Notes under the pieces: model-generated | Seen by the model: the letters and a program-made list of their open reading frames with translations, nothing else | Database searches by the model: none | Told to the model about the DNA's origin: nothing | Shown here: positions 1-53,474 of the stretch, in pieces | Position numbering within the stretch: position 1 is the first letter of the stretch | Layout of the letters: each line of letters begins with the position of its first letter | Position numbers and translations under genes: made by a program | From: Escherichia coli | GTDB lineage: Bacteria; Pseudomonadota; Gammaproteobacteria; Enterobacterales; Enterobacteriaceae | Length of the DNA: 53,474 nt | NCBI GenBank assembly: GCA_017639185.1 | Contig: GCA_017639185.1_4892.1 | Strand: one strand, 5' to 3'

Positions 1-901
1 GAATAAGTGCCAATAGTGCGTACGAAGTTATTGCAACCATTAACGGGAAGTTATCCCCGATAACGTAGATAAGTCGTTTTATATTTTCAATTGTATTGAA
101 TACAATTTCATCAAACTTTTTAAATGCTGCAGTAAGTGTGGTATCGTTAAGCACTGCAGTAAGTGACTTAACCATATTTATCGCGCCTTTGGTTACCTCG
201 TCCCATACTCGGGTCTGGGTAATCTTAGAGCGAGCAGCATACCAAATTGTACTCAGGTTAGTTAACTGCGCTTTGAGTGTCTGCGACACTTCGTGGGCAA
301 TTGGTTTTAAACGTTCGGCTTCTTGTTTGAGCGCGCTAGTCAGTATGTCGGCAGTGATTTGCTTCTGCCGCATCATATCCTGAAGCTCGCCAAGCTTCTT
401 ACCAGTGTAGCGGGACAATGCGCCCCAGATGTCAACACCGGCGTTAATGAATTGGTTCTTTTCCTGGCCCTGCAATGAACCCATCGCAGTTGCCTGGCCA
501 TACGCAACAATGGTACGCGCCAAATCACCGCCTGTTGCAGCAGTGATTGTTTTGAGCATTTGTAGTGAACCGTTTAACGGGTCAACGCCATACGCTTTAA
601 GTTTAGTAAAGCCGTCTAGTGCCTCTTGAAATGGTGTACCCATTTGCAAAGACATATCCATCAGCGTTTTCCACGTCGATTCGACGTCGTAGCCGAAGCC
701 TTTAATCTTGGCGGCGAGTACGTCAGCCTCTAACGCAGGCGCAAACATCCTACCGAGCGCACCAGCGGCACGCTCAGCAAGATTGATTACATCGCCGAGG
801 GTAATCACAAAACGGCGGGACAGCTGGTCGAAGAGGTCAAAGCCTGCGCTATCGGCTTTACTCTCAAGCGTTACCAGAAAGCTATCGATTATGGTCGCCA
901 T
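1..901 (-). CDS. tail tape measure protein, N-terminal part (runs off window start; joins 52714..53474 if circular)
   Basis: Hand translation from ATG at 899-901 gives MATIIDSFLVTLESK... with a TMP-type segment LKAYGVDPLNGSLQMLKTITAATGGDLARTIVAYGQATAMGSLQGQEKNQFINAGVD. GAGGA RBS upstream. Open to position 1. Not in the ORF track because its stop lies outside the window. Confidence 0.75.
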   Translation of the reverse strand, partial: MATIIDSFLVTLESKADSAGFDLFDQLSRRFVITLGDVINLAERAAGALGRMFAPALEADVLAAKIKGFGYDVESTWKTLMDMSLQMGTPFQEALDGFTKLKAYGVDPLNGSLQMLKTITAATGGDLARTIVAYGQATAMGSLQGQEKNQFINAGVDIWGALSRYTGKKLGELQDMMRQKQITADILTSALKQEAERLKPIAHEVSQTLKAQLTNLSTIWYAARSKITQTRVWDEVTKGAINMVKSLTAVLNDTTLTAAFKKFDEIVFNTIENIKRLIYVIGDNFPLMVAITSYALLALI

Positions 902-1492
902 GGATTTCCTCTAACTCGGCATAGTCCAGAATAGCAATATGCAGGTCGCACAAATCACACAAGCTGTAAGACGACTTTAATTCTGCAAGGGTCACATGAC
1001 CCTTGAGAATAGGAAGCCAAATGAACCAGTCAGTTTCTTGCGTCCCTGACTGTTGCTTGCGTTTTATTTCGTCAAGGGCGTGGCTAGACCCGCTAGACCT
1101 GACAGGCCATTCCCTTTGAAAAAATCCGCGAACTGATATACCAATCCCTCCTTAAGCACACCGAAGATGTGGCTACGATATGCGTTGAAGTGTTGGTCTT
1201 TACAGTCAGACAGCTTACGCGGTTTGCCATCAACTACAACAACAGTATTGCGGAAGATTAATTCCTCAATAGCTGTCATCTCGTCAGAACCTGCGTTCTC
1301 CAGAACAGCGTCCAACAGGACCAGCATTGCTTTCTTACCGTCCACTTTGCCGTCTTTACCCACAATGTCAGCGTTGCCAATGCCTTTGAACAGCTTACCT
1401 GCTTTTTTCAGGACTGTCCAGGCTTGCAGCGCGTTTGCGAGTGTCATGTTGTACGTTACGTCGTCGATGTCAAATGATTTGGGCTCAGTCAT
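882..1492 (-). CDS. tail assembly chaperone, candidate -1 frameshift-extended form (GT-like)
   Basis: The -1 frame is open from the slippery site T_TTT_TTC (plus 1118..1124) through the gap between chaperone stop (1064) and tape measure start (901), ending at TAG 882..884. Hand-translated extension: FFQREWPVRSSGSSHALDEIKRKQQSGTQETDWFIWLPILKGHVTLAELKSSYSLCDLCDLHIAILDYAELEEIHGDHNR. Confidence 0.4.
1064..1492 (-). CDS. tail assembly chaperone (G-like)
   Basis: 142-aa ORF between the tube-like gene and the tape measure gene, the conserved position of tail assembly chaperones. Carries a slippery heptamer near its 3' end. Confidence 0.55.
   Translation of the reverse strand: MTEPKSFDIDDVTYNMTLANALQAWTVLKKAGKLFKGIGNADIVGKDGKVDGKKAMLVLLDAVLENAGSDEMTAIEELIFRNTVVVVDGKPRKLSDCKDQHFNAYRSHIFGVLKEGLVYQFADFFKGNGLSGLAGLATPLTK
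1118..1124 (-). promoter_or_regulatory. candidate -1 ribosomal slippery heptamer (U UUU UUC)
   Basis: Minus-strand GAT TTT TTC in the chaperone zero frame matches X_XXY_YYZ. Sits 18 codons before the chaperone stop. Confidence 0.4.
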
Positions 1493-1510
1493 TTGTGCTT
1501 TCCTTTATTG

Positions 1511-1942
1511 TTACTGGTCAAAGCCTTCAGTCAACTGCATGCCACCTTGGTGGAACACAATAGAGAAGGTAGTCGGGTTATGGCCGTTACCACGAGTCCA
1601 CGGGGAACCGTCGGTAAAGTAACCTTTCTTACCCCATGCTAAATCCTGGTTTAGCAGGTCTTTAGCTTGCAGCACAAACGGGACGAATCCACGAATGTTG
1701 TTACGCTGCAGGTTGTATTGGTCGTTAAGCCATTTGGCGTCCGGACCACTTTGCTTAACTTTGATAGTCAGCTTAATGGCTTTGGACGGGTTCATAATCT
1801 GGATACCACCGCCATCAGCGCCTGCAAGATAGGTGGAAGCTGGGTCCACCCATTGCACGTCAATGACATCGGCACCGTCTGCCCAGTCGGACAGCTGAAC
1901 ACCATTCAGGCTCAACACGCATTCAGAAGAATCGATGATCAT
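1511..1942 (-). CDS. tail tube-like protein
   Basis: 143-aa ORF directly downstream of the sheath-like gene and upstream of the chaperone and tape measure. Call by synteny only. Confidence 0.5.
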   Translation of the reverse strand: MIIDSSECVLSLNGVQLSDWADGADVIDVQWVDPASTYLAGADGGGIQIMNPSKAIKLTIKVKQSGPDAKWLNDQYNLQRNNIRGFVPFVLQAKDLLNQDLAWGKKGYFTDGSPWTRGNGHNPTTFSIVFHQGGMQLTEGFDQ

Positions 1943-1953
1943 TGATCTGCTCC

Positions 1954-3093
1954 TTAGCGAGTGAAGTTAATCAGGATGTCGCTGGAGTGGATTGCACCAG
2001 CCAGCTTAATCGCGATTTGCATTACAACGGCCTGACGAGCTTCACGCTCATCCAGAGGCTGGTCATCTACGTCAGGGATGTAGATGTAGAAACCTGTTTC
2101 GAGTCGGTCACCATAAGACAGTGTACCAAACTCATCACCGTACCAGATACCAGGTGCAACCAAGCCGTTGTCGACAGCCTGCTGACAAGCAACAGCTGCA
2201 GCACCGGTAAGGCGCTCGTGACCTTTGTTCGTCTGCGGCACCTTCGTGGGTGACGTAGCGATTGAGTTGAAGACGTAAGTCTGAACTGCATTACAGAACC
2301 AGTCTAGACCGTGTACTTCATCCCAGAAGCGCGGCGGCTTGGACGTACCAAGGACAGTACCTTCTGCAAGCATAGCAAAGGTGCTGTAGTAGGTGTACCA
2401 GTTAATACCCAGCGCTTTACACTTGTTAGCTTCAGTAAGCGTTAAAGTGTTGTTCGGTGTAATACCAGGCTCTTGTTTGAACTTCATGGTAATCGTGGTG
2501 CGGTTACCAGAGAAGTTAACGGACAGAGCACGCGCCATAGCAGAGATGTCTGCGTAGTGCTGGTTGTTCTTATCATACTGAAGCCACATATTGTTGTAGC
2601 CTTTACCAGCCAGAACTTTAATCGGGTTGGAGTCGCTGTTTTCAATATGAGTTGCTTTAGTGGTAGTATAGCTGCAACGCTTTTTGTCGTAAGCAGCAAC
2701 AGTTGACGCCAGCAAATCGATGTCATCGTCAGACAGCTCACCAGTAGGTGGGAGCGGACGCAGAACATACCAGTCAGGGTACACATCGTTGAATGCTTTA
2801 ATAGCCGCATCCAGAGTAGAGGTGTTGTTCCATGAGGCGATAACTACTGAACGAGGACGCGGAGATTGTGCAAAGAAAATCTTCAACGCGCCAAGCACAA
2901 CTGAACCAGTACCCCAATAAGACTCGGCTTCAGAGTAGCTGCCGATTTCAACATAGTGTCCGTTTTCGCTGTCAGGAAAAGCAGTGCCAGGGTCCTGAGT
3001 TAAAAGAGCCAGCTTACCGAAGTCACCTTTGCTGATACCAGTTGGAGTGTTGTTCAGTTGAACGTTTACAATCTGGTTTACATTCAACGGCAT
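1954..3093 (-). CDS. tail sheath-like protein
   Basis: 379-aa ORF in the sheath position (before tube, chaperone, tape measure), with baseplate-like genes further downstream. Call by synteny and size. Confidence 0.5.
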   Translation of the reverse strand: MPLNVNQIVNVQLNNTPTGISKGDFGKLALLTQDPGTAFPDSENGHYVEIGSYSEAESYWGTGSVVLGALKIFFAQSPRPRSVVIASWNNTSTLDAAIKAFNDVYPDWYVLRPLPPTGELSDDDIDLLASTVAAYDKKRCSYTTTKATHIENSDSNPIKVLAGKGYNNMWLQYDKNNQHYADISAMARALSVNFSGNRTTITMKFKQEPGITPNNTLTLTEANKCKALGINWYTYYSTFAMLAEGTVLGTSKPPRFWDEVHGLDWFCNAVQTYVFNSIATSPTKVPQTNKGHERLTGAAAVACQQAVDNGLVAPGIWYGDEFGTLSYGDRLETGFYIYIPDVDDQPLDEREARQAVVMQIAIKLAGAIHSSDILINFTR

Positions 3094-3179
3094 TTTTGAT
3101 TACCTCTTGGGTGGACTTTCCGGCCATTATACTCAGTAAGTTTACCCAAGTAAATGGCCGAGGCAAAGTTAATTAATTT

Positions 3180-5312
3180 TTATGCTGCATCGACGGACTG
3201 ATAAGAGCTGTCCGACGCTGTAGCGTTTCTCACAGTTACTGTGGCACCAATACGACATCCACCACTACCAACACCAGTAATAACACCAGCATTACTTACA
3301 GTAGCGACAGTATCGTCTGTAGTTGTATACTGAATGCTATAGCCTGCGTCTGTCTTAGCGTATTCAGGTCTAACAGTTACAACGAGCTGCTGCGTGTTAC
3401 CAACAGTAAGTGCAGGCAGCGAATCCGTAGTAACAGAAAGCTCAGACACGTAAGGAGATGTTGTACCAGAAGCAGCAACACCGTTCATTACAACGTTAGC
3501 AGTAATAGTTGCTGAACCTTCAGACTTAGCAGTCATCAAGCCATTTGCATCTACACTAATGATAGAGTCATCTGACGAGCTATAAGTAACAGTAACGCTC
3601 TTAGAGTCCGACGGATAGATCTCAACATCAAGTTGTTTGGTGTTACCCACAAGCCATTCAGCATACTGCGGATAGACCTGTACCCTCTCAGAAATTTGTG
3701 CCCAAGCAGCTGCGCTAATGTCAGCGCCATTACTAGTTGCGTAAATCCAGATATTACATCCGCCCTCAGCAACACCAGTTACAACGCCAGACGAATCAAC
3801 AGTTGCAATAGCTGGGTTAGCAGATTCGTAACGAATATCAGTTAGATCCGCGTCAGACGGGCTAACAGTGTAAGTGAACTGCTGAGTACCACCGACTGGA
3901 ATACCACCAAGACCATCTGGTGTAATAACAGCCACCTCTGTGCAAGTAGCTACAAACGAAGCAACAAGTCCACCGTCGTCTGTTGTAACTGTAATAGTCG
4001 AAGTTCCAGGAGATTGACCGTATATAACTCCGTTAGTGTCAACAGTAACAGCGTCTGGGTTTGAACTATTGTAGCTAACTTTTTTGTTGGTTGCGTTGTC
4101 AGGTGTTATAACAATTTTAGTCTGCACCTGATGGCCGGCGCTTACTTTAGTCGGAGAGTCAGGAGCCCATGCAACATCCGTAACTGCGATGCTGGGGTCT
4201 GTAACTTTAACCTCGATTCTATCAGTAAAGTTCCCGTCGTTAGTGATAACAGTAACATCAATTAAGCCTGCAGCGTTAGCGGTTACCAAACCAGCTTCAG
4301 TCACAGACGCAACTTCTGATACAGGAGCACTCCATACAACAGATGGGTCAGTAGCATTTTCAGGAGTCACAGTGGCATGTAGCTGAAGAGTGTCACCAAC
4401 TTCCATGGAAGCTGTATCGCCTTCGTCAATACTTACACCGGTAACATTTACAGCAGGTACCCTGACTATAATGTCAAGCGTGTCAGTCTTATCACCGTCA
4501 TTAGTCTTAACAGTAACAGTGGCATTACCAGCTATAATACCCGTAACATTTCCGTCAGTATCCACAGTTGCTACATCAGGCTCACTGCTTTCGTACGTCA
4601 CTGTTTTGTCAGTGGCGTCTTCTGGCGATATACGAATACTAGTCCCAGCTGTGCTTCCGATATTAACGTTAAGAGGCGACTGAGTAAGAAACTCAACTCC
4701 TGTAACGTGTACAACAGGCGGAATAACAGTTACAGTACAGCTATCGAATATAGAGCTGTCAACACCGTACTGTACGTTTACAGTTGTTTCACCATCTCCA
4801 ATGGCAGTGACAAGCCCGTTGTCGCTAACGACAGCAACAGACTCATCATCTGAAATCCAGTAGAAATCAAGATTATCTGCATTAGCAGGTAAATAGGTGT
4901 ATGTCAGGCGTTGAGTCTTGCCCTCTTCAAGCGTCACACTTGTGGGAGACACTGTAACAGATTCAACAAGGATAGGTGCCCGAGCAATGTTAAACTTTGC
5001 CCGTACTGTATAACCGCCGTCAACAGACGTACCAGTCACGTATGCAACACCTTCCGCCAGTGGCTTCACAAATCCGAGCTCATCAACAGTGATAACGTCC
5101 GGGTCGCTAGATTTCCATGCCATACCACGCTCAGTAGCGTTGGTTGGAATGTAACGCACAACTAGCTGAACAGGGTCATCACCCGCGACGATTGAGTACT
5201 CGTAGTTGGAAAGCATTATACCTTCCAGCGGAACATTGGGGGTAAAACCTTTACCCCCGTTGCTCTTACTGAACTGGACGTCGACAACCTCATTAAGTGG
5301 AAGCGACATCAA
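3180..5312 (-). CDS. virion protein with about 7-8 tandem bacterial Ig-like (Big_2-type) domains
   Basis: 710 aa with a recurring unit ending in VATVD..G.VTGV..G.ATVTV (for example VATVDTDGNVTGIIAGNATVTV, IATVDSSGVVTGVAEGG, VAVVSDNGLVTAIGDGETTVNV). Confidence 0.65.
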   Translation of the reverse strand: MMSLPLNEVVDVQFSKSNGGKGFTPNVPLEGIMLSNYEYSIVAGDDPVQLVVRYIPTNATERGMAWKSSDPDVITVDELGFVKPLAEGVAYVTGTSVDGGYTVRAKFNIARAPILVESVTVSPTSVTLEEGKTQRLTYTYLPANADNLDFYWISDDESVAVVSDNGLVTAIGDGETTVNVQYGVDSSIFDSCTVTVIPPVVHVTGVEFLTQSPLNVNIGSTAGTSIRISPEDATDKTVTYESSEPDVATVDTDGNVTGIIAGNATVTVKTNDGDKTDTLDIIVRVPAVNVTGVSIDEGDTASMEVGDTLQLHATVTPENATDPSVVWSAPVSEVASVTEAGLVTANAAGLIDVTVITNDGNFTDRIEVKVTDPSIAVTDVAWAPDSPTKVSAGHQVQTKIVITPDNATNKKVSYNSSNPDAVTVDTNGVIYGQSPGTSTITVTTDDGGLVASFVATCTEVAVITPDGLGGIPVGGTQQFTYTVSPSDADLTDIRYESANPAIATVDSSGVVTGVAEGGCNIWIYATSNGADISAAAWAQISERVQVYPQYAEWLVGNTKQLDVEIYPSDSKSVTVTYSSSDDSIISVDANGLMTAKSEGSATITANVVMNGVAASGTTSPYVSELSVTTDSLPALTVGNTQQLVVTVRPEYAKTDAGYSIQYTTTDDTVATVSNAGVITGVGSGGCRIGATVTVRNATASDSSYQSVDAA

Positions 5313-5320
5313 TCAGCTCC

Positions 5321-5959
5321 TTACTCAGCAGTAACAGTTACTGACGCGGTGTCAGTGAAGCTGCCATCAGCTGTTTTGACAGTGATGGTGACGACGCCAG
5401 CTGCTTTACCAGTCACCAGACCGGTAGCGCTAACAGTAGCTTTAGCCGTGTCATTGGACTCGTAGGTAACAGCTTTGTTAGTAGCGCCAGCAGGCAGCAC
5501 AGTTGCAGTCAGCTGTACAGTAGAGCCTACTACAACGCTGGGCGACTTAGGCGCTAACGTAACACCAGTGACGGCTACAGGCGGAGCAGTTACCGTAATT
5601 GCTACGGTATCGGTTTTGGCAGGGTCAAGCTTGGATTTAGCAGTAATAGTTGCTGAACCTACTTTGATACCCTGAACACGACCTGAACCATCAACAGTGG
5701 CATTAGCAGGTGTATCGCTTTCCCACAATACGGTGACGTCATCTGCGTCTGCCGGGGCTACTGCTGCTGTCAGAGTAGTAAACTCACCAACAGCAATTGA
5801 CTTAGCTTTAGGGGTAACAGTTACACCGGTAACTGGGGTTGGAATGAATTTTCCGTTCTCATCAAGCTTGGTCGGCTTGGCTAACGGGAACTGAGTAACC
5901 GACTCTTGACGCAGGTCTGCGTCTTTAACAGGACGGTTGGCTGTAGTACGATTTGCCAT
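5321..5959 (-). CDS. virion protein with two Ig-like (Big_2-type) domains
   Basis: 212 aa. Repeats ATVDGSGRVQGIKVGSATITA and ATVSATGLVTGKAAGVVTITV. Ala/Thr/Val-rich. Confidence 0.6.
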   Translation of the reverse strand: MANRTTANRPVKDADLRQESVTQFPLAKPTKLDENGKFIPTPVTGVTVTPKAKSIAVGEFTTLTAAVAPADADDVTVLWESDTPANATVDGSGRVQGIKVGSATITAKSKLDPAKTDTVAITVTAPPVAVTGVTLAPKSPSVVVGSTVQLTATVLPAGATNKAVTYESNDTAKATVSATGLVTGKAAGVVTITVKTADGSFTDTASVTVTAE

Positions 5960-6026
5960 CTGGAGAATCCTCTTATTGGGTGCGCCAGCTTATTATAGGC
6001 TGGCGCCTCGGTTAAGTAAATAGTGG

Positions 6027-8984
6027 TTACGGACCTAAATCATAAATATCTGCTTTAGCCCCTTTGTTTTTGTACAGCAGGTATAAGCCCAACCCTCGTA
6101 ATATTTCGCCAGAGTAAAAACCATAGTACATGGCGTTGCTTTCAGGTCCGGTACCAGTTTCAAGGCGTAACGCTGGCGACCAACCACCATCCATTACATG
6201 CCCCGGAATACCAGTTAGGTCATAGTGGTCTTCTAGCTCATTGACAAGCATATCCATCAGCTTATCAAGTCCTGATACTGTTGACCCACAAAGGGCCGAC
6301 ATAGCTGCACCAGCAAGCCATAGTCCACACATGTGACCTGTGAAGTCTGAAGGGACTGGCAGAGCAACACCTTCTTGCGGGAAGTTAGAAGGTGACACAC
6401 CTCCTGACCTTTCCATGAAGTCAAGCAACCATTTTGACCAGTTATCCACATAAGCAATAAGCTTACTCGGAACTGGCTTACCACGGTTTACTAGCTCATA
6501 CCATCCACGTGCTGCGGAGAAATAAGCACGAGGCTGGTAACCTGACCATGCACTACCATTACCCCAGTGATACATGGTAAACGTATCAGGTACACCGTAT
6601 TTAAAGTTATCCCAACGGTTCCAGATAAAAGCAGATGCACCAGGACCTAGCTGACCAAACTTCTTAAAGTACCATTGCTGAGAATCGTACAAAAAGTTAA
6701 CCATGTTGTTCAGCCTGATTGTACCTGCTGCAGTATCGTCATGCGTAAAGACAAACGGATACTGATACCCAGGGTAAGGTAGACCGTGCCAACCGTCAAA
6801 CTGCTGAGAATCAGGGTTATAAATGTTGGAGAACGGAATAACACCAGGCGTATAAGCAAGGTTATCATTCTCATAGTCCAGCACAGTACAGTCACCTAGC
6901 TTAGCTGTGTACGGGTTATCAGCCGAGAAAGTAAGACGGTACTTAATCGTATAACCAATCGGCCAGTTATAGCGAGGCGGAACATCATTCACACAGTACC
7001 AGCTAATACTTGTCGACGTATCAACACCATCAGGCAGTACAAACGAGAACTGCTTAATCTCGCCGAATTGTGGGCTAGCTGGTGGTGTACCTGTGTTTTC
7101 CTGGTATGAAGCCAGCCTGAACTCCCATGTACGAATCTGCTGAGTTACCCAGCCTGGTGCGGCAGGTAAATCACGTACCCAGCTCCAGCCTTGCGTGTCA
7201 GTTACTTTGATGCACAACGGACCTGTAGAAGTATACGTCAGCGAGTTTAAAGGTGCCTGGGAAGATTCCAGTAACCAAAAGCCTATAATGGCACCTGACG
7301 AACTATCAGGTATTGTCATACGAACAGTGTTGCCACGTCTGTTGTCAAGTATGTCAGTACGGTAAGACACCGCAATAGTGGCATTGCCATAATCAGTGGA
7401 TGAACGAATATCAGCTAAGATATACTCAGAACCGTCTGGCTTAGTACCTGCGACAAAATCGCTTAACGGAATGTCGTAGTTAGCAGGCGAAGCACCAAGA
7501 GCAGGTAGCTGTGTGACAAAACGATAGATGTTTTGCTCGACGTCAACCTTCTCACGGTTCATGTACATTTCCACCTTGACACTGATATTCTGACCAGCAT
7601 CATCTTTGCCACCGACCTCTGTACGTATCTTAGCTGTTGGCTTACACTTAAACCATACAGCCTGTTGCTCCAGAGATGATTGAGCTTTTTCGTTCTGACG
7701 CAGAACTATATAACCATTTTCATCACGTGAATATATAGCTTGTGCCAGTTCAGGATAAGACCAATCATAAGAGATGCCATCAGTAAACGGAGATGACGCG
7801 TGAGAGTCTTGACGGAAGAACTGGTCTTGTTTATCAATATCAATATACTCCTCCAGCGTAAACAGGACAGCTTGCCAAGCGTTGTAATACTTTTGCTCTT
7901 TAGTAATTCGCCACAGCATATAGCAGCAGTCGCAGAACCACAACTCAGCATCCGCAGCATTACCCCGCTGAAGCTCGCCGTACAGTGGAACGTTTACAGG
8001 TCTGTTGTGCCATACTTCATTTCGCTTAAGCAAATAACCACCGTGTTCAACAGGAAGCTTAACGGCGTAGTTAAGCAGATACACACCGTTGACAGTGTGG
8101 TCACGGAGTTGAATCTCACCTCTGCGAGAGTTAGGCAGTCCAGTCTCAAGAATCTCGCCTCCCCATAGCTCATCGTTTTTGCCAGGTAGAACACCAATCT
8201 TGTTATTGGTCCACGCAACAATATACTCGATGAGATGTACAGGAGGTTCAGCAGCTGACCAGTCCACAGTGTAGCTTGGTTCACCCAGATACCTCGGCCA
8301 GTCAATCCAGGCTAACTGATTCCACGGGTCAGCTGGCATGGTAGTGATGCGATAATTGTTGTAAATATCGTCCCAGTCAACTTTATTTTTAATAACACGG
8401 ACACCACCATTAATAGCAGGCCATGCCATGTGTCCCCTGTGGGCCCAAGTAGCAACATCCAGGTACTCGCCCCAGAAAGGAGAACCATGAGGGATTTGTG
8501 CTTTGCCGTTAACAAATTTAACAGGCACATTTTTATAGCCGCCCTGTGTTGGTGAATCAGGGTTGATCGGGAAGCTGGCTAGCACAGGCTCTTTGCCATT
8601 ACAAAGCCAGTTAGCTATCCAGCGACGAGGAGTATCAGGGATTGGGTCACCCTCGTAATAGTATTTGACGTAAGCATTGAAGTACTCAATTGCTTTGTCC
8701 AGATACCGCTGTTCCTTAGTAGCAAGGTACGCGTGAATTTCGCCGAGTATCAGCAGCGACTGACTTTCAGACGGAGCATCACCGTTAGGTTGGTACTCCA
8801 TCATAGTGTGCGCAATAAAATGGCGGTTGTTCGACACTACTCCTTCTGGGTTGAAGATATAGTGCTGACGCGTAGCGTCGTCAGTTCTACCAGTATTGCG
8901 CTCAAGAAAGTGGTGGTGACCTTCGATAAGGCTTTCGACATTAGCTCGATGGTCTGATCCGTCTTTAAGCAACATCGTGTGCAT
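6027..8984 (-). CDS. 985-aa Trp/Tyr-rich structural-module protein, function unknown (candidate carbohydrate-active or neck-appendage protein)
   Basis: Long uninterrupted ORF. Start codon overlaps the upstream stop (TAATG at 8982..8986). Aromatic-rich composition. Lies between neck genes and the sheath-like gene. Confidence 0.55.
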   Translation of the reverse strand: MHTMLLKDGSDHRANVESLIEGHHHFLERNTGRTDDATRQHYIFNPEGVVSNNRHFIAHTMMEYQPNGDAPSESQSLLILGEIHAYLATKEQRYLDKAIEYFNAYVKYYYEGDPIPDTPRRWIANWLCNGKEPVLASFPINPDSPTQGGYKNVPVKFVNGKAQIPHGSPFWGEYLDVATWAHRGHMAWPAINGGVRVIKNKVDWDDIYNNYRITTMPADPWNQLAWIDWPRYLGEPSYTVDWSAAEPPVHLIEYIVAWTNNKIGVLPGKNDELWGGEILETGLPNSRRGEIQLRDHTVNGVYLLNYAVKLPVEHGGYLLKRNEVWHNRPVNVPLYGELQRGNAADAELWFCDCCYMLWRITKEQKYYNAWQAVLFTLEEYIDIDKQDQFFRQDSHASSPFTDGISYDWSYPELAQAIYSRDENGYIVLRQNEKAQSSLEQQAVWFKCKPTAKIRTEVGGKDDAGQNISVKVEMYMNREKVDVEQNIYRFVTQLPALGASPANYDIPLSDFVAGTKPDGSEYILADIRSSTDYGNATIAVSYRTDILDNRRGNTVRMTIPDSSSGAIIGFWLLESSQAPLNSLTYTSTGPLCIKVTDTQGWSWVRDLPAAPGWVTQQIRTWEFRLASYQENTGTPPASPQFGEIKQFSFVLPDGVDTSTSISWYCVNDVPPRYNWPIGYTIKYRLTFSADNPYTAKLGDCTVLDYENDNLAYTPGVIPFSNIYNPDSQQFDGWHGLPYPGYQYPFVFTHDDTAAGTIRLNNMVNFLYDSQQWYFKKFGQLGPGASAFIWNRWDNFKYGVPDTFTMYHWGNGSAWSGYQPRAYFSAARGWYELVNRGKPVPSKLIAYVDNWSKWLLDFMERSGGVSPSNFPQEGVALPVPSDFTGHMCGLWLAGAAMSALCGSTVSGLDKLMDMLVNELEDHYDLTGIPGHVMDGGWSPALRLETGTGPESNAMYYGFYSGEILRGLGLYLLYKNKGAKADIYDLGP

Positions 8985-9607
8985 TATTTAATCCATCCAC
9001 CGTTAAAGAAACCCATCCAAGTTGCTCCTGAGTCAAAGGTAAGCAACGTAACAACATCTGTGTAACCCACAAGGAATGACAGAACGGGCTTTCTGTTGTT
9101 TGCCCATTTTATTCTGGGATCCCAAGCGGTCACCTTGTTAGAACCAGTACCTTGCTTAATAGCAATAGTAATCTGACGCGCAACAGTAGACGGGTCAGAC
9201 ACACCACCGATATTAATTACGGTGTTTGGCTGGTTAAGAGTAAGACTGACAATTGTTTTAGATGCAGCAGGTATAGTTACGGTAGCTGCACTTGCAACAT
9301 TGCCATACTCATAGATTGCTGACGTCGAAGATACTGTAGCCTGTTCAGCTGCGGCTTCTGCAGCTTCTTTGGCTGCAATAGCTGCATCACGAGCAGCGCG
9401 CGCCTGGATAGCAGCTTCGTTAGCATTTTCAAAGTTTGGTATAGCTTCATTGATTGCAGCGTTAATGCCTTCGAGTGTGCGTATGACACCGCCTTCCGGG
9501 TTAGGGATGCTTGAGTCGTCTGACATACCGAAGTCATGAATAAGCTGGACAGCAGTTGTTAGCTTATCCAGCTGCGCTTGCAGTTCCGGGTCTACTTCAG
9601 TTGCCAT
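8984..9607 (-). CDS. fibrous virion protein (N-terminal Ala/Glu-rich coiled coil, beta-rich C-terminus)
   Basis: 207 aa. Segment AIQARAARDAAIAAKEAAEAAAEQ followed by a Thr/Val/Ser-rich region. Translationally coupled to the 985-aa gene. Confidence 0.45.
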   Translation of the reverse strand: MATEVDPELQAQLDKLTTAVQLIHDFGMSDDSSIPNPEGGVIRTLEGINAAINEAIPNFENANEAAIQARAARDAAIAAKEAAEAAAEQATVSSTSAIYEYGNVASAATVTIPAASKTIVSLTLNQPNTVINIGGVSDPSTVARQITIAIKQGTGSNKVTAWDPRIKWANNRKPVLSFLVGYTDVVTLLTFDSGATWMGFFNGGWIK

Positions 9608-10164
9608 TACGGTTCCTCTACTGTACCAGTCGCTTTGTTACCGTTATCATCCATACAAGTGATGTCAACCTTGTAGATGTACGGTTGCTCAATTTTAACT
9701 TTATGTACATAGCTAATGTCGACAGTCATCATTGACTTCTGGGCATAGCCTGCACCGATAGCACCACCGACATTATCAATCTTCGATATTTTGGTTATTG
9801 CATAATGTCGTAAACGGTTAAACTGCTTAGCTGGTGAACTACCCAGTGCTATGTGTAGCTTACGCATTAGCTCAGCAGCATTCTTACCGACAGCTGTAAT
9901 ACGTACAGATGTCATCATAGGCTTACTGACGTACTCAAAGCCGTCAGCGCCTTGTCTGGTTCGAGGAGGTCCGAAGTCATATGCGTCGCCAGGGCGCAAG
10001 TAAACATACGGACTACCGTCAACTGTACCAGACTCTTCACCAATAATACATGTCCCGTCAGGTAATGGTAAAAGCTTCTGAACGAGCTCCCTGAGGTCCT
10101 TTATGGAGAATTGCTGTAACGTAGTAGTGGCCATGACGACTCCATGGGTCGATACGGAATACAC
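9607..10164 (-). CDS. neck/tail-terminator-like structural protein
   Basis: ORF in the head-tail joining block. Likely true start at the internal Met (MATTTLQQF, about 10134). Overlaps the upstream gene. Confidence 0.4.
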   Translation of the reverse strand: MYSVSTHGVVMATTTLQQFSIKDLRELVQKLLPLPDGTCIIGEESGTVDGSPYVYLRPGDAYDFGPPRTRQGADGFEYVSKPMMTSVRITAVGKNAAELMRKLHIALGSSPAKQFNRLRHYAITKISKIDNVGGAIGAGYAQKSMMTVDISYVHKVKIEQPYIYKVDITCMDDNGNKATGTVEEP

Positions 10165-10435
10165 GGTATGGTTGGTCTTCGTATATAACGAAGTCTCCGA
10201 GCTTCAGCTCTTGTCCACTGTATATCGCAATACGTGGGAACTCATGCTCGCCATCGTCTTTAGTCAACAGGTTAGGCTGGTTGGTAGCTGCACCAGGTTG
10301 AATGTTACACAGATACTTTGCAGCTGTATATTCGTCTTCGAAGTCGCCATTTGGTAAGCGCGAATCGTTTCGGAGAAGAACATCCGTTAATGCTACAAAG
10401 GTTTTATCCTTCATTAGCGAAGTTATCTTGAGCAT
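10058..10435 (-). CDS. head-tail joining protein (unknown family)
   Basis: 125-aa ORF within the run of four small genes after the capsid gene. Synteny only. Confidence 0.4.
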   Translation of the reverse strand: MLKITSLMKDKTFVALTDVLLRNDSRLPNGDFEDEYTAAKYLCNIQPGAATNQPNLLTKDDGEHEFPRIAIYSGQELKLGDFVIYEDQPYRVFRIDPWSRHGHYYVTAILHKGPQGARSEAFTIT

Positions 10436-10923
10436 TATAGCCTCCAGTTTCTGCCAACCTTGTAACCTATCGAATCATACAACTGCATAGATTCTCTAAG
10501 CGTACCAGGCCCGCGTTTGCGTTCTTCTGTCAGCTCGGTGTTAGGAGGTGGCACGTCACTGTCCATTCTGTCGTGAACAGCGTCAACAAGCATACGGCCT
10601 ATTTTGTCGTTAAGCTCATGTGCAGTCATGCTTCCTCTGAGAACAGCAGGCACATTATCACGGAAAGCTTTGTTTATTGCCTGTCGGCCTTTACCCCTGC
10701 CACCAACAGCACTACGGAGAAAGCTTCGTTCTGGCAGACCGTTAAGACCGTACTCATGCACCATTGCTAGCTCGGCGTTTGTTATACGGTCCCTAGGATT
10801 TATACGTCTGTTGTGCTCTGGATGAACACCTACTGATACGCCTTGACCTTCAAACGACTTAAAGGCACGGTAGGTGAACTCGAACTTTTGTTTGTCACGA
10901 CGTTCAAGGCGTATACGAATCAT
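10435..10923 (-). CDS. HK97 gp10-like tail-component/head-tail joining protein
   Basis: Likely starts at MIRIRLERRD (ATG overlapping the upstream stop at 10923). C-terminal segment NTELTEERKRGPGTLRESMQ resembles the gp10 family by eye. Confidence 0.45.
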   Translation of the reverse strand: MIRIRLERRDKQKFEFTYRAFKSFEGQGVSVGVHPEHNRRINPRDRITNAELAMVHEYGLNGLPERSFLRSAVGGRGKGRQAINKAFRDNVPAVLRGSMTAHELNDKIGRMLVDAVHDRMDSDVPPPNTELTEERKRGPGTLRESMQLYDSIGYKVGRNWRL

Positions 10924-11423
10924 TATACTCTCCGCGCTCTCAGTGATGCACCCACAAGGTGCTTGAGCATGACCTTGACGTCTGAAGTCCAAAGGTCAGT
11001 TGCACCGGTAACACCTGACTTGGAGTCGAAGTATTCAATCTCCAGGTTACCAACTTTCTTACGGCGCAAAGCCTGGTCACCGCGTACACCTTCCTCGCCG
11101 TCGTAGCTCAATACGCTAGCCAGCATATAAAGCTGTGCCAGCTTAACTTCTCGCGGAATTACAGACTCCGCGATGTCAACATTGCATGCACCGAGGCCTG
11201 TACGCGGCCAGGCCATGTTCTGCGTTTTGCTGACCTTACGACCTAGCCAGTTAAACTGGTTATCAAGTCGAATAGCTGCTTTGGCAGCCTGGTAGTACGG
11301 GTCAGTTCCTGGTTGAATGAGAATACCTTCGTTAGTGATAAATTCATCAACTTCTGCAGCGCTAACATACGAGTTAGCACCCGGAACGATTGAACCGTCT
11401 TCCACAACAAGTGTGTATGCCAT
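10923..11423 (-). CDS. head-tail connector (gp6-like) protein
   Basis: 166 aa, first gene after the capsid terminator. N-terminal pattern NSYVSAAEVDEFI...AAKAAIRLDNQ resembles connector/adaptor proteins by eye. Confidence 0.4.
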   Translation of the reverse strand: MAYTLVVEDGSIVPGANSYVSAAEVDEFITNEGILIQPGTDPYYQAAKAAIRLDNQFNWLGRKVSKTQNMAWPRTGLGACNVDIAESVIPREVKLAQLYMLASVLSYDGEEGVRGDQALRRKKVGNLEIEYFDSKSGVTGATDLWTSDVKVMLKHLVGASLRARRV

Positions 11424-11477
11424 ATAAAGCCTCCAGCAAGTTTAGTCCGATTATATACCAGAACTTTATACGTGTAA

Positions 11478-11510
11478 ATAAAAAAGGCGAGCTCGTCAGC
11501 TCGCCTTTTG
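11478..11510. terminator. bidirectional intrinsic terminator downstream of the major capsid gene
   Basis: A-tract, then stem GGCGAGC (11486..11492), loop TCGTCA, stem GCTCGCC (11499..11505), then T-tract. Confidence 0.7.
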
Positions 11511-11527
11511 TTAGTCCCGTTTGTGGG

Positions 11528-12505
11528 TTAGATTGCAGACTTAGCCAGCAACATAACACCAGCGGTGTCTTTGTTGGAAGTCGCAACTTTAGACCAGGAC
11601 GCCTGAGCAGCCAGGTCTTCATCAGTCGGAGACTGACCAGCTTTGTGACCGACCCAGCTGTAGCCTTTCAGCGACACGTTGAAGTCGTATTCACCCTGCA
11701 TCTGACGCAGGATGTTTTCACCACCGGTTTGCTCGGAGGTAACCATGTCGTACAGGCCGCCGACCTGAACGATTGCAGCAGACGGGGTCAGACCCAGAGT
11801 GCGGTACTTAGCGGAAGCACCGGCGCCATCAACCAGAGCCGGGATGTCGGAAACGACATAACGACGACCCAGGAAGTCTTTGTACACGTTCAGGTCACCA
11901 ATCTGGAACAGGTGTTCTGTGTTGTTGATAGCCTGGTCGATGAGGGAGTGGAACGCAGTAGAGTGCATGATGTACGCACGAATCTGCTGAGAACGGTCAC
12001 CCATCTTCGCGTTGACTTTGTTCAGGTTCTGCATGGTGATGTTTGCAGCAGCACCGGAGCCTGAAGTTACGTCCAGAACAACATCAGCGTTTGCGCCGAT
12101 AGCAGCTACCAGACATGCAGCAGTGGTGTTCAGGTAGTCCTGGAACATCGCAGCAGAAGCCTGTGCAGCAACAACAGCTGCTGGTTCAGTATCACCTGCA
12201 CCGATGCGACGCATCATAGTACCGGTAATGTTCAGAGGACCAACACGGCCGTCGATTTTAACAGAGCGGTCCAGAATCTGGCCCAGAGTCTGTGCATCAA
12301 CTTTGTTGGTGCCTGCGTAAGCATTACGGCGAGTAGCGATGCCGTCAACCAGCTGCCACATTGCCTGCTCAACGTAATCACCAATTACGTACTGGTTACC
12401 CAGGATAAGGGTACCTGCAGAAGCTTCGTTGAACTTCTGTACGTCCTGGTCGACCAGTTCGGTGGCGGTAGAACGTACTTGTTCGTTAAAAATATACAGT
12501 GACAT
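11528..12505 (-). CDS. major capsid protein
   Basis: 325-aa ORF directly after the scaffold gene and followed by a strong terminator. Confidence 0.65.
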   Translation of the reverse strand: MSLYIFNEQVRSTATELVDQDVQKFNEASAGTLILGNQYVIGDYVEQAMWQLVDGIATRRNAYAGTNKVDAQTLGQILDRSVKIDGRVGPLNITGTMMRRIGAGDTEPAAVVAAQASAAMFQDYLNTTAACLVAAIGANADVVLDVTSGSGAAANITMQNLNKVNAKMGDRSQQIRAYIMHSTAFHSLIDQAINNTEHLFQIGDLNVYKDFLGRRYVVSDIPALVDGAGASAKYRTLGLTPSAAIVQVGGLYDMVTSEQTGGENILRQMQGEYDFNVSLKGYSWVGHKAGQSPTDEDLAAQASWSKVATSNKDTAGVMLLAKSAI

Positions 12506-12508
12506 AAC

Positions 12509-13222
12509 TTATTTGCCCCATTGTGTGTTTTGGATTTTAGCACGAGCACGTGCTATGCGGTCATCCCCGCCCCCGAAAGTGTGCTGTTCGCCACCGCCGT
12601 TCCCACCAGGATTAGCTCCGCCGCCGTTGGCACCGCCACCGCCAGCCTTGGTTCCACGCACAAGAGGTGCAAACTGCTTATCAGCGCGCATATGTTCCAC
12701 TAGTTCATCTGGCGTTGTAGCAGTCGGGTTACCCATAACATCCACGACAGTAGTACGCCACTTACCATCAATTTCCTGAGCGCGCAGTCGGGCCTTGATG
12801 TGTGGCATAATAAGTGCCGGGGTGTCAGAGAGTTGGTTAGCCAGGTTCAGCGCCAGGTTATCAACCATTTGCGCTTCCAGCTGAGCTTGCAGCTGTGCCT
12901 GACGATTAGTATACTGTTCCAGTTCAGCCTGATGCTTCTCTTTGATAGAGCGCTCAAGAGATTCAACATCACGCTCACGACGTGCGCGTTCTTCTTCAGC
13001 CAGGCGAGCACGTTCAGCTTCTTTTTTCTTTTCTTCGAGAAGCTTTTTGGTGTGCTGTTCCATACGCTGTTTTTCTTTGCGCAGGTCTTCTAATTCTTTC
13101 AGCGTTTTTTCGTCTGGTTCAACGTCCAAACGGAATGCGCCAGATGCTTCGTCTTTGATATACAGGCCACGGAAGCCTTCATCAACTTCGGTAAGGTCAG
13201 TTACAACTGTTTTAAGTGCCAT
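12509..13222 (-). CDS. capsid scaffolding protein
   Basis: 237 aa, highly charged coiled-coil region (EELEDLRKEKQRMEQHTKKLLEEKKKEAERARLAEEERARRERD). Lies between portal and capsid genes. Confidence 0.65.
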   Translation of the reverse strand: MALKTVVTDLTEVDEGFRGLYIKDEASGAFRLDVEPDEKTLKELEDLRKEKQRMEQHTKKLLEEKKKEAERARLAEEERARRERDVESLERSIKEKHQAELEQYTNRQAQLQAQLEAQMVDNLALNLANQLSDTPALIMPHIKARLRAQEIDGKWRTTVVDVMGNPTATTPDELVEHMRADKQFAPLVRGTKAGGGGANGGGANPGGNGGGEQHTFGGGDDRIARARAKIQNTQWGK

Positions 13223-13399
13223 AATTTTACAATCCTATATGAGAGGGGCTCAATCCACTCAAGTGGGCTCTGAACAGGTTTGGGTCAAACCGCGCAGCCA
13301 GCCATCCGAAATCCACTGAGCCCTGCAGACTCTCGTGGCCGGCTGTTGCGCGGTTGACATGAAGGATTATATAGCCAGGTAAACCGAAAGTAAATAGCT

Positions 13400-14962
13400 T
13401 TATTCAGTTTTTTCTGGATTATTTTCCTGCCCATCGCTGTTCTTAGCTGCTTGAGCGTTCTTTTCTGCTTCTTTTGCTACCTCACGTGCATCACGTTCAG
13501 CCAGCTCTTCGTCAATGAGCTTCTTGGCTTCTTCGTCAGTGAGTTTAGCAATGCCAGCCTGTTTGAGATTACTACGCATCTCACTGAACGTGATAGCACC
13601 AGCAATCCATTCGTTAACCAGCTGTTGGCGTTCTTGATACGTCAACTGGCTATAGATGAAGTTGTAGCTCAGGTTAATCGTAATCTCTTCTTTAGGGTGC
13701 CCGTAGAACAGACCACACCATTCGATTGCCTTACGGTAAGCAGCTTCAACGTTCTGCGCAACAGTTACGATAAGCGATGCCTCAGATGCGGCTTCGTTTT
13801 TAATCTCAACTTCGCGTCGTTCTACCTTACCATTCTCACGAATCAGTCGAGCACCGATGGCAATCATCTGCGCTTCTTTCTGCTTCATCGCTTCAAACGG
13901 CTGGGTGTTAGGGCTGGTCTGGATAATACCTACAGCGGCGTTAGCCGGCAGCGGAATACCACCAAACGAACCGAGTCGCAGTTCACCTTTCAGTACATCC
14001 TCAACCCAGGCCTCAGTAAGTCCAGAAGCCCATACTGTGGGTTGACCTGTTACGAAGCATGATTCTTCGTAGTCAGCAGAGTTACGGTAGTGTGCAATAT
14101 TAAGCACAGCTAAGTCGTACATCGGCGGAGGGTCAATCTCAGCGCTGTTTGTTTCAGAACCAATAAACTGGAACGGAATAAACTTCAGCGGTAAGCCATT
14201 GGAGTCGCGTAGGACAACATTCTCTTGCGTGACATACACCGCGCCGCCGGAGACGTTCTGCGCGTTCTTGTCGCCCTTATTGACCCACAAAGACTGGTTG
14301 CAATTGCCTTCTTCATCCAGGTAAAGGTGACGCCACACGGGTGTGTAGTCTTGCTGAAAGCCATCAGTAACCCCCGGTATTTGCTCGCAAATGACAACTT
14401 GAGTGAGCATCACTTTACCGTTGCGATACTCTTCTCGCCAGTTTATAATCTGCCATGGCATGTACAGCGTTACTGTCGGCTGCACTTCTCCGTCCATTAG
14501 TTCTTTACGGGTAAAACCAATGGATTCACCAAACTCACCGATACGTGCTTTTGGAAAGTCAGTCAGCAATCCTGCCCGTCCAAACGCAAGCACTGATTTA
14601 AAGCACTTACGCATTTGCTGAATAGCACCGATACCTGCGCCGTCGATATTTACTTTCAGCACTTCCATATCATCAGGCATCAGCATTTCAGGTTGCTGCT
14701 GGAATACCAGGCCAGTCATACCCGAAAGAGTTCGCTGTAGTACGTTATAGAACACAGCGCGACGCAGGTACGAATTGTACCGCATCAGGTTTTCTTCTGT
14801 GCAGTTCGTAGGGTCAGGACGAGGCAGATAAAAATCACCGCGTGCTTTAACAGCTTCCTGACCCTCGATGCAGTCCTTAATCATTCGGTACTTACCAGCG
14901 TTCTTAGTCAGCTCAGGACGCTGGTATCCGACGTTAGGCGTGCTGCTTGGGGTTATCGACAT
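13400..14962 (-). CDS. portal protein
   Basis: 520-aa ORF immediately downstream of the large terminase gene. Acidic/charged C-terminus. Confidence 0.6.
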   Translation of the reverse strand: MSITPSSTPNVGYQRPELTKNAGKYRMIKDCIEGQEAVKARGDFYLPRPDPTNCTEENLMRYNSYLRRAVFYNVLQRTLSGMTGLVFQQQPEMLMPDDMEVLKVNIDGAGIGAIQQMRKCFKSVLAFGRAGLLTDFPKARIGEFGESIGFTRKELMDGEVQPTVTLYMPWQIINWREEYRNGKVMLTQVVICEQIPGVTDGFQQDYTPVWRHLYLDEEGNCNQSLWVNKGDKNAQNVSGGAVYVTQENVVLRDSNGLPLKFIPFQFIGSETNSAEIDPPPMYDLAVLNIAHYRNSADYEESCFVTGQPTVWASGLTEAWVEDVLKGELRLGSFGGIPLPANAAVGIIQTSPNTQPFEAMKQKEAQMIAIGARLIRENGKVERREVEIKNEAASEASLIVTVAQNVEAAYRKAIEWCGLFYGHPKEEITINLSYNFIYSQLTYQERQQLVNEWIAGAITFSEMRSNLKQAGIAKLTDEEAKKLIDEELAERDAREVAKEAEKNAQAAKNSDGQENNPEKTE

Positions 14963-14963
14963 T

Positions 14964-16412
14964 TTACCGTCCCATATTTATTTTGAGCTTGGTAGTATAA
15001 CGGTTGATGCCACGCAACACCATGTAACGACAATCATCGTATACGTGGTCTTCAGAGTTCGTGTCGACATCTTCCGTGTTGTTCTTGTCACGCGGCAGAA
15101 CCGGCAACGTGTTTATGGCTGCTGGACAGTTTTCCATGAAATAAATGCCCGGCTTTTCCGTTTCGTCCATCTTAACATTTTTCAGAAGCTGACGGAATAG
15201 CTCTAAGCCATTTATTCTCGAACCTTGTGACTTGTCGGCCTTGACCCAGGTTACGCCTTCGTCTTCCATTTTCTTCGCGATAGTCTCAACGTCTTTTTCC
15301 TTGCACGCATAAATCTGACTATCCGCCGGACCAGGATTAACGTTACTTTGAATCCAGCCACCAGCCTGCAGATTTTCCTGTAGGCGAAGAACACCTTGAG
15401 CGACTTCGGCAGCAGATAGCTTAATACCCCTGTTAGCTTCTTTTTCAGAGCACCCATACCATTCAGCTATACGTATAATTGAACCACGCGGAATAAAGTA
15501 CTCATTGCCTTCGTCGTCTGTAAGCGAGGCACCATTTGCGATAGCCCAGATACCAACAGAGAACGGGTGAGTAGAACCCCAGTCAAGAGAACGTTCGATA
15601 GTCCAGCCTTTCGGAATACGCATACGCGGCAGAATACACTTGGTTGACCATACGTCGTCAAGCGCACCACCAGCAACAATATCCCAGTCACCCTCTTTCA
15701 TCGCAGCAACAAGAGCCGGGTCACCAAGACCTTCAAGACGGTCACCGTAGTCAGGGTCGTTTTCCATCAGCGTAGGGTTATCAGTCATCTTAGCCGGAAT
15801 GTACTGACGAGCCATACCGCCTTCGCGTTTTTCCTGCTTAACGATTTTCATCGGAGGAGCAGCAGTTACGAAAGTGCGCTTAACCCAGTTATGACCAACA
15901 CCACCAGGGTTTGACCCACAAAAGATGAGTGGCAGTGGCCGGAAAAAGTTCTCAGGTACTTTGAGAGCACCGAGTCGGACACGGTTACGCAAGAAGCGGT
16001 ACATCGTTTCTGTGAAGTGAGTAAGCTCATCCATCAGCAGAACGTGAATCTCCGCACCCTGGTAGGTATAAATATCTTTTTCGTACTGGAGGTGACAGAG
16101 TTTGATGTTCGCACCGTTCCAGAATTTGATAGTGTTGCTCGAGTAGTTAATCTTGCACTTGCCAGCTTTGCACATACCATCCAGCAAGGCAGGATAACTT
16201 GTGGGACCAACCATGTGGTTAGCCGTAAGGTCGTTATAGTTTCGGCGGAAAAGGTAAATCTGCAAGTCAGGAATCATGCAACACATGATAATTGACATTA
16301 CACGCATAAGGTGAGACTTACCACCACCAGCAGCACCACCGTACAGAATCTCAGTTGCCTGAGACTGCAGAGCGGCACCTTGTCTGTCATGCAGGTGAAA
16401 GTCAAGATTCAT
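14964..16412 (-). CDS. terL: terminase large subunit
   Basis: Walker A YGGAAGGGKSH near the N-terminus, Walker B-like VLLMDE, nuclease-sized C-terminal half. Followed by the portal gene. Confidence 0.85.
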   Translation of the reverse strand: MNLDFHLHDRQGAALQSQATEILYGGAAGGGKSHLMRVMSIIMCCMIPDLQIYLFRRNYNDLTANHMVGPTSYPALLDGMCKAGKCKINYSSNTIKFWNGANIKLCHLQYEKDIYTYQGAEIHVLLMDELTHFTETMYRFLRNRVRLGALKVPENFFRPLPLIFCGSNPGGVGHNWVKRTFVTAAPPMKIVKQEKREGGMARQYIPAKMTDNPTLMENDPDYGDRLEGLGDPALVAAMKEGDWDIVAGGALDDVWSTKCILPRMRIPKGWTIERSLDWGSTHPFSVGIWAIANGASLTDDEGNEYFIPRGSIIRIAEWYGCSEKEANRGIKLSAAEVAQGVLRLQENLQAGGWIQSNVNPGPADSQIYACKEKDVETIAKKMEDEGVTWVKADKSQGSRINGLELFRQLLKNVKMDETEKPGIYFMENCPAAINTLPVLPRDKNNTEDVDTNSEDHVYDDCRYMVLRGINRYTTKLKINMGR

Positions 16413-16415
16413 TTA

Positions 16416-16706
16416 TTACTCTTCCCCAGTAGTATCTACCACTTTCTGGTCGCCTATTGTAATGTTCAGGTTGACACCATTACCAGACAGGTTCTGGTCG
16501 ATGTCTGCTTTGACAACGGATTCTTTCAGCTTAGGATACATGTACGGCATAACGCCCAGTGCACCATCCATCATTGCTTTGTAGTCGTCTTCACGTTCAG
16601 CAAGTATGATAGCCCGTTGCATAACTTCCAACGGGTCCAGCTGGATACGTCGCATCGTGGCCAACAGTTCTTCTGTTGCCTCACGGGTTTTTTTCGGTTT
16701 TGCCAT
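16416..16706 (-). CDS. terminase small subunit (putative)
   Basis: 96-aa ORF immediately upstream of terL, 4-bp gap. Position only. Confidence 0.4.
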   Translation of the reverse strand: MAKPKKTREATEELLATMRRIQLDPLEVMQRAIILAEREDDYKAMMDGALGVMPYMYPKLKESVVKADIDQNLSGNGVNLNITIGDQKVVDTTGEE

Positions 16707-16883
16707 GGGTGTCGTCCTCGTTAATCCGGATAGTCGGGATTATAACGAGTTACGCGAAGTAAGTAAACAGAATATAAAAATGAAGTGTCTAGAGAGATGA
16801 TGAGAAAGTCTACAGTAGAAAGGCGAATAAGTAGCTTATATAGATGAAGAACTAGCTTAGACGCCTTTATATTTATCCGGTTT

Positions 16884-17174
16884 TTAGGCCATTTCTACCA
16901 GAAACGGGAACCATTTACCTTCGAAGTAACCGCGCTCATCTACAAGAAAAGGCATTACATCTTTTCCGTATTTAATAACGTTCTCGTCGGCTATGGTTGT
17001 TATAGCGTTGTACAGGTGAGTGCACATCGGATGTTCGCTATGGCCTCCGTAATATGCAATCTGCCCGTTGTGGGTTACAGCAGGTTTGCCTGCTACGAAT
17101 TCATCCCAGCTAAAAGGCTTAGCTTCCGCCAAGCCGTTTACTTCAGGGTGTTCGACCATATCGAACAAGTCCAT
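16884..17174 (-). CDS. hypothetical protein
   Basis: 96-aa ORF, co-oriented, abuts the upstream gene. Confidence 0.45.
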   Translation of the reverse strand: MDLFDMVEHPEVNGLAEAKPFSWDEFVAGKPAVTHNGQIAYYGGHSEHPMCTHLYNAITTIADENVIKYGKDVMPFLVDERGYFEGKWFPFLVEMA

Positions 17175-17875
17175 CAGATTACTCCATCCATGTGCTTACG
17201 GATAAAGTTAAGACGATCTGCCAGGTCGTCTGCACGACGTTTTTCAGCGTCACGCTGGGCAATAAGCTCTTTACGCTCTTCGCTGAAAGCACGGTTGTTA
17301 GCAACAGCCGTACCGTTAAGACTACGAATCTCAGCCTCATATTCTTCAGCGCGTTTGCCCATCAGTTGCTGCAGGTCGGTAATCTGTCGCTTATAGGCAG
17401 TAATAAGCTCAGACGCATCTTTATTGCAGCTTTCCAGCTTGCAGATATGCTCCTGCAGCATCTGTACATGCGCCCAGCCTTTAGCAATTTCGCGAGCTGA
17501 CATATCAGCTAACATACGGTCTGACATAGGAGCACCAGTATAACCCGAGGCCTTGCACAAGTACCAGTTTAGCGCACTGCTGAACATCTCACCGGTGCGA
17601 TATTCCAGTTCGTCGTTGAACTTTAGCTGTTCACAAGCTTCATCGTCAGAAGTAGTAATGCTGATGCTTTCTTCACACCCCTCGATGTTAATCTCAATGC
17701 TGACACCTTCAGTACCAGTCACTTCGTTATCTTCAAGAGCACGCTTGGCCAGGCGCAGCAGGTCTTCGCCTGACAGGTTCGGGTTAGTTGAACCCACAGT
17801 AACAGTCTTGTTGACGTCTCCTACGGTTGCTGACAGCGTGACTGAGGTATTGTATACTGGGCTCATTTGTTCCAC
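17174..17875 (-). CDS. hypothetical protein (C-terminal coiled coil)
   Basis: 233-aa ORF with charged helical C-terminus (RAEEYEAEIRSL...RDAEKRRADDLADRL). Confidence 0.45.
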   Translation of the reverse strand: MEQMSPVYNTSVTLSATVGDVNKTVTVGSTNPNLSGEDLLRLAKRALEDNEVTGTEGVSIEINIEGCEESISITTSDDEACEQLKFNDELEYRTGEMFSSALNWYLCKASGYTGAPMSDRMLADMSAREIAKGWAHVQMLQEHICKLESCNKDASELITAYKRQITDLQQLMGKRAEEYEAEIRSLNGTAVANNRAFSEERKELIAQRDAEKRRADDLADRLNFIRKHMDGVI

Positions 17876-18369
17876 TCCTTATTAATACGTTCGTTGATGT
17901 ATTCGAGAGCTGCTTCAGGACCGTCTTCTTCAACAGTCCAGTCGTAAATGAAGAACTGCTTACTCATCATAACCAGCTCGTCAATGAGGTTGTCATACTG
18001 ATTGTATAACGCCTCAAGATTTTCCACAACACCAGGCATTTCGTCTTTTGTAGTTGCTAGTACCTTTTCAACAGGCGGCATACAAAATATAACGATGGCG
18101 TTGTCACACATATCTGCTACATGTGATACATTAATATTGATGACAGGCGTACGTTGAAGAACCAGACAATAGATATACTCAGATATAACAGCGCTGCGGT
18201 CATAAATACAATCGCCTTCCAACGCGTTTTCTTTGGTCTGTTTAGCCATGACAGATTTGGGATCTTTGTCAACAGTATTATGAATAACACTGCGGCCAGT
18301 ATGAGATTTAAGGAACTCAATAAGTGTACTTTTACCAGCATTATCGGGACCCTCGATTATGATGTTCAT
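17863..18369 (-). CDS. deoxynucleoside monophosphate (thymidylate-like) kinase
   Basis: N-terminal P-loop IIIEGPDNAGKSTL in the Tmk-type position. 168 aa. Confidence 0.55.
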   Translation of the reverse strand: MNIIIEGPDNAGKSTLIEFLKSHTGRSVIHNTVDKDPKSVMAKQTKENALEGDCIYDRSAVISEYIYCLVLQRTPVININVSHVADMCDNAIVIFCMPPVEKVLATTKDEMPGVVENLEALYNQYDNLIDELVMMSKQFFIYDWTVEEDGPEAALEYINERINKEWNK

Positions 18370-19040
18370 TCGTGTAAACTCCTGTACCGTTGTATCAGAA
18401 CTTGTTTGTTATCAACATATTCATCATTATAAGTGAAGTCGCTATCAATGTACATCATTAATTTGCTACGATCCATTAAAATATCACTTGGACCTGATTG
18501 CTTGATCGTACTGATAAACATGTTGTCGATACGGAGTAAGTCTTTTGCATGCTCTTCAAGGGCCGAAAGTATCAACTCGGCACCACCTACAATCCAGACG
18601 TCAGTACCTCTGGACTCAAGGTCTGCTGCCATCTCACCCAGATTATTGTAGCCTTCTGAAGCCATAATCTGGCGAGATACCGGCAGCAGTATTCTGTGGG
18701 CTGACATAGGCAGACTCATAGTCATATACGTGTTACGACCGGCTAACAGTACACTATGTCCGACCATTTTTACCGTTACATCTGCTATCATGTTTCGCAA
18801 CTGGTCACTTGGGAATTGTCCCCGTAGTTGCTGATACGCATTATAGCCTGGTTCTGTCGCAATTGAATTAGTCATAGTCCTGAAAAAGAGCATGTCTGAC
18901 GGACATTTCCAGGGCAGACCAGACTTAGGAAGCGCCCGAACCTCTTCCATAGTCTTGCACGAGTCAACCTGATGCTTCATAAACTCCGGTGACAACCCGA
19001 ATTCCCCATTTTGGCCCATTGCAAAGAGAATATTAATCAC
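18366..19040 (-). CDS. dihydrofolate reductase-like protein
   Basis: Segment GLPWKCPSDMLFFRTMT resembles the DHFR PW..P.D..F...T motif. VWIVGGAELILSAL resembles the GGG region. Contains an insertion relative to canonical DHFR. Confidence 0.5.
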   Translation of the reverse strand: MINILFAMGQNGEFGLSPEFMKHQVDSCKTMEEVRALPKSGLPWKCPSDMLFFRTMTNSIATEPGYNAYQQLRGQFPSDQLRNMIADVTVKMVGHSVLLAGRNTYMTMSLPMSAHRILLPVSRQIMASEGYNNLGEMAADLESRGTDVWIVGGAELILSALEEHAKDLLRIDNMFISTIKQSGPSDILMDRSKLMMYIDSDFTYNDEYVDNKQVLIQRYRSLHE

Positions 19041-19518
19041 CTAAAAAGCCCCCAGTAGTGTCAGATAAAAGCGAGTTCATTACGTCTTGTGGCAGTATCA
19101 CAGGATGGTTACCTGTTTCGATTTTTGGCTTATGTTTTGGCGCTTTTTTGCGCTCCATGTGCTCATCATGGGCCTTACAAATGGCATTTACGATGAAATC
19201 GTGCTGATATGCGTACCATTCATCGTTTTCTGGGTCGTATTTAAGCCCTACATAGTTCATCAGCGATGACATTACGTGAATGCCTTCGTGGGAAATGGTG
19301 TTGTACTTCAGGTCGTCTGGGTGGTACAGTTCGACGACGATTAACAGGTACGGATAGCTAACGCGAGAGAATGTAAAGGTAGATGCATTACGCGTTTCCC
19401 GGTCATTCCAGTTGCCAAAATCAGGCAAATCCATCAGTTTTTGGAGCTCTTCGTGCTCTTTTTCGCTACAAACGATAGCCAATTGAGGCGGATATGGCTC
19501 TAATTGAACAATTTTCAT
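19033..19518 (-). CDS. HExxH zinc metallopeptidase-like protein
   Basis: Contains SHEGIHV (HExxH). First gene of the leftward arm, next to the control region. Start taken at ATG 19518 (track start 19530 is GTG). Confidence 0.4.
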   Translation of the reverse strand: MKIVQLEPYPPQLAIVCSEKEHEELQKLMDLPDFGNWNDRETRNASTFTFSRVSYPYLLIVVELYHPDDLKYNTISHEGIHVMSSLMNYVGLKYDPENDEWYAYQHDFIVNAICKAHDEHMERKKAPKHKPKIETGNHPVILPQDVMNSLLSDTTGGFLGD

Positions 19519-19755
19519 AATGTTACCCACAAGTAGGAGACCGTGAGGCCGTTTGATGATTCACATTAATGATAGCGCGTGGAGGAGAGAAAGTACACCA
19601 CTTTTTAGTGAGTGTCTACACAATTTCCGAAAAATATAAAAAAATTTTAGAGGGGCTTCACTTATTATTGTGTTAAGCAAAAGGTTAGCTCCTGCCGTAT
19701 TACTCTGATGATGATTGGTCCTGATAAGGAGAAAATACCAAAAAATAAAAAAAAT

Positions 19756-19828
19756 TCCGCTGGCTCCTGGCGGGTAGCACCCTTGCGAAATTACCCCCCG
19801 CCGCACCTATTTCGATTGAAATGATTAC
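19756..19828 (+). repeat. control-region repeat unit A1
   Basis: About 70 bp, roughly 70% identical by eye to the unit at 19933..20003. Shared blocks CGGCTCCT, GCACCC, ACCCCCGCCG, ATTT.GATTGA, ATTAC. Confidence 0.6.
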
Positions 19829-19932
19829 TATGGTAACTATTGCGATTGATACAATTACCGTGTGAACTACTTCGGCCGTTATAGTACAAAGCGTCTATAA
19901 TTCAGATTGAAATTATATTTTTATAAATAATT

Positions 19933-20003
19933 TCGCCGGCTCCTTTAAGTGGCACCCCTACGTTACTATAACCCCCGCCGACCATTTTGGATTGAGTAAT
20001 TAC
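19933..20003 (+). repeat. control-region repeat unit A2
   Basis: Second copy of the unit at 19756..19828. Confidence 0.6.
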
Positions 20004-20149
20004 ATGCGAAACTATATCAATTGCATATGAGAACCACTCTCAATCGCAAGTGATTATCATTTCTAAAAACTTGCATAAACTTGCAATTCTTTTATGTACA
20101 ATCAATAGCGATTGGTCTATTATATATTTATTGAATGTGATGACTGATT

Positions 20150-20166
20150 GACCAGTCTAACTGGTC
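20150..20166. promoter_or_regulatory. perfect palindrome (candidate operator)
   Basis: GACCAGT-CTA-ACTGGTC, 7-bp arms. Overlaps a TTGACC -35-like hexamer. Confidence 0.45.
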
Positions 20167-20312
20167 TGGAGGATATTGGTATGGTTTAGATTTGGTAGGT
20201 AGTACTTAACCAGTCAACAGGTACATCTGGTAGATGTCAATGGTACCTTTTGCTCTTTAACAATTTGGTAACATGTTTCTTGTTGATAGTAACACTAGTA
20301 ATAGTTTCAACC

Positions 20313-20338
20313 AGTGACTATTGGTATCAATAGTCACT
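20313..20338. promoter_or_regulatory. perfect palindrome (candidate operator upstream of first early gene)
   Basis: AGTGACTATTG-GTAT-CAATAGTCACT, 11-bp arms with 4-bp spacer, about 30 bp upstream of the ATG at 20367. Confidence 0.5.
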
Positions 20339-20366
20339 CCTGGAAACTAATACAAAGGTAACTATT

Positions 20367-20669
20367 ATGAAACTGAACAATATCACGTCTGACGTAGAAA
20401 TGCAAGTCACAATCATGTCAATAGTTGAAGACATGCGCCAAGTGTGTATTGAAAGCAACATCTGTTATGATAACGTACAGCAATTATTTGTTGAACTTAT
20501 TACAGGTGCTGAAATAACTGATAATAAACTCTTGATTGACTTGGTCCGCGAAAGACTGATCTTAATTGGCGAAAACTTTGCGGCAGATGGCTTTAATGAA
20601 ATTTATCATGATGACTTCAGGCATTTGTTGAAAGTCGTACAAGCTGTTGAAAACGCAAGCGCGAAGTGA
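20367..20669 (+). CDS. early hypothetical protein
   Basis: 100-aa ORF, first gene right of the control region. AAAGG RBS. Confidence 0.5.
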   Translation: MKLNNITSDVEMQVTIMSIVEDMRQVCIESNICYDNVQQLFVELITGAEITDNKLLIDLVRERLILIGENFAADGFNEIYHDDFRHLLKVVQAVENASAK

Positions 20670-20762
20670 TTTCAATCATGACAACTTGACAAAAGTTGTC
20701 ATGTTTGGACTTACTTGCCAAGGATTGGCGCTTATCAAAATTCTATCAACGAGGATACATCA

Positions 20763-21332
20763 ATGACAACTATCAACTACGTTTACCTGACTTCCGCTTT
20801 TTCTGTCGAGTCTGTGAAATCTGGTCTGACTACTGAAAGTCTTGGCACTATTGTAGTGCAGATGGATAGTCTTCAGTACTTTGCCAATAACCAGATCATT
20901 AAGATGATTAAGTCGCTTAATGATGAAAGTTCTGTAAGTGTCAAAGACTCTAAAGAAGTGCTGGTGAAGGCTTTGTTTGACGAGCTGAACCAACTGGAAG
21001 TTGAAGAAGTCAAAGTTGCGACAACACGAGCATCCGCTGGTGGCTCTCGCAAATCGTCATCTGGTCCGTCAACTAAAGATACCTGCTATCTGGTGTTCAA
21101 AGATTACAACTTGATGGATAAAGAAGATTCCAAATTGGCGCTCGCTGATGCGATGAAAGCTTGCGGAATGGAAGCGGATGATATTAGAGCAAAACGTGTT
21201 ATCCAGTCATATATGTCATACTACCGGAACGATGTAAAATCTGGTAAAGTGACTGATGGCAAATCAGTAACTGGCAAAAAACCTGATACTGAAGTAAAAC
21301 CTGAAACTGAAGCACAAGAAACTGAAGAGTAA
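20763..21332 (+). CDS. early hypothetical protein with acidic/Lys-rich tail
   Basis: Start at ATG 20763 (GAGGA RBS) rather than track start 20715. C-terminus KPDTEVKPETEAQETEE. Confidence 0.5.
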   Translation: MTTINYVYLTSAFSVESVKSGLTTESLGTIVVQMDSLQYFANNQIIKMIKSLNDESSVSVKDSKEVLVKALFDELNQLEVEEVKVATTRASAGGSRKSSSGPSTKDTCYLVFKDYNLMDKEDSKLALADAMKACGMEADDIRAKRVIQSYMSYYRNDVKSGKVTDGKSVTGKKPDTEVKPETEAQETEE

Positions 21333-21398
21333 TTTTTGAGATGGCGCTCAAGTAGTGCCATCAATGAAAGTTATTCACAATCAACAGGAGAGAGAAAC

Positions 21399-21557
21399 AT
21401 GCTTAAAATTAAACTGACCAAAGACCAGGCGATGGCCTTGCGTGATATGATGATTGAGTTAGAGAAGATGGGCACTTTTTCTGATAGTTCTCACACTTCA
21501 ACTCTTGATTATATTGTTGAAGCCATTGACGACAAATTTTCAGGTTCTGAGGAGTAA
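21399..21557 (+). CDS. small early protein
   Basis: 52-aa ORF. ATG preceded by the 22-bp initiation block ATCAACAGGAGAGAGAAACATG. Confidence 0.45.
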   Translation: MLKIKLTKDQAMALRDMMIELEKMGTFSDSSHTSTLDYIVEAIDDKFSGSEE

Positions 21558-21562
21558 TCAAA

Positions 21563-21820
21563 ATGACTGACATTGAGATGAAAAAAGAACTGGACTTTTA
21601 TGCTGAGCAGTATTGGGCTGAATGGGATGAAGGTTCACAAGAATTTGCGGAACTGGTGATAGATTCAGGAATTGATGAAGTGCGCCAACACGCCTACATC
21701 ATCAACATGAATCTGGCGTCAATTATGGGTATCATCGCCAGCGAATTTTCTGATGGCGAGCGGGACCATGAAGACGTTGTAAGACTGGCAAAAGTTATGG
21801 CTTGGGTGGATGCATTATGA
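21563..21820 (+). CDS. small strongly acidic early protein
   Basis: 85 aa with about 20 Asp+Glu and 6 Lys+Arg by eye. Confidence 0.5.
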   Translation: MTDIEMKKELDFYAEQYWAEWDEGSQEFAELVIDSGIDEVRQHAYIINMNLASIMGIIASEFSDGERDHEDVVRLAKVMAWVDAL

Positions 21821-21990
21821 AAGACCTGAAATTGACTGAAGACGAATTGGCGCACCTGATTGAATTACTGGAATCAAATGCCCAAATTGTGAAAGATCAA
21901 ATATCTGATGCTGTTGGTGGTTCCAAAGAGTTTGATAACTTGATGGAAGATTTCCGGCTGACAATTCAGATCGCAACAAAGTTAGCATAG
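21817..21990 (+). CDS. small early protein
   Basis: ATG overlaps the upstream stop (ATGA at 21817..21820). 57 aa. Confidence 0.45.
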   Translation: MKDLKLTEDELAHLIELLESNAQIVKDQISDAVGGSKEFDNLMEDFRLTIQIATKLA

Positions 21991-22058
21991 TTTCAACAAT
22001 GAACTGTCCAAAGTTGTGATAGTTCATTTTTGAAATTATATCAACAGGAGAGAGAAAC

Positions 22059-22448
22059 ATGTACAGTGCAAAATGCGAAGATGGTATCTATACCGTATAT
22101 TGTGACGGTAAAGTACTCAAAGTTCTGCCAAACGCCTTCAAGTTTGAGCAATTCATGACGGTGTTGTGGGAGAGCCAGGAGATTAGTCGGGAAGACATTA
22201 TTGACCTGATGAATCCCTTGATGGGGTACCATCCAATTCGTGAGTTTGACAGTCGTCCAACTTGGTACAAGCTGGAAGATGGCAAAGTCTGGGAACAAGC
22301 CTGGGACAGATTTGAAGGTGGTTACGGCCACTGGACGGTTTACGTCGATGGTGATGATGCCCAACGCTACTGGGAAGCAATCAAAAATTGTGCGACCCGG
22401 GACGTGACTGATCCGGAATACGACGAGTCAAAATTTGAGGTCAAGTGA
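22059..22448 (+). CDS. acidic early protein
   Basis: 129 aa. Same 22-bp initiation block as the gene at 21399. Confidence 0.5.
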   Translation: MYSAKCEDGIYTVYCDGKVLKVLPNAFKFEQFMTVLWESQEISREDIIDLMNPLMGYHPIREFDSRPTWYKLEDGKVWEQAWDRFEGGYGHWTVYVDGDDAQRYWEAIKNCATRDVTDPEYDESKFEVK

Positions 22449-22648
22449 TGCCACTAGTCAAATTTACGACGGTAGACCTTGCCCATGGATTGCCACCCAA
22501 AGCTGAGCAAAAATTCTTGACAGTTGAGGAGTGGCATATCTGGTGCCAGTCAGCTCTAAAATCTGGGGCTAAACGCACTAATGGTGGAAAAGTGTTTACT
22601 CGCTTCAATAAAGAGTGTATAATAGTAGTTCAGGTAATGATGGAGTGA
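22448..22648 (+). CDS. small early protein
   Basis: ATG at 22448 overlaps the upstream stop (TGATG). Confidence 0.4.
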   Translation: MPLVKFTTVDLAHGLPPKAEQKFLTVEEWHIWCQSALKSGAKRTNGGKVFTRFNKECIIVVQVMME

Positions 22649-22897
22649 TATTAATCAAGTCCTGGTACTGACAGGGCTTGATTAAAAGCTGGTAATTGAT
22701 TCAATCCTGAGGATTTGCCAAAAGTCCTCATGATTGAATTAACCCACAAGTGGAGGCCTTATGGTCCGATGTAAACATGTTGTTGAGTATTCTGTTGTGA
22801 ATCCTGCATATGCTGAAGGTCGGGCTATGAGGAAGCTGGTTGGGATCTTTCTGATAATTCTTATGGTATTGGCTTATGTTTTCTAAGGATGATTTAT

Positions 22898-23065
22898 ATG
22901 ACATTGCTCGACGTGTTAATCAACGCGATTTATCTGGTGTTACCGATCTTTTTTCTGCCGGCACTTCTGACGATGCGGTATTACGCGAAGCGGAGCGGCG
23001 CCAAGCAGAAATACAAAGAACTGCAAGCTGCTGGAATTATCAACCCCCGAAAACTGTACCGTTAA
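22898..23065 (+). CDS. small predicted membrane protein (alternative to track ORF 22876..23121)
   Basis: Hand translation MTLLDVLINAIYLVLPIFFLPALLTMRYYAKRSGAKQKYKELQAAGIINPRKLYR. AAGGA RBS 8 nt upstream. One hydrophobic helix. Confidence 0.35.
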   Translation: MTLLDVLINAIYLVLPIFFLPALLTMRYYAKRSGAKQKYKELQAAGIINPRKLYR

Positions 23066-23120
23066 CCTGGGTTGACATGACAATTTGGTTATTGAATAAA
23101 CTTGGAATAAGGAGCAAATA

Positions 23121-23300
23121 ATGTTTAAATTCTTACAACGTAACCCGGTCAAAGGTGGCATGCAATACTGGGTGGATATTCATGGCGGTGAGTATATGAT
23201 GATCGTCCGCGATGGTAAACCTGCTGAAAGCTCTTTCGCTAAAGGTTGCAACGTTTACAACCAACTGTTTGAGTTCCTGGTTGAAGGCGATTACTTGTGA
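23121..23300 (+). CDS. small early protein (59 aa, below track threshold)
   Basis: ATG at 23121 preceded by AAGGAG. Translation MFKFLQRNPVKGGMQYWVDIHGGEYMMIVRDGKPAESSFAKGCNVYNQLFEFLVEGDYL. Confidence 0.5.
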   Translation: MFKFLQRNPVKGGMQYWVDIHGGEYMMIVRDGKPAESSFAKGCNVYNQLFEFLVEGDYL

Positions 23301-23482
23301 TTGGCTTAATCCTGGCAACATGTGTGGCTACTCATGATTGTAGTTACAAAATTGTTGAATCCAACCCTGAATGGACTACCGTTGAACAATGTGCCGCCGA
23401 TAGTCCATACACCTTACTGAATCTTGGTATTATCCCTGCCAAAAATCAGCGTGTTATTTGTGACGAGCTGAAACAAGATTAA
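23297..23482 (+). CDS. small protein with N-terminal hydrophobic segment
   Basis: GTG start overlapping the upstream stop. N-terminus IGLILATCVATHDCS. Confidence 0.35.
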   Translation: MIGLILATCVATHDCSYKIVESNPEWTTVEQCAADSPYTLLNLGIIPAKNQRVICDELKQD

Positions 23483-23910
23483 TTGACGTGATATTGAGTG
23501 CCGGGCGCAACGTAATAGTTGTAGACCCGGCAAAATTGTTCCCATGTTAATTCTACTAGACCCACAAAGAGGCGATTTGATGCCTCGTTAAAAGTCGTGC
23601 CACTTGGAAAACAGTCAATCACATCAGCCTTATTCATCACCACGGTAGGCTGTTTTCTTGGTAGTTCGTATATCAGCACTGGCATCTTGTTCTGAGCCTT
23701 TGCCGATGCCGCACACTGTCTCCACCATGTTCCGATAGACTTGGTATTGTGCTTCTTCAGTTCAACACTGAAAAACGGCACACCCAGCAAGTCATCCCCG
23801 CCATTAATAGACTGTTGAAGATTGCGCTCAACAGTTAATCCGAACGAGCTATTAAATTTTTTAGCCATTTTACGCTCAAAGTTCTGCCCCTTGGCTCTAA
23901 TATTTACCAT
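23479..23910 (-). CDS. PD-(D/E)XK nuclease, Hjc-like Holliday-junction resolvase candidate
   Basis: KGQNFERK...GGDDLL...FSVELKK pattern (E, D, ExK spacing) read by eye. Stop codon shares bases with the convergent plus-strand stop at 23479..23482. Confidence 0.35.
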   Translation of the reverse strand: MVNIRAKGQNFERKMAKKFNSSFGLTVERNLQQSINGGDDLLGVPFFSVELKKHNTKSIGTWWRQCAASAKAQNKMPVLIYELPRKQPTVVMNKADVIDCFPSGTTFNEASNRLFVGLVELTWEQFCRVYNYYVAPGTQYHVN

Positions 23911-24410
23911 GCACTGTTTCCTTTTAAAATCTGGACTACGCGGTCCAAAGAGTTACCATTTTCTACTTGTTTTTTCCATACTGTCATAATTCTTGACTTA
24001 AGCCTTGCTCTTCCGTGGCAGTCAGCTGTAGCATACGCACGGAGTAAGTCTATTTCATCAGACAGTAGATCCAGCGCTGGTTGAAGCTCTGGTGCAACAT
24101 AATAACCATTCCCACGAATGGTTGGGAATACTTCTTCGTATGCCCAGCGCTGAAATGCTTTAGCTGATTCAAGATGTGAACCGAATATAGCCTGATAAAT
24201 ACCAGGTTCAGTTACCCATACGGCTCCTTTGTCATCAGTAATTTTATAATCGCTGTCTAACCTTTTATAAAGTTTTTTCGAGTGACTGTAGCCTAGCGCT
24301 TTAGATAAATCGCTTCCTTTAACAACAATGAGGGGAACCATTTTGGTTCCTCTATTAATTGATGAAAATGTGATATTTTTACCTTCAAATACTTTTACAA
24401 TTGGATTCAT
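23904..24410 (-). CDS. Bro-N domain protein (antirepressor-like)
   Basis: N-terminal FEGKNITFSSINRG...VKGSDLSKALGYSHSKKLYKRLDSDYK matches the Bro-N pattern. Start uncertain (24410, 24425 or 24473). Confidence 0.5.
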   Translation of the reverse strand: MNPIVKVFEGKNITFSSINRGTKMVPLIVVKGSDLSKALGYSHSKKLYKRLDSDYKITDDKGAVWVTEPGIYQAIFGSHLESAKAFQRWAYEEVFPTIRGNGYYVAPELQPALDLLSDEIDLLRAYATADCHGRARLKSRIMTVWKKQVENGNSLDRVVQILKGNSAW

Positions 24411-24671
24411 AGTTGCACAACTCATCTGTTGAATAATAAATATATTATAACACACACTAACATACAATAACATAGTAAATATCACCGAAGCTTGCCACGC
24501 CTGGCTTTAGACATGCCTACGAATTATTTATCAGTCCGGTTTTTTATTATTTTTCGCCAGCGTAAATTTTTTTTCATCCGGTTCTGATATTAATAAAGAG
24601 ATAAACCGGATCATACATATAGACGCCTCTAAGTAGCTGTTTTTATTACTTCTAATATAATTAATAATATA

Positions 24672-24692
24672 TAATAATAATAATAATAATAA
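24672..24692. repeat. (AAT)n microsatellite inside an AT-rich intergenic region
   Basis: ATAATAATAATAATAATAATAA read directly. Confidence 0.8.
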
Positions 24693-24869
24693 ATAAATAT
24701 ATACCCCCTTTTATCCGGTACTTGGATCCCCTTATTACCCCCCTTTTTCTTTATAAAGGGCTCCATATATTTACTAATTCATGTAAAAAGAAAAGAGTAT
24801 ATAAAACAGTAGCTTAAGTGCACTTAATTCGAAAAACACGGTTTATTTATTCCATAACTAGTCTACCGG

Positions 24870-24922
24870 AGCAAAAAGAGTATATAAAATAAGGGCTTAC
24901 GTATTTTACTACATAAGCCCTT
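24870..24922 (-). terminator. intrinsic terminator after the primase-helicase gene
   Basis: Inverted repeat AAGGGCTTA (24891..24899) / TAAGCCCTT (24914..24922) immediately after the stop at 24927. T-rich run follows on the minus strand. Confidence 0.55.
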
Positions 24923-24926
24923 GATT

Positions 24927-27461
24927 TTACTTAAGTTTCTTGGCTTCGTCGTATCCCCGTTCAGTTAAACAGTAGATATTTGCCGATTTCCCTCTTGTGG
25001 GTTTGTATATTTGAACTGCTAAATAGTCCTGGTCAATCATATCCTGCAGCATACCGTCAATAACCTTGTTATTAGCGGTTATATTAAAGCCATAATTGGA
25101 CTTGAACCAACTTAATGATTGCCGGATAGCATATATGCTAAGCCCGTTCATTTTCAGATGGTCTTCCCGTAAGCTTCTTACAACACCTTCAGGATAATGC
25201 TTAACAATACCGTTCCAGCCTCTTTTGGTGTAAAGGGCCAAAATGTCCCTGTAGACTTTGAGGAAGCCGTCAACTACTTCAGCGTTGGTAGTCGGAGGTG
25301 CGACTATCCTGCTTGTGTTATTGACCCAGGCGGTTATACAACGAAGAACGTATTTGTAAGCCCATTCGATGTTGTCCCTGGTCATTACAGGAGCATCCCA
25401 GTTGTCGAGTAAGCCAATCAGTGCTGCTATGTTGAATACATACTCACCCATTCGGCCCACAAAGGCAGATGCTACTTCGTTGTCCCTGTAATACTGGCGC
25501 ATGTCATTAATATTGCACTGGTATTCGTACAGGAAGTCGTCATCATCCGATTCGTCGTAAATAGGAATCGGGTCATGCCTTAGTTTACCGTTAGGCGGGA
25601 TAGCATTCACATAAGCGATTGCTTCCAGCTTCTCAATCAGTTCCTTTGAAAAGGATGTACGGCGAATCTGCTGGCGACGTCCTACTTTCTCAGGTTTGGC
25701 AAACTCCGCTCGTTCATAGTTAGGGATGAACAGGAAGCGGGGCAAAAAGCCACTTGAGAAGTCTTGCTTGCGGGTGTTGTCAAGAATAAGCTCTTGAGTG
25801 GAGTCACCCAGGATAGAGTAGCACGGTTCGCTTACTGTCTTGACATCATTGTCAGCATTAGCACGTTTGATACCTGTCAGTATACCGCCAACCTTACGCT
25901 TGGTTGAAGCGTCCATCAGAGCTTTCTGAAAGTTGTCCGGGTTGTTAGGATTCATGCGTAAGCCTGAACCTAAAGCCAGACCAAATTCAGGATAGAACAG
26001 CTGGACTGAATGGTATGACGGGTTGGACATCAGTTCAGCAAACGTCCTGGTTGCAAAAGTCTGCTCCCTTGGAATACGATTAAGGCTGATAGGCGATGTG
26101 TCAGGTAAACCAGCCTGGATTTGTGGGAACATTTCGGTATACAACGATTTACCGATTGATGAACCACCCACAAGAATGATGTTGGTTACCAGGAAGTTAG
26201 CATGACCGCCTACTGGACAAACATACTTACGACCAGCGCAGTTGCTCAGGATGTTAAGAGCTGTGCCAATTGCATAGTCGTTAACCCTGTTAGCCGGAGA
26301 TATGTTATCCTGTATCTCAGCAATAAGCCGTTTAAACCCGGACGGGGCCGTTCTGACAAATACATCAGATGGCAGAATATCGTCGTTGACTTTGAACTCA
26401 ACGTTCTCAGCCAGTGATACCCCAGAATTCTTGGCTAACTCTTTGTTAATGTCAAGAGCAAACTTGGTCTTAACGAATAAGCCGTCACGTTGCATCTCTT
26501 TCAGCACAGTCTTACCGACACGACTGAACCACTGATGGTACTTGTCAACAGACAGGCTACGCCGGCTAGGACGACGACCTTCGTATGCTGCAGCTTTGCT
26601 GGCCATAAAGATGCGTTGTGTAACTTCATAGTTACGGGTTACACGAAGCAAGTCTTTTAAGATACGGCTTAAACGTTCAGAACCGTCATTACTCACACCA
26701 ACACCGTCTGGTGCATGCTCATTCAGATAGTGTTCTAAAGCCCAGCGAGTATTGTCGGCTAACTGTTCGTACAGCTCTTTGTCATACTCTTCGCCACGGT
26801 CTTCGTCTTGCTCAAACTCAACATCAATGTCAGGTGCGCTTGATTCAAGAAAGAACTTCTCAATTGCTGCATGCCATTCACGGGCTGAAACAGGATTAGC
26901 ATTGAACTCACTCAACACGTTGCCCGTCATTACCAGGAACATCTCAGCCTTCTGGATTTTGATGTCCAGTTGTTCGTCTTTCTCTTTAGATGTTGCTGCA
27001 GTCCAGGGTAAAGGGATTGCAATGTGTTGCCCTTTGCCAGAGATTGACGTCTCGGCATAAGCACCACGGGTCCCCTCAATTATCGCCTTGTGGGTAGCTT
27101 CAATGTCTGGGTTATCTTCATGGTTGTCCAGGTCAACAAAGTACCACTGGCGAGGAACAACCAAAGCCGGCACAAAGGTGATATTCCCCTGCACAGCTTT
27201 AATCTTCATTTCACGATTGCGAATACAACGTGCCAGGGCGTCGTCGAAAGTCATCCACTCTTCAGGCACTGTTGTGCTGAAGGAACGGCCTGATGGCGCT
27301 CTTGCAGGTTTCTTCGGTTTGGATTGAACTTCAAGAGTCTCGTCTTCGTACGTTAGCTCAAAGATAGCCCAGCGCTTCATATCTTTGAAGACTTGGGGAA
27401 TCCCTTCTGGCTTAAAGTATTTCAGACCGAGAATATCACTCGGCTGACTCGTCATTGTCAT
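24927..27461 (-). CDS. primase-helicase (archaeo-eukaryotic primase N-terminal domain plus C-terminal P-loop NTPase; D5/P4-like architecture)
   Basis: AEP motifs YFVDLDNHED (DxD) and SISGKGQHIAI (sGxGxH). Walker A LVGGSSIGKS mid-protein. 844 aa. Confidence 0.6.
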   Translation of the reverse strand: MTMTSQPSDILGLKYFKPEGIPQVFKDMKRWAIFELTYEDETLEVQSKPKKPARAPSGRSFSTTVPEEWMTFDDALARCIRNREMKIKAVQGNITFVPALVVPRQWYFVDLDNHEDNPDIEATHKAIIEGTRGAYAETSISGKGQHIAIPLPWTAATSKEKDEQLDIKIQKAEMFLVMTGNVLSEFNANPVSAREWHAAIEKFFLESSAPDIDVEFEQDEDRGEEYDKELYEQLADNTRWALEHYLNEHAPDGVGVSNDGSERLSRILKDLLRVTRNYEVTQRIFMASKAAAYEGRRPSRRSLSVDKYHQWFSRVGKTVLKEMQRDGLFVKTKFALDINKELAKNSGVSLAENVEFKVNDDILPSDVFVRTAPSGFKRLIAEIQDNISPANRVNDYAIGTALNILSNCAGRKYVCPVGGHANFLVTNIILVGGSSIGKSLYTEMFPQIQAGLPDTSPISLNRIPREQTFATRTFAELMSNPSYHSVQLFYPEFGLALGSGLRMNPNNPDNFQKALMDASTKRKVGGILTGIKRANADNDVKTVSEPCYSILGDSTQELILDNTRKQDFSSGFLPRFLFIPNYERAEFAKPEKVGRRQQIRRTSFSKELIEKLEAIAYVNAIPPNGKLRHDPIPIYDESDDDDFLYEYQCNINDMRQYYRDNEVASAFVGRMGEYVFNIAALIGLLDNWDAPVMTRDNIEWAYKYVLRCITAWVNNTSRIVAPPTTNAEVVDGFLKVYRDILALYTKRGWNGIVKHYPEGVVRSLREDHLKMNGLSIYAIRQSLSWFKSNYGFNITANNKVIDGMLQDMIDQDYLAVQIYKPTRGKSANIYCLTERGYDEAKKLK

Positions 27462-27768
27462 TGCTGGTTACCTTAGAAGTTGGCTTGTAGTAATAAGATG
27501 ATTCAGTGTGTTGACGTACTGTCAAATAGCCTTCCTCTACAAGTCGGTCAAGACCTTCCTTGATTTTAGCCCGGGCTGCTTCGGGGTCTTTATAATACTC
27601 CGCTGCAGGTACGAGTGTTAGTGGTGATTTGGTAAAGTAGCGAGTTGGTAACTCTTTATTGAACAGGCCGACTTTTGTAATACCGCGTTGCTTGCAGGCA
27701 TACTCATTGCCTTCAGCGAGTAGCTTAATACCGTTGCGAATATGCCGCAACAGTTTTGGCTTTATCAT
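27436..27768 (-). CDS. hypothetical protein
   Basis: 110-aa ORF overlapping the primase start. First gene of the leftward island. Confidence 0.4.
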   Translation of the reverse strand: MIKPKLLRHIRNGIKLLAEGNEYACKQRGITKVGLFNKELPTRYFTKSPLTLVPAAEYYKDPEAARAKIKEGLDRLVEEGYLTVRQHTESSYYYKPTSKVTSNDNDESAE

Positions 27769-27921
27769 TGAGTCTCTCCTCTTGTTTGTGGGGCTCTCAT
27801 TATATACACGTTATTAAACCAGAGTAAATAGACTTTTATGTATTTTATACATTTATATCTATTTACTTTCCCCTCCTTTATATACATAATAGACGTACAT
27901 TCTGCTAAGGAGATACAACCA

Positions 27922-28359
27922 ATGTTTCACACACTCAAGACCTTTCAGGGCGTCAGCCCTAATACCGACGAACAGGTAATTGAAGAGCACTTTGTTACCT
28001 TCCGTACCAGCGACATCGTCGACATTAGCGTAATTGTACACAATGATACTGCCGAAATTGTATACCTTACTTTGCGTGGTACCCAGGACGAAGACGGTGC
28101 ACCACCTTGCATGACCTTCAGACGTGAATGGCACGCTGAAGCTGTTGAATCACTGGTTGCATTGCGTGATGCGCTTCATATTACGCCTACTTATTTCACT
28201 GACAATGACGGTAGCTTATTCCCGTACAGCAATGTCATGTATGTCAACATCAAAACACGAACCATGCATCTGGTAAATGGTGTTGCTATTGCACTCACCA
28301 AAAACGAGTTTGACCGGTTTTATGACGAGTATCGTAACTGGATGGACTTATATAAATAG
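27922..28359 (+). CDS. hypothetical protein
   Basis: Start at ATG 27922 (AAGGAG RBS) rather than track start 27838. Confidence 0.5.
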   Translation: MFHTLKTFQGVSPNTDEQVIEEHFVTFRTSDIVDISVIVHNDTAEIVYLTLRGTQDEDGAPPCMTFRREWHAEAVESLVALRDALHITPTYFTDNDGSLFPYSNVMYVNIKTRTMHLVNGVAIALTKNEFDRFYDEYRNWMDLYK

Positions 28360-28369
28360 GAGCAATTAA

Positions 28370-28738
28370 GTGAGTAACCAACCGTCTATGTCGTTAGTGT
28401 ACCAGGCACCAGCTAAGACTGGTGAGTTTGCAGGTACTATCCACGTAATTCATGCGGAAGAAATCATCAGCATTGCATTCGTGGAAAAAACAAAGAAAGA
28501 AAAAGCTTTACGCGTCACCACTAAAAGTGGTATAATAGACGTAACGGATATTGCTGCGGGCCAAGCGCTACGTACAATGTTCAATAACTATTGTTTACTG
28601 ATCGGTGCAACTATGCACATGCAACCTGAGGAAACAACTGATGGCACTGACCCCACAAGAACTGGAATCGATGGACACGGAACAGCTGTACGACAAGCTG
28701 GCGAATCTGAACCGCTGGATGGCACAAGCGAAAGCTGA
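28370..28738 (+). CDS. hypothetical protein (3' end overlaps next gene)
   Basis: GTG start with GGAG RBS. Last ~30 codons overlap the 28641 gene in another frame. Confidence 0.4.
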   Translation: MSNQPSMSLVYQAPAKTGEFAGTIHVIHAEEIISIAFVEKTKKEKALRVTTKSGIIDVTDIAAGQALRTMFNNYCLLIGATMHMQPEETTDGTDPTRTGIDGHGTAVRQAGESEPLDGTSES

Positions 28739-29081
28739 CCAGGAAACATTGCGCCGGACCATTAAGGCTCGTCTTGAACGCGACATGATTATCAACCGCG
28801 GTAAAGAAGGTACACAAACGGTTGAGTTCAGTATGCATGGCGTACCTGGTAAACTCAAGGTTGAGCAGAAGGTTAACCGCTCACTTGACCAGAAGCTTGT
28901 GCCTGACGTAATGAAGAAGTTACCGAAGACTGTTGTTGCCAAGCTGTTTAAAACCAAGTATGAAATGTCAGTTACTGCATACCGTAACCTGACACCAGAA
29001 CAGCTGGCTATCGTCGACCCTGTTGTGAAGACTTCACCAGGTATTCCGACTGTAACATTCACACCGGCGGATACGGAATAA
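28641..29081 (+). CDS. hypothetical protein
   Basis: ATG at 28641 with GAGGA RBS. 146 aa. Confidence 0.5.
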   Translation: MALTPQELESMDTEQLYDKLANLNRWMAQAKADQETLRRTIKARLERDMIINRGKEGTQTVEFSMHGVPGKLKVEQKVNRSLDQKLVPDVMKKLPKTVVAKLFKTKYEMSVTAYRNLTPEQLAIVDPVVKTSPGIPTVTFTPADTE

Positions 29082-29096
29082 GCCGAGTAATTAAAC

Positions 29097-29124
29097 GGGG
29101 CTTAGCACAAGCCCCCTGACTTTT
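29097..29124 (+). terminator. hairpin / weak terminator
   Basis: GGGGC-TTAGCACAA-GCCCC followed by CTGACTTTT. Confidence 0.35.
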
Positions 29125-29134
29125 GGAGACTTTC

Positions 29135-29434
29135 ATGTTAAAGCATAACGGCAAGAAGTATAATGTTGAAGACCGTTACCGTCACCACCTCGGCATTCTC
29201 AAGTCAATTATGCGTACTGCAGGAATGGACGAGATGGAACCACTTTGCAATATCCTTCCTCGTGTACGTCATATGGTGCAGGATAATGCCGTGCTGAATA
29301 AAGCTATTGAGCAGGCACAGGCTGAGGGTGTTGCATTTATTCGTGTAACCCACAAAAATGATGGCACCAGCCTGGAAGTGGTTAACAGCCGTAACGTGGA
29401 GATCAAGTGTGAAGATAGCCCATCTGATTCTTGA
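29135..29434 (+). CDS. hypothetical protein
   Basis: ATG 29135 after GGAGAC. Track start 29123 is TTG. Confidence 0.45.
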   Translation: MLKHNGKKYNVEDRYRHHLGILKSIMRTAGMDEMEPLCNILPRVRHMVQDNAVLNKAIEQAQAEGVAFIRVTHKNDGTSLEVVNSRNVEIKCEDSPSDS

Positions 29435-29502
29435 TGCCATACTTGTTGGGTGCGTGGTATACGGTTTGTACCTGGCAACACAAATAACGGGGTATATCAT
29501 CC

Positions 29503-29793
29503 ATGGACAATAAGCAGATGCGTGTTATGTTTATGGGCAATCCTGGTCCGCGAGACAAATGGCTGTTTGACAAGTTCAAAGAAAGCCTGATAGGCAAAGA
29601 GCTGGTTATTGACTTTACTCCTGTTGAGAAAAGAGCGGCTGAAGTCTTTCGCAATATCAACCATGACTTAATCGTGATTGACGAAATTGTGGATAAGCCA
29701 ACAAAGAAAGAAGTCGGTACATATGCGGCCATGTTCGGCGTACCGAAGAAAACATATACTCCGCTACACAAACGTAAAGGTAAACGTAAATGA
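29503..29793 (+). CDS. hypothetical protein with degenerate P-loop-like segment
   Basis: MFMGNPGPRDKW and LIVIDEI resemble Walker A/B but lack the GK[ST] lysine context. 96 aa. Confidence 0.4.
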   Translation: MDNKQMRVMFMGNPGPRDKWLFDKFKESLIGKELVIDFTPVEKRAAEVFRNINHDLIVIDEIVDKPTKKEVGTYAAMFGVPKKTYTPLHKRKGKRK

Positions 29794-30080
29794 GTACTCT
29801 AGATTCTCGTGCTAAACTGGCTAAGATTTGTAATGTGACTGTGAAGGAGTCATCTCTTCCGGAGCTCAAAGGTTGTCTCCTTTGTGGGTCAGGCTTCCAG
29901 CTTATTTGGGACCCGTACAAGAACAAGGACCAGGCTATGGATGTGCTTCTGCATTCAGGTATTAGCCTGCAAGTCAACAGTAATGAAGTTGTCGCCAATG
30001 GCGAAGTGTTCTTGTTTGAAGACTACGACCGTGCTCATTATTGTTTGTGTGATGCTATTTGCACTTCTGCCTTAAAATAA
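29790..30080 (+). CDS. hypothetical Cys-containing protein
   Basis: 96-aa ORF, ATGA overlap with the upstream gene. Confidence 0.45.
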   Translation: MSTLDSRAKLAKICNVTVKESSLPELKGCLLCGSGFQLIWDPYKNKDQAMDVLLHSGISLQVNSNEVVANGEVFLFEDYDRAHYCLCDAICTSALK

Positions 30081-30194
30081 ATGTGTACGTCACCACTCAC
30101 TAATGATATAATGTCTTTAACGGTTAAGCAATAAAGCACATGCGCAGGGAATGTCTCTGGCATACAATCAAACTGGTATACAAGGAAACAAGAA

Positions 30195-31100
30195 ATGACT
30201 ACAGTATTTGACCGCAGCGGTAAAGCACACGAAGCTCTGGGTTTTGTTATCTGTGTTGACGAGGGAAACACTTCCCTGTTGACGCAGGGCAAAGTGTATG
30301 CCAACCTGGGTTCTTTCGGCGGGGCTTACGATAACTTATGGGTAATCGACGACCGTGGTCTGAAGCAGAACTTCAGCGTTGACCGTTTCGCTAAGTACGA
30401 ATCTGAAAAACACAACTGGGGTATCGCCCGCCGTTCTTACGCTAACCTGAAAGAAGGTAAGCTGTATCGTGTTGAGAAGAATCGCCCGGGCGTTCGTTCG
30501 CTGGATGGCACTAATCAGATTGCATGCGTGGATGAGACCGGTAACTGGCTGACCTACAATGAAGACGTCTTCCGTCTGTGCCGTCCGTCTCATTCCGAAC
30601 AGTACATGGTAGCTAAGCTCAAAGCGGCTGCACCTGTCAAGAACACTGCAATCAACTTCAAAGTTGAGGAAGAGGTTATTGCAGACGACAAACTGAAGTT
30701 TGTTGGTGTTAAGTTTGAACCGAATGGTCGTGTGTACACTTACAAGTACATCGGCAAAGTAAGTGTAGGTGACAAAGCGGTTGTTGACGTTCGCAATGTT
30801 AACTATCCGGAGCTGAACGGTACCAAGCTCGTTGATGTTGTGTCTGTAAGTGCAGCCAATACTTCTGGCTATAATACTGCAACTCTCAAATGGCTTGTTG
30901 ATGTACCTGACTTTAACAAGTATCAGCGCCGTCAGCAGGTTGAAACCTTATTGCGTGAAGCATCAGCACGCCTCGACCTGGAAGTTGAGAAAGAGCTGGA
31001 ACGTCGTCGTCAGTCAGTTGTTGCAGACCTGGCAGCATCTAACCCTGACATCAAAGCGTTGCTTGATGGTATCGCTGCACTGAAAGCAGAACTGCTGTAA
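30195..31100 (+). CDS. hypothetical protein
   Basis: 301-aa ORF. Hairpin GGCGGG-TACAAG-CCCGCC (31108..31125) downstream. Confidence 0.5.
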   Translation: MTTVFDRSGKAHEALGFVICVDEGNTSLLTQGKVYANLGSFGGAYDNLWVIDDRGLKQNFSVDRFAKYESEKHNWGIARRSYANLKEGKLYRVEKNRPGVRSLDGTNQIACVDETGNWLTYNEDVFRLCRPSHSEQYMVAKLKAAAPVKNTAINFKVEEEVIADDKLKFVGVKFEPNGRVYTYKYIGKVSVGDKAVVDVRNVNYPELNGTKLVDVVSVSAANTSGYNTATLKWLVDVPDFNKYQRRQQVETLLREASARLDLEVEKELERRRQSVVADLAASNPDIKALLDGIAALKAELL

Positions 31101-31148
31101 TAACTTTGGCGGGTACAAGCCCGCCAGTCTTCCTCCCTGGAGAGTACT

Positions 31149-31595
31149 ATGGACCTGTTCAAGACTAAATATATTGTTTATAAAGCGCCAACTACTGAAG
31201 AGCATAACGTTGTGTATGCAGTTGATGTGCTAAACGTCAATGCCTTCTTCTCTTGTCGTTTCTTTATCAGTACAAAGGCACGTGCTGACCTCAAAACAGA
31301 GCTTACAGAACGTGTCGTGCACGGTATTGTTAACAGCGACGAGTTCCGTAACTTCTGGAGTAATAACGGCGTTGAGCTTCCGTCACGCGAGGATGGTAAT
31401 CTTACTGTTGTGCGTGTTGACAAAGCACACAAACAATTGTTTACGTTCAACGTATACAGCGACCATCTGAAGGGCGTCACCATCCCTTTGTGGGTAGAAG
31501 CATACAACGAAGAACATGCAGGAGTATTGCTCGATGGCGTTATAGCCAACCTCGGTTTGTCACGGCTATCGTGTCAAGCTGTTAGTGTAAAATAG
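31149..31595 (+). CDS. hypothetical protein
   Basis: 148-aa ORF. Confidence 0.5.
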   Translation: MDLFKTKYIVYKAPTTEEHNVVYAVDVLNVNAFFSCRFFISTKARADLKTELTERVVHGIVNSDEFRNFWSNNGVELPSREDGNLTVVRVDKAHKQLFTFNVYSDHLKGVTIPLWVEAYNEEHAGVLLDGVIANLGLSRLSCQAVSVK

Positions 31596-31599
31596 TAGT

Positions 31600-31630
31600 G
31601 TACTTACCCCATGTAAGTGGTGTATAATAT
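31600..31630 (+). promoter_or_regulatory. candidate promoter (extended -10 TGTGTATAAT)
   Basis: TATAAT at 31623..31628 preceded by TG. Adjacent inverted repeat ACTTAC/GTAAGT. Upstream of the gene at 31656. Confidence 0.45.
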
Positions 31631-31655
31631 CCTCATACACATGAGGAGAGAGAAT

Positions 31656-31886
31656 ATGAGCATCCAAACTATCGAACAATTTCGTTCAACATGTAAGCTT
31701 GTCGCAAAAGATAACTGCGATTTATGGACATATGGCGTTCATCATGACTGGCACATCGTCGAGTCATTTGATGAACCCACAACGTACTCCGTCTGTGGCG
31801 AGGAGTTCGACACTCTGGAAGAAGCCGAAGAAGCTCTTTATCGTATGTATTGCGACGAAGAATCACTTTACGAGGACTATCATTAA
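31656..31886 (+). CDS. small acidic Cys-rich protein
   Basis: ATG 31656 after GGAGAGAG. 76 aa. Stop overlaps the next start (TAATG). Confidence 0.45.
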   Translation: MSIQTIEQFRSTCKLVAKDNCDLWTYGVHHDWHIVESFDEPTTYSVCGEEFDTLEEAEEALYRMYCDEESLYEDYH

Positions 31887-32770
31887 TGGTTCAGATTGTA
31901 TCTACTAAACAAGCCGTAGAAAATAAGCGACCTAAGGTCGCTATTTACGGCGCGTCAGGTGTTGGTAAAACCACCCTGGCTAAGACCTTGCCTCATGACA
32001 AGGTTCTTGTCATTAATGCCGAAGGCGGTTTGATGTCAATTGCAGACGCTGACATTGACTCTACGCCAATCAATACGTTCAACGACATTCTGGCGTTGTA
32101 CAAATGGCTTACAGAAAGTAAGGATGCGCAGAAGTATGAGCATCTGATTTTCGACTCGTTGTCAGATGTAGCTGAAGTTTGTCTGGACTACGAGAAGTCG
32201 CAGGTTAACGACAAACGACAGGCATATGGTAACACCAACGACAAGATGATGTATATCATGCGCCAGTTCCGTGACTTGCCTTTCAGCGTTGCATACCTGT
32301 GCAAGCTTGAGAAGAACAAGGACGAGGTTACCGGTGCAATGTTGTACTCACCTCTTATGCCTGGCCAACAGCTACCTAAGCAGTTGCCGTACCTGATGGA
32401 TGCGGTGCTTGCTTTACGTATGACTGCGCCTGATGCCAACGGTAACAGCGAGCGCTACATCCAGACCCAGCCTGACTACCAATGGGAAGCTAAGTGCCGT
32501 AACGCACCAGGCCGTGAACTGGATGCACGTGAACCTGCAGACCTGGGCTGGATTTATGACAAGCTGCAAGGCTATCATCCTTACCAGCTGTGGTACTATC
32601 ATCCGGAGTCAGACAGCTACTTGCTTTTGACAGGTCGAGCTGCAGAACAGATGCAGAACGACGACCCGAACGTGCAGCTCACTAAAATCGGTTCGGACGA
32701 ATCGAAAGAGAAGCACCAAGCCTGGATGGCGAAGAAAGCCGCTCAAGCTGAAAAAGAAACCAGCAAATAA
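31886..32770 (+). CDS. RecA-fold ATPase (AAA_24 / Sak4-like recombination-associated)
   Basis: Walker A VAIYGASGVGKTTLAK near the N-terminus, then VLVINAEGG. Located with a nuclease and a helicase. Confidence 0.6.
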   Translation: MVQIVSTKQAVENKRPKVAIYGASGVGKTTLAKTLPHDKVLVINAEGGLMSIADADIDSTPINTFNDILALYKWLTESKDAQKYEHLIFDSLSDVAEVCLDYEKSQVNDKRQAYGNTNDKMMYIMRQFRDLPFSVAYLCKLEKNKDEVTGAMLYSPLMPGQQLPKQLPYLMDAVLALRMTAPDANGNSERYIQTQPDYQWEAKCRNAPGRELDAREPADLGWIYDKLQGYHPYQLWYYHPESDSYLLLTGRAAEQMQNDDPNVQLTKIGSDESKEKHQAWMAKKAAQAEKETSK

Positions 32771-32775
32771 AAGTG

Positions 32776-32816
32776 TTTACGCCATGATAAAAAGTGGCGT
32801 ATAATAAGCATCACGG
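32776..32816 (+). promoter_or_regulatory. candidate promoter with embedded inverted repeat
   Basis: TACGCCA (32778..32784) / TGGCGTA (32805..32811) inverted repeat running into TATAAT (32810..32815). Confidence 0.45.
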
Positions 32817-32877
32817 CCGAACGCTGCCGGTAAAGCGTTAAACGAAATTAAATTAAACTTAAACAGGATACCAAACA

Positions 32878-33423
32878 ATGGCTGAATTAAACTTCAACAG
32901 CTCTACCGTCGAACCGCAACAGTCTTTTGACCCGATCCCGAAAGGCTGGTACAACTTCATGATTGAAGAGGTTGAGCTGAAGCCGACTAAAGCAGGTACC
33001 GGTTCTTATCTGTCCCTGCGTCTGAAAGTGCAGGAAGGTGAGTTCGCTAACCGTGTTGTGTTTGACATGATTACTTACTCCAACCCTAACGCACAAGCTG
33101 TTGAAATCGGTCATCGCAAACTGTCTGCATTGTGCCGTGCTCTGGGTATTGTTGAACTGACTTCTACTGGCCTGCTGGAAAACCGTATCGTAGCTGGCAA
33201 AGTAGGTATTCGCGTTGACAAGACCGGTGAGTACGACCCGCAGAACGATATTCGCGAATACAAAGCGTCAACTGAAGCAACTACTGCAGTAGGCGGTCAG
33301 TCTCAAGCAACTGCATCGACGACGAAGAAAGTAGGTGCAGGTGCGGGTACTTCAACGAAGGCGAATGCTACTGCAACGGCACCTGGTGCTGATGACGGTG
33401 AAGCAGCTCCTTGGGAAGAGTAA
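32878..33423 (+). CDS. putative ssDNA-binding / recombination accessory protein (DUF669-like by position)
   Basis: 181 aa downstream of the AAA_24-like ATPase. Gly/Ala/Thr-rich flexible C-terminus ending in acidic DDGEAAPWEE. Synteny-based. Confidence 0.3.
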   Translation: MAELNFNSSTVEPQQSFDPIPKGWYNFMIEEVELKPTKAGTGSYLSLRLKVQEGEFANRVVFDMITYSNPNAQAVEIGHRKLSALCRALGIVELTSTGLLENRIVAGKVGIRVDKTGEYDPQNDIREYKASTEATTAVGGQSQATASTTKKVGAGAGTSTKANATATAPGADDGEAAPWEE

Positions 33424-33443
33424 TCCCTGCCGAGTAGATATTC

Positions 33444-33470
33444 AATAGGGGCTTCGGCCCCTATTTTCGT
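33444..33470 (+). terminator. UUCG-tetraloop hairpin / intrinsic terminator
   Basis: AATAGGGGC-TTCG-GCCCCTATT followed by TTCG. Confidence 0.55.
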
Positions 33471-33484
33471 ATACGGAGACTACC

Positions 33485-33970
33485 ATGCAAAAGAAGAAGA
33501 TGGACAAGTGGGACAGGCGGTTTATGCGCATAGCTTGTGAAGTTGCAAGCTGGTCTAAGGACCCGAAACGCCAAGTTGGTAGCGTTCTTGTGGACCAGAA
33601 CAAGCGTATTATTTCCACTGGATATAACGGTCTGCCTACGCAGCTAGACTCTATAAGAATAGTGCCTAATAGCCTCAAGAACGCTCTAACTATTCATAGC
33701 GAGATAAACACCTTAGCTAATATAAGGAGTGAGTTAGACACTCCTTCTTTAGGCCCGGTTACCATCTACATAACCTACCCGCCGTGCGAACATTGTGCTG
33801 ACATGCTGATAGCCAACCTTAACCTGGTACGTGTAGTTGCATTAGCACATACAGCTTCACAATCCAAGTGGAAAGAGAGCATGGCAAATGCCGTCGCTCA
33901 TTTGTGGGCACATAACATTGTGTACGATGAATTCAGCATTGAGGAGTTTAATAATGCCCAGTCCGTTTGA
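33485..33970 (+). CDS. dCMP (cytidine/deoxycytidylate-family) deaminase
   Basis: Zinc-binding motifs HSEINTLAN and PCEHCADMLI. Confidence 0.7.
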   Translation: MQKKKMDKWDRRFMRIACEVASWSKDPKRQVGSVLVDQNKRIISTGYNGLPTQLDSIRIVPNSLKNALTIHSEINTLANIRSELDTPSLGPVTIYITYPPCEHCADMLIANLNLVRVVALAHTASQSKWKESMANAVAHLWAHNIVYDEFSIEEFNNAQSV

Positions 33971-34832
33971 CGACCTGCAGAAACGTATTGATGTCAAGAT
34001 AGTCGAAGCCCACGAAAGAGAAGAACGACGCGGGCATCTTGGAGCATCGCAGATAGGACACAACTGCTATCGCTATCTTTGGCACGTTCTGCACTGGTCG
34101 TTCAAGGAGAAGTTTACCGCTAAGCAACTTCGTCTGTTTGAACGTGGTAACCTTGAAGAAAGCAGAATTGTGAAGTGGCTTCGTTCCGTATGTGATGAAG
34201 TGCTGGACGTCAACCCTAAAACAGGTAAGCAGTGGCGCATACACGATTTCAATGACATCTTCTCTGGGTCTTGTGACTGTGTAATCAAATACAAAGGCGT
34301 ATGGGCACTTGCTGAATTCAAAACGCATGGTGATAAGTCGTTTAAAGAGCTAATCAAGCTCAAGTCTGTTAAAGCCAGTAAGCCGGTACACTATGCTCAA
34401 ATGCAAGTATACATGCGGAAGCTTAAGCTGAATCAAGCTGTGTATATTGCAATTAACAAGAACACCGATGAGATGTATTTTGAAGTGGTCGAGATTGACT
34501 TACTTGAAAGTGATATACAACTGAGCAAAGCAGAGGCTGTCGTATATGCGGAATCTGGTTTGGATATGCCGAAGATTTCTGAATCGCCTATTTGGTGGGA
34601 GTGCAAGCCAGGAATGTGCACGTACCACCACTTGTGCCACAAAGGAGCAATGCCCGACAGGAACTGCAGAACCTGCCACTACAGTAAACCGCTCCAGGGC
34701 AAAGTGTGGTATTGTAACAAACACCAGAAAGAGCTCGAAACAACCGAAGAGCAATTAGCAGCTTGTGATGATTATCGACCTGCTGATGTCTTCCCGCAGG
34801 ATGAGAAGCCCGTTAAACTTTCCTTAAAATAA
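33954..34832 (+). CDS. PD-(D/E)XK exonuclease with C-terminal Cys cluster (Cas4/RecB-like)
   Basis: ATG 33954 after GAGGAG. Core CDCVIKYKGVWALAEFK (D...ExK). Cys cluster CKPGMCTYHHLCH...CRTCH. Confidence 0.55.
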   Translation: MPSPFDDLQKRIDVKIVEAHEREERRGHLGASQIGHNCYRYLWHVLHWSFKEKFTAKQLRLFERGNLEESRIVKWLRSVCDEVLDVNPKTGKQWRIHDFNDIFSGSCDCVIKYKGVWALAEFKTHGDKSFKELIKLKSVKASKPVHYAQMQVYMRKLKLNQAVYIAINKNTDEMYFEVVEIDLLESDIQLSKAEAVVYAESGLDMPKISESPIWWECKPGMCTYHHLCHKGAMPDRNCRTCHYSKPLQGKVWYCNKHQKELETTEEQLAACDDYRPADVFPQDEKPVKLSLK

Positions 34833-34840
34833 AAGTATAC

Positions 34841-34865
34841 TTTACCACAAGGAAGTGGTATAATA
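34841..34865 (+). promoter_or_regulatory. candidate promoter TTTACCAC-N6-GTGGTATAAT
   Basis: Inverted repeat TACCAC (34843..34848) / GTGGTA (34855..34860) fused to TATAAT (34859..34864). Upstream of the HNH gene. Confidence 0.5.
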
Positions 34866-34893
34866 TATAAAGTTAATGAGGAGATGATAACAA

Positions 34894-35394
34894 ATGTCAC
34901 GTAATGCTGAAGCAAGAGAGGCTCGTGAAGCTGGGTTAACTCGGTTTATATCTTCTTATCCTTGTCGTAAATGCGGAGGAACAGAGTTTAAAGTAGCCGA
35001 CGCTTCTTGCTGGACATGTAGGAAAGTAAAACAAAACGCTGTTAGGGCAACAGAAGAAGGTAGACAGTACGCCAGGGATGCTTGTAATAAGTTCCGTAAA
35101 GAAAACCTTGAAGAAGAAAGAGCACGAGGTCGTGCTTATTTCAAGACTGAGCGGGGTAGAGCATTAAACCGTGAAAGACGAACAAGACGAAGAGCTATTG
35201 TAAAACAACAAACACCTGGCTGGGCAGACTTGGAGGCTATTAGAATGTTTTATCTTAATTGTCCAGCTGGCTATGAAGTGGACCACATTATTCCACTTAA
35301 AGGCAAATTGGTATCAGGTTTGCATACTCTATCAAATCTGCAATACTTACCTGCAGACGTCAACAGAAGTAAAGGAAATAAATATGAGCTTTGA
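34894..35394 (+). CDS. HNH endonuclease
   Basis: Zinc-ribbon CRKCGGTEFKVADASCWTCRK, then HNH core GYEVDHIIPLKGKLVSGLHTLSNLQYLPADVNRSKGNK. Confidence 0.75.
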   Translation: MSRNAEAREAREAGLTRFISSYPCRKCGGTEFKVADASCWTCRKVKQNAVRATEEGRQYARDACNKFRKENLEEERARGRAYFKTERGRALNRERRTRRRAIVKQQTPGWADLEAIRMFYLNCPAGYEVDHIIPLKGKLVSGLHTLSNLQYLPADVNRSKGNKYEL

Positions 35395-37054
35395 AGCGCG
35401 TTGGTACCAGGTTGAAGCGGTCACAGCTTGGTGGTCGTACTTCAATTCTTATAGTGGTAATCCACTTATTGTCATGCCGACAGGTTCAGGTAAATCACCT
35501 GTGCTTGGTATGTTGATGAAGGATATTCTTACCAGCTATCCCCGTCAGCGCATTCTTATATTGACACACGTCAAGGAGCTGGTAGAACAAGACGCCAAAG
35601 CGATTGTACGCCACTGGCCACAAGCACCCGTATCTATCTACTCTTCAGGCGCAGGACACAAAGACTTTTCAGGTCGTATCGTTGTAGCGTCAGTACAGTC
35701 GATTATTAAGAACCTGGAAGAAGCAGGTAAGTTCAATCTTATATTCATTGACGAAGCCCATCTTGTTCCTGAGAAGTCTGAAACAACATACCGTAAGGTT
35801 ATTGCTCACTTCAAAGAGCTTAATCCTAAGGTAAAAGTAACAGGACTTACAGCAACTCCGTATCGCCTGGCAGGTGGTCATTTACTTGACTGCGGTATAT
35901 TTACTGACATCTGCTATGACCTTACAACACCTGACGCATTCACCAGACTGGTAAATGAAGGCTTCCTGTCACGCCTGGTCAACAAGAAAGTGTTAACCAA
36001 GATTGACACCAGTAATGTTGGCGAAAGGATGGGTGACTATATCCCGTCAGAGCTTGAGAAGGTAGCCAACCAGCATAGTATAACAGTCGCGGCTATTCGT
36101 GAGATGATGCACTACGGTAAAGACAGGAACCACGTTCTTGTATTTGCCACAAGTGTTGAGCACGCCCACAACATAGCAGACGAGTTTAATCTGCGAGGTT
36201 GGCAGACTGTAGTTGTGCATGGCGGTCTTACAAAGAAAGAACGTGAAGCCGCACTGGAAGAGTTTACTAGCGGACGAGCACGGGTCTGTGTAAACGTAAA
36301 CGTATTGACTACAGGATTTGACTATCCTGAGATTGATATGCTCGGTATCTTGCGCCCGTCCACTTCTGTTGCTTTGTGGGTGCAGATACTTGGTCGAGGA
36401 TTACGTACAGCGCCTGGCAAGCATGACTGCCTTGTTATGGACTTTACATCTAATACCATTGACCTTGGACCTATTGACGACCCGGCTGTTCCGCCACGTC
36501 TTGGTAAGAAGAAAAAGAAACGGTCAGAGAAAACGCCTGGTGGTAAAGAGTGCCCTATCTGTCACCAGGTAAGTGGCTATGCTGCTCGTACGTGTAAACA
36601 TCCGGCTAAAGGAAGTACGCCAGACGAGAATGGTGTATATCCGATGTGCGGACATGAATTTGAGTTTACAGTTAACGGACCTGCTATTGCCTTCACTTCA
36701 TCAGAAGAAGAGGTAATGACTAACGGTCAGCTTCGTGTTGTGGACAAGGATGTTACGCTGGTAAACTATTCTTTATTCCAGAAGCAAGGACGGCCTGACA
36801 GTATAAAGGTTGTGTACTACTCAAACCTGGAAGTGTACACAACTTGGGTAAATATTGAGGCCCATGGTAATGCTAAACAAATGGCAGATGCCTGGTGGCG
36901 TAATGCTGCAGGAACAGAACCGCCTGAAACATGCGATGAGTTTATTCGCCGTAAGGGTGAGCTGGCCATTCCTAAGCGTATCAAGGTATGGATTAAACGA
37001 CCCTACCCACAAATCATGAACTACGACTGGGGAAACGGATATGGCGCTCGATGA
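35384..37054 (+). CDS. superfamily-2 DNA helicase
   Basis: Start at ATG 35384 (overlaps the HNH stop). Motif I MPTGSGKS, motif II IFIDEAHLV. C-terminal CPICH zinc-finger-like segment. Confidence 0.75.
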   Translation: MSFEARWYQVEAVTAWWSYFNSYSGNPLIVMPTGSGKSPVLGMLMKDILTSYPRQRILILTHVKELVEQDAKAIVRHWPQAPVSIYSSGAGHKDFSGRIVVASVQSIIKNLEEAGKFNLIFIDEAHLVPEKSETTYRKVIAHFKELNPKVKVTGLTATPYRLAGGHLLDCGIFTDICYDLTTPDAFTRLVNEGFLSRLVNKKVLTKIDTSNVGERMGDYIPSELEKVANQHSITVAAIREMMHYGKDRNHVLVFATSVEHAHNIADEFNLRGWQTVVVHGGLTKKEREAALEEFTSGRARVCVNVNVLTTGFDYPEIDMLGILRPSTSVALWVQILGRGLRTAPGKHDCLVMDFTSNTIDLGPIDDPAVPPRLGKKKKKRSEKTPGGKECPICHQVSGYAARTCKHPAKGSTPDENGVYPMCGHEFEFTVNGPAIAFTSSEEEVMTNGQLRVVDKDVTLVNYSLFQKQGRPDSIKVVYYSNLEVYTTWVNIEAHGNAKQMADAWWRNAAGTEPPETCDEFIRRKGELAIPKRIKVWIKRPYPQIMNYDWGNGYGAR

Positions 37055-37262
37055 CAGAGAACTATTTGAACGGGTAGCAACCCAGGCTAAAGCTTTACCG
37101 CGGCACGTTCGCCGGCAGCTTATTATATACCTGCAGGATATGAGCTGTGCGAACTGCCGTAGCTTCCAGGCAGGAGGCTGTCTATTATCCGGAGGCAAAA
37201 CACCACCGCCGGCAGTTCTGTCTTCCGGATGTAAACTTTTTGACTATGATGTGCCTTTCTAG
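37041..37262 (+). CDS. small Cys-rich protein
   Basis: 73-aa ORF overlapping the helicase 3' end. CANCRSF...GGC. Confidence 0.4.
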   Translation: MALDDRELFERVATQAKALPRHVRRQLIIYLQDMSCANCRSFQAGGCLLSGGKTPPPAVLSSGCKLFDYDVPF

Positions 37263-37369
37263 ACACTAATGAAAAAAGTTTAAAAAAGGTGTTTACACAC
37301 TCTTTTAAATGACGTATATTAACTCACGTAACGAACAAACATTAAGCCCTGTAGACGAGGAAAAAATTA

Positions 37370-37836
37370 TGAGCGAGAAACTGACTTTTGTAACTGGTAA
37401 AGAAGAAGTTAACGGCGTACTGTATCCGGCAGCTGGTACTGGCGCACGTTACGTATGGGACCTGGCTGATAAAGCCCATGAAGAAGGCAAGTCCAGCTCT
37501 GATGTTATGGACGAAGTTGTTGCCACTACCGAAATGTCACGTGGTACTGTTTCTTCCCAGCTGACCTACTGGCGTAAAGCCACTGGTAAAGTTCTGGCTA
37601 AGCGTGTTGATACCGCTAAAGCAGAACGCGATGCTGCTAAAGCCGCTGAAAAACAGCGTAAAGCTGAAGAGCGTGCTCGCATCAAAGCTGAAAAAGCCGA
37701 AGCGAAAGCTGCTGAGCAGATTCGCAAAGCTGAAGAGAAAGCTGAAAAAGCTCGCCAGAAAGCAGAAGCTGCTAAAGCTGAAGCTGCTAAACTGGCTGGC
37801 GCGATCGAAGGCGACAACGTAGAAGTTGCTGAATAA
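37370..37836 (+). CDS. Lys/Ala/Glu-rich charged protein
   Basis: ATG 37370. C-terminal low-complexity KAEKAEAKAAEQIRKAEEKAEKARQKAEAAKAEAAK. Confidence 0.45.
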
Positions 37837-37852
37837 TAGCGCTGATCTGAAC

Positions 37853-37870
37853 GCACCTCTACGGAGGTGC
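37853..37870 (+). terminator. UACG-tetraloop hairpin (processing/stability element or weak terminator)
   Basis: GCACCTC-TACG-GAGGTGC, perfect 7-bp stem, 17 nt after the upstream stop. No U-tract. Confidence 0.4.
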
Positions 37871-38409
37871 ATTCAATGGACATCCTTACATCTCTCTTCT
37901 TATCAACAATCAATTAAGCCTGGTGTGTTGAAACAGTGAGGGTGTCCAGTGAATGCAGTTCAATTCTGCTCGCTGACCGAGATTTGGTAAAAGCCGTGAT
38001 GTGTGAGGTTCGATTCCTCCAACGCTGAAAAGGGTATTGGCTCGCTACCTTGACCCCAGGCGCCTGGCGTAGACGGCGGTCACAATTTTAGTTGTGGTGT
38101 TTTGGCGTATCTTTTTGACACCCGTCGGGTGCAGGTTATCCACAGTAACTCAGGTGCTAAGACACCACAACTAAGGTTGTACTCGCTGTGTGCTTTTGCC
38201 ACTACAACTGTGTGATAAGTGTAACGCTATATACTTTTCATGTGGTAAGAGCACACAGCAAGTAACGCATATGTGATTGGCTACTTGATGGTACCTCCTT
38301 TCTGACTCGTCGCGGGGATTAAGTCGGTCAGTCCTTTAGCCAATCTCATATGCGCTGCCTGGTTGCATAACTGCGATTCCTTGTATCTCCTTACGCCACC
38401 CTGCCAAAA

Positions 38410-38440
38410 GGACCAGTTAACGCTGGTCCTTTTTTATTTT
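38410..38440 (+). terminator. intrinsic terminator
   Basis: GGACCAG-TTAACG-CTGGTCC followed by TTTTTTATTTT. Confidence 0.7.
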
Positions 38441-38460
38441 ACCCGAAGCATAAAAAGTGC

Positions 38461-38490
38461 TTTACCACTAGAGAGTGATGTGGTATAATA
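38461..38490 (+). promoter_or_regulatory. candidate promoter TTTACCAC-N11-GTGGTATAAT
   Basis: Same architecture as 34841..34865. TATAAT at 38484..38489 with flanking TACCAC/GTGGTA inverted repeat. Confidence 0.5.
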
Positions 38491-38515
38491 AGTTATCTTT
38501 TAGAGGAGAGATACA

Positions 38516-38914
38516 ATGAATCTACAACGTGTCGCTGAAGCTTATTATAGAATTTGGATACTTCGTCTTGAAGGTCAAATTGACTACGTAAACACTGTCG
38601 GTCGTGAAGACTACCTGCCTGCATCCTCTTTCCATGAGGTATGTAACCTTGCTCAAACACTCGAGCATGAATTTGATAAGGTTAAATTTACACGCGAAGC
38701 GCAAAATAACTTTATCAAATTTGAAACAACCATGCGTTGCAAGTTCCCGTTTATCAAGCGTATATCTCGCACCGGCCTCTTCATTGTCCCCTTTCCTGTG
38801 GGTAAAGACCGTTGGGACATATTAGAGAAGGCCCGACATATAATCTGGTCTACTGAAACAAAACGTAAGTTTATCGAAACTGTTTGTAAGGAGTTAAGAA
38901 ATGCGATTCAGTAA
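38516..38914 (+). CDS. hypothetical protein
   Basis: 132-aa ORF with GGAGAG RBS. Confidence 0.5.
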   Translation: MNLQRVAEAYYRIWILRLEGQIDYVNTVGREDYLPASSFHEVCNLAQTLEHEFDKVKFTREAQNNFIKFETTMRCKFPFIKRISRTGLFIVPFPVGKDRWDILEKARHIIWSTETKRKFIETVCKELRNAIQ

Positions 38915-39494
38915 AATTGCTGCAGGCGTTACAGCTTTCCACGAGAAGTTTGACCTCAAGCCCATTAGTCAGGGCGGTAAGCCAGAGTTCAAGCTTCGCT
39001 ATGACCGTCTTATTGAGGAGATGGAAGAAATTAAACAAGCTAAGAAAGACGGCGACAAAGCTGGCTTCTTAGATGGTATTGTAGATTTAATTTACATTGC
39101 TGCAGGTACGTTATACCTGTATGACCAGACTGCATGGTTCACCAACGAATTTGAGTATCCGATTCTGTTAACTACGCCATGCGGATTTATGGACCGTTTC
39201 GATGCTGATGGCCTTATTGTATACGTTAAGGATACTGAAGACACTCATTGCGACCGTCTGGCCCAGTTAATTATCCACCTGATTACCTGGTGTGCAAACA
39301 ACAACTGGCCACTTGACGCAGCATGGGATGCGGTACAGGCTGCTAACATGGCGAAAGAACGCGCTAAGCCTGATGCAAGCAACAGCAAGCATAAGTCTAG
39401 TCAGGATATTGTTAAGCCTGAAGGATGGAAAGCACCTGACATCCAGGCCATTATCGACGCACACGTTAACCCGGCTCAAAAGGAACTGTTTTAA
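38901..39494 (+). CDS. all-alpha NTP pyrophosphohydrolase-like protein (MazG/dCTPase-like, tentative)
   Basis: EExxE-type acidic helix RLIEEMEEIKQAKKDGD and DGIVDLIYIAAG. Immediately upstream of the thymidylate-synthase-family gene. Confidence 0.35.
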   Translation: MRFSKIAAGVTAFHEKFDLKPISQGGKPEFKLRYDRLIEEMEEIKQAKKDGDKAGFLDGIVDLIYIAAGTLYLYDQTAWFTNEFEYPILLTTPCGFMDRFDADGLIVYVKDTEDTHCDRLAQLIIHLITWCANNNWPLDAAWDAVQAANMAKERAKPDASNSKHKSSQDIVKPEGWKAPDIQAIIDAHVNPAQKELF

Positions 39495-40378
39495 TGAAAA
39501 CATATAGCACTGTCGATTCTCTTTACAGCGACATCATTTCTTTTATCTTGCGTAAAGGCGAGGATGTTGTAGACCGTACAGGTGTTGGTACCCGCCGTTG
39601 TTTTGGTACGGCGTTTAAACTGGCTTTCAACGACAACAAACTGATGGTGCCGGTGTTTAAACCTGTTAACATCAAAGCTGTTGCTGCTGAGCTTTACTGC
39701 TTTATCAACGGCATTTCAAACGTCGACACGCTCAAAGGCTTTGGCTGCAACTGGTGGGAAGGTAACCTGCAGGACGCAAACAAACGTTGGGGTACGCCAG
39801 ACAACCGTGACCTAGGTCCTGTGTACGGCGTGCAGTGGATTAAGCCTTTCTATAAGAATGGTGTTCTCACTAACCAGCTTAAAGATGTTATTGAAACGCT
39901 GAAGGTTAAACCTACCGATCGCCGGGCGTACATTACGGCATGGAACCCACAAGAGATGGATGCTATGGCCCTTCCGCCTTGTTACCATGGTTTTCAGCTG
40001 TTCATTAACAACCGTAATGAATTAGAGCTGATGTTCCATATGCGTAGTGCGGACGTTATCCTTGGTCTGCCACATGACATCCTGCTTCATCAGATGTTGC
40101 AGATTACCATTGCTGCTGAGCTGGGTACTGGGGTAGGTGATATGACTGTTACGTTGGGTGACTATCACATCTATCAGAATCATATCGATGCGGCAAAGAT
40201 TTTCCTGCAACGTATCGTAAGCAATTCTGATACTACACTGGACACTAACTTTGAAGGTCGTCCTGACATTAACGCGATTTATGACGTGTCAGTATTTGAC
40301 TTCACTCCTGCCGATGTTGCGCCAATGGTTGAGAAGTACAAACCAATGCCAAACATCAAACTCCAAATGGCCGTATAA
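39494..40378 (+). CDS. thyA: thymidylate synthase family enzyme (ThyA-like; dUMP-type specificity Asn present)
   Basis: Motifs VDRTGVGTRR, DLGPVYGVQW, ALPPCYHGFQLF (catalytic Cys), GDYHIYQNH (Asn at specificity position). Residue after the catalytic Cys is Tyr, not the usual His. Confidence 0.65.
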   Translation: MKTYSTVDSLYSDIISFILRKGEDVVDRTGVGTRRCFGTAFKLAFNDNKLMVPVFKPVNIKAVAAELYCFINGISNVDTLKGFGCNWWEGNLQDANKRWGTPDNRDLGPVYGVQWIKPFYKNGVLTNQLKDVIETLKVKPTDRRAYITAWNPQEMDAMALPPCYHGFQLFINNRNELELMFHMRSADVILGLPHDILLHQMLQITIAAELGTGVGDMTVTLGDYHIYQNHIDAAKIFLQRIVSNSDTTLDTNFEGRPDINAIYDVSVFDFTPADVAPMVEKYKPMPNIKLQMAV

Positions 40379-40385
40379 GATGGAG

Positions 40386-40401
40386 CGGGGCTTCGGCCCC
40401 G
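40386..40401 (+). terminator. UUCG-tetraloop hairpin
   Basis: CGGGGC-TTCG-GCCCCG, same core as the hairpin at 33444. Confidence 0.4.
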
Positions 40402-40408
40402 TTATACT

Positions 40409-41404
40409 ATGAGCAAGTTTAACTATGACACCAAACAAATACAGATTGCCGTTCAACAAGCTCGTCCCATCAAGTATACTGATAGCGGTCTTATGGGCAA
40501 AATATGGATTGCAAACGAAACAATCCATTCATACTACAAGAACGTATTACTACGAGCGCCATGTAAAGGATTCCCAGACCTGCAAGTGGATGCTGAATCA
40601 TTTCGTAAGGCCGTTAATGCGGCAAGAACTGAACAGATTACTTTTAACATTACAGCCGCTGGAAACCTCACAGTCACAGCAGGCGTACTTAAAACAAGAA
40701 TGCAAGCGCTTAATGAACCAATACCGCCGCTTGCTACAGTTAACAACTGGTATTCAGCGCATGGCGAATTACTCCCGGTGCTAACTGCCCTGGCCAAATG
40801 GGTACCTAACGAAGCACCGCAGGTATGGGCAACATCTTTACTTTTGCGCGATGGTTATGCTTACGCCACTAACGGCAAGTATATGATACGCGAGAAGTTG
40901 AACGTAGATTTTGAATTTGAATGTGCCATAGCCAAGCCAATGCTTGAGGCCTTGGTTAAGCTGAAGATGGAACCCACAAGCGTAGGATATGCCCGCGGTC
41001 AGATGTTCTTCGGCTTTGCGGATGGCGTACAGATGGATGCTCCGGTACTCGCAGCCAAATGGCCAGACGTATCGAAGTTCTTCAATATGGAAATGGATAT
41101 GCAGGCCATCACTCCTGAATTCCTGGAAGTTATGGACCAGCTTACTGGGTATGACGAAGGTCAAGCCATTCTGGAGATAACAGGCGAGTCAACAGCAAAA
41201 GCAGATTTACCAGACAAGATTATTCCGAAGATGTCCGTCGACATTAAGTTCCAGTCGACTAAGTTTAGTAAACCGTTCAACTGTGTTATTAGTCAGATGA
41301 GTAAACTGGCTAAAGGCATGGAAAGAATAGGGCTTGGTAGTCAGGCGCTCAAAATGGAAAACTCAACTCGTACAGTTGTAATTGCGTATGTGAGAGGGGA
41401 CTGA
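40409..41404 (+). CDS. hypothetical protein preceding DNA polymerase
   Basis: 331-aa ORF. Stop overlaps the polymerase start. Confidence 0.45.
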   Translation: MSKFNYDTKQIQIAVQQARPIKYTDSGLMGKIWIANETIHSYYKNVLLRAPCKGFPDLQVDAESFRKAVNAARTEQITFNITAAGNLTVTAGVLKTRMQALNEPIPPLATVNNWYSAHGELLPVLTALAKWVPNEAPQVWATSLLLRDGYAYATNGKYMIREKLNVDFEFECAIAKPMLEALVKLKMEPTSVGYARGQMFFGFADGVQMDAPVLAAKWPDVSKFFNMEMDMQAITPEFLEVMDQLTGYDEGQAILEITGESTAKADLPDKIIPKMSVDIKFQSTKFSKPFNCVISQMSKLAKGMERIGLGSQALKMENSTRTVVIAYVRGD

Positions 41405-43371
41405 TGAGCTTTTTATTCGATAGCTTTGAAGGTGCAAAGAATGTTAAACCTATCAACCGTCCTATACCATACGTCAGGGATACTGGATGGCGGCCGCGCG
41501 CGCATTACCCGGATTTGTCTTCTGCGAAGATTATCGGTCTTGACTGTGAAACATACGACCCAGGGATGGATACAAATGGTAGTGGTTGGGCCAGGAGGGA
41601 AGGTCATATCGTTGGAGTTAGTATCGCTACGGACAATGGCTTCAAGGCTTACTACCCAATCAGACACGAGCTCGGCGAAGAGGATAACCTTCCAGCTGAG
41701 GAAGTACTTGGTTGGCTTCGGCTCGAACTCTCGCGACCTAACCAAGTTAAAGTCGGTGCTAACATCACATATGACTTGGGCTGGCTTGCAGCAGAAGGCG
41801 TGGAAGTCAAAGGATTGTGCATGGATGTACAATTCGCGGAAGCATTACTCGACCCAGGCGCGCGTGTTGCACTTGAAGGACTTGGACGAAAGTATGTAGG
41901 CGAAGGTAAAGACTCAGCTGAGATGTACCAATGGATTTCAGATGCTTATGGTTGTAAGCCAACAGGTGAAGCCAGAAAGTACATCTACAAAACACCTCCT
42001 CGTCTTGTGGGTTACTACGCTGAATCTGACGCCGACTTACCAATACACATTATCAAAGCCCAGTGGCCTTTGTTAAGTCGCTGGTGTTTAACAGACGTAT
42101 TCTATATGGAGTGCAAGCTCATTCCATTAATGCTTAAGATGCGTTTTGCAGGTGTGCGTGTTGACCTTGACAAAGCCAAAGAGGCGGATGATACGCTTAG
42201 CGCTGAAATAAGGAAAATGCACCAGCAGATTAAAGACCAGATTGGCTTTAACATTAACGTTAACTCCGGTCCTGATTTAGCACTTGCATTTGACCATTTA
42301 GGTCTGGAGTACTTCAAAACAGCGGCGGGTAATCCGTCGTTTACAGCGGACTTCTTAGCAGGCTTGCACCATCCGTTTGCGGAACTGGTGTCTGAGATTA
42401 AGTCTTATGAAAAAATCCAGTCCACGTTTATTCGTGGCTATATATTGGGGATGAATACAAATGGCTTCCTTCACGGTCAATTCCATCAAATGCGCGGTGA
42501 TGACGGTGGAACCGTTAGTGGTCGGTTTAGCTCATCTGACCCTAATCTACAGAATATACCGTCTCGACACAAAATACTGGGACCACTCCTTCGTGCTTGT
42601 TTCGTACCGGATGTCGGACACCGATGGGGATCAGCAGACTACGCCCAAATTGAATATCGATTCATGGCGCATTTTGCAGTCGGCCCGGGCGCTGATGAGT
42701 TACGAGCAATTTTCGCGGCTAACCCGGAAGCAGATTACCACAATGTTATGGTCGATATTATCAAGGAAGCCTCAGGTCACGTTATAGAGCGTAAACCGGC
42801 TAAGACCATCAACTTTGGTTTGTTGTACGGCATGATGCTTAATGCTCTTGCCCGTAAGTTAGCAATGACACCTGAAGAAGCAGAACCTGTTCTGAAGGCG
42901 TACCATCAGGGTGCACCATTCATTGGTGCTACCATGAAGCATTATGAAGATTTATGTTATAGCCAGGGGTATGTAGAAACCTTTATGGGCCGGAAAACGT
43001 GGTTCAACAAATGGGTCCCAAAACGTGGTGGATTCGGGAAGATGCCTTTGCCATTTGAAGAAGCACGTCAGGAGTATGGCCCAAACATTAAACTGGCAGA
43101 CACCCACAAAGCAATCAACCGAGTGCTGCAAGGGTCGTCAGCAGACCAGATGAAGTCTGCAATGCTGAAAGGGTATGAAGACGGTTACTTCGACGTGATT
43201 GGCGTGCCTCGCCTGACGGTACACGATGAGCTTAACTTCTCTCTACCAACTGGTAAGCAAGCAGAAGATGGATTCTACGATTTCGTACGGGTCATGGAAA
43301 CTGTGCTACCGCTTCGTGTACCTGTTCTTACTGATGCTAAGATAGAAAGTAACTGGGCAGAGGCGCACTAA
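41404..43371 (+). CDS. family A DNA polymerase with 3'-5' exonuclease domain
   Basis: Exo I IIGLDCETY. Pol motif A DYAQIEYRFMAHF, motif B RKPAKTINFGLLYGM, motif C VHDEL. Confidence 0.85.
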   Translation: MSFLFDSFEGAKNVKPINRPIPYVRDTGWRPRAHYPDLSSAKIIGLDCETYDPGMDTNGSGWARREGHIVGVSIATDNGFKAYYPIRHELGEEDNLPAEEVLGWLRLELSRPNQVKVGANITYDLGWLAAEGVEVKGLCMDVQFAEALLDPGARVALEGLGRKYVGEGKDSAEMYQWISDAYGCKPTGEARKYIYKTPPRLVGYYAESDADLPIHIIKAQWPLLSRWCLTDVFYMECKLIPLMLKMRFAGVRVDLDKAKEADDTLSAEIRKMHQQIKDQIGFNINVNSGPDLALAFDHLGLEYFKTAAGNPSFTADFLAGLHHPFAELVSEIKSYEKIQSTFIRGYILGMNTNGFLHGQFHQMRGDDGGTVSGRFSSSDPNLQNIPSRHKILGPLLRACFVPDVGHRWGSADYAQIEYRFMAHFAVGPGADELRAIFAANPEADYHNVMVDIIKEASGHVIERKPAKTINFGLLYGMMLNALARKLAMTPEEAEPVLKAYHQGAPFIGATMKHYEDLCYSQGYVETFMGRKTWFNKWVPKRGGFGKMPLPFEEARQEYGPNIKLADTHKAINRVLQGSSADQMKSAMLKGYEDGYFDVIGVPRLTVHDELNFSLPTGKQAEDGFYDFVRVMETVLPLRVPVLTDAKIESNWAEAH

Positions 43372-43386
43372 TTAAAGGTCTATGAT

Positions 43387-43662
43387 ATGTCTAATATAGG
43401 TTTAGAGTATAAGGTAGATGAAACGCTTAAGTTAAGGGCGAAGGAGATACTAGACGCCTCAGGCTGCACGTCAGGCCTGGACTGGTTTATGAAGATATTC
43501 CAGGAAGAACCAGAAGCTGTTGCCAAAAAGATTTACAAGAGCGATATTTTACGACAGGATATTCCTGTGCTGTGCTTCCAGATACGTGGCGAGGATGATT
43601 ACTGGACGCAACAGCTATGCGATGAATTAGAAACCCTGTATTGTGAAGAAGAGGGAAAATAA
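43387..43662 (+). CDS. hypothetical protein
   Basis: 91-aa ORF. Confidence 0.45.
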   Translation: MSNIGLEYKVDETLKLRAKEILDASGCTSGLDWFMKIFQEEPEAVAKKIYKSDILRQDIPVLCFQIRGEDDYWTQQLCDELETLYCEEEGK

Positions 43663-43886
43663 TGATTGAGTCTATGCGCACATCGGACATTACTGATATG
43701 GCTTCTGAAGCTGAACAAGTTGCCCGGGACGCAGCACTATCGAACCGAGTAAGATACACCGGAGTAAGCCCGCTGACGTGCTACCAGTGTGGGGAAGACA
43801 TTGAAGAAAAACGACGTCAGCTTTTACCCGGTACAGTGCTGTGTGCTGCATGTGCGCAGTATAACGAGCTGAAAGGAAAACGCTAA
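43662..43886 (+). CDS. TraR/DksA-family C4 zinc-finger protein
   Basis: CYQCGEDIEEKRRQLLPGTVLCAACAQ matches CxxC-N17-CxxC. Confidence 0.65.
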   Translation: MIESMRTSDITDMASEAEQVARDAALSNRVRYTGVSPLTCYQCGEDIEEKRRQLLPGTVLCAACAQYNELKGKR

Positions 43887-43891
43887 TAAAT

Positions 43892-43916
43892 AAAGGGGCC
43901 TTCACTCGGCCCCTTT
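43892..43916. terminator. bidirectional intrinsic terminator between convergent arms
   Basis: AAA-GGGGCC-TTCACTC-GGCCCC-TTT. Overlaps the last codons of the o-spanin gene. Confidence 0.7.
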
Positions 43917-44177
43917 GTTACTCCAGTTAATTATGCTGTCCATCTTGTCTGCACAATCATCAAGAGCTGTTCCGCGTTCAATAGCTAACTGACCTATTGC
44001 TTTCCAGGTGTTACCGGTTAATTCAGGCTTATGGCATTTAACCAAGTAGGCACCAGGCGGATAAACCTTGACTATCCTGTCAACATAAACAACTTCAGGT
44101 TTATCAGCGCATGAGGTCAAGAACGGCAGAAGGAGCAACGGTATTAGCGCACGAATCATCTTTTGTAGCTTCGTCAT
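43902..44177 (-). CDS. o-spanin (outer-membrane lipoprotein, Rz1-like)
   Basis: Signal peptide with lipobox MTKLQKMIRALIPLLLLPFLTSC. ATG 44177 with AGGAAAGG RBS. Overlaps the 3' end of the i-spanin gene in another frame. Confidence 0.65.
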   Translation of the reverse strand: MTKLQKMIRALIPLLLLPFLTSCADKPEVVYVDRIVKVYPPGAYLVKCHKPELTGNTWKAIGQLAIERGTALDDCADKMDSIINWSNKGAE

Positions 44178-44433
44178 ATTTACCTTTCCTGTCACGCAGT
44201 TGTTGCTCAAGCTCAGCTATCTTACTGGCGCGTTTGGCTGAAGCCTCACGCTCATCCTTTACGGAATTAATCAGCGTTTGATTAGCAGCAGACAATTCGC
44301 CATTAGTCTTGTTAAGCTGTTTGATTATACCGTCGCGGTCGGTAATATCGCCTTTCAGCTCACGTACCCACAAAGACAGGAACACAATGGCGAGGCCGAG
44401 AATAACTGCAATTATTGCACCGGTTTTAGACAT
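44104..44433 (-). CDS. i-spanin (Rz-like)
   Basis: N-terminal TM helix GAIIAVILGLAIVFLSLWV, then coiled-coil periplasmic domain. Downstream of the endolysin. Confidence 0.65.
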   Translation of the reverse strand: MSKTGAIIAVILGLAIVFLSLWVRELKGDITDRDGIIKQLNKTNGELSAANQTLINSVKDEREASAKRASKIAELEQQLRDRKGKYDEATKDDSCANTVAPSAVLDLMR

Positions 44434-44987
44434 AGCGCTTTTTCCTTTTGCTTACGTATTGTCAAGCCCCTGTACTTACCACCCATATCCCAGTCCGTTA
44501 TGCGGTTACACATTTCAGCCCAGTTTTGTTTACGAGCAGCAGTATATATTTTGGTAGGTGAACCATCCTTGTTCTTACGGAGTCTAGTGCAACCATGGTT
44601 AAATACCATAGAGGTCATGGCGCTGAACTGGTTGGTGTTCATGTCTTTACCGTGAAACCAGTCGTTAACACACTTTTCGGCCTCTTGAATATTCTTGACC
44701 CAGCGGTCAGCAATCTCCTGGTCTGTCAGGCCTTCGCGCCGTACAGCGGGCTCATCGCTGTAGATGCGGCTACCAATGCCAACTGTTAAGTAACCAGTAG
44801 GACATACATACGGGTTGCGCATACAACCTTCTGCATTACCGATTATTTCAAGACCTTCTTTATTAGTACGGACATGTGTACTCGTCATCGACAATACAAG
44901 CCCGATGATAGCCAGCACGCTGCAACCTCCTTTAGTCGCTGCTGATTTCAGACTCACGCAACACCTCTTCTTTCGATGCGACTTCAT
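44412..44987 (-). CDS. SAR endolysin (phage P1 Lyz-like lysozyme)
   Basis: N-terminal weakly hydrophobic Gly/Ala/Ser segment with Cys (KKRCCVSLKSAATKGGCSVLAIIGLVLSMTS). Blocks GLEIIGNAEGCMRNPYVCPTGYLTVGIG, FHGKDMNTNQFSAMTS, YRGLTIRKQKEKALCL resemble P1 Lyz as recalled from memory. Confidence 0.75.
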   Translation of the reverse strand: MKSHRKKRCCVSLKSAATKGGCSVLAIIGLVLSMTSTHVRTNKEGLEIIGNAEGCMRNPYVCPTGYLTVGIGSRIYSDEPAVRREGLTDQEIADRWVKNIQEAEKCVNDWFHGKDMNTNQFSAMTSMVFNHGCTRLRKNKDGSPTKIYTAARKQNWAEMCNRITDWDMGGKYRGLTIRKQKEKALCLKPVQ

Positions 44988-45192
44988 CCTCTATCGGCTT
45001 CTTACGATTGTAATAATCCGACATAATTTTGGTTCGCCGTGTTTGGTTATACGTAACAACAATCAGCATCACCAAGGAACTGAGTATACCGATAAGAGTA
45101 CCCCAATCACTTAGTGATAAAGTACTTACTGTTATTGTTACCCAAGCCACAAACTGACCAATAAGGGAAGACTTGTCGTTGTAGTCAAACAT
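44932..45192 (-). CDS. holin (two-TMD, pinholin-like)
   Basis: ATG 45192 with GGAG RBS. Translation MFDYNDKSSLIGQFVAWVTITVSTLSLSDWGTLIGILSSLVMLIVVTYNQTRR... Two hydrophobic helices and a charged C-terminus. Overlaps the endolysin start. Confidence 0.6.
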   Translation of the reverse strand: MFDYNDKSSLIGQFVAWVTITVSTLSLSDWGTLIGILSSLVMLIVVTYNQTRRTKIMSDYYNRKKPIEDEVASKEEVLRESEISSD

Positions 45193-45226
45193 CCCATATC
45201 TCCGGTTTATTGTATACCCAGAGTGG

Positions 45227-45236
45227 ATTATAGCAC
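45227..45236 (-). promoter_or_regulatory. extended -10 promoter (TGCTATAAT) upstream of the lysis cassette
   Basis: Minus-strand GTGCTATAAT about 35 nt upstream of the holin ATG, just downstream of the tfa terminator. Confidence 0.45.
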
Positions 45237-45244
45237 GACTCAAG

Positions 45245-45288
45245 CGTAAAAGAAACACTACCAGCAACTGCACAAGCTTGCTGGTAGC
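45245..45288 (-). terminator. intrinsic terminator after tail fibre assembly genes
   Basis: 10-bp stem CTACCAGCAA / TTGCTGGTAG (45258..45267, 45279..45288), then a U-rich run on the minus strand. Confidence 0.6.
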
Positions 45289-45294
45289 AATTAG

Positions 45295-45798
45295 TTACGG
45301 TCGTATAGGCCAGTCGATATGCGGCGCATCTGACATAACAAGCAGCAACAAATCGGCACGGAATTTATGGAGAGCGATAATACGTTCCTCATCTTCTTCA
45401 GTGTCGAGTTGTCCTTCAACCCAAGCCTGTTCTTCCTGCAGGCGTTCTTCTGCAATCACCTTCTGCAGTTCAGAGTGCTTAACAAACTTGCCATTAACGT
45501 ACGACCATTCGTAATAGCAATCCGCAAACTTAGCAACAGGGACAGACTCAACAATATGCAAATCGCAATTAACAGGAAACAGTAGCGTAGGATCGTTAGC
45601 ATACGCGGCAACAGCATTGTACTTGTCCACAACAATGTAATGAACCAGCTCTTTATTCTTAGCCAGCTCTTTAGCCAGCTTGCGCCAGTCATTACCATTG
45701 TTATCCTTGATGAATACAACGCCTTGCTTAATCAGCGGAAGTGTCTCCGCTGTCCTTTGTGGGTTGTATTCTGTAAAGTTGAAAAATGACAGTTGCAT
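45295..45798 (-). CDS. tail fibre assembly protein (Tfa-like), paralog 2
   Basis: N-terminal half similar to the adjacent paralog. C-terminus DTEEDEERIIALHKFRADLLLLVMSDAPHIDWPIRP fits the lambda Tfa C-terminal pattern. Confidence 0.6.
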   Translation of the reverse strand: MQLSFFNFTEYNPQRTAETLPLIKQGVVFIKDNNGNDWRKLAKELAKNKELVHYIVVDKYNAVAAYANDPTLLFPVNCDLHIVESVPVAKFADCYYEWSYVNGKFVKHSELQKVIAEERLQEEQAWVEGQLDTEEDEERIIALHKFRADLLLLVMSDAPHIDWPIRP

Positions 45799-45801
45799 GG
45801 T

Positions 45802-46344
45802 TTACTCCGGCATAGGTGGAACAACCATAGCGGAACCAAGGTTAATGTCAAGACGATTGACAGCAATCCTGTAATCACGCCATTTAGCAAATAGCTCTTT
45901 TTCTTCATCGGTAGCATTGCCACTATCAACTGTGTCGCGTAAAACACTGACCTTGGTCGAAGCGATGGACAGAGCTTGTTCTTTACGCTCACGAGCAATC
46001 TCCTTCATCATTGGTGCGTTAAGCGTAAACTCTTTACCGTCAAACAGCCATTCGCCAACCGTCTCGAAGATGTTGAAGGGCGGGTCGTACGTTACAACCA
46101 TATCGCAACCCACAGGATGGAACATAGTTGGATCGGTATGTGCAGCTACAACCACACCGTTCTTATCTACCTGCAAGAACGTTGCACCATTATATTCGTT
46201 AGTGAGCTCTTTTGCGAGATCGTACCAGTCGCGACCTTCCTCATCCTTGAGGAAGATTGCACCAGCATTTACAATGTTCTCGTTCTCTTCTGTTACCTCA
46301 GGATGGTACATGGTAAAATTACGGAACACTTTATGCTTAGTCAT
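45802..46344 (-). CDS. tail fibre assembly protein (lambda Tfa-like), paralog 1
   Basis: C-terminus ATDEEKELFAKWRDYRIAVNRLDINLGSAMVVPPMPE closely matches the lambda Tfa C-terminal region as recalled. Confidence 0.7.
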   Translation of the reverse strand: MTKHKVFRNFTMYHPEVTEENENIVNAGAIFLKDEEGRDWYDLAKELTNEYNGATFLQVDKNGVVVAAHTDPTMFHPVGCDMVVTYDPPFNIFETVGEWLFDGKEFTLNAPMMKEIARERKEQALSIASTKVSVLRDTVDSGNATDEEKELFAKWRDYRIAVNRLDINLGSAMVVPPMPE

Positions 46345-46353
46345 AATAAACCT

Positions 46354-47694
46354 TTACGATACGTTGCTTACGTTAATCCAAGTGCCGTTAATGTAATACT
46401 GTAACGGCGCTGACCAGTATGAACCACCGCGCAGCTCTTTCTTATTGCCGAAGCGCCAGCCAGTCATTACATGCCCAGGGTAGAACGTTGACTCGGATAC
46501 ACCAGCAGCAATACGAGCGCCGAGTCGAATACCCCGAACGTTACCGGCTGAAGTATCGATAGGCTGCGGGTTGTTAGGTGAATATACTCTAACACCATTC
46601 TCGCATAAAATAAAGCTATTTGTGGTAGTTACTCGGCTATTAAGACCATCTACCTGCAAAGCTACTGTACGACGGTCGGCAATACCACCAGGGCGACATA
46701 CTGCCATGTTAATCTGTGTAGCACCACCAGCCACAAGGATGTGCTGGATGTGCGACATAGGCACAGATCCCCAGCGAGCAGCAGTGACAACATTACTGTT
46801 AGCCGCGACAGAAATTGAAGTCAGCAGCTCCTGAACAGCAGTACCGCCTGCGATGTTACCAGAATACTCAACAGTACCTACACCGGCGGAGTTAGCAGCA
46901 CGTAGCAAGTCGGAAGTAGTACGTGCAATATGTAACCAGCCTACAGTACCTAAGTTGCCGCGGATTGAGTCAGAACCATCCATAGGGATGAAGTCCTGGT
47001 TAATGCCCAGCTCAGATGCCGTAGGTTTATTATCAGGCCCGTAAGAGTATGACCATTCGCCCCAGGTATTGTTAACCTTCTCACGCATGGCTATTACGCG
47101 CTTACCCTTGGTGCGTCCCCACTGTGAAGCGTTTTTCTCATCCCAGTTGATATGCAGAATCTCAGTCTCAACGCCGTTAGTAGGTCCGCCCGTACCTGAC
47201 GCTGGAAGCTGGTAGATACCGTCGTTTACAATGCTGTTGGCATTAGTAACTACCTCAGCGTTGCCACCTAGCCCAAATGCACCGACCTGGATTACGTTAC
47301 CAGAGGCTTTACCGATCTGACGTGCTGCAGCAGATGCAGCAGTCAGGTCAAGTACAGGACGCCACTGCGTAGGGTTAGCAGACGGTACCATGTTAATATT
47401 TTGCACCAGACAACGGTACAGCATATTGTCGGCGTTAACTTTAACCAGTGCACCAACCGGGTAGGTCTCAGTTTCTACCCATACATCAACACCCTGCTGT
47501 AGGATGTAGTGGATACCTTTGTCAGTACGGTTACCGATAAAGTTAAACCACTCCATCGGAGGAATACCTTCCGAGTACCCAAGGGTTGCACCCCAGCCTC
47601 GAGCAAGGTCACCGAACGGCAGCAGTTCACCAGTACCTGCTGAGCTGGCGAAGATGTCGTTATCGGGTCTTGTTTGTACATCAGCCATATACAT
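46354..47694 (-). CDS. tail fibre protein
   Basis: 446-aa Gly/Asn/Thr-rich ORF immediately upstream of two Tfa-like genes. Confidence 0.6.
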   Translation of the reverse strand: MYMADVQTRPDNDIFASSAGTGELLPFGDLARGWGATLGYSEGIPPMEWFNFIGNRTDKGIHYILQQGVDVWVETETYPVGALVKVNADNMLYRCLVQNINMVPSANPTQWRPVLDLTAASAAARQIGKASGNVIQVGAFGLGGNAEVVTNANSIVNDGIYQLPASGTGGPTNGVETEILHINWDEKNASQWGRTKGKRVIAMREKVNNTWGEWSYSYGPDNKPTASELGINQDFIPMDGSDSIRGNLGTVGWLHIARTTSDLLRAANSAGVGTVEYSGNIAGGTAVQELLTSISVAANSNVVTAARWGSVPMSHIQHILVAGGATQINMAVCRPGGIADRRTVALQVDGLNSRVTTTNSFILCENGVRVYSPNNPQPIDTSAGNVRGIRLGARIAAGVSESTFYPGHVMTGWRFGNKKELRGGSYWSAPLQYYINGTWINVSNVS

Positions 47695-48340
47695 TCACCT
47701 GTGCTGGTAAGTTTACAGTAGCATAACGGTACAGGCTATCTGTAACGTCAACGCTCGTATTAAGTTCAATCTTCACCCCTGTGGGGCGCGGAAGAATATC
47801 GTAGTTCTGAATCAACACTTGTTTAAGCGGAGTCAGAGTACTGTATATCTCCAGAGTCATTGTCATATCTTCGTTGTCAGTTATAACGAAGTTATTCATT
47901 CCGAAGAATTCAATCAGGAAGTCAATTAAATACGGCATAGTACCGTCTTGCATGTTCTTCCAGATTTTCATCTTGATGTAAGTACGTAGGTCAATATCAT
48001 CAAGAATTACAGGGTCCCATACTGATGCACCGTAACGGTAGAACGGACCGCCTTTATTACCAGACGAACCGCCGAAGCCAAGCACGTCTGGTACTTTATT
48101 GGTAAAGCCGAAGAACTTACGGTCTACGCCTTTCTTGAGAACACGAGATGCGCCGACGCGGGCTGCAACATTATCAAGACCTTTACCAAAAGCTTTATCT
48201 ATATTAAGGCTATCAACAACTTGTTGGGCGCCGTCCCAGATACCTTGAATTGCATCATCGAAGCCCTTAATAGTTGCAACAGCTTTTGGTTTATCAGCGT
48301 ACTGTTGAATAAGTAGTTTATGATATTCAGCCATCAGCAT
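47681..48340 (-). CDS. baseplate/tail protein (gpI-like by position)
   Basis: 219-aa ORF between a baseplate J-like gene and the tail fibre gene. Confidence 0.35.
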   Translation of the reverse strand: MLMAEYHKLLIQQYADKPKAVATIKGFDDAIQGIWDGAQQVVDSLNIDKAFGKGLDNVAARVGASRVLKKGVDRKFFGFTNKVPDVLGFGGSSGNKGGPFYRYGASVWDPVILDDIDLRTYIKMKIWKNMQDGTMPYLIDFLIEFFGMNNFVITDNEDMTMTLEIYSTLTPLKQVLIQNYDILPRPTGVKIELNTSVDVTDSLYRYATVNLPAQVNVYG

Positions 48341-49499
48341 TCACCACTGCAATAGTGATACGGTCTGCAGCGAATATTGCACGCTCAAGAGCAGTGATAC
48401 GCAGAATCGTATCTGTCGACGGATTAGCTGATTTACCCACAAAGAAAGTCTTGATGTAGAAGTTAGGGCTTACGCCATTCGCTTCTTGAATTAGCTGACC
48501 CAGTTCGTAGGTTGATACCTCTTCACCGATATTGTATACCTTGGACAGAATAGCATTCTTAATAAGTTCCTCGGAAACGTCGGTAAACAGTTCCTTACGG
48601 GCTACAACGAGTGAAGCATAAGCCTCAACATAAGTAGGCTGACTCCATTTCATTGTGCGCTGTGTACCTGACTTATCCGTAATCTGATAAGACACAGTGC
48701 CAATCTGCTTACAGCCATTAGTCTTACGACGGAAGATGCAATCAGCAATAGCCGCAGGTGAACCGCCATCCACAACAATCTGCATACTATGAGGAGGTAA
48801 GCCAGTTAACGGGTCCTGTGTGCTTCCTTCGTTCTCGTAACCGTTACATGCGATAACATCAGTCATCTGACGAATCTCAGCAACAATACCATCGATGCTG
48901 TTCGTGCCAGGTTTGCCGTAAGAAGCATATGCCCGGTCTATTGCCTCAGAGTCGAGCTCAGTGGATGCACCGCCAGACGACACTTGCATGTTGGTAACTT
49001 TACGTACACCAGAAACAATAGTCTGTGGTTTAAGTTCATCGTTTGCAAGTACGACAAAGCGGCCAGTCTTAACAGAGCTGAAGCTTGTTTCTACTACACC
49101 GTTATCATCCAGCGCAACAGTGGAGTTAAGCTGGTATACATTGTTCGAGCTGTCAGTTACATAGTAAGGCGTACGTATAATAGTGTTACGGTCGCCTTCA
49201 ATCTTAACCTTAGTCAACAGCGTTGACATCTCGCCTTTACGCTGAAGCGCTACGTAGGCAAGAAACTGGTCTACGTATACACCAGATGCCTGGTTAGGGT
49301 CAAGCATAGAAAACAGAATTGCAACTTGCTCGTCCTGGTCTGCAAACATCTGTGCCAGAATACCAACCATTTGTCCGTCAGCAGACTTAGCTGACAAATC
49401 AATATCCGCGCCGTACACACGACGGAAGAGCGTTTCGAATCTGCTGATCCAGTCGTCGAGCTTGACGGGAACATAGCCTGTGCTAGTTACAGAGCCCAT
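48327..49499 (-). CDS. baseplate J-like protein
   Basis: 390-aa ORF. Size and position typical of the baseplate J/gp47 family. Confidence 0.45.
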   Translation of the reverse strand: MGSVTSTGYVPVKLDDWISRFETLFRRVYGADIDLSAKSADGQMVGILAQMFADQDEQVAILFSMLDPNQASGVYVDQFLAYVALQRKGEMSTLLTKVKIEGDRNTIIRTPYYVTDSSNNVYQLNSTVALDDNGVVETSFSSVKTGRFVVLANDELKPQTIVSGVRKVTNMQVSSGGASTELDSEAIDRAYASYGKPGTNSIDGIVAEIRQMTDVIACNGYENEGSTQDPLTGLPPHSMQIVVDGGSPAAIADCIFRRKTNGCKQIGTVSYQITDKSGTQRTMKWSQPTYVEAYASLVVARKELFTDVSEELIKNAILSKVYNIGEEVSTYELGQLIQEANGVSPNFYIKTFFVGKSANPSTDTILRITALERAIFAADRITIAVVNADG

Positions 49500-49870
49500 C
49501 AGTTTTCTCCGGTTAAATTAATACTTCTGTTAATAGAGGTTGTGTTGTGGTAAATATCATTAACCTCAACCGAATAAACAGCGTGACGTGAGTCAGGGTC
49601 GAAGCTTAGGGTAAAGCTCTCGATAGAACTAACTCCATACTCCGCAAGTATTGCTGTCTTGATTGCAGCTTCCAGGTCAGCCCATCGAACAGGCTTCTCC
49701 ATTAGTCCGAACCAGTCAATGCCATAGTCCAGGTCATGTACCCAGTCCATAGTATAACAGCGGAGTATCTGCACGATGCGTTGTTCAATGGACTCAGACG
49801 TATCGGCGTAGTCAAGTCGGCCACGCCCAAAATTCCAGTCCCAGTTTGAATCGAGTCGTCTAGTTCGCAT
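49499..49870 (-). CDS. baseplate wedge protein (gp25/W-like)
   Basis: 123 aa. Segment SIEQRIVQILRCYTMDWVHDLDYGIDWFGL resembles gp25-like proteins by eye. Confidence 0.4.
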   Translation of the reverse strand: MRTRRLDSNWDWNFGRGRLDYADTSESIEQRIVQILRCYTMDWVHDLDYGIDWFGLMEKPVRWADLEAAIKTAILAEYGVSSIESFTLSFDPDSRHAVYSVEVNDIYHNTTSINRSINLTGEN

Positions 49871-49880
49871 TGTGGGTTAC

Positions 49881-50528
49881 CTAGTTTTGCGGGCCATTAG
49901 TAATACCACCACCATCACCGTTTTCTTGGTGTCTGTGTTTGGACATCTTAACGCCGCCAATGTCAACTTCTTTAAACTTGGCCACTGTGTTTGGTGCATT
50001 AAGTGTTGGTGTATCAAGCAAGTCCACTGCTGTAGCCTTTATCGATACCTTGCCAGCATTATTAATATTGATATAGTGACTTCCGTCAACCTTACGGATA
50101 GTTACACCTTCCATCCAGTTTGTTATCTTCAGAGGCTTAGGTCTGAAGCCCACAAGACAGAAGCAGTCTGACAGGTCATTCTGTCGGAAGTCACCTGGTA
50201 TAGCGTTTTCAGCCAGCTCATACCATACGTCAATACATCTGTCTGCAACAAGAAGTAAGCACGGGTCGCCTTTCTTTGGTTCAAGCGTTATAACAAAATC
50301 ACCACCGCCTAGCTGGAATAAAGGAACATCAGCTGCTGGTGGTAGTGGTCTCATTGAACCATCTTCGTTTTCGGCACTAACCATAGGTTCAACAACAACA
50401 GTCTGTAGTTTGCTGTTAAACGATACTATACGGCCAGGTAAACAGTGGCGCTTACCAATCATTGCAGCAAACAGTGCAGCTTCAATGGCCTCGTCAAGTG
50501 TTGCTGTATTATAATCAATAGCTGACAT
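49881..50528 (-). CDS. baseplate spike/assembly protein (gpV-like by position)
   Basis: 215-aa ORF. C-terminus HRHQENGDGGGITNGPQN. Confidence 0.35.
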   Translation of the reverse strand: MSAIDYNTATLDEAIEAALFAAMIGKRHCLPGRIVSFNSKLQTVVVEPMVSAENEDGSMRPLPPAADVPLFQLGGGDFVITLEPKKGDPCLLLVADRCIDVWYELAENAIPGDFRQNDLSDCFCLVGFRPKPLKITNWMEGVTIRKVDGSHYININNAGKVSIKATAVDLLDTPTLNAPNTVAKFKEVDIGGVKMSKHRHQENGDGGGITNGPQN

Positions 50529-51508
50529 CAGCTACCTCCGCCTATTGTATGGTCAACACCGGGTTCAGTAACATAGTCATACTCAATCTTCGACAGTTTG
50601 CGTGGCTTCTTGAGTCGACGAACTTTCTTCGCGAACTGTCCACCGAGAACCGTCAAGTCAGCACGCCACGGTCCTTTCGGTTTATTGTCACCCCGAAATC
50701 TTATAGTGTCGATTTTATACTGTCCGTTGTACTGTGTAAACATAGAATTTACTTGTACAAGACCACCGATGGCCAGAGAAGGATTCAGGTTGCAAGTAAC
50801 CTCAAGACCTTTGTCTGTGCCGCGAGGAGCACCAATCATACCAGACGATTCTGACAGCACAACAACGTCGTAGTCAGTAACAGAGTCGTTAGGAATGATA
50901 TTGAGTTTATTGTCTTGTATAGACCAGGTAGCCTTGTTGGCAGCAGCAACCTGGTCGAGTATGCTGTGCGTTTGTCCGAACAGAGCACGTGCCCGTAGGA
51001 AAGCAGGTTTGTTGTTATCAAGGCAGACGTACCCTTCTTCAACGCTTGGCATACTAGCCAGGCAAACGTCAACAACACTGTCATACGTAGAGCCAGCGGC
51101 CAGCGTCGTATTAACAAAGCCATCGTTGTAAGACTTACGGGCATCGCCACATTCGAGAACAGTCTGAATATCAAGGCCGTTTCGTTGGTCATTAGCGCGA
51201 GTAATATCGCCTTCGAATATCAAGCGATAAACTATGTTGTCAAGACCGTAACCCACAGATAGACGGACGTAATCCCAGGTACCCGACGCCAACTTATAAC
51301 GGTTGGATTCAGTCAAGTTGAACACTGTGATTGTCGCTTTATTTGGATGCTTCGTGTTACCCTTTTGAATGTCAAAGGTAACACGAAGATTTGAGATGAT
51401 TATGCCTTCATCTTTACCGTTGCTGACCTCAAGCTTTAACGCGCGGCCAAACTGACGGGTAGGCTGTTTTGTCGACGATGTAGACACTGCAACGTCCTCC
51501 CATGTCAT
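50528..51508 (-). CDS. baseplate hub-like tail protein
   Basis: 326-aa ORF in the baseplate block. Confidence 0.3.
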   Translation of the reverse strand: MTWEDVAVSTSSTKQPTRQFGRALKLEVSNGKDEGIIISNLRVTFDIQKGNTKHPNKATITVFNLTESNRYKLASGTWDYVRLSVGYGLDNIVYRLIFEGDITRANDQRNGLDIQTVLECGDARKSYNDGFVNTTLAAGSTYDSVVDVCLASMPSVEEGYVCLDNNKPAFLRARALFGQTHSILDQVAAANKATWSIQDNKLNIIPNDSVTDYDVVVLSESSGMIGAPRGTDKGLEVTCNLNPSLAIGGLVQVNSMFTQYNGQYKIDTIRFRGDNKPKGPWRADLTVLGGQFAKKVRRLKKPRKLSKIEYDYVTEPGVDHTIGGGS

Positions 51509-51821
51509 CTGTAGTCATAGGACCGATGCGGCTGGAGGATTTGTCACTTACCAGCAACGCTATACGCGTGTCCCAGTTACCAAAAGCAATACGCCCATAT
51601 TGTAAAGCATAACTGGAACAAAGTACAGCATTACTTGATATGTCAGTCACTGTAGCCTGCCAGAGCTGACCTACCGTGTTATAGTACAACTCAATGTTAT
51701 ACGTATATCCAGCGATAGAAATTGATATTGATTGCTTACCTTCGGAGGTAGGTTCCAAGTCGTAAATACCAGAACCATCATTACCTATAATGTCAAGGAA
51801 AGCAGTTGTGGTAAATATCAT
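51429..51821 (-). CDS. tail structural protein, unknown function
   Basis: 130-aa ORF. Confidence 0.35.
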   Translation of the reverse strand: MIFTTTAFLDIIGNDGSGIYDLEPTSEGKQSISISIAGYTYNIELYYNTVGQLWQATVTDISSNAVLCSSYALQYGRIAFGNWDTRIALLVSDKSSSRIGPMTTDDMGGRCSVYIVDKTAYPSVWPRVKA

Positions 51822-52717
51822 CAGAATATGCCTCGTAAGTTAAAGCCAAACATGTCACCGAGTGTTACACCAAAACCGCGGTTATCGTTTACACGTTTCT
51901 CGCTAATCGGTGTAGTTGTGTTTATGTCCTTCTTACTGGTGGCATCACCCTGTCCTTGTGCACGTCCGCTTTTCTTAGTGCCGTTATTAGCAGGGCGGCC
52001 TGTCGACTTAGCGGCTACAGCGTTTGTAACTACAATCGGCACTTCGATGACTTCACGGAACGTAAGGGTAAACGTAGCTGAACCGTCTTTCTCCTGTACA
52101 ACACGAACAGACTTCAAAAGCATATTCGTATACTTGAAGATACCAGTGTCAACGTCACAGTAGATAACGTTTTTCTGTAAATCCAGCAAGGTACGGTATA
52201 CCTGTTCAATCCTCATATTGTCCGAAGACTTAAGCTGTTCAGCTATACTAAAGTCAGGAAGCCATGGAACTAAAGAGCGTGAAATGGTAGCGTCTAAACC
52301 GCCCCAGTCTATAAAGGATGCTAGCTTGTTAACAGCAAAGTCCCTTGTTCCTTCAAGCGCAGTAGACACTACCTGTGGAAGCTGAATATCATCCAAGAAA
52401 TCCATAGACCGTAGACCGGTTACATCCTTAATTGTTGACTCTTGAATTGACTCGTCGATATAACCAACTACCACGCCAGTTACAGTAATAACTTTTGGTT
52501 GTACTGCAGCATGGTCCGAAGCCTTAGCCCCGGACTCAAGTTCATTGTCAGCGATGTCAAGGTCAGACTGATGTTCCTCATTGGTGACAGCATCCATCTT
52601 AATGCCTCCGCAGTTGCGGAAGCGTAAGGTGGTCGTACCGTCGCCCATGAGTCTGTCGCGGGCTTCTTGGTACAAGTCGTTGGCAGCATCAGTAATTCCA
52701 GCAAAGATGTCACTCAT
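51821..52717 (-). CDS. tail protein downstream of tape measure (distal tail / DNA-circulation-like)
   Basis: 298-aa ORF immediately after the tape measure stop. Confidence 0.35.
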   Translation of the reverse strand: MSDIFAGITDAANDLYQEARDRLMGDGTTTLRFRNCGGIKMDAVTNEEHQSDLDIADNELESGAKASDHAAVQPKVITVTGVVVGYIDESIQESTIKDVTGLRSMDFLDDIQLPQVVSTALEGTRDFAVNKLASFIDWGGLDATISRSLVPWLPDFSIAEQLKSSDNMRIEQVYRTLLDLQKNVIYCDVDTGIFKYTNMLLKSVRVVQEKDGSATFTLTFREVIEVPIVVTNAVAAKSTGRPANNGTKKSGRAQGQGDATSKKDINTTTPISEKRVNDNRGFGVTLGDMFGFNLRGIF

Positions 52718-53474
52718 TGTGTTACCGCCGTTTTGTTGTTAGCCCTTACAGTAGCATTCTCTTTCTGCGCCTGTTTGACCTGGTCATTGACCTCACGACC
52801 TACTTCTTGTGGGTTCTGTACACCGGTAATAGTAGCGTCAACTTTAACGCTATTATCCTGGTGGATAACAGTCGCGTTCTGCTGCTGGTTTTGCTTAGCA
52901 GTATTTATCGCCGACTGCATAGCCTGACCGCCAGCTGTCATCTCCCCTGTAATAGGGTTGAAGTTACGCATTGACCAGTTGAGTGCCCTACTCCAGAAGC
53001 TTCCGCCCTGTTCAGTGGTAGGCGACACAGCATTGACAGTAGCCTCCGCACCTGTCACAAGTTTGTTACCAGCAAAGCCCAGTGTAGAATCTAGCTTACC
53101 AAACAACGCCATCAGGAACTTACCGCCAGGCAGCTGGTAAAGTGCTTCAGACAACCACAGCTTTATTTGCTCTATGCCTTGCTTAACTTCGCCGAGGAAA
53201 CCTTGCCACCAGTTACCGAGCCGGTTCCATAAGCGGCCGTCAAATATTGACAGAATAAAGTCTGCAATAACTACGATATACTGCTTGACAATTCCCCATG
53301 CAGCAACAACGTCTTTTGACCACTTAACAACTGTCTCACGTCCTGCCAGAGCATCATCGAGGTCAGCGAGTACAGCAATAACTGCGCCGATAGCAAGTAC
53401 AATCCACGTAAGCGGGTTCATAAGTATTTTGGCAGCTAAACCCACAAAGGCATTGCCGACCTTAGTCAGCACGG
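52714..53474 (-). CDS. tail tape measure protein, C-terminal part (5' end beyond window end; joins 1..901 if circular)
   Basis: Frame open to the last base of the window. Window-end sequence VLTKVGNAFVGLAAKILMNPLTWIVLAIGAVIAVL continues the hydrophobic segment that ends the 1..901 translation. Confidence 0.7.
   Translation of the reverse strand, partial: VLTKVGNAFVGLAAKILMNPLTWIVLAIGAVIAVLADLDDALAGRETVVKWSKDVVAAWGIVKQYIVVIADFILSIFDGRLWNRLGNWWQGFLGEVKQGIEQIKLWLSEALYQLPGGKFLMALFGKLDSTLGFAGNKLVTGAEATVNAVSPTTEQGGSFWSRALNWSMRNFNPITGEMTAGGQAMQSAINTAKQNQQQNATVIHQDNSVKVDATITGVQNPQEVGREVNDQVKQAQKENATVRANNKTAVTQ

Follow-up and report, generated by a model that had tools for sequence, protein, structure and literature searches.

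The interval between gene g66 and a 59-aa gene in the window (the whole stretch of 53,474 nt of DNA that was analysed) would form the beginning of a single early-gene cassette, linked at the level of translation, in a Rosemountvirus-type phage of Salmonella/E. coli. We consider it likely that this start comprises three real small genes, here called A, B and C, that B and C are dual coded, and that the two hairpins upstream of A adjoin by deletion (Table 1). The comparative sequence data strongly support the view that B and C form a same-strand nested pair, both kept by purifying selection. With both frames under purifying selection, the locus would be a case of dual coding and not of a choice between two annotations. 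The products of the cassette may act on the host early in infection.

Table 1. Features at the start of the cassette (positions in the window; SD, Shine-Dalgarno sequence)
Feature	Position	Strand	Remark
Upstream 66-aa gene, g66	22448..22648	+	phrog_35966
Sigma-70 promoter-like site, TTTACT-17 nt-TATAAT	22595..22623	+	10/12; inside the 3' end of g66
Hairpin 1, gene-end hairpin of g66	22651..22685	+	14-bp stem, 7-nt loop; z = -6.7
12-nt remnant GCTGGTAATTGA	22688..22699	+	last three sense codons and stop of a 99-aa gene; deletion scar
Hairpin 2, two-part	22696..22742	+	immediately 5' of the SD of A; z = -7.4
SD of A, GGAGG	22752..22756	+	kept in every lineage
Gene A, 41-aa tail-anchored membrane peptide	22761..22886	+	phrog_10979
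Gene B, 81-aa predicted helical soluble protein	22876..23121	+	open and full length in 30/30 distinct relatives
SD of C	22885..22889	+	AAGGA here, GAGGAG in most relatives; inside B codons 4-5
Gene C, 55-aa membrane peptide	22898..23065	+	+1 frame, wholly inside B; phrog_28081
B-only tail TWVDMTIWLLNKLGIRSK (TWVD...IRSK)	23066..23118	+	B-frame periodicity
59-aa gene that follows B in the predicted coupled chain	23121..23300	+	phrog_34345

Genes A, B and C in related phages

The comparison set consisted of 30 distinct relatives from Rosemountvirus, Loughboroughvirus, the fHy-Eco03 group, Erwinia phage SOI901 and metagenomic contigs. Twenty-six distinct sequences made up the core alignment, and four more divergent ones (L034-L037) were added for the frame check. 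All three small ORFs are conserved in the 30 distinct relatives. Conservation was the check set beforehand by the preliminary description of this DNA, and it is not only the frame beginning at 22876 (B) that is conserved, since C is conserved as well. Queries with B and with C returned the same 62 phages in tblastn, and each of the two genes is present at a coverage of at least 80% in 62/62 of these related phage records. No relative with one of the two genes and without the other was found, either among these 62 phages or among the 30 distinct relatives. A profile search of 1.84 billion representatives returned only two clusters, both within this phage group, and scans of IMG/VR and metagenomes contributed few additional loci.

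Public annotation of the locus is split. Among the 17 related phage records examined, the 168-nt C is annotated in nine and B in eight, and B and C are annotated together in 0/17. Nested genes are not reportable by gene callers, so that C or B is absent from every annotation examined. The coding ambiguity raised in the preliminary description is therefore shared by the annotators, but the ORFs are not in competition, as the comparative evidence supports coding in both. In the Rosemountvirus, Loughboroughvirus and fHy-Eco03 papers searched we found no ribosome profiling and no early-infection proteomics; the proteomics of fHy-Eco03 covered virions only (PMC8145870).

The two small hydrophobic ORFs singled out in the preliminary description, A and C, turned out to be conserved genes with PHROG families. 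It is strongly supported that A is a real gene for a tail-anchored membrane peptide, started from its own GGAGG. The conserved motif KHVVEY...NP.Y and a transmembrane (TM) helix at the C-terminus characterize the peptide, the latter in agreement with the hydrophobic C-terminus described before. A is open with its SD in 23 of the 26 core relatives, namely those where it was located, the locator being a search for the KHVVEY motif that missed A in the other three; the same holds for L034-L037. The match of A to phrog_10979 covers A residues 3-41 on profile positions 1-39 of 39 (E = 1.3e-23).

C has an N-terminal TM helix (AIYLVLPIFFLPALLT), a basic C-terminal half and a conserved INPRKLY end, and its residues 1-55 of 55 match phrog_28081 (E = 4.8e-42). 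A TM helix is annotated for both A and C in phage S144. The AlphaFold2 model of C is a single long helix (pLDDT 81), and the peptide would be inserted in the inner membrane with its N-terminus out and its C-terminus in. Both PHROG matches are full-length. The families are recorded as 'membrane protein, moron' (phrog_10979) and 'unknown' (phrog_28081), and neither records an overlap with B.

B was said in the preliminary description to have a weak initiation context. This is the case: there is no AGGAG-like motif 5' of its ATG (the upstream sequence reads ...tggtattggctt ATG), which fits a translationally coupled gene. The ATG of B lies 8 nt before the stop codon of A, the two genes overlapping by 11 nt, and this spacing is 8-14 nt in every lineage. 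At the other end, the stop of B overlaps the next ATG here (TAATG) and abuts or overlaps it in every lineage, including those in which another gene comes next. Since B is without an SD, has its ATG just before the stop of A and has its stop at the next ATG, these genes would form a translationally coupled chain. From this geometry, B would be initiated by ribosomes that terminate on A. Ribosomes would likewise be relayed from B to the next gene, because the stop of B overlaps or abuts the ATG of that gene. The tail of B that extends beyond C includes the peptide stretch TVPLTWVDMTIWLLNK and carries the SD of the next gene (AGGAG, 23110-23114).

Searches for relatives of known function gave little. 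Pfam, NCBIfam and PDB profile searches with A, B and C returned zero matches, no PHROG family was matched by B, and no homologue of known function was found for B or C in the profile and structure searches. AlphaFold2 gave a loose four-helix model of B with low confidence (pLDDT 72, pTM 0.28), and Foldseek with this model against BFVD and PDB returned nothing at E < 1.

Constraint in the overlap of B and C

When all six frames of the overlap were checked, only B and C were open in 26/26 sequences; the other four were open in 0, 0, 0 and 4. Two antisense ORFs (22728..22904 and 22940..23161, minus strand) are not conserved in the 26 relatives. No indels were found in the overlap among the 26 distinct sequences. 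The four more divergent sequences keep both frames, and the indels of L034, in which B is 44% identical, are in-frame changes of 3 nt that preserve both. When either frame alone was taken as coding in simulations on the tree, the second frame was interrupted in about 14 of the 26 leaves and the probability that all stay open was below 0.002, with trees computed from the same 243 nt as tested and with sequences that share ancestry and are not independent.

Parsimony step counts in the overlap, which underestimate the true changes, were 1.15, 1.27 and 1.85 steps per site at C positions 1, 2 and 3 (B positions 2, 3 and 1). We used g66, gene A and the B tail as single-coding controls, and their third positions gave 3.33, 2.91 and 3.78 steps per site, respectively, the tail being an adjoining but short control of 18 codons. 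The wobble phases of the overlap take fewer steps than the third positions of the tail (p = 0.008 and 0.0004, the latter for B) and of A and g66 (p = 1e-5 to 1e-11). Relative to the tail rate, the third-position rate is 0.33 for B (CI 0.19-0.59) and 0.49 for C (CI 0.31-0.82). Pairwise divergence at fourfold sites is 0.098 for B in the overlap, 0.236 for C in the overlap, 0.371 for the B tail and 0.649 for g66. The overlap is without a free wobble phase.

Codon usage, a comparison of frames that the preliminary description had proposed, is coding-like for both genes. The log-odds in the overlap are +6.1 for C and +3.4 for B, against -48.6 for the third frame, and typical off-frame values are -34+/-16 and -65+/-20. 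Within-overlap dNN/dSN ratios (OLGenie-style) are 0.61 for C and 0.75 for B (about p = 0.07); their direction is as expected and the signal is weak for B, and more weight was placed on the flanking single-coding rates. Amino-acid-level selection on B within the overlap is moderately supported, and B could thus be kept open there mainly as a ribosome relay plus tail. The properties tested for in a same-strand overlapping pair, that is, frames intact beyond chance, reduced synonymous variability and separate conserved starts, were all found for B and C. We infer from the sequences that these conserved start signals are used.

We considered whether only C, with A, is real, frame B being a by-product and the 55 nt after the stop of C a non-coding spacer with the next SD. 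C is picked by metagenome gene callers and by about half of the annotators, it has an SD and gives the overlap its dominant codon phase, it is the more conserved of the two proteins, and B is the one without a PHROG family. However, synonymous codon resampling gives a probability of only about 0.01 per sequence that B is open given the C protein, yet B is open in all 30 relatives. The supposed spacer evolves as a B-frame coding sequence, with 1.88, 0.67 and 3.78 steps per site at codon positions 1, 2 and 3 (position 3 above position 2, p = 0.0003) and a dN/dS of about 0.29. Moreover, the ATG of B, its overlap with the stop of A and the junction of its own stop with the next ATG are kept in all lineages, and the synonymous sites of C evolve at about half the control rate. 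A locus with C as its only coding frame is therefore unlikely.

We judge it similarly unlikely that only B, with A, is real and that frame C is open within B by accident. B suits the stop/start-coupled chain of the operon and is chosen by about half of the annotators, and the toxicity paper on the fHy-Eco03 homologue explains its result via the 81-aa protein (PMC8145870). Frame C is also open with a probability of about 0.35 per sequence given the B protein (synonymous codon resampling), and for this reason the case for C rests on the synonymous suppression in B, the start signals and the protein features. These speak for C. The third positions of B behave unlike those of a single-coding gene, at 1.27 steps per site in the overlap against 3.78 in the tail. 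C is more conserved than B, with a mean column identity of 87% vs 81% and with 40 records at 99% identity or more against 7, and its TM helix is of textbook type, with a positive-inside tail.

The start signals of C are held at places where B is synonymous or variable. The ATG, the AAGGA and the 55-aa ORF with one hydrophobic helix noted in the preliminary description are all present, and the AAGGA sits 8 nt 5' of the ATG. Its AGGA core is invariant in 25/26 sequences, and in SE4/L007 the signal is shifted by 2 nt (GAGGAG, 7-nt spacing). The B residues at this site vary between K and E and between D and E, but the synonymous AAA and GAA codons are never used, and every sequence has (A/G)AG as B codon 4. 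At B codon 8 all sequences have xAT with a G after it, though the residue there varies among Y, N and H. The start of C is ATG in 29 of the 30 relatives in which the frame is open; the ATG is lost in L036, but a TTG stands there at SD-compatible spacing. An alternative ATG at 22889, which would give a 58-aa C, is confined to the closest relatives and directly adjoins the SD, so 22898 is the conserved start. C would thus have an initiation of its own, at the conserved SD that lies within B codons 4-5.

It is highly improbable that a programmed -1 frameshift near the end of C fuses its TM part to the B tail, with upstream B not self-initiated. As C is +1 to B, a -1 slip does lead from C into B, the block TTATCAACCCCCGAAAACTGTACC near the end of C is nearly invariant, and in L034, which is the most divergent relative, a canonical CCCAAAG heptamer occurs in the right phase. 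However, L034 is the sole exception, an X XXY YYZ heptamer in frame C being absent in 26/27 sequences, and frameshifting was rejected as a general mechanism on this ground. The invariant block is explained by the overlapping conserved peptides INPRKLY (C) and YQPPKTVP (B), and a frameshift has no need for the ATG of B or for 60 open upstream B codons, which are kept against a chance of about 1%.

It is extremely unlikely that one frame is coding and that an RNA or DNA element, not a second protein, accounts for the extra nucleotide conservation: although the nature of the constraint cannot be read from synonymous suppression alone, conserved hairpins are numerous in the operon and a weak hairpin is present at 22912-22927, such an element would leave unexplained a stop-free second frame over 55-60 codons in 30 lineages, the in-frame-only indels, the conserved SD and start and the coding-like codon usage in both frames, while no Rfam family was matched and the suppression spans the whole 165-nt overlap and not a local motif.

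The nested pair of B and C can be compared with known overlapping genes. Like Rz1 of the lambda Rz/Rz1 spanins, C is a small gene embedded in the +1 frame on the same strand of a dsDNA phage, with a membrane-associated product. However, B lacks an N-terminal TM domain, C contains neither a lipobox nor a cysteine, there is no sequence similarity, and B/C lies outside the lysis cassette as placed in S144, where ORF34-37, in another part of the genome, are the holin, endolysin and embedded spanins. A spanin reading of B/C was rejected, as an N-terminal hydrophobic segment in B, a Cys in C and a location in the lysis cassette are all missing. In the ssDNA microvirus phiX174, the gene of lysis protein E lies in the +1 frame within scaffolding gene D. 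That pair has in common with B/C a short N-terminal-TM protein with conserved helix prolines, nested +1 in the gene of a soluble protein, and a DNA segment toxic to E. coli on expression (analogy only). It differs in that there is no homology and in that the present phage has a normal holin-endolysin system.

Hairpins and a probable deletion upstream of A

The two adjacent inverted repeats reported upstream of A in the preliminary description are real. The arms of hairpin 1 (22651-22664/22672-22685) are 14 nt long and 93% complementary, and those of hairpin 2 (22696-22716/22722-22742) are 21 nt long and 86% complementary. Hairpin 2 is built of an outer A/T-rich stem, a small internal loop, an inner stem of 9-10 bp and a 5-nt loop. 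The predicted RNA fold of the interval has -53 kcal/mol (z = -5.5 vs shuffles). A scan found no intrinsic terminator at either hairpin, and this reading was rejected because no T-run comes after them; AAAGCTGG and ACCCACAAG follow.

The hairpins had been taken as a feature of this interval, but they are not locus-specific. Five such hairpins are present in the operon of the window, with the same architecture in relatives, and they are a family starting at the stop codon of each non-coupled operon gene. What unites the family is architecture and position, and less so sequence. The position of hairpin 2 is occupied in every lineage examined by a hairpin built like it, with at least two unrelated stem sequences, and a search of the window for more copies with the motif AACAA...TGATT gave nothing above chance.

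Hairpins 1 and 2 probably adjoin here because an intervening gene cassette, kept in SE13-type relatives, was deleted. These relatives have a 99-aa gene that is absent here and of which the 12-nt remnant would be the scar; in SE13 (L012), the CDS 806..1105 ends ...GCTGGTAAT TGA with hairpin 2 directly after it. Both SE13 and S144 have an equivalent hairpin after g66 and then a further gene. Hairpin 1 is present in the window and in yarpen, half-deleted in SPLA12 and 8-19, and absent in triss, birk and BP63. In all, four deletion/insertion states were seen at the g66-A junction among the relatives.

The promoter-early stem-loops (PeSLs) of T4-type phages consist of a strong sigma-70 promoter plus a terminator stem-loop (PMC2839356, PMC4122927). 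The hairpins studied here resemble them as repeated stem-loops at the borders of small early genes that are non-essential, and it is exactly there that close relatives differ by the gain or loss of genes. Unlike PeSLs, they combine a stop codon with a two-part hairpin, without a T-run and without a consistently adjacent promoter, and the phage lineage is unrelated. One promoter-like site lies 5' of hairpin 1 and another, found by eye, 3' of the g66 hairpin of fHy-Eco03, and the pairing is inconsistent. The sequence of the former is conserved in seven close relatives, but it is also coding; the AEV23 record has an annotator's predicted promoter at the same position.

Toxicity of the homologous locus and its implications

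B is 68% identical to Gp05 of fHy-Eco03 over 81 aa, with no gaps. The gene g05 occupies the corresponding place, with the A homologue g06 on one side and the next gene on the other, and lies in the 3.7-kb terminal repeat of that phage. Of 32 genes tested in E. coli, it showed the strongest toxicity: its NGS ratio was 0.003 and its plating ratio 0.16, and growth was arrested on expression from pBAD30. In the screen, g06 was not toxic (PMC8145870). The suggestion in the preliminary description that small membrane peptides here could be toxin-like thus finds indirect experimental support in the homologous DNA, but not in the homologue of A. For superinfection exclusion, which had also been suggested, nothing was found specifically in its support.

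The toxicity is a result for g05 of fHy-Eco03, and the nested C is not considered in that paper. The locus is treated there as one gene, and mimicry of RecG is speculated from a Phyre2 match (PMC8145870); the PDB profile search gave no RecG match. The 246-bp g05 insert spans the ATG to the stop of B, and therefore all of C was included, with its SD, its ATG and the whole ORF. The reported toxicity of the g05 clone presumably arises from this locus, and C, B or both may be responsible.

We tentatively propose, as a possibility that we hold at somewhat below even chances, that the toxicity of Gp05 comes wholly or partly from the nested, unannotated C and that the locus is a two-output switch. 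If this is true, synthesis of B, by termination-reinitiation, would occur only upon translation of A, C would start from its own SD inside B, and ribosome traffic in frame B would tune the amount of the toxic peptide C early in infection. If the toxin is the nested peptide, the proposed RecG target and any interaction work that follows it up would concern the wrong protein. As candidates for the toxicity, B and C could be told apart by two silent point mutations.

The homologue of this locus is the top hit of a published screen for phage toxic proteins as antibacterial leads. Rosemountvirus and Loughboroughvirus phages are in development for the biocontrol of Salmonella and E. coli, and knowing their host-toxic early genes is therefore useful. 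As an example of dual coding among dsDNA phages, the B/C pair would be clean, small and well sampled, and suited to the study of how one sequence is shared by two proteins. The gene-end hairpin family provides a concrete handle on the gain and loss of small early-gene cassettes in this group.

Genes B and C as a probable nested pair

The two small ORFs, the track ORF, the ribosome-binding sites and the two inverted repeats listed in the preliminary description were all found at the locus (see table). That description had two small ORFs competing with the 81-aa gene (B), one of them the 55-aa membrane-peptide gene lying wholly inside it in the +1 frame (C), and took conservation of the B frame alone as its refutation. 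In relatives, the C frame is likewise open in 30/30 sequences. Competition is therefore replaced here by a nested pair, accompanied by a third small membrane gene (A, 41 aa). The comparative evidence indicates that B/C is a conserved and previously unrecognised pair of a kind already known, namely embedded same-strand overlapping genes in phages.

Features of the locus and of the upstream operon
Feature	Position	Strand	Remarks
A	22761..22886	+	41 aa; GGAGG 5' of start at 22752-22756
B	22876..23121	+	81 aa; no SD-like sequence upstream
C	22898..23065	+	55 aa; start ATG; AAGGA 8 nt upstream
Inverted repeat, hairpin 1	22651-22685		
Inverted repeat, hairpin 2	22696-22742		
Gene-end hairpins	20664-20716, 21327-21376, 21987-22039, 22651-22685		after stop codon; z = -5.2 to -6.7

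Locus sequences were gathered from annotated phages, IMG/VR, metagenomes and Logan/ENA assemblies. The alignment comprised 26 distinct sequences, gap-free over the overlap, and four more divergent ones were added later to give 30; they are related and non-independent, and the trees were drawn from the same short region. B and C are both open and full length in all 30. In one divergent sequence (L034), whose B is just 44% identical, indels are multiples of three and both frames are kept; in another (L036), TTG replaces the ATG of C, 7 nt after GAGGAG. A six-frame check over the overlap found only B and C open in 26/26, the other four frames being open in 0, 0, 0 and 4. By tblastn, the two proteins are each present at ≥80% coverage in the same 62 phage records. 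C is conserved more than B (mean column identity 87% vs 81%), with 40 and 7 records, respectively, at ≥99% identity.

When the C protein was fixed and synonymous codons were redrawn with the phage's own usage, B was open in ~1% of draws per sequence; with the B protein fixed, C was open in ~35%. In tree simulations with one frame selected, the other was broken in ~14/26 leaves, and all leaves stayed open in <0.2% of runs in either direction. On ORF integrity, the case is thus very strong for B but modest for C; on synonymous sites, the complementary line of evidence, it is very strong for C and moderate for B.

Because C is +1 relative to B, C positions 1/2/3 are B positions 2/3/1. Parsimony steps per site in the overlap were 1.15 / 1.27 / 1.85 for C positions 1/2/3. 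The B-only tail after the stop of C, a short control of 18 codons, gave 1.88 / 0.67 / 3.78 for B positions 1/2/3 (position 3 > 2, p = 0.0003), which is ordinary single-gene periodicity, with a tree-counted dN/dS of ~0.29. B third positions evolve about three times more slowly in the overlap than in this 18-codon tail (ratio 0.33, CI 0.19-0.59, p = 0.0004), the signature of a second frame using them as second codon positions. C third positions are also slower than those of the 18-codon tail (ratio 0.49, CI 0.31-0.82, p = 0.008) and than third positions in A (2.91) and in g66, the 66-aa gene upstream (3.33; p = 1e-5 to 1e-11). Pairwise divergence at fourfold sites was 0.098 for B in the overlap, 0.236 for C in the overlap, 0.371 for the B tail and 0.649 for g66. 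Within the overlap, dNN/dNS was 0.61 (selection on C) and dNN/dSN was 0.75 (on B, weaker). These comparisons indicate that both frames are under selection, although selection on the B amino-acid sequence within the overlap is only moderately supported. The codon-usage comparison proposed in the preliminary description was coding-like in the overlap for B (log-odds +3.4) and C (+6.1), with the third frame at -48.6; off-frames of this phage's long genes gave -34±16 and -65±20.

The initiation site of C is also maintained. Its SD core AGGA is fixed in position in 25/26 sequences and moved by 2 nt in phage SE4. The B residues over this site vary (K/E, D/E), yet the synonymous AAA/GAA codons never occur. 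Codon 8 of B is Y/N/H, invariably T-ending and followed by G, so that the ATG of C is preserved.

Translation, predicted proteins and annotation

In every lineage, the ATG of B lies 8-14 nt 5' of the stop of A (ATGTTTTCTAA in the window), and the stop of B overlaps or abuts the next ATG, also where the next gene differs. The preliminary description noted a weak initiation context for B, which would be explained if ribosomes terminating on A reinitiate on B. B would then pass ribosomes down the gene chain, and C, which ends 55 nt short of the next gene, would have a separate start, driven by the SD that lies within B. Given the moderate support for amino-acid selection, the first 60 codons of B might be kept partly as a ribosome relay. 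Because of an almost invariant block around 23040-23062, a -1 slip taking ribosomes out of C and into frame B was considered but rejected as a general mechanism: the slippery heptamer is absent in 26/27 sequences, and two conserved peptides, INPRKLY (C) and YQPPKTVP (B), overlap there.

In C, an invariant AIYL.LP..FLPALLT helix precedes a basic segment, and in phage S144 C carries an annotated TM helix, N-out and C-in. AlphaFold2 predicted a single long helix for C (pLDDT 81) and four loosely packed helices for B (pLDDT 72, pTM 0.28).

The 168-nt C is annotated in birk, triss, S144, KE25, vB_SE1_KM, yarpen, BP63, KE24 and vB_SenM-1. B is annotated full length in SPLA12, AEV23, ZCSE2, SE13, 8-19 and fHy-Eco03, as a truncated form in SE4 and as an extended one in SOI901. 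None of these phage records has both, and gene callers on metagenomic contigs likewise chose either B or C, never both. In PHROGs, A is phrog_10979 ('membrane protein, moron') and C is phrog_28081 (unknown); B has no family there. KE24 and vB_SenM-1 also carry a minus-strand CDS that covers C's end together with the gene after it (L038/L039 365-643), probably an over-call since the corresponding antisense frames are unconserved among relatives.

Elsewhere in the window, a 152-aa ORF with an ATG start (41441-41899, +) lies inside the 655-aa DNA polymerase ORF (41404..43371) in a different frame. It equals fHy-Eco03 g53.1 in size and offset, the only features compared; virion mass spectrometry reportedly identified g53.1 with high confidence (PMC8145870). 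This ORF may be a second nested gene of the same genome.

Phage setting, hairpins and cassette exchange

The window (53.5 kb) is a Rosemountvirus-type myophage, and the A-B/C locus lies within a plus-strand operon of small genes whose functions are unknown. Over the 3 kb around the locus, identity to Salmonella phage triss reaches 98%, and 61 phage records matched this stretch. A more sensitive search of the locus gave 62 (46 Salmonella-named, 11 Escherichia, two Klebsiella, one Erwinia, one nominal Listeria and one unnamed 'Phage'). The host label of PP583539.1 ('Listeria phage 220426122051') is unexpected at 96% identity over the locus to this Salmonella/E. coli phage group, and is possibly a contaminant or mislabel. 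In fHy-Eco03, the annotated 3.7-kb terminal repeat (MW602648.1 1-3699) takes in this operon and with it the whole A-B/C cassette, implying two copies per genome and first entry into the cell; other Rosemountvirus records were deposited without a terminal repeat. Between divergent gene blocks of the window, ~840 nt (19530-20366) lack a long ORF and are AT-rich with A-runs. Within it, two GC-rich segments look alike by eye (about 19750-19810 and 19935-19990), short direct repeats occur at 19809-19825/19900-19916, and a long, imperfect hairpin spans 20286-20365. The stretch might serve in regulation, as an origin or as a genome end.

Hairpins 1 and 2 together fold far beyond shuffled sequence (z = -5.5; singly -6.7 and -7.4). 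Such two-part hairpins, starting at gene stop codons, occur wherever genes of the window's plus-strand early operon meet without overlapping (z = -5.2 to -7.4 including 22696-22742) and at none of its stop/start-overlapping junctions. The SD regions that come after them are nearly identical, e.g. CAACAGGAGAGAGAAACATG at 21380-21399 and 22040-22059. A counterpart of hairpin 2 stands directly 5' of the SD of A in every lineage, with at least two unrelated stem sequences and a shared architecture: the preceding gene's stop codon, an A/T-rich outer stem, a small internal loop (often CAA/TGA), a 9-13-bp inner stem and a 4-7-nt loop. No T-run follows any gene-end hairpin, and no Rfam match was found for them. 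Among described systems, the PeSL cassettes of T4-type phages (PMC2839356) come nearest to these hairpins, which differ in that a promoter is not a consistent part of the unit. Our preferred guess for their role is RNA-end stabilisation or processing.

SE13-type and Loughboroughvirus relatives carry a 300-306-nt gene between the hairpin of g66 and hairpin 2. In the window both hairpins are retained, with GCTGGTAATTGA between them, corresponding to the final codons and stop of this gene. SPLA12 and 8-19 have lost half of hairpin 1, and in triss, birk and BP63 the TGA of g66 is joined directly to hairpin 2. These remnant codons and further deletion states indicate that the 'hairpin-rich interval' is a deletion scar in which two gene-end hairpins were brought together. 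The fHy-Eco03/KE25 group (L011 265-837, L009 264-836, L010 254-826 and metagenomic loci) has a different ~190-aa gene between g66 and A, annotated in fHy-Eco03 as virion-associated by LC-MS/MS. Thus the junction accepts unrelated cassettes of 0, 300 or 573 nt.

Function and the toxicity of fHy-Eco03 g05

Proteins of the locus had no Pfam, NCBIfam or PDB matches in the homology search, and no structural neighbours were found. The B family occurs in this phage group alone, with 2 clusters found in a search of 1.84 billion representatives. A spanin pair is dismissed, as the defining TM and lipobox features are absent from B and C, and the S144 lysis cassette, with its own embedded spanins, sits elsewhere in the genome (PMC7432712).

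The B homologue of fHy-Eco03, g05, is 68% identical. It was the most toxic of 32 hypothetical fHy-Eco03 genes in E. coli, with ratios of 0.003 by NGS and 0.16 by plating, and it arrested growth upon arabinose induction; the A homologue g06 was non-toxic in the same study (PMC8145870). Its authors credited the effect to the 81-aa protein and speculated on RecG mimicry (PMC8145870); a PDB profile search turned up no similarity to RecG. The g05 primers span exactly the ATG to the stop of B, 246 bp (PMC8145870), so the insert also carried the GAGGAG, the ATG and the complete ORF of C. The toxic product of the g05 clone could therefore be either protein or both, and we put the chances that C is responsible, alone or in part, at about even. 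The nested pair thus bears on how the published toxicity result for g05 is interpreted.

Follow-up and report, generated by a model that had tools for sequence, protein, structure and literature searches.

A conserved opposite-strand primase-helicase block with a plausible replication origin and an inserted Bro-N gene in a Rosemountvirus phage

Layout of the minus-strand block

The minus-strand genes at 23479..27768 of the 53,474-nucleotide DNA stretch analysed here (the window) probably constitute an ordinary, ancestral replication-initiation unit of Rosemountvirus/Loughboroughvirus-type phages of Salmonella and E. coli, to which only a Bro-N gene has recently been added; together with an origin in the spacer behind the primase-helicase gene, we hold this reading with slightly better than even confidence. 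The window belongs to a Rosemountvirus (BP63-like myophage) and is 99% identical to Salmonella phage emiel across the block region. As described in the first-pass annotation, four minus-strand open reading frames are present (23479..23910, 23904..24485, 24927..27461 and 27436..27768) with plus-strand genes on both sides, and the names primase-helicase, Bro-N and Hjc-like all proved correct. From left to right the block contains:

23479..23482, no strand: TTAA with overlapping convergent stops; the 4-bp overlap is also annotated in birk, yarpen, SPLA11, BP63, KE25, SE1_KM and SOI901
23479..23910, minus strand: 143-aa Hjc-like PD-(D/E)XK nuclease, putative junction resolvase
23911..24515, minus strand: Bro-N cassette, accessory gene (CDS 23904..24410, 168 aa)
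24516..24926, no strand: conserved non-coding spacer, candidate replication origin, directly 3' of the primase-helicase gene; GC ~0.30
24927..27461, minus strand: 844-aa primase-helicase with NrS-1-type AEP prim-pol, MCM-like AAA+ ATPase and C-terminal winged helix
27436..27768, minus strand: 110-aa conserved protein, phrog_28429; 26-nt overlap with the primase start

The convergent stop codons do share bases, the plus-strand TAA at 23480..23482 and the minus-strand stop at 23479..23481 together forming the palindrome TTAA, and the left edge of the block has zero intergenic DNA. The AT-rich repeat DNA had been taken for the boundary of the island, but it is actually internal, between Bro-N and primase (24411..24926, GC 0.30), and the DNA at the right edge (27769..27921, GC 0.32) holds predicted divergent promoters, is conserved among relatives and is without (AAT)n, 16-mer or CCGG repeats.

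The primase-helicase

Residues ~1-290 of the primase-helicase comprise the prim-pol and a helix-bundle region, and the top structural and profile match of the prim-pol part is the NrS-1 prim-pol fold. The Walker A motif GGSSIGKS (residues 432-439) lies in the ATPase, and the C-terminus (~770-844) is a PadR-like winged helix. PF22763 (NrS-1 HBD) is found in 46 of the 62 members of the primase family and DUF3987 in 43 of 62; the window's own protein is below the Pfam thresholds for both. The family profile matched SaPI5 PriRep5 (7OLA) with an E-value of 5e-62, over the prim-pol and helix-bundle region only. The claim that this is the phage's only primase holds as far as it is testable, as the plus-strand arm encodes Sak4 (AAA_24), DUF669, a dCMP deaminase, an SF2 ResIII/DEAD helicase and a family-A polymerase, and a search of that arm turned up neither a primase of the Toprim/DnaG or AEP type nor a hexameric helicase. 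Being the sole primase and sole ring-helicase candidate, with a winged helix at its C-terminus, the protein also supports the suggested role of the block as a replication initiation module.

Conservation and composition

The whole four-gene block could instead have been a laterally acquired cassette, inserted inverted into the early arm. Three features would fit such an event: its opposite orientation, a low GC content at about 23.7-25.3 kb, and Bro-N, a gene characteristic of elements that are mobile or temperate. This proposal of the first-pass annotation is essentially refuted by the comparison with relatives. In all ten Rosemountvirus/Loughboroughvirus-type loci in which the entire block is readable (the BP63 and AEV23 records begin or end inside the spacer), it occupies an unchanged position on the opposite strand and is collinear, with the small gene followed by primase-helicase, spacer and nuclease; this extends to SE1_KM (44% primase identity) and SOI901 (43%). 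A contig with 38% primase identity retains the small gene, primase and spacer and has a different gene in place of the nuclease, and Lokivirus and Septimatrevirus show a similar divergent layout of small gene and primase. This was further supported by composition, as the primase, small gene and nuclease have genome-typical tetranucleotide usage (z -0.8 to +0.4; GC3 0.43-0.48) and only Bro-N and the spacer are unusual within the block. Neither flanking direct repeats nor an integrase or recombinase was found at the block, which moreover supplies the sole primase. The proposed comparison with relatives and the k-mer check thus went largely against a cassette, and only Bro-N acts as acquired. The companion check of GC skew does not help in locating an origin, since skew simply follows the coding strand.

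Bro-N is the sole foreign part of the block and behaves as an acquired element. Its reading frame spans 23904..24485, and the likeliest real start is the ATG at 24410, which yields the 168-aa protein of the phage birk annotation. The protein matches Pfam Bro-N with 48.3 bits (cutoff 25.6), and the gene has a GC3 of 0.29 vs 0.48 in its neighbours and a tetranucleotide z-score of 4.1. At an identity of at least 80% it was found in 16 phage records only, i.e. in 16 of ~60 relatives. It is absent from yarpen, BP63, SA173, ES2-BCU-3 and KE25, where TTTACA-17-TACAAT precedes the nuclease. LPSEYT and CF2 have an HNH_3 endonuclease in its place, and the slot is empty in other relatives. The cassette appears to bring its own promoter, which, judged from the sequence, would replace the ancestral nuclease promoter:

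24452..24444, minus strand: predicted extended -10 promoter of Bro-N, TGtTATAAT

The spacer as a candidate origin

A non-coding gap of 475-670 bp is present at the position of the spacer in every relative, down to 38% primase identity; in the window it matched no Rfam family. It contains:

24535(-), 24577(-), 24605(+), 24714(-) and 24865(+): ACCGGA copies
24653..24703, no strand: 51-bp AT-only run with the (AAT)n microsatellite, candidate DNA-unwinding element
24791..24806, minus strand: second 16-mer copy (TTTTATATACTCTTTT on this strand), within a 29-nt imperfect direct repeat
24891..24922, minus strand: predicted intrinsic terminator, a hairpin at the end of the primase operon; the 16-mer copy 24874..24889 forms the U-rich tail

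The repeats noticed earlier were all recovered. The (AAT)/(TAA)n tract (24653..24692, 13 copies, 85% match) sits in the longest AT-only run of the 53-kb window, the runner-up being 24 bp, and AT-only tracts of 29-54 bp with differing sequences occur at the equivalent place in all relatives. CCGG is found at five sites in the 441-bp spacer (24536, 24578, 24606, 24715 and 24866) against 0.24 expected from local composition. The same 441 bp hold 5 of the 16 genome copies of ACCGGA (0.09 expected) and 6 of the 45 copies of AAGGG (0.32 expected), every one of the latter between the AT tract and the primase gene; as these motifs were picked after viewing the sequence, the Poisson values are optimistic. 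The 16-bp element AAAAGAGTATATAAAA has exactly two copies (24791..24806 and 24874..24889), with seven matches at up to three mismatches vs 0.57 expected, and a 'TAAGYCCTT...TTTTATATAC'-type unit recurs in the relatives. RNA folding gave no stable hairpin for the copy at 24791..24806 itself. The hairpin found by the terminator scan has a fold energy of -23.6 kcal/mol (z -7.8) and is kept across Rosemountvirus and Loughboroughvirus with compensating arm changes; SE1_KM, the most distant, aligns poorly.

This anatomy, together with the analogy to SaPI PriRep/ori, makes the region a plausible replication origin: short repeats cluster to either side of the longest AT-only run in the genome, and the spacer that holds them is retained in different genera. 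In SaPI Rep/PriRep5 the C-terminal winged helix binds 5-6-nt iterons directly downstream of the rep ORF, and the origins have an AT-rich centre between iterons on either side, the helicase being self-loading (PMC9371898). In Lokivirus Halfdan six TATAAGG repeats surround an AT-richer patch directly after the homologous primase gene. Counting against an origin, Loughboroughvirus and the more distant relatives have few if any copies of ACCGGA (0-2) despite a fairly conserved winged-helix region, and the AAGGG boxes are only partly conserved among relatives. The conservation of the spacer is also explained in part by the terminator and nuclease promoter that are needed there anyway.

It is possible, if on balance doubtful, that the module is a replication primase-helicase unit whose spacer serves only to punctuate transcription and as a place where mobile genes land, holding the primase-operon terminator, an AT-rich upstream element and the nuclease promoter, with the origin elsewhere (e.g. 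in the terminal non-coding region at 19.5-20.4 kb) or replication mainly driven by recombination. The strong terminator, the conserved TTTACA-17-TACAAT upstream of the nuclease in relatives, the insertion of Bro-N or an HNH endonuclease at the site and the poor conservation of the short repeats between genera are in line with this. So is the 840 bp of repeat-rich non-coding DNA at 19530-20367, where an origin would be just as reasonable; it coincides with the cumulative GC-skew minimum, and the physical genome ends of S144 were restriction mapped to its equivalent (~19.5-20.4 kb here). Because Sak4 and a Cas4-like exonuclease are encoded, recombination-dependent replication could dominate. On the other hand, a terminator and a promoter need ~100 bp and the gap is 440-670 bp, in genomes that are ~92-93% coding (PMC7432712), and a 29-54-bp AT-only tract conserved only in composition at 38-99% primase identity is unexplained by a promoter. 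The site directly 3' of a winged-helix initiator-helicase matches characterised SaPI origins, and iteron-like repeats lie at the same place in Halfdan.

It is very improbable that the physical ends of the genome, or a packaging site, lie in the AT-rich spacer. The BP63, UPF_BP2, AEV23 and AV127 records do have a terminus no more than a few hundred bp from the primase stop, but in BP63 the break coincides exactly with the AT tract, of which ~55 bp are missing, as is characteristic of assemblies interrupted by low-complexity sequence; the S144 ends lie between clusters E and A, and other records are arbitrarily permuted.

The small gene and the divergent promoters

The gene of the 110-aa protein lies directly upstream of the primase, overlapping or abutting it, in every relative including Halfdan and PaMx42. 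The protein may be a small DNA-binding accessory, as it has weak similarity to the primase C-terminus and weak, sub-threshold HTH hints that come solely from its counterparts in other phages. Two promoters are predicted upstream:

27799..27828, minus strand: sigma-70-type promoter TTTACT-18-TATAAT of the leftward operon (small gene and primase-helicase)
27862..27890, plus strand: divergent sigma-70-type promoter TTTACT-17-CATAAT of the rightward replication arm

The leftward promoter has 10 of 12 consensus matches in the scan, and in a nine-genome alignment both its hexamers are conserved across genera. For the rightward one, TTTAC of the -35 element and CATAAT are invariant and the full TTTACT is kept in 7/9 aligned genomes.

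The Hjc-like nuclease

The nuclease start overlaps the Bro-N stop (ATGGTGA). The protein matches Pfam PDDEXK_15 (E 7e-18), and its AF2 model has a pLDDT of 77.9. Archaeal Hjc structures fill the first 18 places among its PDB matches (E 1e-3 to 5e-2), and residues E12, D40, E50 and K52 are invariant. The name RusA-like, given in GenBank and PHROG, refers to an unrelated fold and was rejected.

A model for the block

We lean, by a little, towards an ancestral replication-initiation block with its origin in the spacer. A host-type promoter in the conserved divergent region would drive a leftward early operon of small protein and primase-helicase that ends at the strong terminator. The winged helix, possibly helped by the small protein, would bind the clustered repeats of the 441-bp spacer (AAGGG boxes towards the primase, ACCGGA hexamers to either side of the AT tract), whereupon the 51-bp AT-only tract between them would melt, the hexameric helicase self-load and the prim-pol domain make the first primers for the phage's family-A polymerase, whose gene lies on the other strand. 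The Hjc-like PD-(D/E)XK nuclease encoded downstream may resolve branched replication or recombination intermediates, and Bro-N would be a later insertion with its own promoter in a hot spot between spacer and nuclease gene.

Comparison with known systems

The same opposite-strand cluster has been described in S144 (Loughboroughvirus, the sister genus) as 'cluster D, ORF68-70', where it was already recognised as a separate transcriptional unit with a part in DNA metabolism; the origin was left unassigned and the primase domains undissected there (PMC7432712). Unlike the window phage, S144 is without the Bro-N insertion.

For the nuclease, archaeal Hjc resolvases (PDB 2WCW, 1GEF and 2EO0) are the best structural matches and their E...D...ExK catalytic residues are invariant here, but identity is 11-17%, TM 0.34-0.57 and the phage protein has an extra C-terminal helix region; junction cleavage is putative.

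Phage NrS-1 polymerase gp28 shares the order prim-pol, helical domain and ring NTPase (PDB 6A9W, 7RR3; PMC7102993). However, gp28, with its prim-pol, HBD and hexameric helicase, is that phage's replicative polymerase, whereas the window phage has a separate family-A polymerase, and novel folds are reported for the 'Head' and 'Tail' domains of NrS-1, in contrast to the PadR-like winged helix at the C-terminus here. Among SCCmec Cch/Cch2 and MCM-family helicases, Cch is without a fused primase, and no sequence similarity to the window protein is detectable.

Among the closest known systems is also SaPI5 PriRep5 with SaPI Rep/ori, the self-loading initiator-helicases of staphylococcal pathogenicity islands (PDB 7OLA; PMC9371898). 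The sequence match is confined to the prim-pol and helix-bundle region, and counting against the analogy the ATPase here is MCM-like while that of PriRep5 is described as SF3-like. The setting here is a Gram-negative myophage that is virulent and encodes a family-A polymerase itself, and the window repeats are candidate binding sites rather than regular iteron arrays. Nevertheless, both have a single polypeptide with N-terminal prim-pol, central ring ATPase and C-terminal winged helix, followed directly 3' of the gene by non-coding DNA in which short repeats lie to either side of an AT-rich centre.

A conserved opposite-strand gene block

Region 23000-28500 of the window aligned over its full length with Salmonella phage emiel at 99.0% identity, and at 93-98% with many further genomes of Rosemountvirus, whose members are BP63-like myophages infecting Salmonella and E. 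coli; 60 phage records matched in all. A record labelled 'Listeria phage 220426122051' (PP583539.1), with Listeria monocytogenes given as host, matches this Rosemountvirus at 95.7% identity across 96% of the query, and its host entry seems to stem from a mix-up or from contamination. With annotation transferred from phage SPLA11, the minus strand of the window carries structural, lysis and a few nucleotide-metabolism genes, and the plus strand forms, between about 20.4 and 43.7 kb, an early/replication arm (Sak4, DUF669, dCMP deaminase, SF2 helicase and family-A polymerase) that is broken by four minus-strand genes at 23479-27768.

These four genes had been described in the first-pass annotation as an island, either a replication initiation module with an adjacent origin or a laterally acquired cassette. 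All four ORFs are present at 23479-27768, and the sharing of bases by the convergent stop codons is real (overlapping TTAA at 23479-23482), with zero intergenic DNA at the left edge. The repeat-bearing AT-rich DNA that was thought to bound the island is instead an internal spacer of 441-516 bp between the Bro-N and primase genes, and a divergent promoter region forms the right edge (27769-27921). The elements reported for this DNA were all found: the (AAT)n tract at 24653-24692, two exact copies of a 16-mer at 24791-24806 and 24874-24889, and CCGG short repeats, with five sites compared with the 0.24 that local composition would give.

Ten loci (birk, SPLA11, yarpen, LPSEYT, SA173, ES2-BCU-3, KE25, SE1_KM, SOI901 and one metagenomic contig), one of them without the nuclease, share the order small gene, primase, spacer and nuclease, with the genes running against both flanks; the BP63 and AEV23 records start or finish inside the spacer. 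Primase identity falls from 79% in KE25 to 44% in SE1_KM, 43% in Erwinia phage SOI901 and 38% in the metagenomic contig, where another gene, not the nuclease, follows the spacer. In Halfdan (Lokivirus) and PaMx42 (Septimatrevirus), with 21-22% primase identity, the small gene and primase-helicase are divergent from a MazG/Sak4 replication arm and are followed by a non-coding gap, in which PaMx42 has an annotated terminator. The same unit was described as 'cluster D (ORF68-70)' in the sister phage S144 (PMC7432712). The block is ordinary in itself. Its annotation is found in about 60 deposited genomes, and the paper on the sister phage had presented it as a cluster; what our analysis adds is the identification of the initiator domains, the Hjc assignment, a slot for mobile genes and a specific origin hypothesis.

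Comparison with relatives, one of the proposed checks, revealed a collinear opposite-strand block. Another, k-mer composition, singled out Bro-N plus spacer: tetranucleotide distances of the primase, small gene and nuclease windows were typical (z -0.8 to +0.4), and 23.5-25.75 kb was the sole deviant stretch (z 3.0-4.1). GC3 was 0.48 for the primase, 0.48 for the nuclease, 0.43 for the small gene and 0.29 for Bro-N. Acquisition of the whole block was rejected, since it is collinear in relatives and typical in composition except for Bro-N plus spacer; the idea of an acquired cassette holds for Bro-N alone, which combines a patchy distribution with deviant composition. GC skew, also among the proposed checks, cannot discriminate. 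Cumulative skew has its minimum at ~19.5 kb and its maximum at ~43.5 kb, both at coding-strand switches, and the local dip in the island tracks gene orientation. Because these features coincide with the coding strand throughout, skew carries no independent replication signal and was discarded as an origin indicator.

Bro-N occupies a slot for mobile genes

The Bro-N name was confirmed by Pfam (PF02498, 48.3 bits against a cutoff of 25.6). The mechanical start of the ORF is GTG 24485, and the 168-aa product of relatives corresponds to ATG 24410. At identities of at least 80% the gene is present in 16 records only, and the next-best matches, below 40% identity, are mostly from phages of Gram-positive hosts. 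Alignment and promoter consensus suggest that the Bro-N cassette (~23911-24515) carries its own extended -10 promoter; it takes the place of a TTTACA-17-TACAAT promoter, which lies ahead of the nuclease in insert-free genomes. No repressor or integrase is listed in the Rosemountvirus annotations examined. The so-called 'anti-repressor' is a mobile insert with a putative anti-repressor role, and the gene is probably dispensable, since some natural variants do without it.

Other genes are found in the same position. LPSEYT (2410-2910) and CF2 (KY608966, 122-619) have an HNH_3 homing endonuclease instead of Bro-N, further phages have other small ORFs, and the short ORF found in nenneke and phage 8-19 matches no more of the Bro-N protein than its final ~50 aa (51% identity). 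Between spacer and nuclease there is a hot spot for mobile genes.

The nuclease is Hjc-like

The 143-aa product of the last gene (23479..23910, minus strand) matched Pfam PDDEXK_15 (E 7e-18, 65.5 bits against a cutoff of 27). The top 18 Foldseek matches of its structure model (pLDDT 77.9) in the PDB were all archaeal Hjc (best E 9.7e-4, TM 0.34-0.57), and E12, D40 and E50-L-K52 were invariant in 19 homologues, in agreement with the earlier 'Hjc-like' name. No RusA family signature or fold was detected in the protein, for which Pfam gave PDDEXK_15 alone and structures matched Hjc. We classify it from sequence and predicted structure as an Hjc-like PD-(D/E)XK nuclease and putative junction resolvase. 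The 'RusA-like Holliday junction resolvase' of many GenBank records is a propagated misnomer, caused by the phrog_244 label being passed on.

Inside the 3' end of the nuclease gene, where convergent transcription meets, lies an inverted repeat (TGCCGGG...CCCGGCA, 23499-23530) with a 20-nt loop and no T-run. It may be a pause or terminator element for rightward early transcripts.

The primase-helicase has the domains of a three-function initiator

Along its whole length the 844-aa protein (24927..27461, minus strand) matched PHROG 3022 'DNA primase' (E 3e-184). Searches with the single sequence in PDB, Pfam and NCBIfam were empty or stayed below threshold, and a word-indexed homologue search retrieved 7 clusters only, so that an exhaustive HMMER search was needed; this gave 584 cluster representatives at E <= 1e-3, with lengths mostly of 720-880 aa among the best 150 of the 584. 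The DUF3987 match of the window protein (22.5 bits) is below the Pfam cutoff of 27; among the 62 family members, 43 carry this domain and 46 the HBD domain of the NrS-1 polymerase.

In the 62-sequence alignment the archaeo-eukaryotic-type (AEP) motif I DxD (FVDLDNHED) has D110 and D112 invariant, motif II SxH (SISGKGQH) has S139 invariant and H146 at least 90% conserved, and the Walker A sequence GGSSIGKS (432-439) has K438 invariant. The ATPase fold is MCM-like AAA+. The prim-pol part has the expected fold and is related by profile to solved members: the family profile matched SaPI5 PriRep5 (7OLA) at E 5e-62 and the NrS-1 prim-pol N300 structures at E about 1e-52. A winged-helix domain, predicted to bind DNA, was identified at the C-terminus (about residues 770-844), for which a sequence-profile search against the PDB yielded spurious matches only.

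The name 'primase-helicase' is accordingly correct, and can be made more exact as prim-pol plus MCM-like ATPase plus winged helix. The protein is an AEP prim-pol-helicase fusion of NrS-1/PriRep type, for which primase and helicase activities and hexamerisation are predicted, and what is annotated as 'DNA primase' is a three-function initiator, its functions likewise predicted. It also appears to be the only primase, as had been noted: no second primase or ring helicase was found in the plus-strand arm.

Small gene and transcription signals

The 110-aa protein (27436..27768; phrog_28429) has no known family. Across very distant phages the primase-helicase gene is always preceded by a small gene that overlaps or abuts it, and similarity among the small proteins of different lineages is undetectable, including between the 110-aa protein and the small upstream proteins of PaMx42. 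Sub-threshold hints of an HTH or winged helix were seen in two counterparts, those of Halfdan and of the 38%-identity contig. The small gene may be a conserved initiator accessory.

Signals predicted around the operon of the small gene and primase are as follows.

Predicted transcription signals
27828-27799, minus strand: putative sigma-70-type promoter, from consensus and conservation
27862-27890, plus strand: putative sigma-70-type promoter, from consensus and conservation
24922-24891, minus strand: putative terminator hairpin of the primase operon (-23.6 kcal/mol, z -7.8)

The divergent promoter block is largely conserved across genera. One 16-mer copy (24874-24889) is the U-rich tail of the primase-operon terminator; the second (24791-24806) is part of a 29-nt imperfect repeat without a stable hairpin, and a similar unit, TAAGYCCTT...TTTTATATAC, recurs in relatives. 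The 16-mer was rejected as a phage-wide promoter motif, as only two exact copies exist and 3-mismatch matches elsewhere look unrelated; a promoter scan showed no promoter-like site over either copy.

The spacer as a candidate origin

The 441-bp non-coding spacer begins at the primase stop and holds a 51-bp AT-only run (24653..24703), the longest in the genome, where the next is 24 bp. Five of the 16 genome copies of ACCGGA lie in the spacer (0.09 expected; motif chosen post hoc), two on the primase side, one per orientation, and three on the far side, split one to two between the orientations. AAGGG, also chosen post hoc, has six of its 45 genome copies here, all on the primase side (0.32 expected). 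Both motifs are thus strongly enriched in numbers, but between genera they are poorly conserved: beyond BP63-like phages ACCGGA is for the most part missing, and the AAGGG boxes are conserved only in part. A non-coding gap of 475-670 bp (inserted genes excluded) and an AT-only tract of 29-54 bp are kept in all lineages whose primase identity is 38% or more; the sequence of the tract is not conserved. Part of this conservation is accounted for by the terminator and the nuclease promoter. No known RNA families or tRNAs were found in the spacer, and a 45-aa ORF (24629..24766, minus strand, poly-Tyr through the microsatellite) is probably non-coding, as its frame is not kept in LPSEYT and other relatives.

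In Halfdan, directly downstream of the distant (21%) primase/helicase gene, six TATAAGG copies in both orientations surround an AT-richer patch (4802-5102), and this array looks like an iteron-type origin. For the spacer of the window, sequence features and analogy make an origin plausible, with about equal chances either way. Of the first suggestion made for the island, the initiation module is well supported, and the adjacent origin is a candidate at that level.

A credible alternative is that replication starts at 19530-20367, where 840 bp of non-coding, low-GC DNA separate the leftward from the rightward arm. This region is rich in repeats, with GATTGA-type repeats (a 30-bp unit x2.1 at 19807-19869) as well as two ~80-bp similar units, and coincides with the cumulative GC-skew minimum. 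It is also the counterpart of the gap to which S144's short terminal repeats were mapped, and is probably the location of the genome ends. An A-rich run and, directly after it, TTYMCGCYGGC occur both in the spacer (24556-24571, minus strand) and at this site (19749-19764 and 19925-19940, plus strand). At the spacer site the palindrome CGCCGGCG is conserved in relatives, where the window has CGCTGGCG. As a shared signal, the AAAAATTYMCGCYGGC-like motif of the spacer and 19.7-19.9 kb was dropped, since shuffling showed no significance (4 matches, with 2.2 expected).

The records of UPF_BP2, AEV23 and AV127 start or end in the spacer, and that of BP63 (NC_031250) is broken exactly at the AT-only tract (24640-24705 in the window), with ~55 bp of the tract missing. 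Because of this exact position and loss, we take the BP63 break to be an artefact, probably a gap left by the assembly of a RefSeq 'complete genome'. On this ground, and because the S144 mapping puts the ends elsewhere, the spacer was rejected as the site of the physical genome ends.

Comparison with phage-satellite initiators

SaPI Rep and PriRep5 are self-loading helicases, and the SaPI C-terminal winged helix binds 5-6-nt iterons directly downstream of the rep ORF, which flank both sides of an AT-rich centre (PMC9371898). By comparison, a virulent enterobacterial myophage might start replication with a SaPI/PICI-style self-loading prim-pol-MCM-winged-helix initiator at an ori directly 3' of its own gene, with short repeats around an AT-only tract for unwinding, the cassette being common to many phage genera with NrS-1-like primase-helicases; we put this forward tentatively, as somewhat less probable than not. 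The genera concerned would be Rosemountvirus, Loughboroughvirus, Lokivirus, Septimatrevirus and others, with the initiator-then-ori cassette always divergent from the replication arm. If true, it would offer a general way to predict where origins lie in phages with NrS-1-like primase-helicases, a large and poorly studied family (584 representatives), and, if confirmed, would link the replication initiators of phages and phage satellites. The spacer is also a concrete origin candidate for a group of phages that are widely suggested as biocontrol agents against Salmonella and E. coli. Its likeness to the SaPI ori lies in the AT-rich centre within DNA directly downstream of the initiator ORF, which in the phage would be the putative origin.

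Follow-up and report, generated by a model that had tools for sequence, protein, structure and literature searches.

Several plus-strand transcription units in this DNA are preceded by a short inverted repeat that runs directly into a perfect TATAAT. The question raised by the index site (34841-34865) is whether such a repeat belongs to the promoter, as a protein-binding site or a switch in DNA, or acts in the RNA that arrives from the gene upstream. The window, i.e. the whole stretch of 53,474 nucleotides analysed here, is a Rosemountvirus genome, and Salmonella phage renfri is ∼98% identical to it. The Rosemountvirus/Loughboroughvirus group contains therapeutic-candidate phages of Salmonella and E. 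coli. We rate it as slightly better than an even chance that the sites are composite cassettes of the PeSL type, in which a σ70-type promoter holds a nested stem-loop that acts in RNA on upstream transcripts. PeSLs (promoter-early stem-loops) are known from T4-type phages, where they combine promoter and terminator in one cassette (Arbiol et al. 2010, PMC2839356; Comeau et al. 2014, PMC4122927).

Anatomy of the promoter cassettes

Perfect TATAAT hexamers lie at 31623, 32800, 34859 and 38484 on the plus strand, each joined to the 3' arm of an inverted repeat of 6-7 bp; the sequence-only reading had described this arrangement at four sites, and it is confirmed from the sequence at all of them. 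The 5' arms lie inside or directly 3' of a T4-like -35 box (TTTAC/GTGTAC), the 3' arm reaches -11 at all four of these intergenic sites in the window, and the arms share TAC with the -35 box and TA with the -10 box. The features are as follows.

34830..34896, plus strand: index site, promoter cassette of the helicase operon (P_hel); stop codon TAA 34830-34832; -35-like GTATAC/TATACT 34835-34841; 6 bp stem TACCAC 34843-34848, loop AAGGAA 34849-34854, GTGGTA 34855-34860; TGn plus TATAAT 34856-34864 (hexamer 34859-34864); Shine-Dalgarno GAGGAG 34878-34883; ATG 34894. The motif at 34841-34865 reads TTTACCAC aaggaa GTGG TATAAT.
32768..32880, plus strand: SSB promoter cassette (P_SSB); stop codon TAA 32768-32770; -35 TTTACG 32776-32781; 7 bp stem TACGCCA 32778-32784, loop 32785-32794, TGGCGTA 32795-32801; TATAAT 32800-32805; conserved 72-nt leader; ATG 32878. 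The motif at 32776-32816 reads TTTACGCCA-N10-TGGCG TATAAT.
31593..31658, plus strand: promoter cassette 5' of a 76-aa ORF and Sak4 (P_316); -35-like GTGTAC 31598-31603; stem TACCCCA 31605-31611, loop TGTAAG 31612-31617, TGGTGTA 31618-31624 (6 of 7 pairs, one C.T mismatch); TATAAT 31623-31628; ATG 31656. The motif at 31600-31630 reads TTACCCCA tgtaag TGGTG TATAAT.
38406..38518, plus strand: terminator and promoter cassette 5' of the nucleotide-metabolism/DNA-polymerase operon (P_385); intrinsic terminator with T-tract 38406-38433; -35 TTTACC 38461-38466; 6 bp stem TACCAC 38463-38468, loop 38469-38479, GTGGTA 38480-38485; TATAAT 38484-38489; ATG 38516. The motif at 38461-38490 reads TTTACCAC-N11-GTGG TATAAT.
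28507..28536, plus strand: fifth copy of the motif; TTTACG-N18-TATAAT, with ACCACT aaa AGTGGT joined to TATAAT.
30083..30112, plus strand: stemless promoter of the same family; GTGTAC-N18-TATAAT; fold z +1.2.
3122..3159, minus strand: sheath-gene promoter (P_3131) in a 14-pair hairpin; outer helix GGCCATT/AATGGCC, inner TACTTGG/CTGAGTA joined to TATAAT (3126-3131).
5982..6020, minus strand: tail-gene promoter (P_5997); -35 TTTACT 6015-6020; stem GCGCCAGC (5999-6006) / GCTGGCGC (5982-5989).
16717..16749, minus strand: hairpin over the -10 box of the promoter at 16744; CTCGT-TATAAT-CC ... GGATTAACGAG, with a 2-nt bulge; z -2.4.

The fifth copy is intragenic, within a conserved ORF (28370-28738). 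This copy and the nested hairpins of the minus strand (3122-3159, 5982-6020 and 16717-16749) were missed in the sequence-only reading.

The promoters open with an A-rich stretch, followed by a -35-like TTTAC/GTGTAC that is 17-18 nt away from a perfect TATAAT (TTTACG-18-TATAAT, TTTACC-17-TATAAT, TATACT-17-TATAAT and TGTACT-18-TATAAT). They are placed immediately 3' of the upstream stop codon and 25-75 nt ahead of a strong Shine-Dalgarno sequence and ATG; P_316, P_SSB and P_hel begin 3-8 nt past TAG/TAA, in sequence of the aaaataaaag type. GAGGAG or AGGAGA is found 6-10 nt 5' of the ATG at P_316, P_hel and P_385, with the 72-nt leader at P_SSB instead. The orthologous places carry predicted-promoter annotations in the GenBank records of BP63, S144 and AEV23. 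The proposal that these are extended -10 promoters of the host polymerase stands in part: they are of σ70 type by sequence, but the true extension (T-15 G-14) is found at only three of five sites, 34859, 38484 and 28531 (GTGG TATAAT), and is absent at 32800 (GGCG) and 31623 (GGTG). No phage RNA polymerase has been reported for the Rosemountvirus group (PMC7432712), and no large polymerase ORF is present in the window.

The association of repeat and hexamer is much more frequent than expected by chance: CCAC-N(3-22)-GTGGTATAAT has three matches in it against 0.02 expected, and ACCAC-N(3-20)-GTGGTATAAT, the kind of motif search that had been called for earlier, likewise gave three, against 0.00 expected. 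Among the 45 TATAAT hexamers in the window, an uninterrupted stem of at least 6 bp abuts four of the seven promoter-like sites of the plus-strand block vs one of the 38 others. When shuffled with TATAAT fixed, the RNA folds gave z values of -3.0 to -3.2 at 32800 and 34859, -1.4 at 38484 and -0.9 at 31623. The P_hel cassette folds at -9.7 kcal/mol (z -3.3) and P_SSB at -11.8 kcal/mol (z -3.75); P_316, with its six of seven pairs in the window, has z -0.9 to -1.4, and the intragenic fifth copy has z -2.8 to -3.0. On the minus strand, z is -3.9 for the sheath-gene promoter, in a gap of 86 nt, and -4.0 for the tail-gene promoter, in a gap of 67 nt, where the TATAAT (5992-5997) is held in the hairpin loop.

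Compensatory change in the stems

Orthologous stems carry compensatory substitutions across five lineages, which lends weight to the hairpin that the sequence-only reading had placed at these promoters. At P_hel the arms occur as TACCAC/GTGGTA, TATCAC/GTGATA, CGCGC/GCGCG and ACGC/GCGT around an invariant loop; over eight distinct orthologues 93.8% of the cells are paired, three of the six pairs show double changes and the covariation score was matched by 0 of 500 shuffles. At P_SSB (six distinct orthologues), where 100% of the cells pair, one G:C to A:U double change and two G.U changes occur. P_3131 (four lineages) has 96.4% of its cells paired, double changes at two pairs and six G.U cells, with no A.C, and P_5997 (four lineages) has 100% paired, double changes at three of seven pairs and a score matched by 7 of 500 shuffles. 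P_hel and P_5997 were cut down to the hairpin before these counts were made, as MAFFT gaps were misplaced when TATAAT was included; P_316, with gaps misplaced in the same way, was left out of the formal counts.

The P_316 stem is perfect over 8 bp (ATACCCCA/TGGGGTAT) in S144, SE4 and SE13-type Rosemountviruses; the fHy-Eco03 group has TACC(T/C)C/GGGGTA and SOI901 has ATAACC/GGTTAT. No stem is present in one metagenomic relative, and in yarpen it is lost or degraded. The P_385 stem is perfect in only some Rosemountviruses. A mismatch (GTAG or ATAG) breaks it in SE13-type phages, Loughboroughvirus, SOI901 and one metagenomic contig, and the fHy-Eco03 group shows partial compensation (TACTG/TAGTA). 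The stem of the intragenic copy is kept in S144 (ATACCA ctaa TGGTAT) and weak in SE4 and the fHy-Eco03 group, and counterparts of the stemless site 30083..30112 in relatives have TCAC-N9-GTGA or ATCAC-N9-GTGAT joined to TATAAT. Scans of IMG/VR and metagenomes yielded two new lineages only; in the helicase family, identity drops from at least 80% to below 40% with none in between, so that it offers no deeper relatives for covariation, and in Seurat and Vid5 the exonuclease and helicase genes abut without a promoter gap. Single-sequence folds also gave an outer helix between the -35 box and the stretch 3' of the -10 box; it was rejected, as RNAalifold across lineages gave it no support. An Rfam search of the whole window returned no family at gathering score.

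Because the stems differ between promoters in one genome while the orthologous stems covary, the repeat is a structure rather than a protein-binding sequence. SOI901 illustrates the first point, with CGCGC/GCGCG, TACATCA/TGGTGTA and ATAACC/GGTTAT among its own promoters. The same observations bear on the dimeric regulator that had been suggested earlier, phage- or host-encoded, for which the arms would be operator half-sites. The TATCAC and TACCAC arms of P_hel resemble the half-sites of lambda operators, and the operator at lambda PR is joined to the -10 box, as the 3' arm is here. In contrast to lambda-type operators, the present arms covary instead of being conserved: they differ between the promoters within each genome, their spacing ranges over 3-11 nt, which leaves no shared half-site or fixed spacing, and at P_hel they have changed wholly (CGCGC/GCGCG) around a constant loop. 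Nor was a repressor found: Pfam and PHROGs searches of 22 small ORFs gave no helix-turn-helix or other classical DNA-binding family, the matches being a DksA/TraR zinc finger (43662-43886), an Ant/KilAC-like protein, a RusA-like resolvase and an HNH endonuclease. The sole regulator-type match is the anti-repressor-like (Ant) protein (23904-24473, minus strand). We regard an operator as very improbable. The 'putative sigma factor' of the ZCSE2 record was also considered, and is the Sak4-like ATPase under a different name.

Gap length, terminators and the level of action

In intergenic gaps of about 60-110 nt the promoter encloses the stem-loop, and gaps of at least 100 nt without other signals have a canonical terminator directly 5' of the promoter. 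In the plus-strand module a hairpin stands directly 3' of the stop codon at most non-overlapping junctions. No nested stem (z ∼0) is seen at 11455(-) and 45232(-), which have a canonical terminator in front, or at 27804(-), in a divergent gap; P_385, also with its own terminator in front, has a stem that has decayed in most lineages. The pattern has exceptions: P_316 of SOI901 retains its stem despite a terminator-like hairpin upstream, and P_13371(-) lies directly 3' of a stop codon, yet has no clear stem. The hairpin over the -10 box is likewise predicted at the SOI901 counterpart of 16744(-).

One-sided changes in the maintained helices lead to G.U on the sense strand (three cells at P_SSB, six at P_3131 and one or two at P_316), while A.C is confined to a single terminal pair; few independent events lie behind this excess. 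The sense-strand G.U pairs, the dependence on gap length and the canonical terminators where there is room for them together favour a stem-loop that works in RNA, on transcripts coming in from upstream, as in T4-type PeSLs. Promoter activity, the action of the helix in RNA over DNA and its job in RNA are what we infer from these patterns.

A role in DNA would explain other features of the sites. If the repeat extruded as a hairpin or cruciform, or folded in single-stranded DNA, T-12/A-11 and part of the -35 box would leave the duplex and the promoter could be switched off or on. It would suit such a switch that the 3' arm ends at -11 at all four intergenic plus-strand sites, a constant fusion to -11/-12 that is compatible with a promoter-level role, and that the arms borrow TAC of the -35 box and TA of the -10 box; compensatory changes fit pairing in DNA equally well. 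However, extrusion from duplex DNA is very unfavourable when 5-7 bp close a loop of 6-11 nt, and each G.U of the sense strand is an A.C mismatch on the opposite strand. The hairpin also takes different places with respect to the boxes (in the spacer, around the -10 or over it), the SOI901 P_hel stem stops at -14 without contact to the -10 box, and nesting follows gap length and the lack of a separate terminator. A switch in DNA is thus improbable in our judgement.

For the RNA stem-loop on upstream transcripts, the mechanism that we propose is that host RNA polymerase would read the strong σ70-type promoter in each cassette, with the stem-loop occupying promoter positions that the polymerase leaves unread (the spacer) and sometimes overlapping the -35 by TAC and the -10 by (G)TA. 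The new transcript would begin ∼7 nt past TATAAT and hence be without the stem-loop, which would fold only in RNA coming from the upstream gene. Its most likely effect on that RNA is to attenuate or terminate read-through, or to shield the 3' end of the upstream message; nesting would be an outcome of genome compaction.

The nested stems are weak (-5 to -12 kcal/mol), with loops of up to 10-11 nt, and are not canonical intrinsic terminators, which have a loop of 3-8 nt in a GC-rich stem and an immediate U-tract: they are without a U-tract, their tails read UAUAAU... or ACCCAA... and the terminator scan lists none of them. Intrinsic terminators, with a U-tract and a GC-rich stem, are present before promoters in this genome at 38406-38433 (P_385), 11455(-) and 45232(-), and the nested stems hold the equivalent functional position but have neither attribute. 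GC-rich tetraloop hairpins without a U-tract also occur at other junctions (29097-29115, 31109-31130 and 40387-40404). Missing U-tracts are contrary to classical termination and, with the tetraloop hairpins, would favour a different job in RNA: protection from 3' exonucleases once the AU-rich UAUAAU stretch has been cleaved, a processing signal, a block to Rho loading or a hairpin-dependent pause ∼11 nt ahead of the internal start site. The covariation evidence is equal for such a job and for termination. The single T4-type PeSL stem-loop assayed in the cited account (PMC2839356) nevertheless acted as a terminator, and we consider a non-termination job unlikely, if worth keeping in mind.

Relation to T4 cassettes and implications

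The stem-loop promoters match the known PeSL design, of which they appear to be a new example. PeSLs consist of a stop codon in an AT-rich stretch, a σ70-like promoter, a stem-loop, a Shine-Dalgarno sequence and ATG, with the stem-loop mostly between -35 and -10 or overlapping -10 and with G-T pairs (PMC2839356, PMC4122927); the T4/PST consensus is TTTACW-N17-TAYWAT (PMC4122927). The present cassettes are likewise intergenic, with the stop codon in an A/T-rich stretch (the intragenic 28507-28536 copy being the exception), and have σ70-like boxes of the T4/PST type ∼17 nt apart. Their stems lie in the spacer at the four plus-strand sites and around or over the -10 at 5997(-), 3131(-) and 16744(-), contain G-T pairs and are closely followed by a Shine-Dalgarno sequence and ATG, in several copies per genome. 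In lacZ fusions of phi1/RB49, one PeSL stem-loop lowered read-through like a strong terminator, and one cassette gave ∼13,000 Miller units (PMC2839356). Terminator and promoter activity have thus been assayed in T4-type phages, whereas here they are predicted from sequence. The host genome belongs to a 53-kb Rosemountvirus instead of a T4-type phage, the stems are shorter and do not follow the GGGG...CCCC pattern, and the cassettes border core replication and structural genes, whereas PeSLs are described from ORFan-rich hyperplastic regions. Compensatory evolution of the stems is seen here and is not mentioned for PeSLs in the cited passages of PMC2839356 and PMC4122927. In a literature search, the term PeSL was applied to T4-type phages only; a 2026 preprint bears the title 'Widespread coupling of promoters and terminators of transcription in bacteria' (10.64898/2026.08.19.745784).

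The resemblance extends to an individual T4 site: P_hel and the promoter between T4 genes 60 and rIIA.1 agree at 29 of 31 positions (E = 9e-5 against 2.3 Gb), and the 54-nt gap between those genes has the same cassette layout as P_hel. T4 early promoters have been described as 'uber' UP/-35/TGn/-10 promoters (Hinton 2010, PMC2988021), and the A-rich upstream stretch, the -35-like TTTAC, TGn in some, the perfect TATAAT and the use of unmodified host σ70 polymerase are common to them and the present promoters. The stem is not general in T4 early promoters, since eight of nine strict promoter matches in 100 kb of T4 have internal complementarity of just 2-5 bp.

Early promoters of phage N4 are hairpins with 5-7 bp stems and 3-nt loops on the template strand, used by a virion-borne single-subunit polymerase. 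They share with the present sites a short stem-loop as part of the promoter and differ in that the loops are of 6-11 nt at the four intergenic sites, with a 3-nt loop only in the intragenic copy at 28531, and that a full σ70 -35/-10 pair is found here and no phage polymerase.

Near-identity to the T4 cassette suggests exchange, which fits a further explanation, that the repeats are recombination linkers, i.e. homology patches for modular shuffling. PeSLs have been proposed as mediators of gene shuffling (PMC2839356, PMC4122927), and P_hel is a site of lineage-specific insertions: right after it, the window and renfri alone have an ORF for an HNH endonuclease, and AEV23 and ZCSE2 have a 49-aa ORF. 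The region 5' of P_385 is also variable, with tRNAs in SOI901 and small ORFs in others. The inserted ORFs are, however, without a cassette on both flanks, as is every other ORF, and the cassettes mostly flank conserved core genes. Alternatively, the repeats could be a by-product of mutation, in which template switching in quasi-palindromes keeps the arms complementary and the helix is unselected; TAC and GTA of the two boxes would provide a ready-made seed of complementarity. Against both stands the persistence of stems through ∼25-30% nucleotide divergence at five promoters, and a by-product does not predict the absence of stems at promoters with a separate terminator. We give little credence to this pair of explanations.

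As composite cassettes of the PeSL type, the sites extend a design in which promoter and stem-loop lie within the same 40 nt to the unrelated Rosemountvirus, Loughboroughvirus and their relatives, and the compensatory substitutions add evidence of selection on the stems. They also suggest a rule, a nested stem in a short gap and a separate terminator in a long one, that is testable wherever phage genomes are compact. It matters for annotation and engineering that the 40-60-nt cassettes probably serve as stop signals as well as start signals; to move or delete a gene with 'its promoter' alone may therefore alter read-through to the neighbours. Read-through polymerases could stop or pause on the internal promoter, so that the local promoter alone sets the output of the block, and such cassettes may move between unrelated phage families. 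That the stem-loop couples the stop to the internal start, or that cassettes pass between families, is rather doubtful at present; if either is true, virulent enterobacterial phages would share PeSL-like cassettes as a general building block open to exchange, and such cassettes would not be a peculiarity of T4.

Probable promoter cassettes and their genomic setting

The 53,474 bp window is a near-complete Rosemountvirus genome; an 8 kb query from it matches Salmonella phage renfri along its full length (100%) at 98% identity, and dozens of further phages, of Salmonella and Escherichia, at 92–98%. A plus-strand replication and nucleotide-metabolism block (∼27.8 to 43.9 kb; Sak4, SSB, dCMP deaminase, Cas4-like exonuclease, helicase, ThyA and DNA polymerase) is flanked on both sides by structural and lysis genes on the minus strand. 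The authors of the S144 paper assume that the host polymerase is used, no phage RNA polymerase having been reported in the group, and suggest that it is redirected by a DksA/TraR-type protein (PMC7432712); a 74-residue C4 zinc-finger protein of this type (43662–43886, +; Pfam PF01258, E = 6e-10) ends the plus-strand module. Elsewhere, ∼850 nt without a convincing ORF (19519–20366), lying between the structural block and the 20–27 kb block and carrying AT-rich runs and repeated GATTGA/attgcgattga motifs, may be an origin or regulatory region, and the gap beside the primase operon contains a stretch made up of A and T alone, with (TAA)n repeated in it (tataattaataatatataataataataataataataaataaatatata; 24650–24710, +).

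A short inverted repeat fused to TATAAT had been proposed at four plus-strand sites, and reading the window sequence confirmed all four as described; in each, the complementarity of the arms extends into the hexamer.

Motif sites in the window
34841–34865 (+), P_hel, promoter of the helicase operon: TTTACCAC aaggaa GTGG TATAAT; arms TACCAC/GTGGTA
38461–38490 (+), P_385, upstream of the nucleotide-metabolism/DNA-polymerase operon: TTTACCAC-N11-GTGG TATAAT; arms TACCAC/GTGGTA
32776–32816 (+), P_SSB, upstream of SSB: TTTACGCCA-N10-TGGCG TATAAT; arms TACGCCA/TGGCGTA
31600–31630 (+), P_316, upstream of a 76-residue ORF and Sak4: TTACCCCA tgtaag TGGTG TATAAT; arms TACCCCA/TGGTGTA, with one C·T mismatch
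28507–28536 (+), fifth copy: ACCACT aaa AGTGGT fused to ATAAT
30083–30112 (+), stemless relative of the motif

The pattern is real and well above chance: ACCAC-N(3–20)-GTGGTATAAT occurs three times in the window against 0.00 expected and CCAC-N(3–22)-GTGGTATAAT three times against 0.02. In a census of all 45 TATAAT hexamers of the window, a continuous stem of ≥6 bp directly adjoins the hexamer at 4/7 promoter-like sites of the plus-strand block, compared with 1/38 of the others.

The intergenic sites lie a few bases after the upstream stop codon within an A-rich stretch, with a −35-like TTTAC or GTGTAC, then 17–18 nt and a perfect TATAAT, and a strong Shine–Dalgarno sequence follows each. This layout is like that of T4 early promoters, in Hinton's description UP/−35/TGn/−10 promoters with extra conserved information (PMC2988021). 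The BP63 record has annotated promoters where P_SSB, P_hel and P_385 have their orthologues, and the S144 and AEV23 records have them at several orthologous sites. Sequence and these annotations support the cassettes as probable host-type promoters; the further proposal of an extended −10 held at three sites only, where TGn is present. The fifth copy lies inside a conserved 122-residue ORF (28370–28738, +) that overlaps the next gene (28641–29081) by ∼100 nt, and its GGT ATA ATA reads Gly-Ile-Ile. This copy has every element of a promoter-like site as well as a stem, and in all lineages TTTAC and TGGTATAAT are conserved even at third codon positions; it may be an internal promoter within coding sequence.

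Insertions are found immediately after P_hel in two lineages. An HNH/endonuclease VII-like ORF of 166 residues (34894–35394, +) lies between P_hel and the helicase gene, overlapping the helicase start; of the genomes compared, just the window and renfri carry it, and in AEV23 and ZCSE2 this spot is taken by another ORF, of 49 residues. No ORF flanked by two cassettes was found.

Covariation of the stems

Orthologous cassettes were gathered from five lineages: Rosemountvirus species, Loughboroughvirus (S144, AEV23, ZCSE2, SE4 and ES2-BCU-3), the fHy-Eco03 group with one IMG/VR contig, Erwinia phage SOI901 and one ENA metagenomic contig. The P_hel loop, A(A/T)GGAA, is invariant across them and the stem varies.

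P_hel stems
Window: TACCAC/GTGGTA
Loughboroughvirus and fHy-Eco03 group: TATCAC/GTGATA
SOI901: CGCGC/GCGCG
Metagenomic contig: ACGC/GCGT

Over eight distinct P_hel sequences, 93.8% of cells are paired, three of six pairs show double changes and one pair takes four Watson–Crick forms; the covariation score was matched by 0/500 shuffles, and slid controls were 5–58% paired. P_SSB is paired in 100% of cells; one G:C pair is replaced by A:U, and two changes give G·U. The P_316 stem, imperfect in the window, reaches 8 bp without a mismatch in Loughboroughvirus and SE13-type Rosemountviruses, and the fHy-Eco03 group and SOI901 have complementary arms of other sequence. Covariation supports the hairpin of the sequence-only reading.

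The alternative, a dimeric regulator bound to the arms, is not supported: the promoters of any one genome have stems of quite different sequence, and their arms stand 3–11 nt apart. A half-site shared by all of them and recognised by a dimeric protein is thereby excluded, and base pairing is indicated. Among 22 small ORFs searched with Pfam and PHROGs, none matched a classical DNA-binding regulator family, helix–turn–helix or other, the sole regulator-type match being an anti-repressor-like (Ant/KilAC-like) protein (23904–24473, −). This gene shares a mixed-orientation early region with a RusA-like Holliday-junction resolvase (23479–23910, −).

Stem position, gap length and the level of action

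The minus-strand structural promoters, named here by TATAAT position, show the same nesting of hairpin and promoter. In the 67 nt gap of P_5997(−), a tail-gene promoter, TATAAT lies within the loop of a GCGCCAGC/GCTGGCGC stem, which becomes GTGCCTGC/GCAGGCAC in fHy-Eco03 and AGCCAG/CTGGCT in SOI901 (100% of cells paired, double changes in three pairs, score reached by 7/500 shuffles). In the 86 nt gap of P_3131(−), the sheath-gene promoter, the entire promoter sits in a 14-pair hairpin with an inner helix, TACTTGG/CTGAGTA, fused to TATAAT; this helix is TACACAG/CTGTGTA in S144 and TACTTG/CGGGTA in fHy-Eco03 and SOI901 (96.4% of cells paired, no A·C). In gaps of at least 100 nt, at 11455(−) and 45232(−), a canonical terminator with a T-tract immediately precedes the promoter and the nested stem is absent. 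P_385 has its own canonical terminator (38406–38433), yet the nested stem is present in the window genome; it decays in most lineages. Folding of every intergenic junction placed many hairpins directly 3′ of stop codons within the plus-strand module (for example 29097–29115, 31109–31130, 33447–33468 with a U-tract, and 40387–40404).

Fold z-scores against shuffles keeping TATAAT fixed
P_SSB: −3.0, nested stem
P_hel: −3.2, nested stem
28531 copy: −3.0, nested stem, intragenic
P_3131(−): −3.9, nested stem
P_5997(−): −4.0, nested stem
P_16744(−): −2.4, hairpin over the −10
P_385: −1.4, stem decayed in most lineages
P_316: −0.9, imperfect in the window genome
P_11455(−), P_45232(−): ∼0, separate upstream terminator
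P_27804(−): ∼0, divergent gap
P_30107, P_22618: ∼0, without stem
P_13371(−): −1.2 to +0.4, no clear stem

The compensatory changes fit RNA and DNA pairing alike. One-sided changes in maintained helices give sense-strand G·U, in three cells of P_SSB, six of P_3131 and one or two of P_316, and A·C is confined to one terminal pair of P_hel; as the G·U pairs would be mismatches on the opposite strand, they favour RNA made from upstream. So does the way in which nesting tracks gap length and the lack of a separate terminator. The hairpin occupies the spacer at some promoters and surrounds or covers the −10 at others, a variability that is hard to fit to a single promoter-level mechanism and again favours RNA. 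Extrusion of 5–7 bp stems with 6–11 nt loops from duplex DNA is energetically implausible. A DNA hairpin sequestering the −10, as had been proposed, is therefore less likely than an RNA stem-loop acting on upstream transcripts; with few independent events, we hold the latter reading at moderate confidence.

Other structures lie near these cassettes. The 680 nt gap before P_385 (predicted fold of the whole gap −260 kcal/mol) has a non-coding stretch of ∼570 nt ahead of the terminator (37837–38405), with three long imperfect inverted repeats (38073–38189, 38180–38264 and 38259–38361) and a tRNA T-arm-like GGTTCGATTCC near 38005–38019; ARAGORN and Rfam found no tRNA in this region, and SOI901 has tRNA-Pro and tRNA-Gln at the equivalent position. 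In the 5′ leader of the 76-residue ORF, a hairpin, CCTCAT acac ATGAGG (31631–31646, +), pairs with the Shine–Dalgarno region and may be a translational control element; S144 has CTCCT...AGGAG at this position. The 72 nt SSB leader (32806–32877, +) has a CGAACGC-N8–10-GCGTTAAAC block, kept in all lineages, with a small hairpin fold; by analogy with T4 gene 32 it may serve as an autoregulatory operator.

Relation to the stem-loop cassettes of T4-type phages

The P_hel cassette (34833–34864) is identical at 29/31 positions, including the stem fused to TATAAT, to T4 NC_000866 2429–2459 (minus strand); the match has E = 9e-5 against 2.3 Gb and is carried by ∼615 T4-type records. The T4 copy, an intergenic promoter (2404–2460, minus strand), fills the 54 nt gap between gene 60 and rIIA.1 with the layout of P_hel: a TAG stop, TTTAC, TACCACA agga TGTGGTA fused to TATAAT, GAGGA and ATG. 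Other strict-type T4 promoters have internal complementarity of just 2–5 bp. The near-identity may reflect cassette exchange or convergence.

Promoter-early stem-loops (PeSLs), composite promoter/terminator cassettes, are described in reports on the T4-type phages phi1 and RB49 (PMC2839356) and later on PST/T4 and nt-1/KVP40 (PMC4122927). The PeSL cassette runs from the stop codon of the upstream gene, set in AT-rich sequence, through a sigma70-like promoter to a Shine–Dalgarno sequence and ATG. Its stem-loop most often separates the two boxes or overlaps the −10, and G–T pairs are marked within the stems; one stem-loop reduced lacZ read-through as did the rrnB T1 terminator, and one cassette gave ∼13,000 Miller units (PMC2839356). 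The T4/PST promoter consensus is TTTACW-N17-TAYWAT (PMC4122927). PeSLs have also been proposed to be linked to gene shuffling; for the cassettes of the window, the insertions after P_hel and the absence of ORFs between paired cassettes give mixed signs on this point. In the searchable literature the term PeSL is limited, among phage papers, to T4-type phages, and the S144 paper (PMC7432712) mentions neither a hairpin nor an inverted repeat. The cassettes of the window share the PeSL anatomy, and on this match we class the Rosemountvirus cassettes as PeSL-like, in a new phage group, with putative roles as both promoters and terminators.

What the first reader, a model, noticed from the sequence alone, without database searches (positions are those of the whole stretch)
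37870..38510. ORF-free 640-bp structured region: candidate noncoding RNA locus or origin
No ORF of meaningful length on either strand in an otherwise tightly packed genome. The region opens with a UACG-tetraloop hairpin and ends with a strong intrinsic terminator (38410..38440), followed by a promoter-like element for the next gene. Inside are a tRNA-like T-arm motif GGTTCGATTCC (about 38007..38018) and a perfect palindrome CCAGGCGCCTGG (38056..38067). I could not fold a complete cloverleaf around the T-arm.
Basis: seen in the sequence. Interest (0 to 1): 0.65.

Follow-up and report, generated by a model that had tools for sequence, protein, structure and literature searches.

The report
Phage tRNA-like noncoding RNA locus
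The gene-free stretch is a conserved, heavily folded noncoding RNA locus sitting where sister phages keep tRNA genes, and its core is a 130-base RNA with two tRNA-type "T-arms" that belongs to an uncatalogued RNA family found inside the tRNA gene arrays of many unrelated phages.

Summary
Window 37837-38515 has no conserved ORF, is the longest ORF-free gap in this Rosemountvirus-like genome, and folds far better than shuffles (z -10.9 on the + strand).

It is an RNA locus, not an origin. The + strand folds 28-35 kcal/mol better than the - strand. Stems keep pairing through compensatory changes. Sequence is more conserved than four-fold sites of the flanking genes.

The GGTTCGATTCC motif is the second T-arm of a 130-nt element (37952-38084). 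That element has a 5' T-arm, an invariant UCGCUGRCCGAG, a GG-containing bulge and a closing helix.

The same element occurs in more than 40 phage genomes or contigs, mostly unrelated to this one. In about half of those lineages it lies 1-21 nt from tRNA genes. Two sister phages carry tRNA-Pro and tRNA-Gln in this slot.

ARAGORN finds no tRNA or tmRNA and Rfam 15 has no match. It fails the YrlA tests, and my family model does not match T4 rnaC/rnaD.

Most likely it is matured like a tRNA and mimics the tRNA elbow. That function is inferred, not shown. One natural isolate (rivia) lacks 145 nt of the locus, so it is dispensable in the laboratory.

The parts
37292..37320 (+). Sigma-70-like promoter (TTTACA-17-TATATT), likely start of the transcription unit. 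It overlaps the first ATG of the 175-aa ORF, so the true gene start is probably 37369, as annotated in BP63.
   Evidence: 10 of 12 match. BP63 annotates a promoter and a 155-aa CDS at the equivalent place. This is a consensus match only; transcription was not shown.
37369..37836 (+). Upstream protein gene with a Lys/Ala/Glu-rich C-terminus and no Pfam family. No terminator separates it from the structured region.
   Evidence: It is 82-85% aa identical in all relatives.
37853..37870 (+). H0: 7-bp hairpin with a UACG/UUCG loop.
   Evidence: (I7). Pair A-U changes to C-G in SOI901 and the ERZ contig.
37868..37957 (+). H1: long imperfect hairpin. The apical part carries the conserved GCCUGGUGYGUUGG.
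   Evidence: I4. RNAalifold over 15 sequences gives 23 pairs for H0+H1, 7 of them with compensatory changes. U.G pairs occur on the + strand only.
37952..38084 (+). Double-T-arm element, a member of an uncatalogued phage tRNA-array RNA family.
- T1: 37955-58 / 37966-69, loop UUCAAUU.
- Invariant UCGCUGACCGAG: 37970-81.
- GG bulge: 37986-87.
- P1: 37975-78 / 38078-81.
- P2: 37993-97 / 38073-77.
- P4: 38032-35 / 38053-56, enclosing GCUCGCUACC.
- Palindrome hairpin: 38056-67.
   Evidence: Covariation: 93.8% of cells paired, and 61 double-change cells against 16.7 +/- 3.3 in shuffles (0 of 500 reach the observed value). Model R1 scores it 75.7 bits (the window sequence was in the training set). 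Held-out members appear. The comparative structure costs -33.4 kcal/mol against an MFE of -34.0.
38084..38178 (+). H2: 24-bp outer stem enclosing two small hairpins, CACCC-GUC-GGGUG and GUUAU-CCACA-GUAAC. The second contains TTATCCACA at 38136-38144.
   Evidence: 31 pairs, 7 with compensatory changes across the Rosemount, Loughborough and KE25 groups. The motif is restricted to this phage group.
38180..38264 (+). H3: long hairpin. Stem CUGUGUGCU/AGCACACAG is also recognisable after the tRNAs in SOI901 and the ERZ contig.
   Evidence: (I3). Within the genus the stems are fixed and variation sits in the apical loop.
38259..38361 (+). H4: long hairpin present only in Rosemountvirus. Its inner part is a paralogue of the inner part of H2.
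   Evidence: I2; about 80 nt absent in ZCSE2 and SE4; 19 of 22 match to H2 of relatives.
38362..38405 (+). H5 and a CU-rich stretch (CCUUGUAUCUCCUUAC) complementary to the ribosome-binding site of the next gene.
   Evidence: I6: 38375-89 against 38508-22, 93% complementary. A CUCCUUGU motif is kept in all relatives.
38406..38440 (+). Intrinsic terminator that closes the RNA locus.
   Evidence: 12 pairs followed by a T-run. It is invariant or compensated in all relatives.
38461..38518 (+). Promoter (TTTACC-17-TGgTATAAT), RBS and start of the next gene. These are not part of the RNA.

Best explanation
The region is a noncoding RNA locus read on the + strand. Transcription most likely starts at the promoter-like site 37292-37320, runs through the small protein gene (to 37836) and stops at the terminator 38406-38440.

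The roughly 570-nt untranslated part folds into a chain of independent modules: H0, H1, a 130-nt double-T-arm element, H2, H3, H4 and H5.

The element (37952-38084) is the functional core. It belongs to a phage-specific RNA family that behaves as one more unit of phage tRNA gene arrays. Its parts are:
- a 5' hairpin with the tRNA T-arm signature (G-C closing pair, UUCRANU loop);
- an invariant UCGCU;
- a closing helix GRCC/GGYC;
- a bulge GAGnUUUGGUAAA carrying a D-loop-like GG;
- usually a second T-arm.

Proposed mechanism (inferred): the element is released from the precursor by the RNases that cut tRNA arrays. A T-loop docks on the GG bulge to form a tRNA-elbow-like knob. With no anticodon arm and no acceptor end it cannot be charged. 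It therefore acts as a mimic or decoy for a host factor that reads the T-arm or elbow. The flanking hairpins are lineage-specific processing or stability modules.

Shown here: noncoding status, strand, structure, conservation, family membership and tRNA-array context.
Inferred: transcription, processing, elbow formation and the target.
For: Strand and structure. The + strand has z -10.9 against -6.1 for the - strand. The same 28-30 kcal/mol asymmetry appears in L017, SOI901 and the ERZ contig.

Covariation. H0/H1 has 7 of 23 pairs compensated and H2 has 7 of 31. The element's T1, P1 and T2 reach 93.8% paired, with 61 double-change cells against 16.7 +/- 3.3, and slid controls give 34-50% paired.

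Selection. The modules are 76-98% identical to Loughboroughvirus, while four-fold sites of the flanking genes are 54-66% identical. The core is 92% identical to the KE25 group, whose neighbouring 132-aa protein is only 44% identical.

Slot. Erwinia phage SOI901 and contig ERZ1463040 have tRNA-Pro(UGG) and tRNA-Gln(UUG) between the same two genes.

Family. The core pattern is found in 36 IMG/VR stretches, with 8 different Watson-Crick T1 stems. ARAGORN-called tRNA genes lie 1-21 nt away in 11 of about 24 distinct lineages.

Held-out hits of model R1. Rhizobium phage RHph_I1_6 scores 60.8 bits, 9 nt after tRNA-Gln. Six more contigs score 57-65 bits. tRNAs score 16 bits or less.

Phage-specific. 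Among 185,579 bacterial species genomes the only hit is one MAG contig whose flanks are essentially identical to the window's. Among 5,426 E. coli genomes the only hit is a phage-sized 'plasmid'.

No conserved ORF and no conserved protein neighbour.
Against: There are no expression data, so transcription, processing and stability are inferred.

Part of the family's invariance is circular, because the search patterns fixed UUCNANU and UCGCUGRCCGAG. I also picked the 3' strand of P1 in alignment A4 by a rule that demanded the complementary base. Independent support for P1 exists. Near-identical 3' contexts differ only at that base: L059 against L050, and L030 against L051 and L061. In addition, 7 of 7 held-out hits pair there.

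P2 is supported in only about half the family: 15 of 31 at a fixed offset, against a shuffle mean of 4.

H3 and H4 show no double compensatory change within the genus.

Phage rivia lacks 145 nt, removing T2, P2, the P1 3' strand and half of H2, yet is a viable isolate. The element is therefore not essential under laboratory conditions.

No docking or tertiary contact was tested, and the target is unknown.
Confidence: 0.68

Rival explanations
1. Neutral wreckage of a former tRNA cluster. On this view the T-arm motifs are decaying pseudogene fragments with no present function.
For: Intact tRNA-Pro and tRNA-Gln occupy the same slot in SOI901 and the ERZ contig. No tRNA is detectable here. The tandem tRNAs of SOI901 give a weak hit to the family model, 14 bits. 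The rivia deletion is tolerated.
Against: The element is better conserved than four-fold sites of the neighbouring genes. Its stems change by compensatory substitution rather than decay. The same architecture, with an invariant non-tRNA sequence (UCGCUGRCCGAG), recurs in unrelated phages next to intact tRNAs.
Confidence: 0.08
2. A purely cis-acting 3' UTR. On this view the hairpins protect the upstream mRNA from 3' exonucleases or serve as RNase III/E processing sites. The CU-rich stretches would mask the ribosome-binding site of the next gene in read-through transcripts. No trans-acting RNA would be made.
For: The region follows a gene without a terminator and ends in one. The long imperfect hairpins look like RNase III substrates. 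Positions 37883-37900 and 38375-38389 are complementary to 38502-38522 (I5 and I6). H2-H4 are confined to this phage group.
Against: It does not explain why the 130-nt element occurs in other phages between tRNA genes, with unrelated or no upstream ORFs and no common downstream gene. About 570 nt is far more than 3' end protection needs. This reading may still be true for H0, H1 and H5 alongside the main explanation.
Confidence: 0.15
3. A DNA-level element, such as a replication origin or protein-binding site. The cues would be the DnaA box TTATCCACA at 38136-38144, the palindromes, and the location between helicase and polymerase genes.
For: A perfect DnaA box is conserved in three phage groups and is retained in the rivia deletion. 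The region lies in the replication gene module.
Against: Only 3 perfect boxes occur in 53 kb, and one-mismatch boxes are not enriched: 19 against 13.5 +/- 3.7. There are no iterons and no repeat array that would mark an unwinding element. The GC-skew extremes lie near 19-20 kb and 44 kb, not here. The box is absent where the slot holds tRNAs or only the element (L007, L012, L017). G.U pairs fall on one strand only. The order of modules is permuted in the KE25 group.
Confidence: 0.04
4. Unannotated small proteins are encoded here. Several GenBank records annotate 30-90-aa 'hypothetical proteins' in this region.
For: Depositors called small CDSs in BP63, ZCSE2, SE4, KE25, fHy-Eco03, vB_SenM-1 and S144.
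Against: The calls disagree in position and strand between records. Every ORF of 20 aa or more in the window is frameshifted or interrupted in the other groups. The substitution pattern follows base pairs, not codons.
Confidence: 0.02

Closest known systems
Phage T4 small stable RNAs rnaC (species 1) and rnaD (species 2)
   Same: Both are noncoding RNAs of about 120-140 nt encoded as units of a phage tRNA gene cluster, abutting tRNA genes (T4 annotation). rnaC ends in a canonical T-arm, CCGGGUUCGAAUCCCGG. The record gives them no function beyond 'small, stable RNA'.
   Different: The family model gives no homology: 11 bits or less, and only the generic T-arm matches. T4 RNAs lack the 5' T-arm, the UCGCUGRCCGAG core and the GRCC/GGYC closing helix. 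Here the host phage has no tRNA genes at all.
Bacterial Y RNA YrlA (tRNA-mimicking Ro60/Rsr partner; Chen et al. 2014, PMC4201824)
   Same: YrlA is a noncoding RNA with a tRNA-type T stem-loop and a D-loop-like GG module but no anticodon. Some members are phage-encoded. YrlA is a substrate of tRNA enzymes (PMC4201824).
   Different: The element has no Ro60-binding helix motif GNCGAAN0-1G. No TROVE protein was found among the 10 largest ORFs or the neighbours. The stretch between T1 and the GG pairs with the 3' end rather than forming an 'acceptor' hairpin. A second T-arm is present.
tRNA (Rfam RF00005)
   Same: There are two hairpins with the T-arm signature: a G-C closing pair and a UUCRANU loop. 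The element has GG in a D-loop-like stretch, the size and spacing of a tRNA gene within arrays, and occupies a slot that holds tRNA-Pro and tRNA-Gln in sister phages.
   Different: There is no cloverleaf, anticodon arm or 7-bp acceptor stem with a free 3' end. ARAGORN finds nothing and Rfam gives no hit at E of 10 or below. tRNAs score 16 bits or less on the family model.
tmRNA tRNA-like domain, and viral tRNA-like structures or elbow mimics (Zhang and Ferre-D'Amare 2016, PMC4810234)
   Same: These are partial tRNA mimicry built around a T-loop and a stemless D-loop analogue. Viruses are known to use elbow mimics as decoys (abstract of PMC4810234).
   Different: ARAGORN finds no tmRNA. There is no acceptor end, tag reading frame or pseudoknot series. 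Known viral tRNA-like structures sit at the 3' ends of RNA-virus genomes, not in DNA phage tRNA arrays.
GOLLD and ROOL large ornate RNAs
   Same: By my own recollection, these are large structured noncoding RNAs often encoded in phages next to tRNA genes.
   Different: Their Rfam models give no match in the window or in 11 family loci. The conserved unit here is only 63-138 nt, and the rest of the 570 nt is lineage-specific.

Membership tests
tRNA | Cloverleaf detectable by ARAGORN or the Rfam tRNA model | tested here: not met
   ARAGORN finds 0 genes in the window. There is no RF00005 hit at E of 10 or below in 37700-38650.
tRNA | T-arm: 7-nt loop UUCRANY closed by G53-C61 | tested here: met
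   T1 is GCAG-UUCAAUU-CUGC (37955-69) and T2 is GAGG-UUCGAUU-CCUC (38005-19). The closing G-C is present in 25 of 25 (T1) and 23 of 23 (T2) family sequences.
tRNA | Acceptor stem with a free NCCA 3' end, and an anticodon arm | tested here: not met
   No complement of UCGCUGA lies upstream. P1 is 4-6 bp and is followed by further RNA. There is no 5-bp stem with a 7-nt loop at the expected place.
tmRNA | tRNA-like domain with acceptor stem plus a tag reading frame (ARAGORN) | tested here: not met
   One search finds no tmRNA. No clan CL00001 family appears.
YrlA / bacterial Y RNA | Ro60-binding helix with GNCGAAN0-1G | tested here: not met
   The motif is absent on both strands of 37837-38515. 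The motif is as defined in PMC4201824.
YrlA / bacterial Y RNA | Encoded next to an rsr (TROVE-domain) gene | tested here: not met
   The neighbours have no TROVE domain, nor do the 10 largest ORFs of the window. Smaller ORFs were not scanned.
YrlA / bacterial Y RNA | T and D stem-loops separated by an 'acceptor' stem-loop | tested here: inconclusive
   A T-arm followed by GG is present. The intervening CUCG-CUGRC-CGAG could form only 3-4 bp. Its G/A position instead covaries with the 3' strand GGYC.
T4 rnaC/rnaD | Sequence and structure homology to the T4 stable RNAs | tested here: not met
   Model R1 with filters off over the T4 tRNA region gives a best score of 11.3 bits on a tRNA and 10.9 bits on the rnaC T-arm only.
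Any Rfam 15 family | Score at or above the gathering threshold | tested here: not met
   There are 0 hits in the window. In 11 other family loci only tRNAs and one int-alpA hit elsewhere were found.
Double-T-arm tRNA-array RNA (family defined here) | 5' T-arm, UCGCUGRCCGAG, GG bulge and a GRCC/GGYC closing helix; score on model R1 | tested here: met
   Window 37952-38084 scores 75.7 bits (the window sequence was in the training set). Held-out members score 57-65 bits.
Replication origin | Clustered initiator boxes or iterons, an AT-rich unwinding element, and a skew inflection | tested here: not met

The most novel reading that the evidence does not exclude
The 130-nt element is the first example, in cultured and genetically tractable phages (Rosemountvirus and Loughboroughvirus on Salmonella and E. 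coli; Cyamitesvirus on Rhizobium), of an undescribed and widespread phage RNA class. The class would be a free-standing tRNA-elbow mimic, matured from tRNA arrays. It would act in trans to titrate or redirect a host factor that reads the T-arm or elbow. Candidate targets are RNase P, TruB or TrmA, the ribosomal E-site/L1 stalk, or a tRNA-directed anti-phage nuclease.
Probability: 0.3. Interest if true: 0.85.

Novelty: new variant of a known kind. Interest (0 to 1): 0.7.

Why it matters
Published descriptions of these phages report no tRNA genes and do not discuss this region (PMC7432712; PMC9343928 abstract). GenBank records fill it with inconsistent small 'hypothetical proteins'.

The analysis gives this stretch an identity. 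It is a selected, structured RNA locus whose core belongs to a family shared by unrelated phages and wired into their tRNA arrays.

If the family acts as a tRNA-elbow mimic, it would add a new kind of player to the phage-host contest over tRNAs, alongside phage tRNAs and host tRNA-cutting defences. It may also offer a route into the T4 stable RNAs, a comparable class that the T4 record labels only 'small, stable RNA'.

It is directly testable. The phages are easy to grow, and a natural deletion mutant (rivia) already exists. The model built here can be used to annotate the family in phage genomes.

Tried and rejected
- tRNA or tmRNA gene: ARAGORN negative.
- Known RNA family: Rfam at gathering and at E of 10 or below gave only chance microRNA-shaped hits on the hairpins, and nothing on the element in 11 other loci.
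- Origin of replication: rejected.
- Small proteins: rejected.
- Copies of the hairpins elsewhere in the genome: none.
- More relatives through the downstream 132-aa protein: only one metagenome contig and one IMG/VR contig beyond the known phages.
- A conserved protein partner next to the element in other phages: none at blastp E of 1e-4 or below.
- YrlA: motif and TROVE tests failed.
- Homology to T4 rnaC/rnaD: none.
- H2 as a second widespread element: found only in this phage group.
- Host origin of the element: no chromosomal copy in 5,426 E. coli genomes, and no non-phage copy in the species-representative genomes.
- An automatic search for helix P2 with a free offset did not beat shuffles. 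Only the fixed-offset version did, and only for half of the family.
- The loose pattern CGCTGRCCGAG..GGTAA returned mostly chance matches: 6 of 75 loci confirmed by the model.
- Literature search for the core sequence, and for this region in Rosemountvirus papers: nothing. The supplements of the csRNA catalogue (PMC10690425) are not held, so the element may be listed there unnamed.
Full report
**Identity of the window and check of the observation**

The window is a Rosemountvirus-type myophage genome. The region 37837-38515 is 94-99% identical to 44 Salmonella and Escherichia phages (emiel, yarpen, BP63 and others), 80-83% identical to Loughboroughvirus (ZCSE2, SE4, S144), and about 78% identical in patches to the KE25/fHy-Eco03 group.

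It lies between a small protein gene that ends at 37836 and a 132-aa gene that starts at 38516. The setting is a replication and nucleotide-metabolism module: a DEAD-box helicase upstream, then a MazG-like pyrophosphohydrolase, thymidylate synthase and a family A DNA polymerase downstream.

- the UACG hairpin at 37853-37870;
- GGTTCGATTCC at 38007-38017;
- the palindrome at 38056-38067;
- the terminator at 38406-38440;
- the promoter at 38461-38489.

The stretch 37914-38515 is the longest gap in the genome without an ORF of 60 aa or more. None of its 20-41-aa ORFs stays open in the other phage groups. The small CDSs that depositors annotated here differ in place and strand from record to record.

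**RNA, and which strand**

As + strand RNA, 37840-38440 folds to -239 kcal/mol, against -174 +/- 6 for dinucleotide shuffles (z -10.9). The complement reaches only -204 kcal/mol (z -6.1). The same 28-30 kcal/mol advantage of the + strand holds for the homologous regions of L017, SOI901 and the ERZ contig. The ZCSE2 and KE25 rows of that run were truncated by my own anchor and should be ignored.

The asymmetry comes from G.U pairs in the stems, which would be A.C mismatches on the other strand. This is visible directly in H1 of the window, SOI901 and the ERZ contig.

The region has no internal promoter match. It follows the upstream gene without a terminator and ends in a strong intrinsic terminator. 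A 10-of-12 promoter match lies at 37292-37320. Transcription itself is inferred.

**Anatomy**

The inverted-repeat scan and folding give a chain of modules.

| Module | Coordinates |
|---|---|
| H0 | 37853-70 |
| H1 | 37868-957 |
| Branched T-arm element | 37952-38084 |
| H2 | 38084-178 |
| H3 | 38180-264 |
| H4 | 38259-361 |
| H5 and CU-rich tract | 38362-405 |
| Terminator | 38406-440 |

H0/H1 are supported by RNAalifold on 15 sequences: 23 pairs, 7 with changes on both sides. H2 is supported across three phage groups: 31 pairs, 7 compensated.

Within the genus, H3 and H4 have fixed stems and variable loops, and show no double changes. Between genera the upper stem of H3 differs yet still pairs (read directly). 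H4 is absent from Loughboroughvirus, and its interior is a paralogue of the H2 interior.

In the KE25 group the order is H1, H2, then the T-arm element. The modules are therefore independent units.

**Selection**

Against ZCSE2, four-fold-degenerate sites of the three flanking genes are 54-66% identical. The noncoding modules compare as follows.

| Module | Identity to ZCSE2 |
|---|---|
| T1 core | 98% |
| H0 | 95% |
| H1 | 86% |
| H2 | 83% |
| H3 | 79% |
| Rest of the element | 76% |

Against KE25 the T1 core is 92% identical, while the adjacent 132-aa protein is only 44% identical. The region is under purifying selection or is repeatedly exchanged. It is not drifting.

**The slot is a tRNA slot**

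Erwinia phage SOI901 and metagenome contig ERZ1463040 NODE-2 have the same flanking genes. They also have an H0/H1 pair whose stems differ but still pair, an H3-like hairpin, and the same terminator and promoter. Where the window has the T-arm element and H2, they carry tRNA-Pro(UGG) and tRNA-Gln(UUG).

**The key result: a family**

The 27-nt core GCAGTTCRANTCTGCTCGCTGRCCGAG (window 37955-37981) occurs exactly in 23 IMG/VR stretches. With the hairpin stem left free it occurs in 36. These include contigs of 60-412 kb that share no detectable protein neighbours with the window or with each other.

Downstream, almost all members show the same plan:
- nUUUGGUAAn;
- a second hairpin with a UUCGAnU loop;
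- a variable insert;
- a 3' GGYC that pairs with the GRCC of the core.

Members range from 63-73 nt (L026 and L090, which lack the second T-arm) to about 138 nt.

On a 25-sequence alignment, the three helices I could place in common columns are 93.8% paired. They contain 61 cells changed on both sides, against 16.7 +/- 3.3 in shuffles (0 of 500 reach the observed value). Partners slid by 1-3 columns give only 34-50% pairing. T1 uses at least 8 different Watson-Crick stems.

Two caveats apply. The loop letters and UCGCUGRCCGAG were fixed by the search patterns. I also chose each sequence's P1 3' strand with a rule that required complementarity.

The independent evidence for P1 has two parts. 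First, near-identical 3' contexts differ only at the paired base: GUCGGUCAAU in L059 against GAGGCCAUU in L050, and CGGUCUGACAGCCGGGAAAGACCGGC in L030 against UGGCCUGACA(A/G)CCGGGAAAGACCGGC in L051 and L061. Second, all seven held-out hits pair there.

A further helix, P2 (window GCCGU/ACGGC), sits at a fixed offset in 15 of 31 sequences, against a shuffle mean of 4.0 and maximum of 10. A free-offset search was uninformative.

**Model and held-out members**

The covariance model R1 finds one copy per family locus at 54-87 bits. tRNAs in the same loci reach only 16 bits or less.

Members not used to build the model:
- Rhizobium phage RHph_I1_6 (Schitoviridae): 60.8 bits, 9 nt after tRNA-Gln. 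It was found first by blastn.
- Six more IMG/VR contigs: 57-65 bits.

ARAGORN-called tRNA genes lie 1-21 nt from the element in 11 of about 24 distinct lineages, sometimes on both sides. tRNA-Gln and tRNA-Ser are the commonest neighbours.

The core is absent from 185,579 bacterial species genomes, apart from one MAG contig whose flanks are essentially identical to the window's. It is also absent from 5,426 E. coli genomes, apart from a 52.8-kb 'plasmid' of phage size that matches at 98%.

**What it is not**

- Not a tRNA or tmRNA by ARAGORN.
- Not any Rfam 15 family.
- Not YrlA. The Ro60-site motif described in PMC4201824 is absent, and no TROVE protein was found among the neighbours or the ten largest ORFs.
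- Not homologous, by model R1, to the T4 stable RNAs rnaC and rnaD, which are the nearest analogue in kind.
- Not an origin. There are no iterons and no skew inflection. The single perfect DnaA box at 38136-38144 is one of only three in the genome and forms the stem and loop of a small hairpin inside H2.

**Mechanism**

*Shown.* This is a selected, + strand-specific, modular RNA structure. Its core has two hairpins with the exact T-arm signature (G-C closing pair, UUCRANU loop) and a conserved GG in a stemless, D-loop-like bulge beside the closing helix. It is placed in genomes like a tRNA gene.

*Inferred.* The element is cut out of the precursor by the tRNA-array processing enzymes. A T-loop docks on the GG bulge, as the T- and D-loops do in tRNA, giving an elbow-like knob. 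The minimal members are little more than that.

The elbow is read by the ribosome, RNase P, T-box RNAs and many proteins, and some viruses use elbow mimics as decoys (PMC4810234). I therefore take a trans-acting T-arm/elbow mimic as the most likely function, at about 0.3.

The flanking hairpins are probably processing or stability modules. The CU-rich tracts, which are complementary to the next gene's ribosome-binding site, may silence read-through transcripts.

Phage rivia lacks 37989-38133, with breakpoints in a short GGT repeat, and is still a viable isolate. The element is therefore accessory.

**Novelty and verdict**

The locus is undescribed in the papers on these phages that I could search, and the core element is not in Rfam. 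It is a new family within a known kind: tRNA-derived or tRNA-mimicking noncoding RNAs, and stable RNAs of phage tRNA clusters.

Confidence is about 0.85 that it is a real structured RNA family. Confidence in the full statement, including tRNA-like maturation and mimicry as the mode of action, is 0.68 as scored, with the specific decoy role at about 0.3.

Noticed in passing
window 38136-38144: A perfect DnaA-box consensus, TTATCCACA, is conserved in the Rosemount, Loughborough and KE25 groups and is retained in the rivia deletion. It forms the 3' half of the stem and the loop of hairpin GUUAU-CCACA-GUAAC inside H2. Only 3 perfect boxes occur in the genome.
   Followed up: partly
window 37883-37900 and 38375-38389 versus 38502-38522: Two CU-rich, anti-Shine-Dalgarno-like stretches of the noncoding region are 78% and 93% complementary to the RBS and start codon of the next gene. 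They could mask it in terminator read-through transcripts. A CUCCUUGU motif before the terminator is kept in all relatives.
   Followed up: no
L018 (Salmonella phage rivia) versus window 37989-38133: There is a natural 145-nt deletion with breakpoints in a short GGT repeat. It removes the second T-arm, P2, the P1 3' strand and the 5' half of H2. This is a ready-made mutant for functional tests.
   Followed up: partly
L004-L006 (KE25, fHy-Eco03, vB_SE1_KM): Module order is permuted relative to the window: H1, then H2, then the T-arm element. The unit boundaries are kept exactly.
   Followed up: partly
window 19807-20366, 22649-22875, 24486-24926: These are other gaps without any ORF of 60 aa or more. 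The first (560 bp) coincides with the minimum of cumulative GC skew, which makes it a better origin or divergent-promoter candidate than the region studied.
   Followed up: no
window 37309-37369: The 175-aa ORF probably starts at the ATG at 37369 (155 aa), as annotated in BP63. A promoter-like site at 37292-37320 overlaps the upstream ATG. The protein has a Lys/Ala/Glu-rich repetitive C-terminus and no Pfam family, and its homologue is reported as virion-associated in fHy-Eco03.
   Followed up: no
PP583539.1; JAEWER010000021.1 (L049); NZ_JBVNBN010000003.1: Three public records match this Rosemountvirus locus almost exactly under other labels: a 'Listeria phage' of 53,072 bp, a contig of a Bacillota MAG, and a 52,771-bp 'plasmid' of an E. 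coli assembly. I compared only this locus and its flanks, so likely mislabelling, mis-binning or co-assembly is an inference.
   Followed up: no
L176 (phage T4) 3054-3172, minus strand: T4 rnaD begins with the hairpin CCGG-GUCGCUA-CCGG followed by UAAG. This resembles the family's invariant UCGCUGRCC...GGUAA and the P4 loop GCUCGCUACC (window 38040-38049). The covariance model sees no homology, so the resemblance is unexplained.
   Followed up: partly
L030, L032, L033, L047, L051, L061, L063, just 3' of the element: A subset of family members carries a conserved 3' extension: UGACAG followed by a hairpin with a GAAAGA loop. It is absent from the window's copy, which is followed by H2 instead.
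   Followed up: no
L058, L062, L063, L080; L007 and L012: tRNA-Gln is the commonest immediate neighbour of the element, and it is one of the two tRNAs that replace the element in the sister phages' slot. tRNA-Ser follows the element in L058 and L090 and precedes it in the L036 group.
   Followed up: no
MW413353.1 (Salmonella phage SPHG1): This 47-kb record matches the region in three pieces and has seven matching places, which suggests a rearranged or mis-assembled genome.
   Followed up: no
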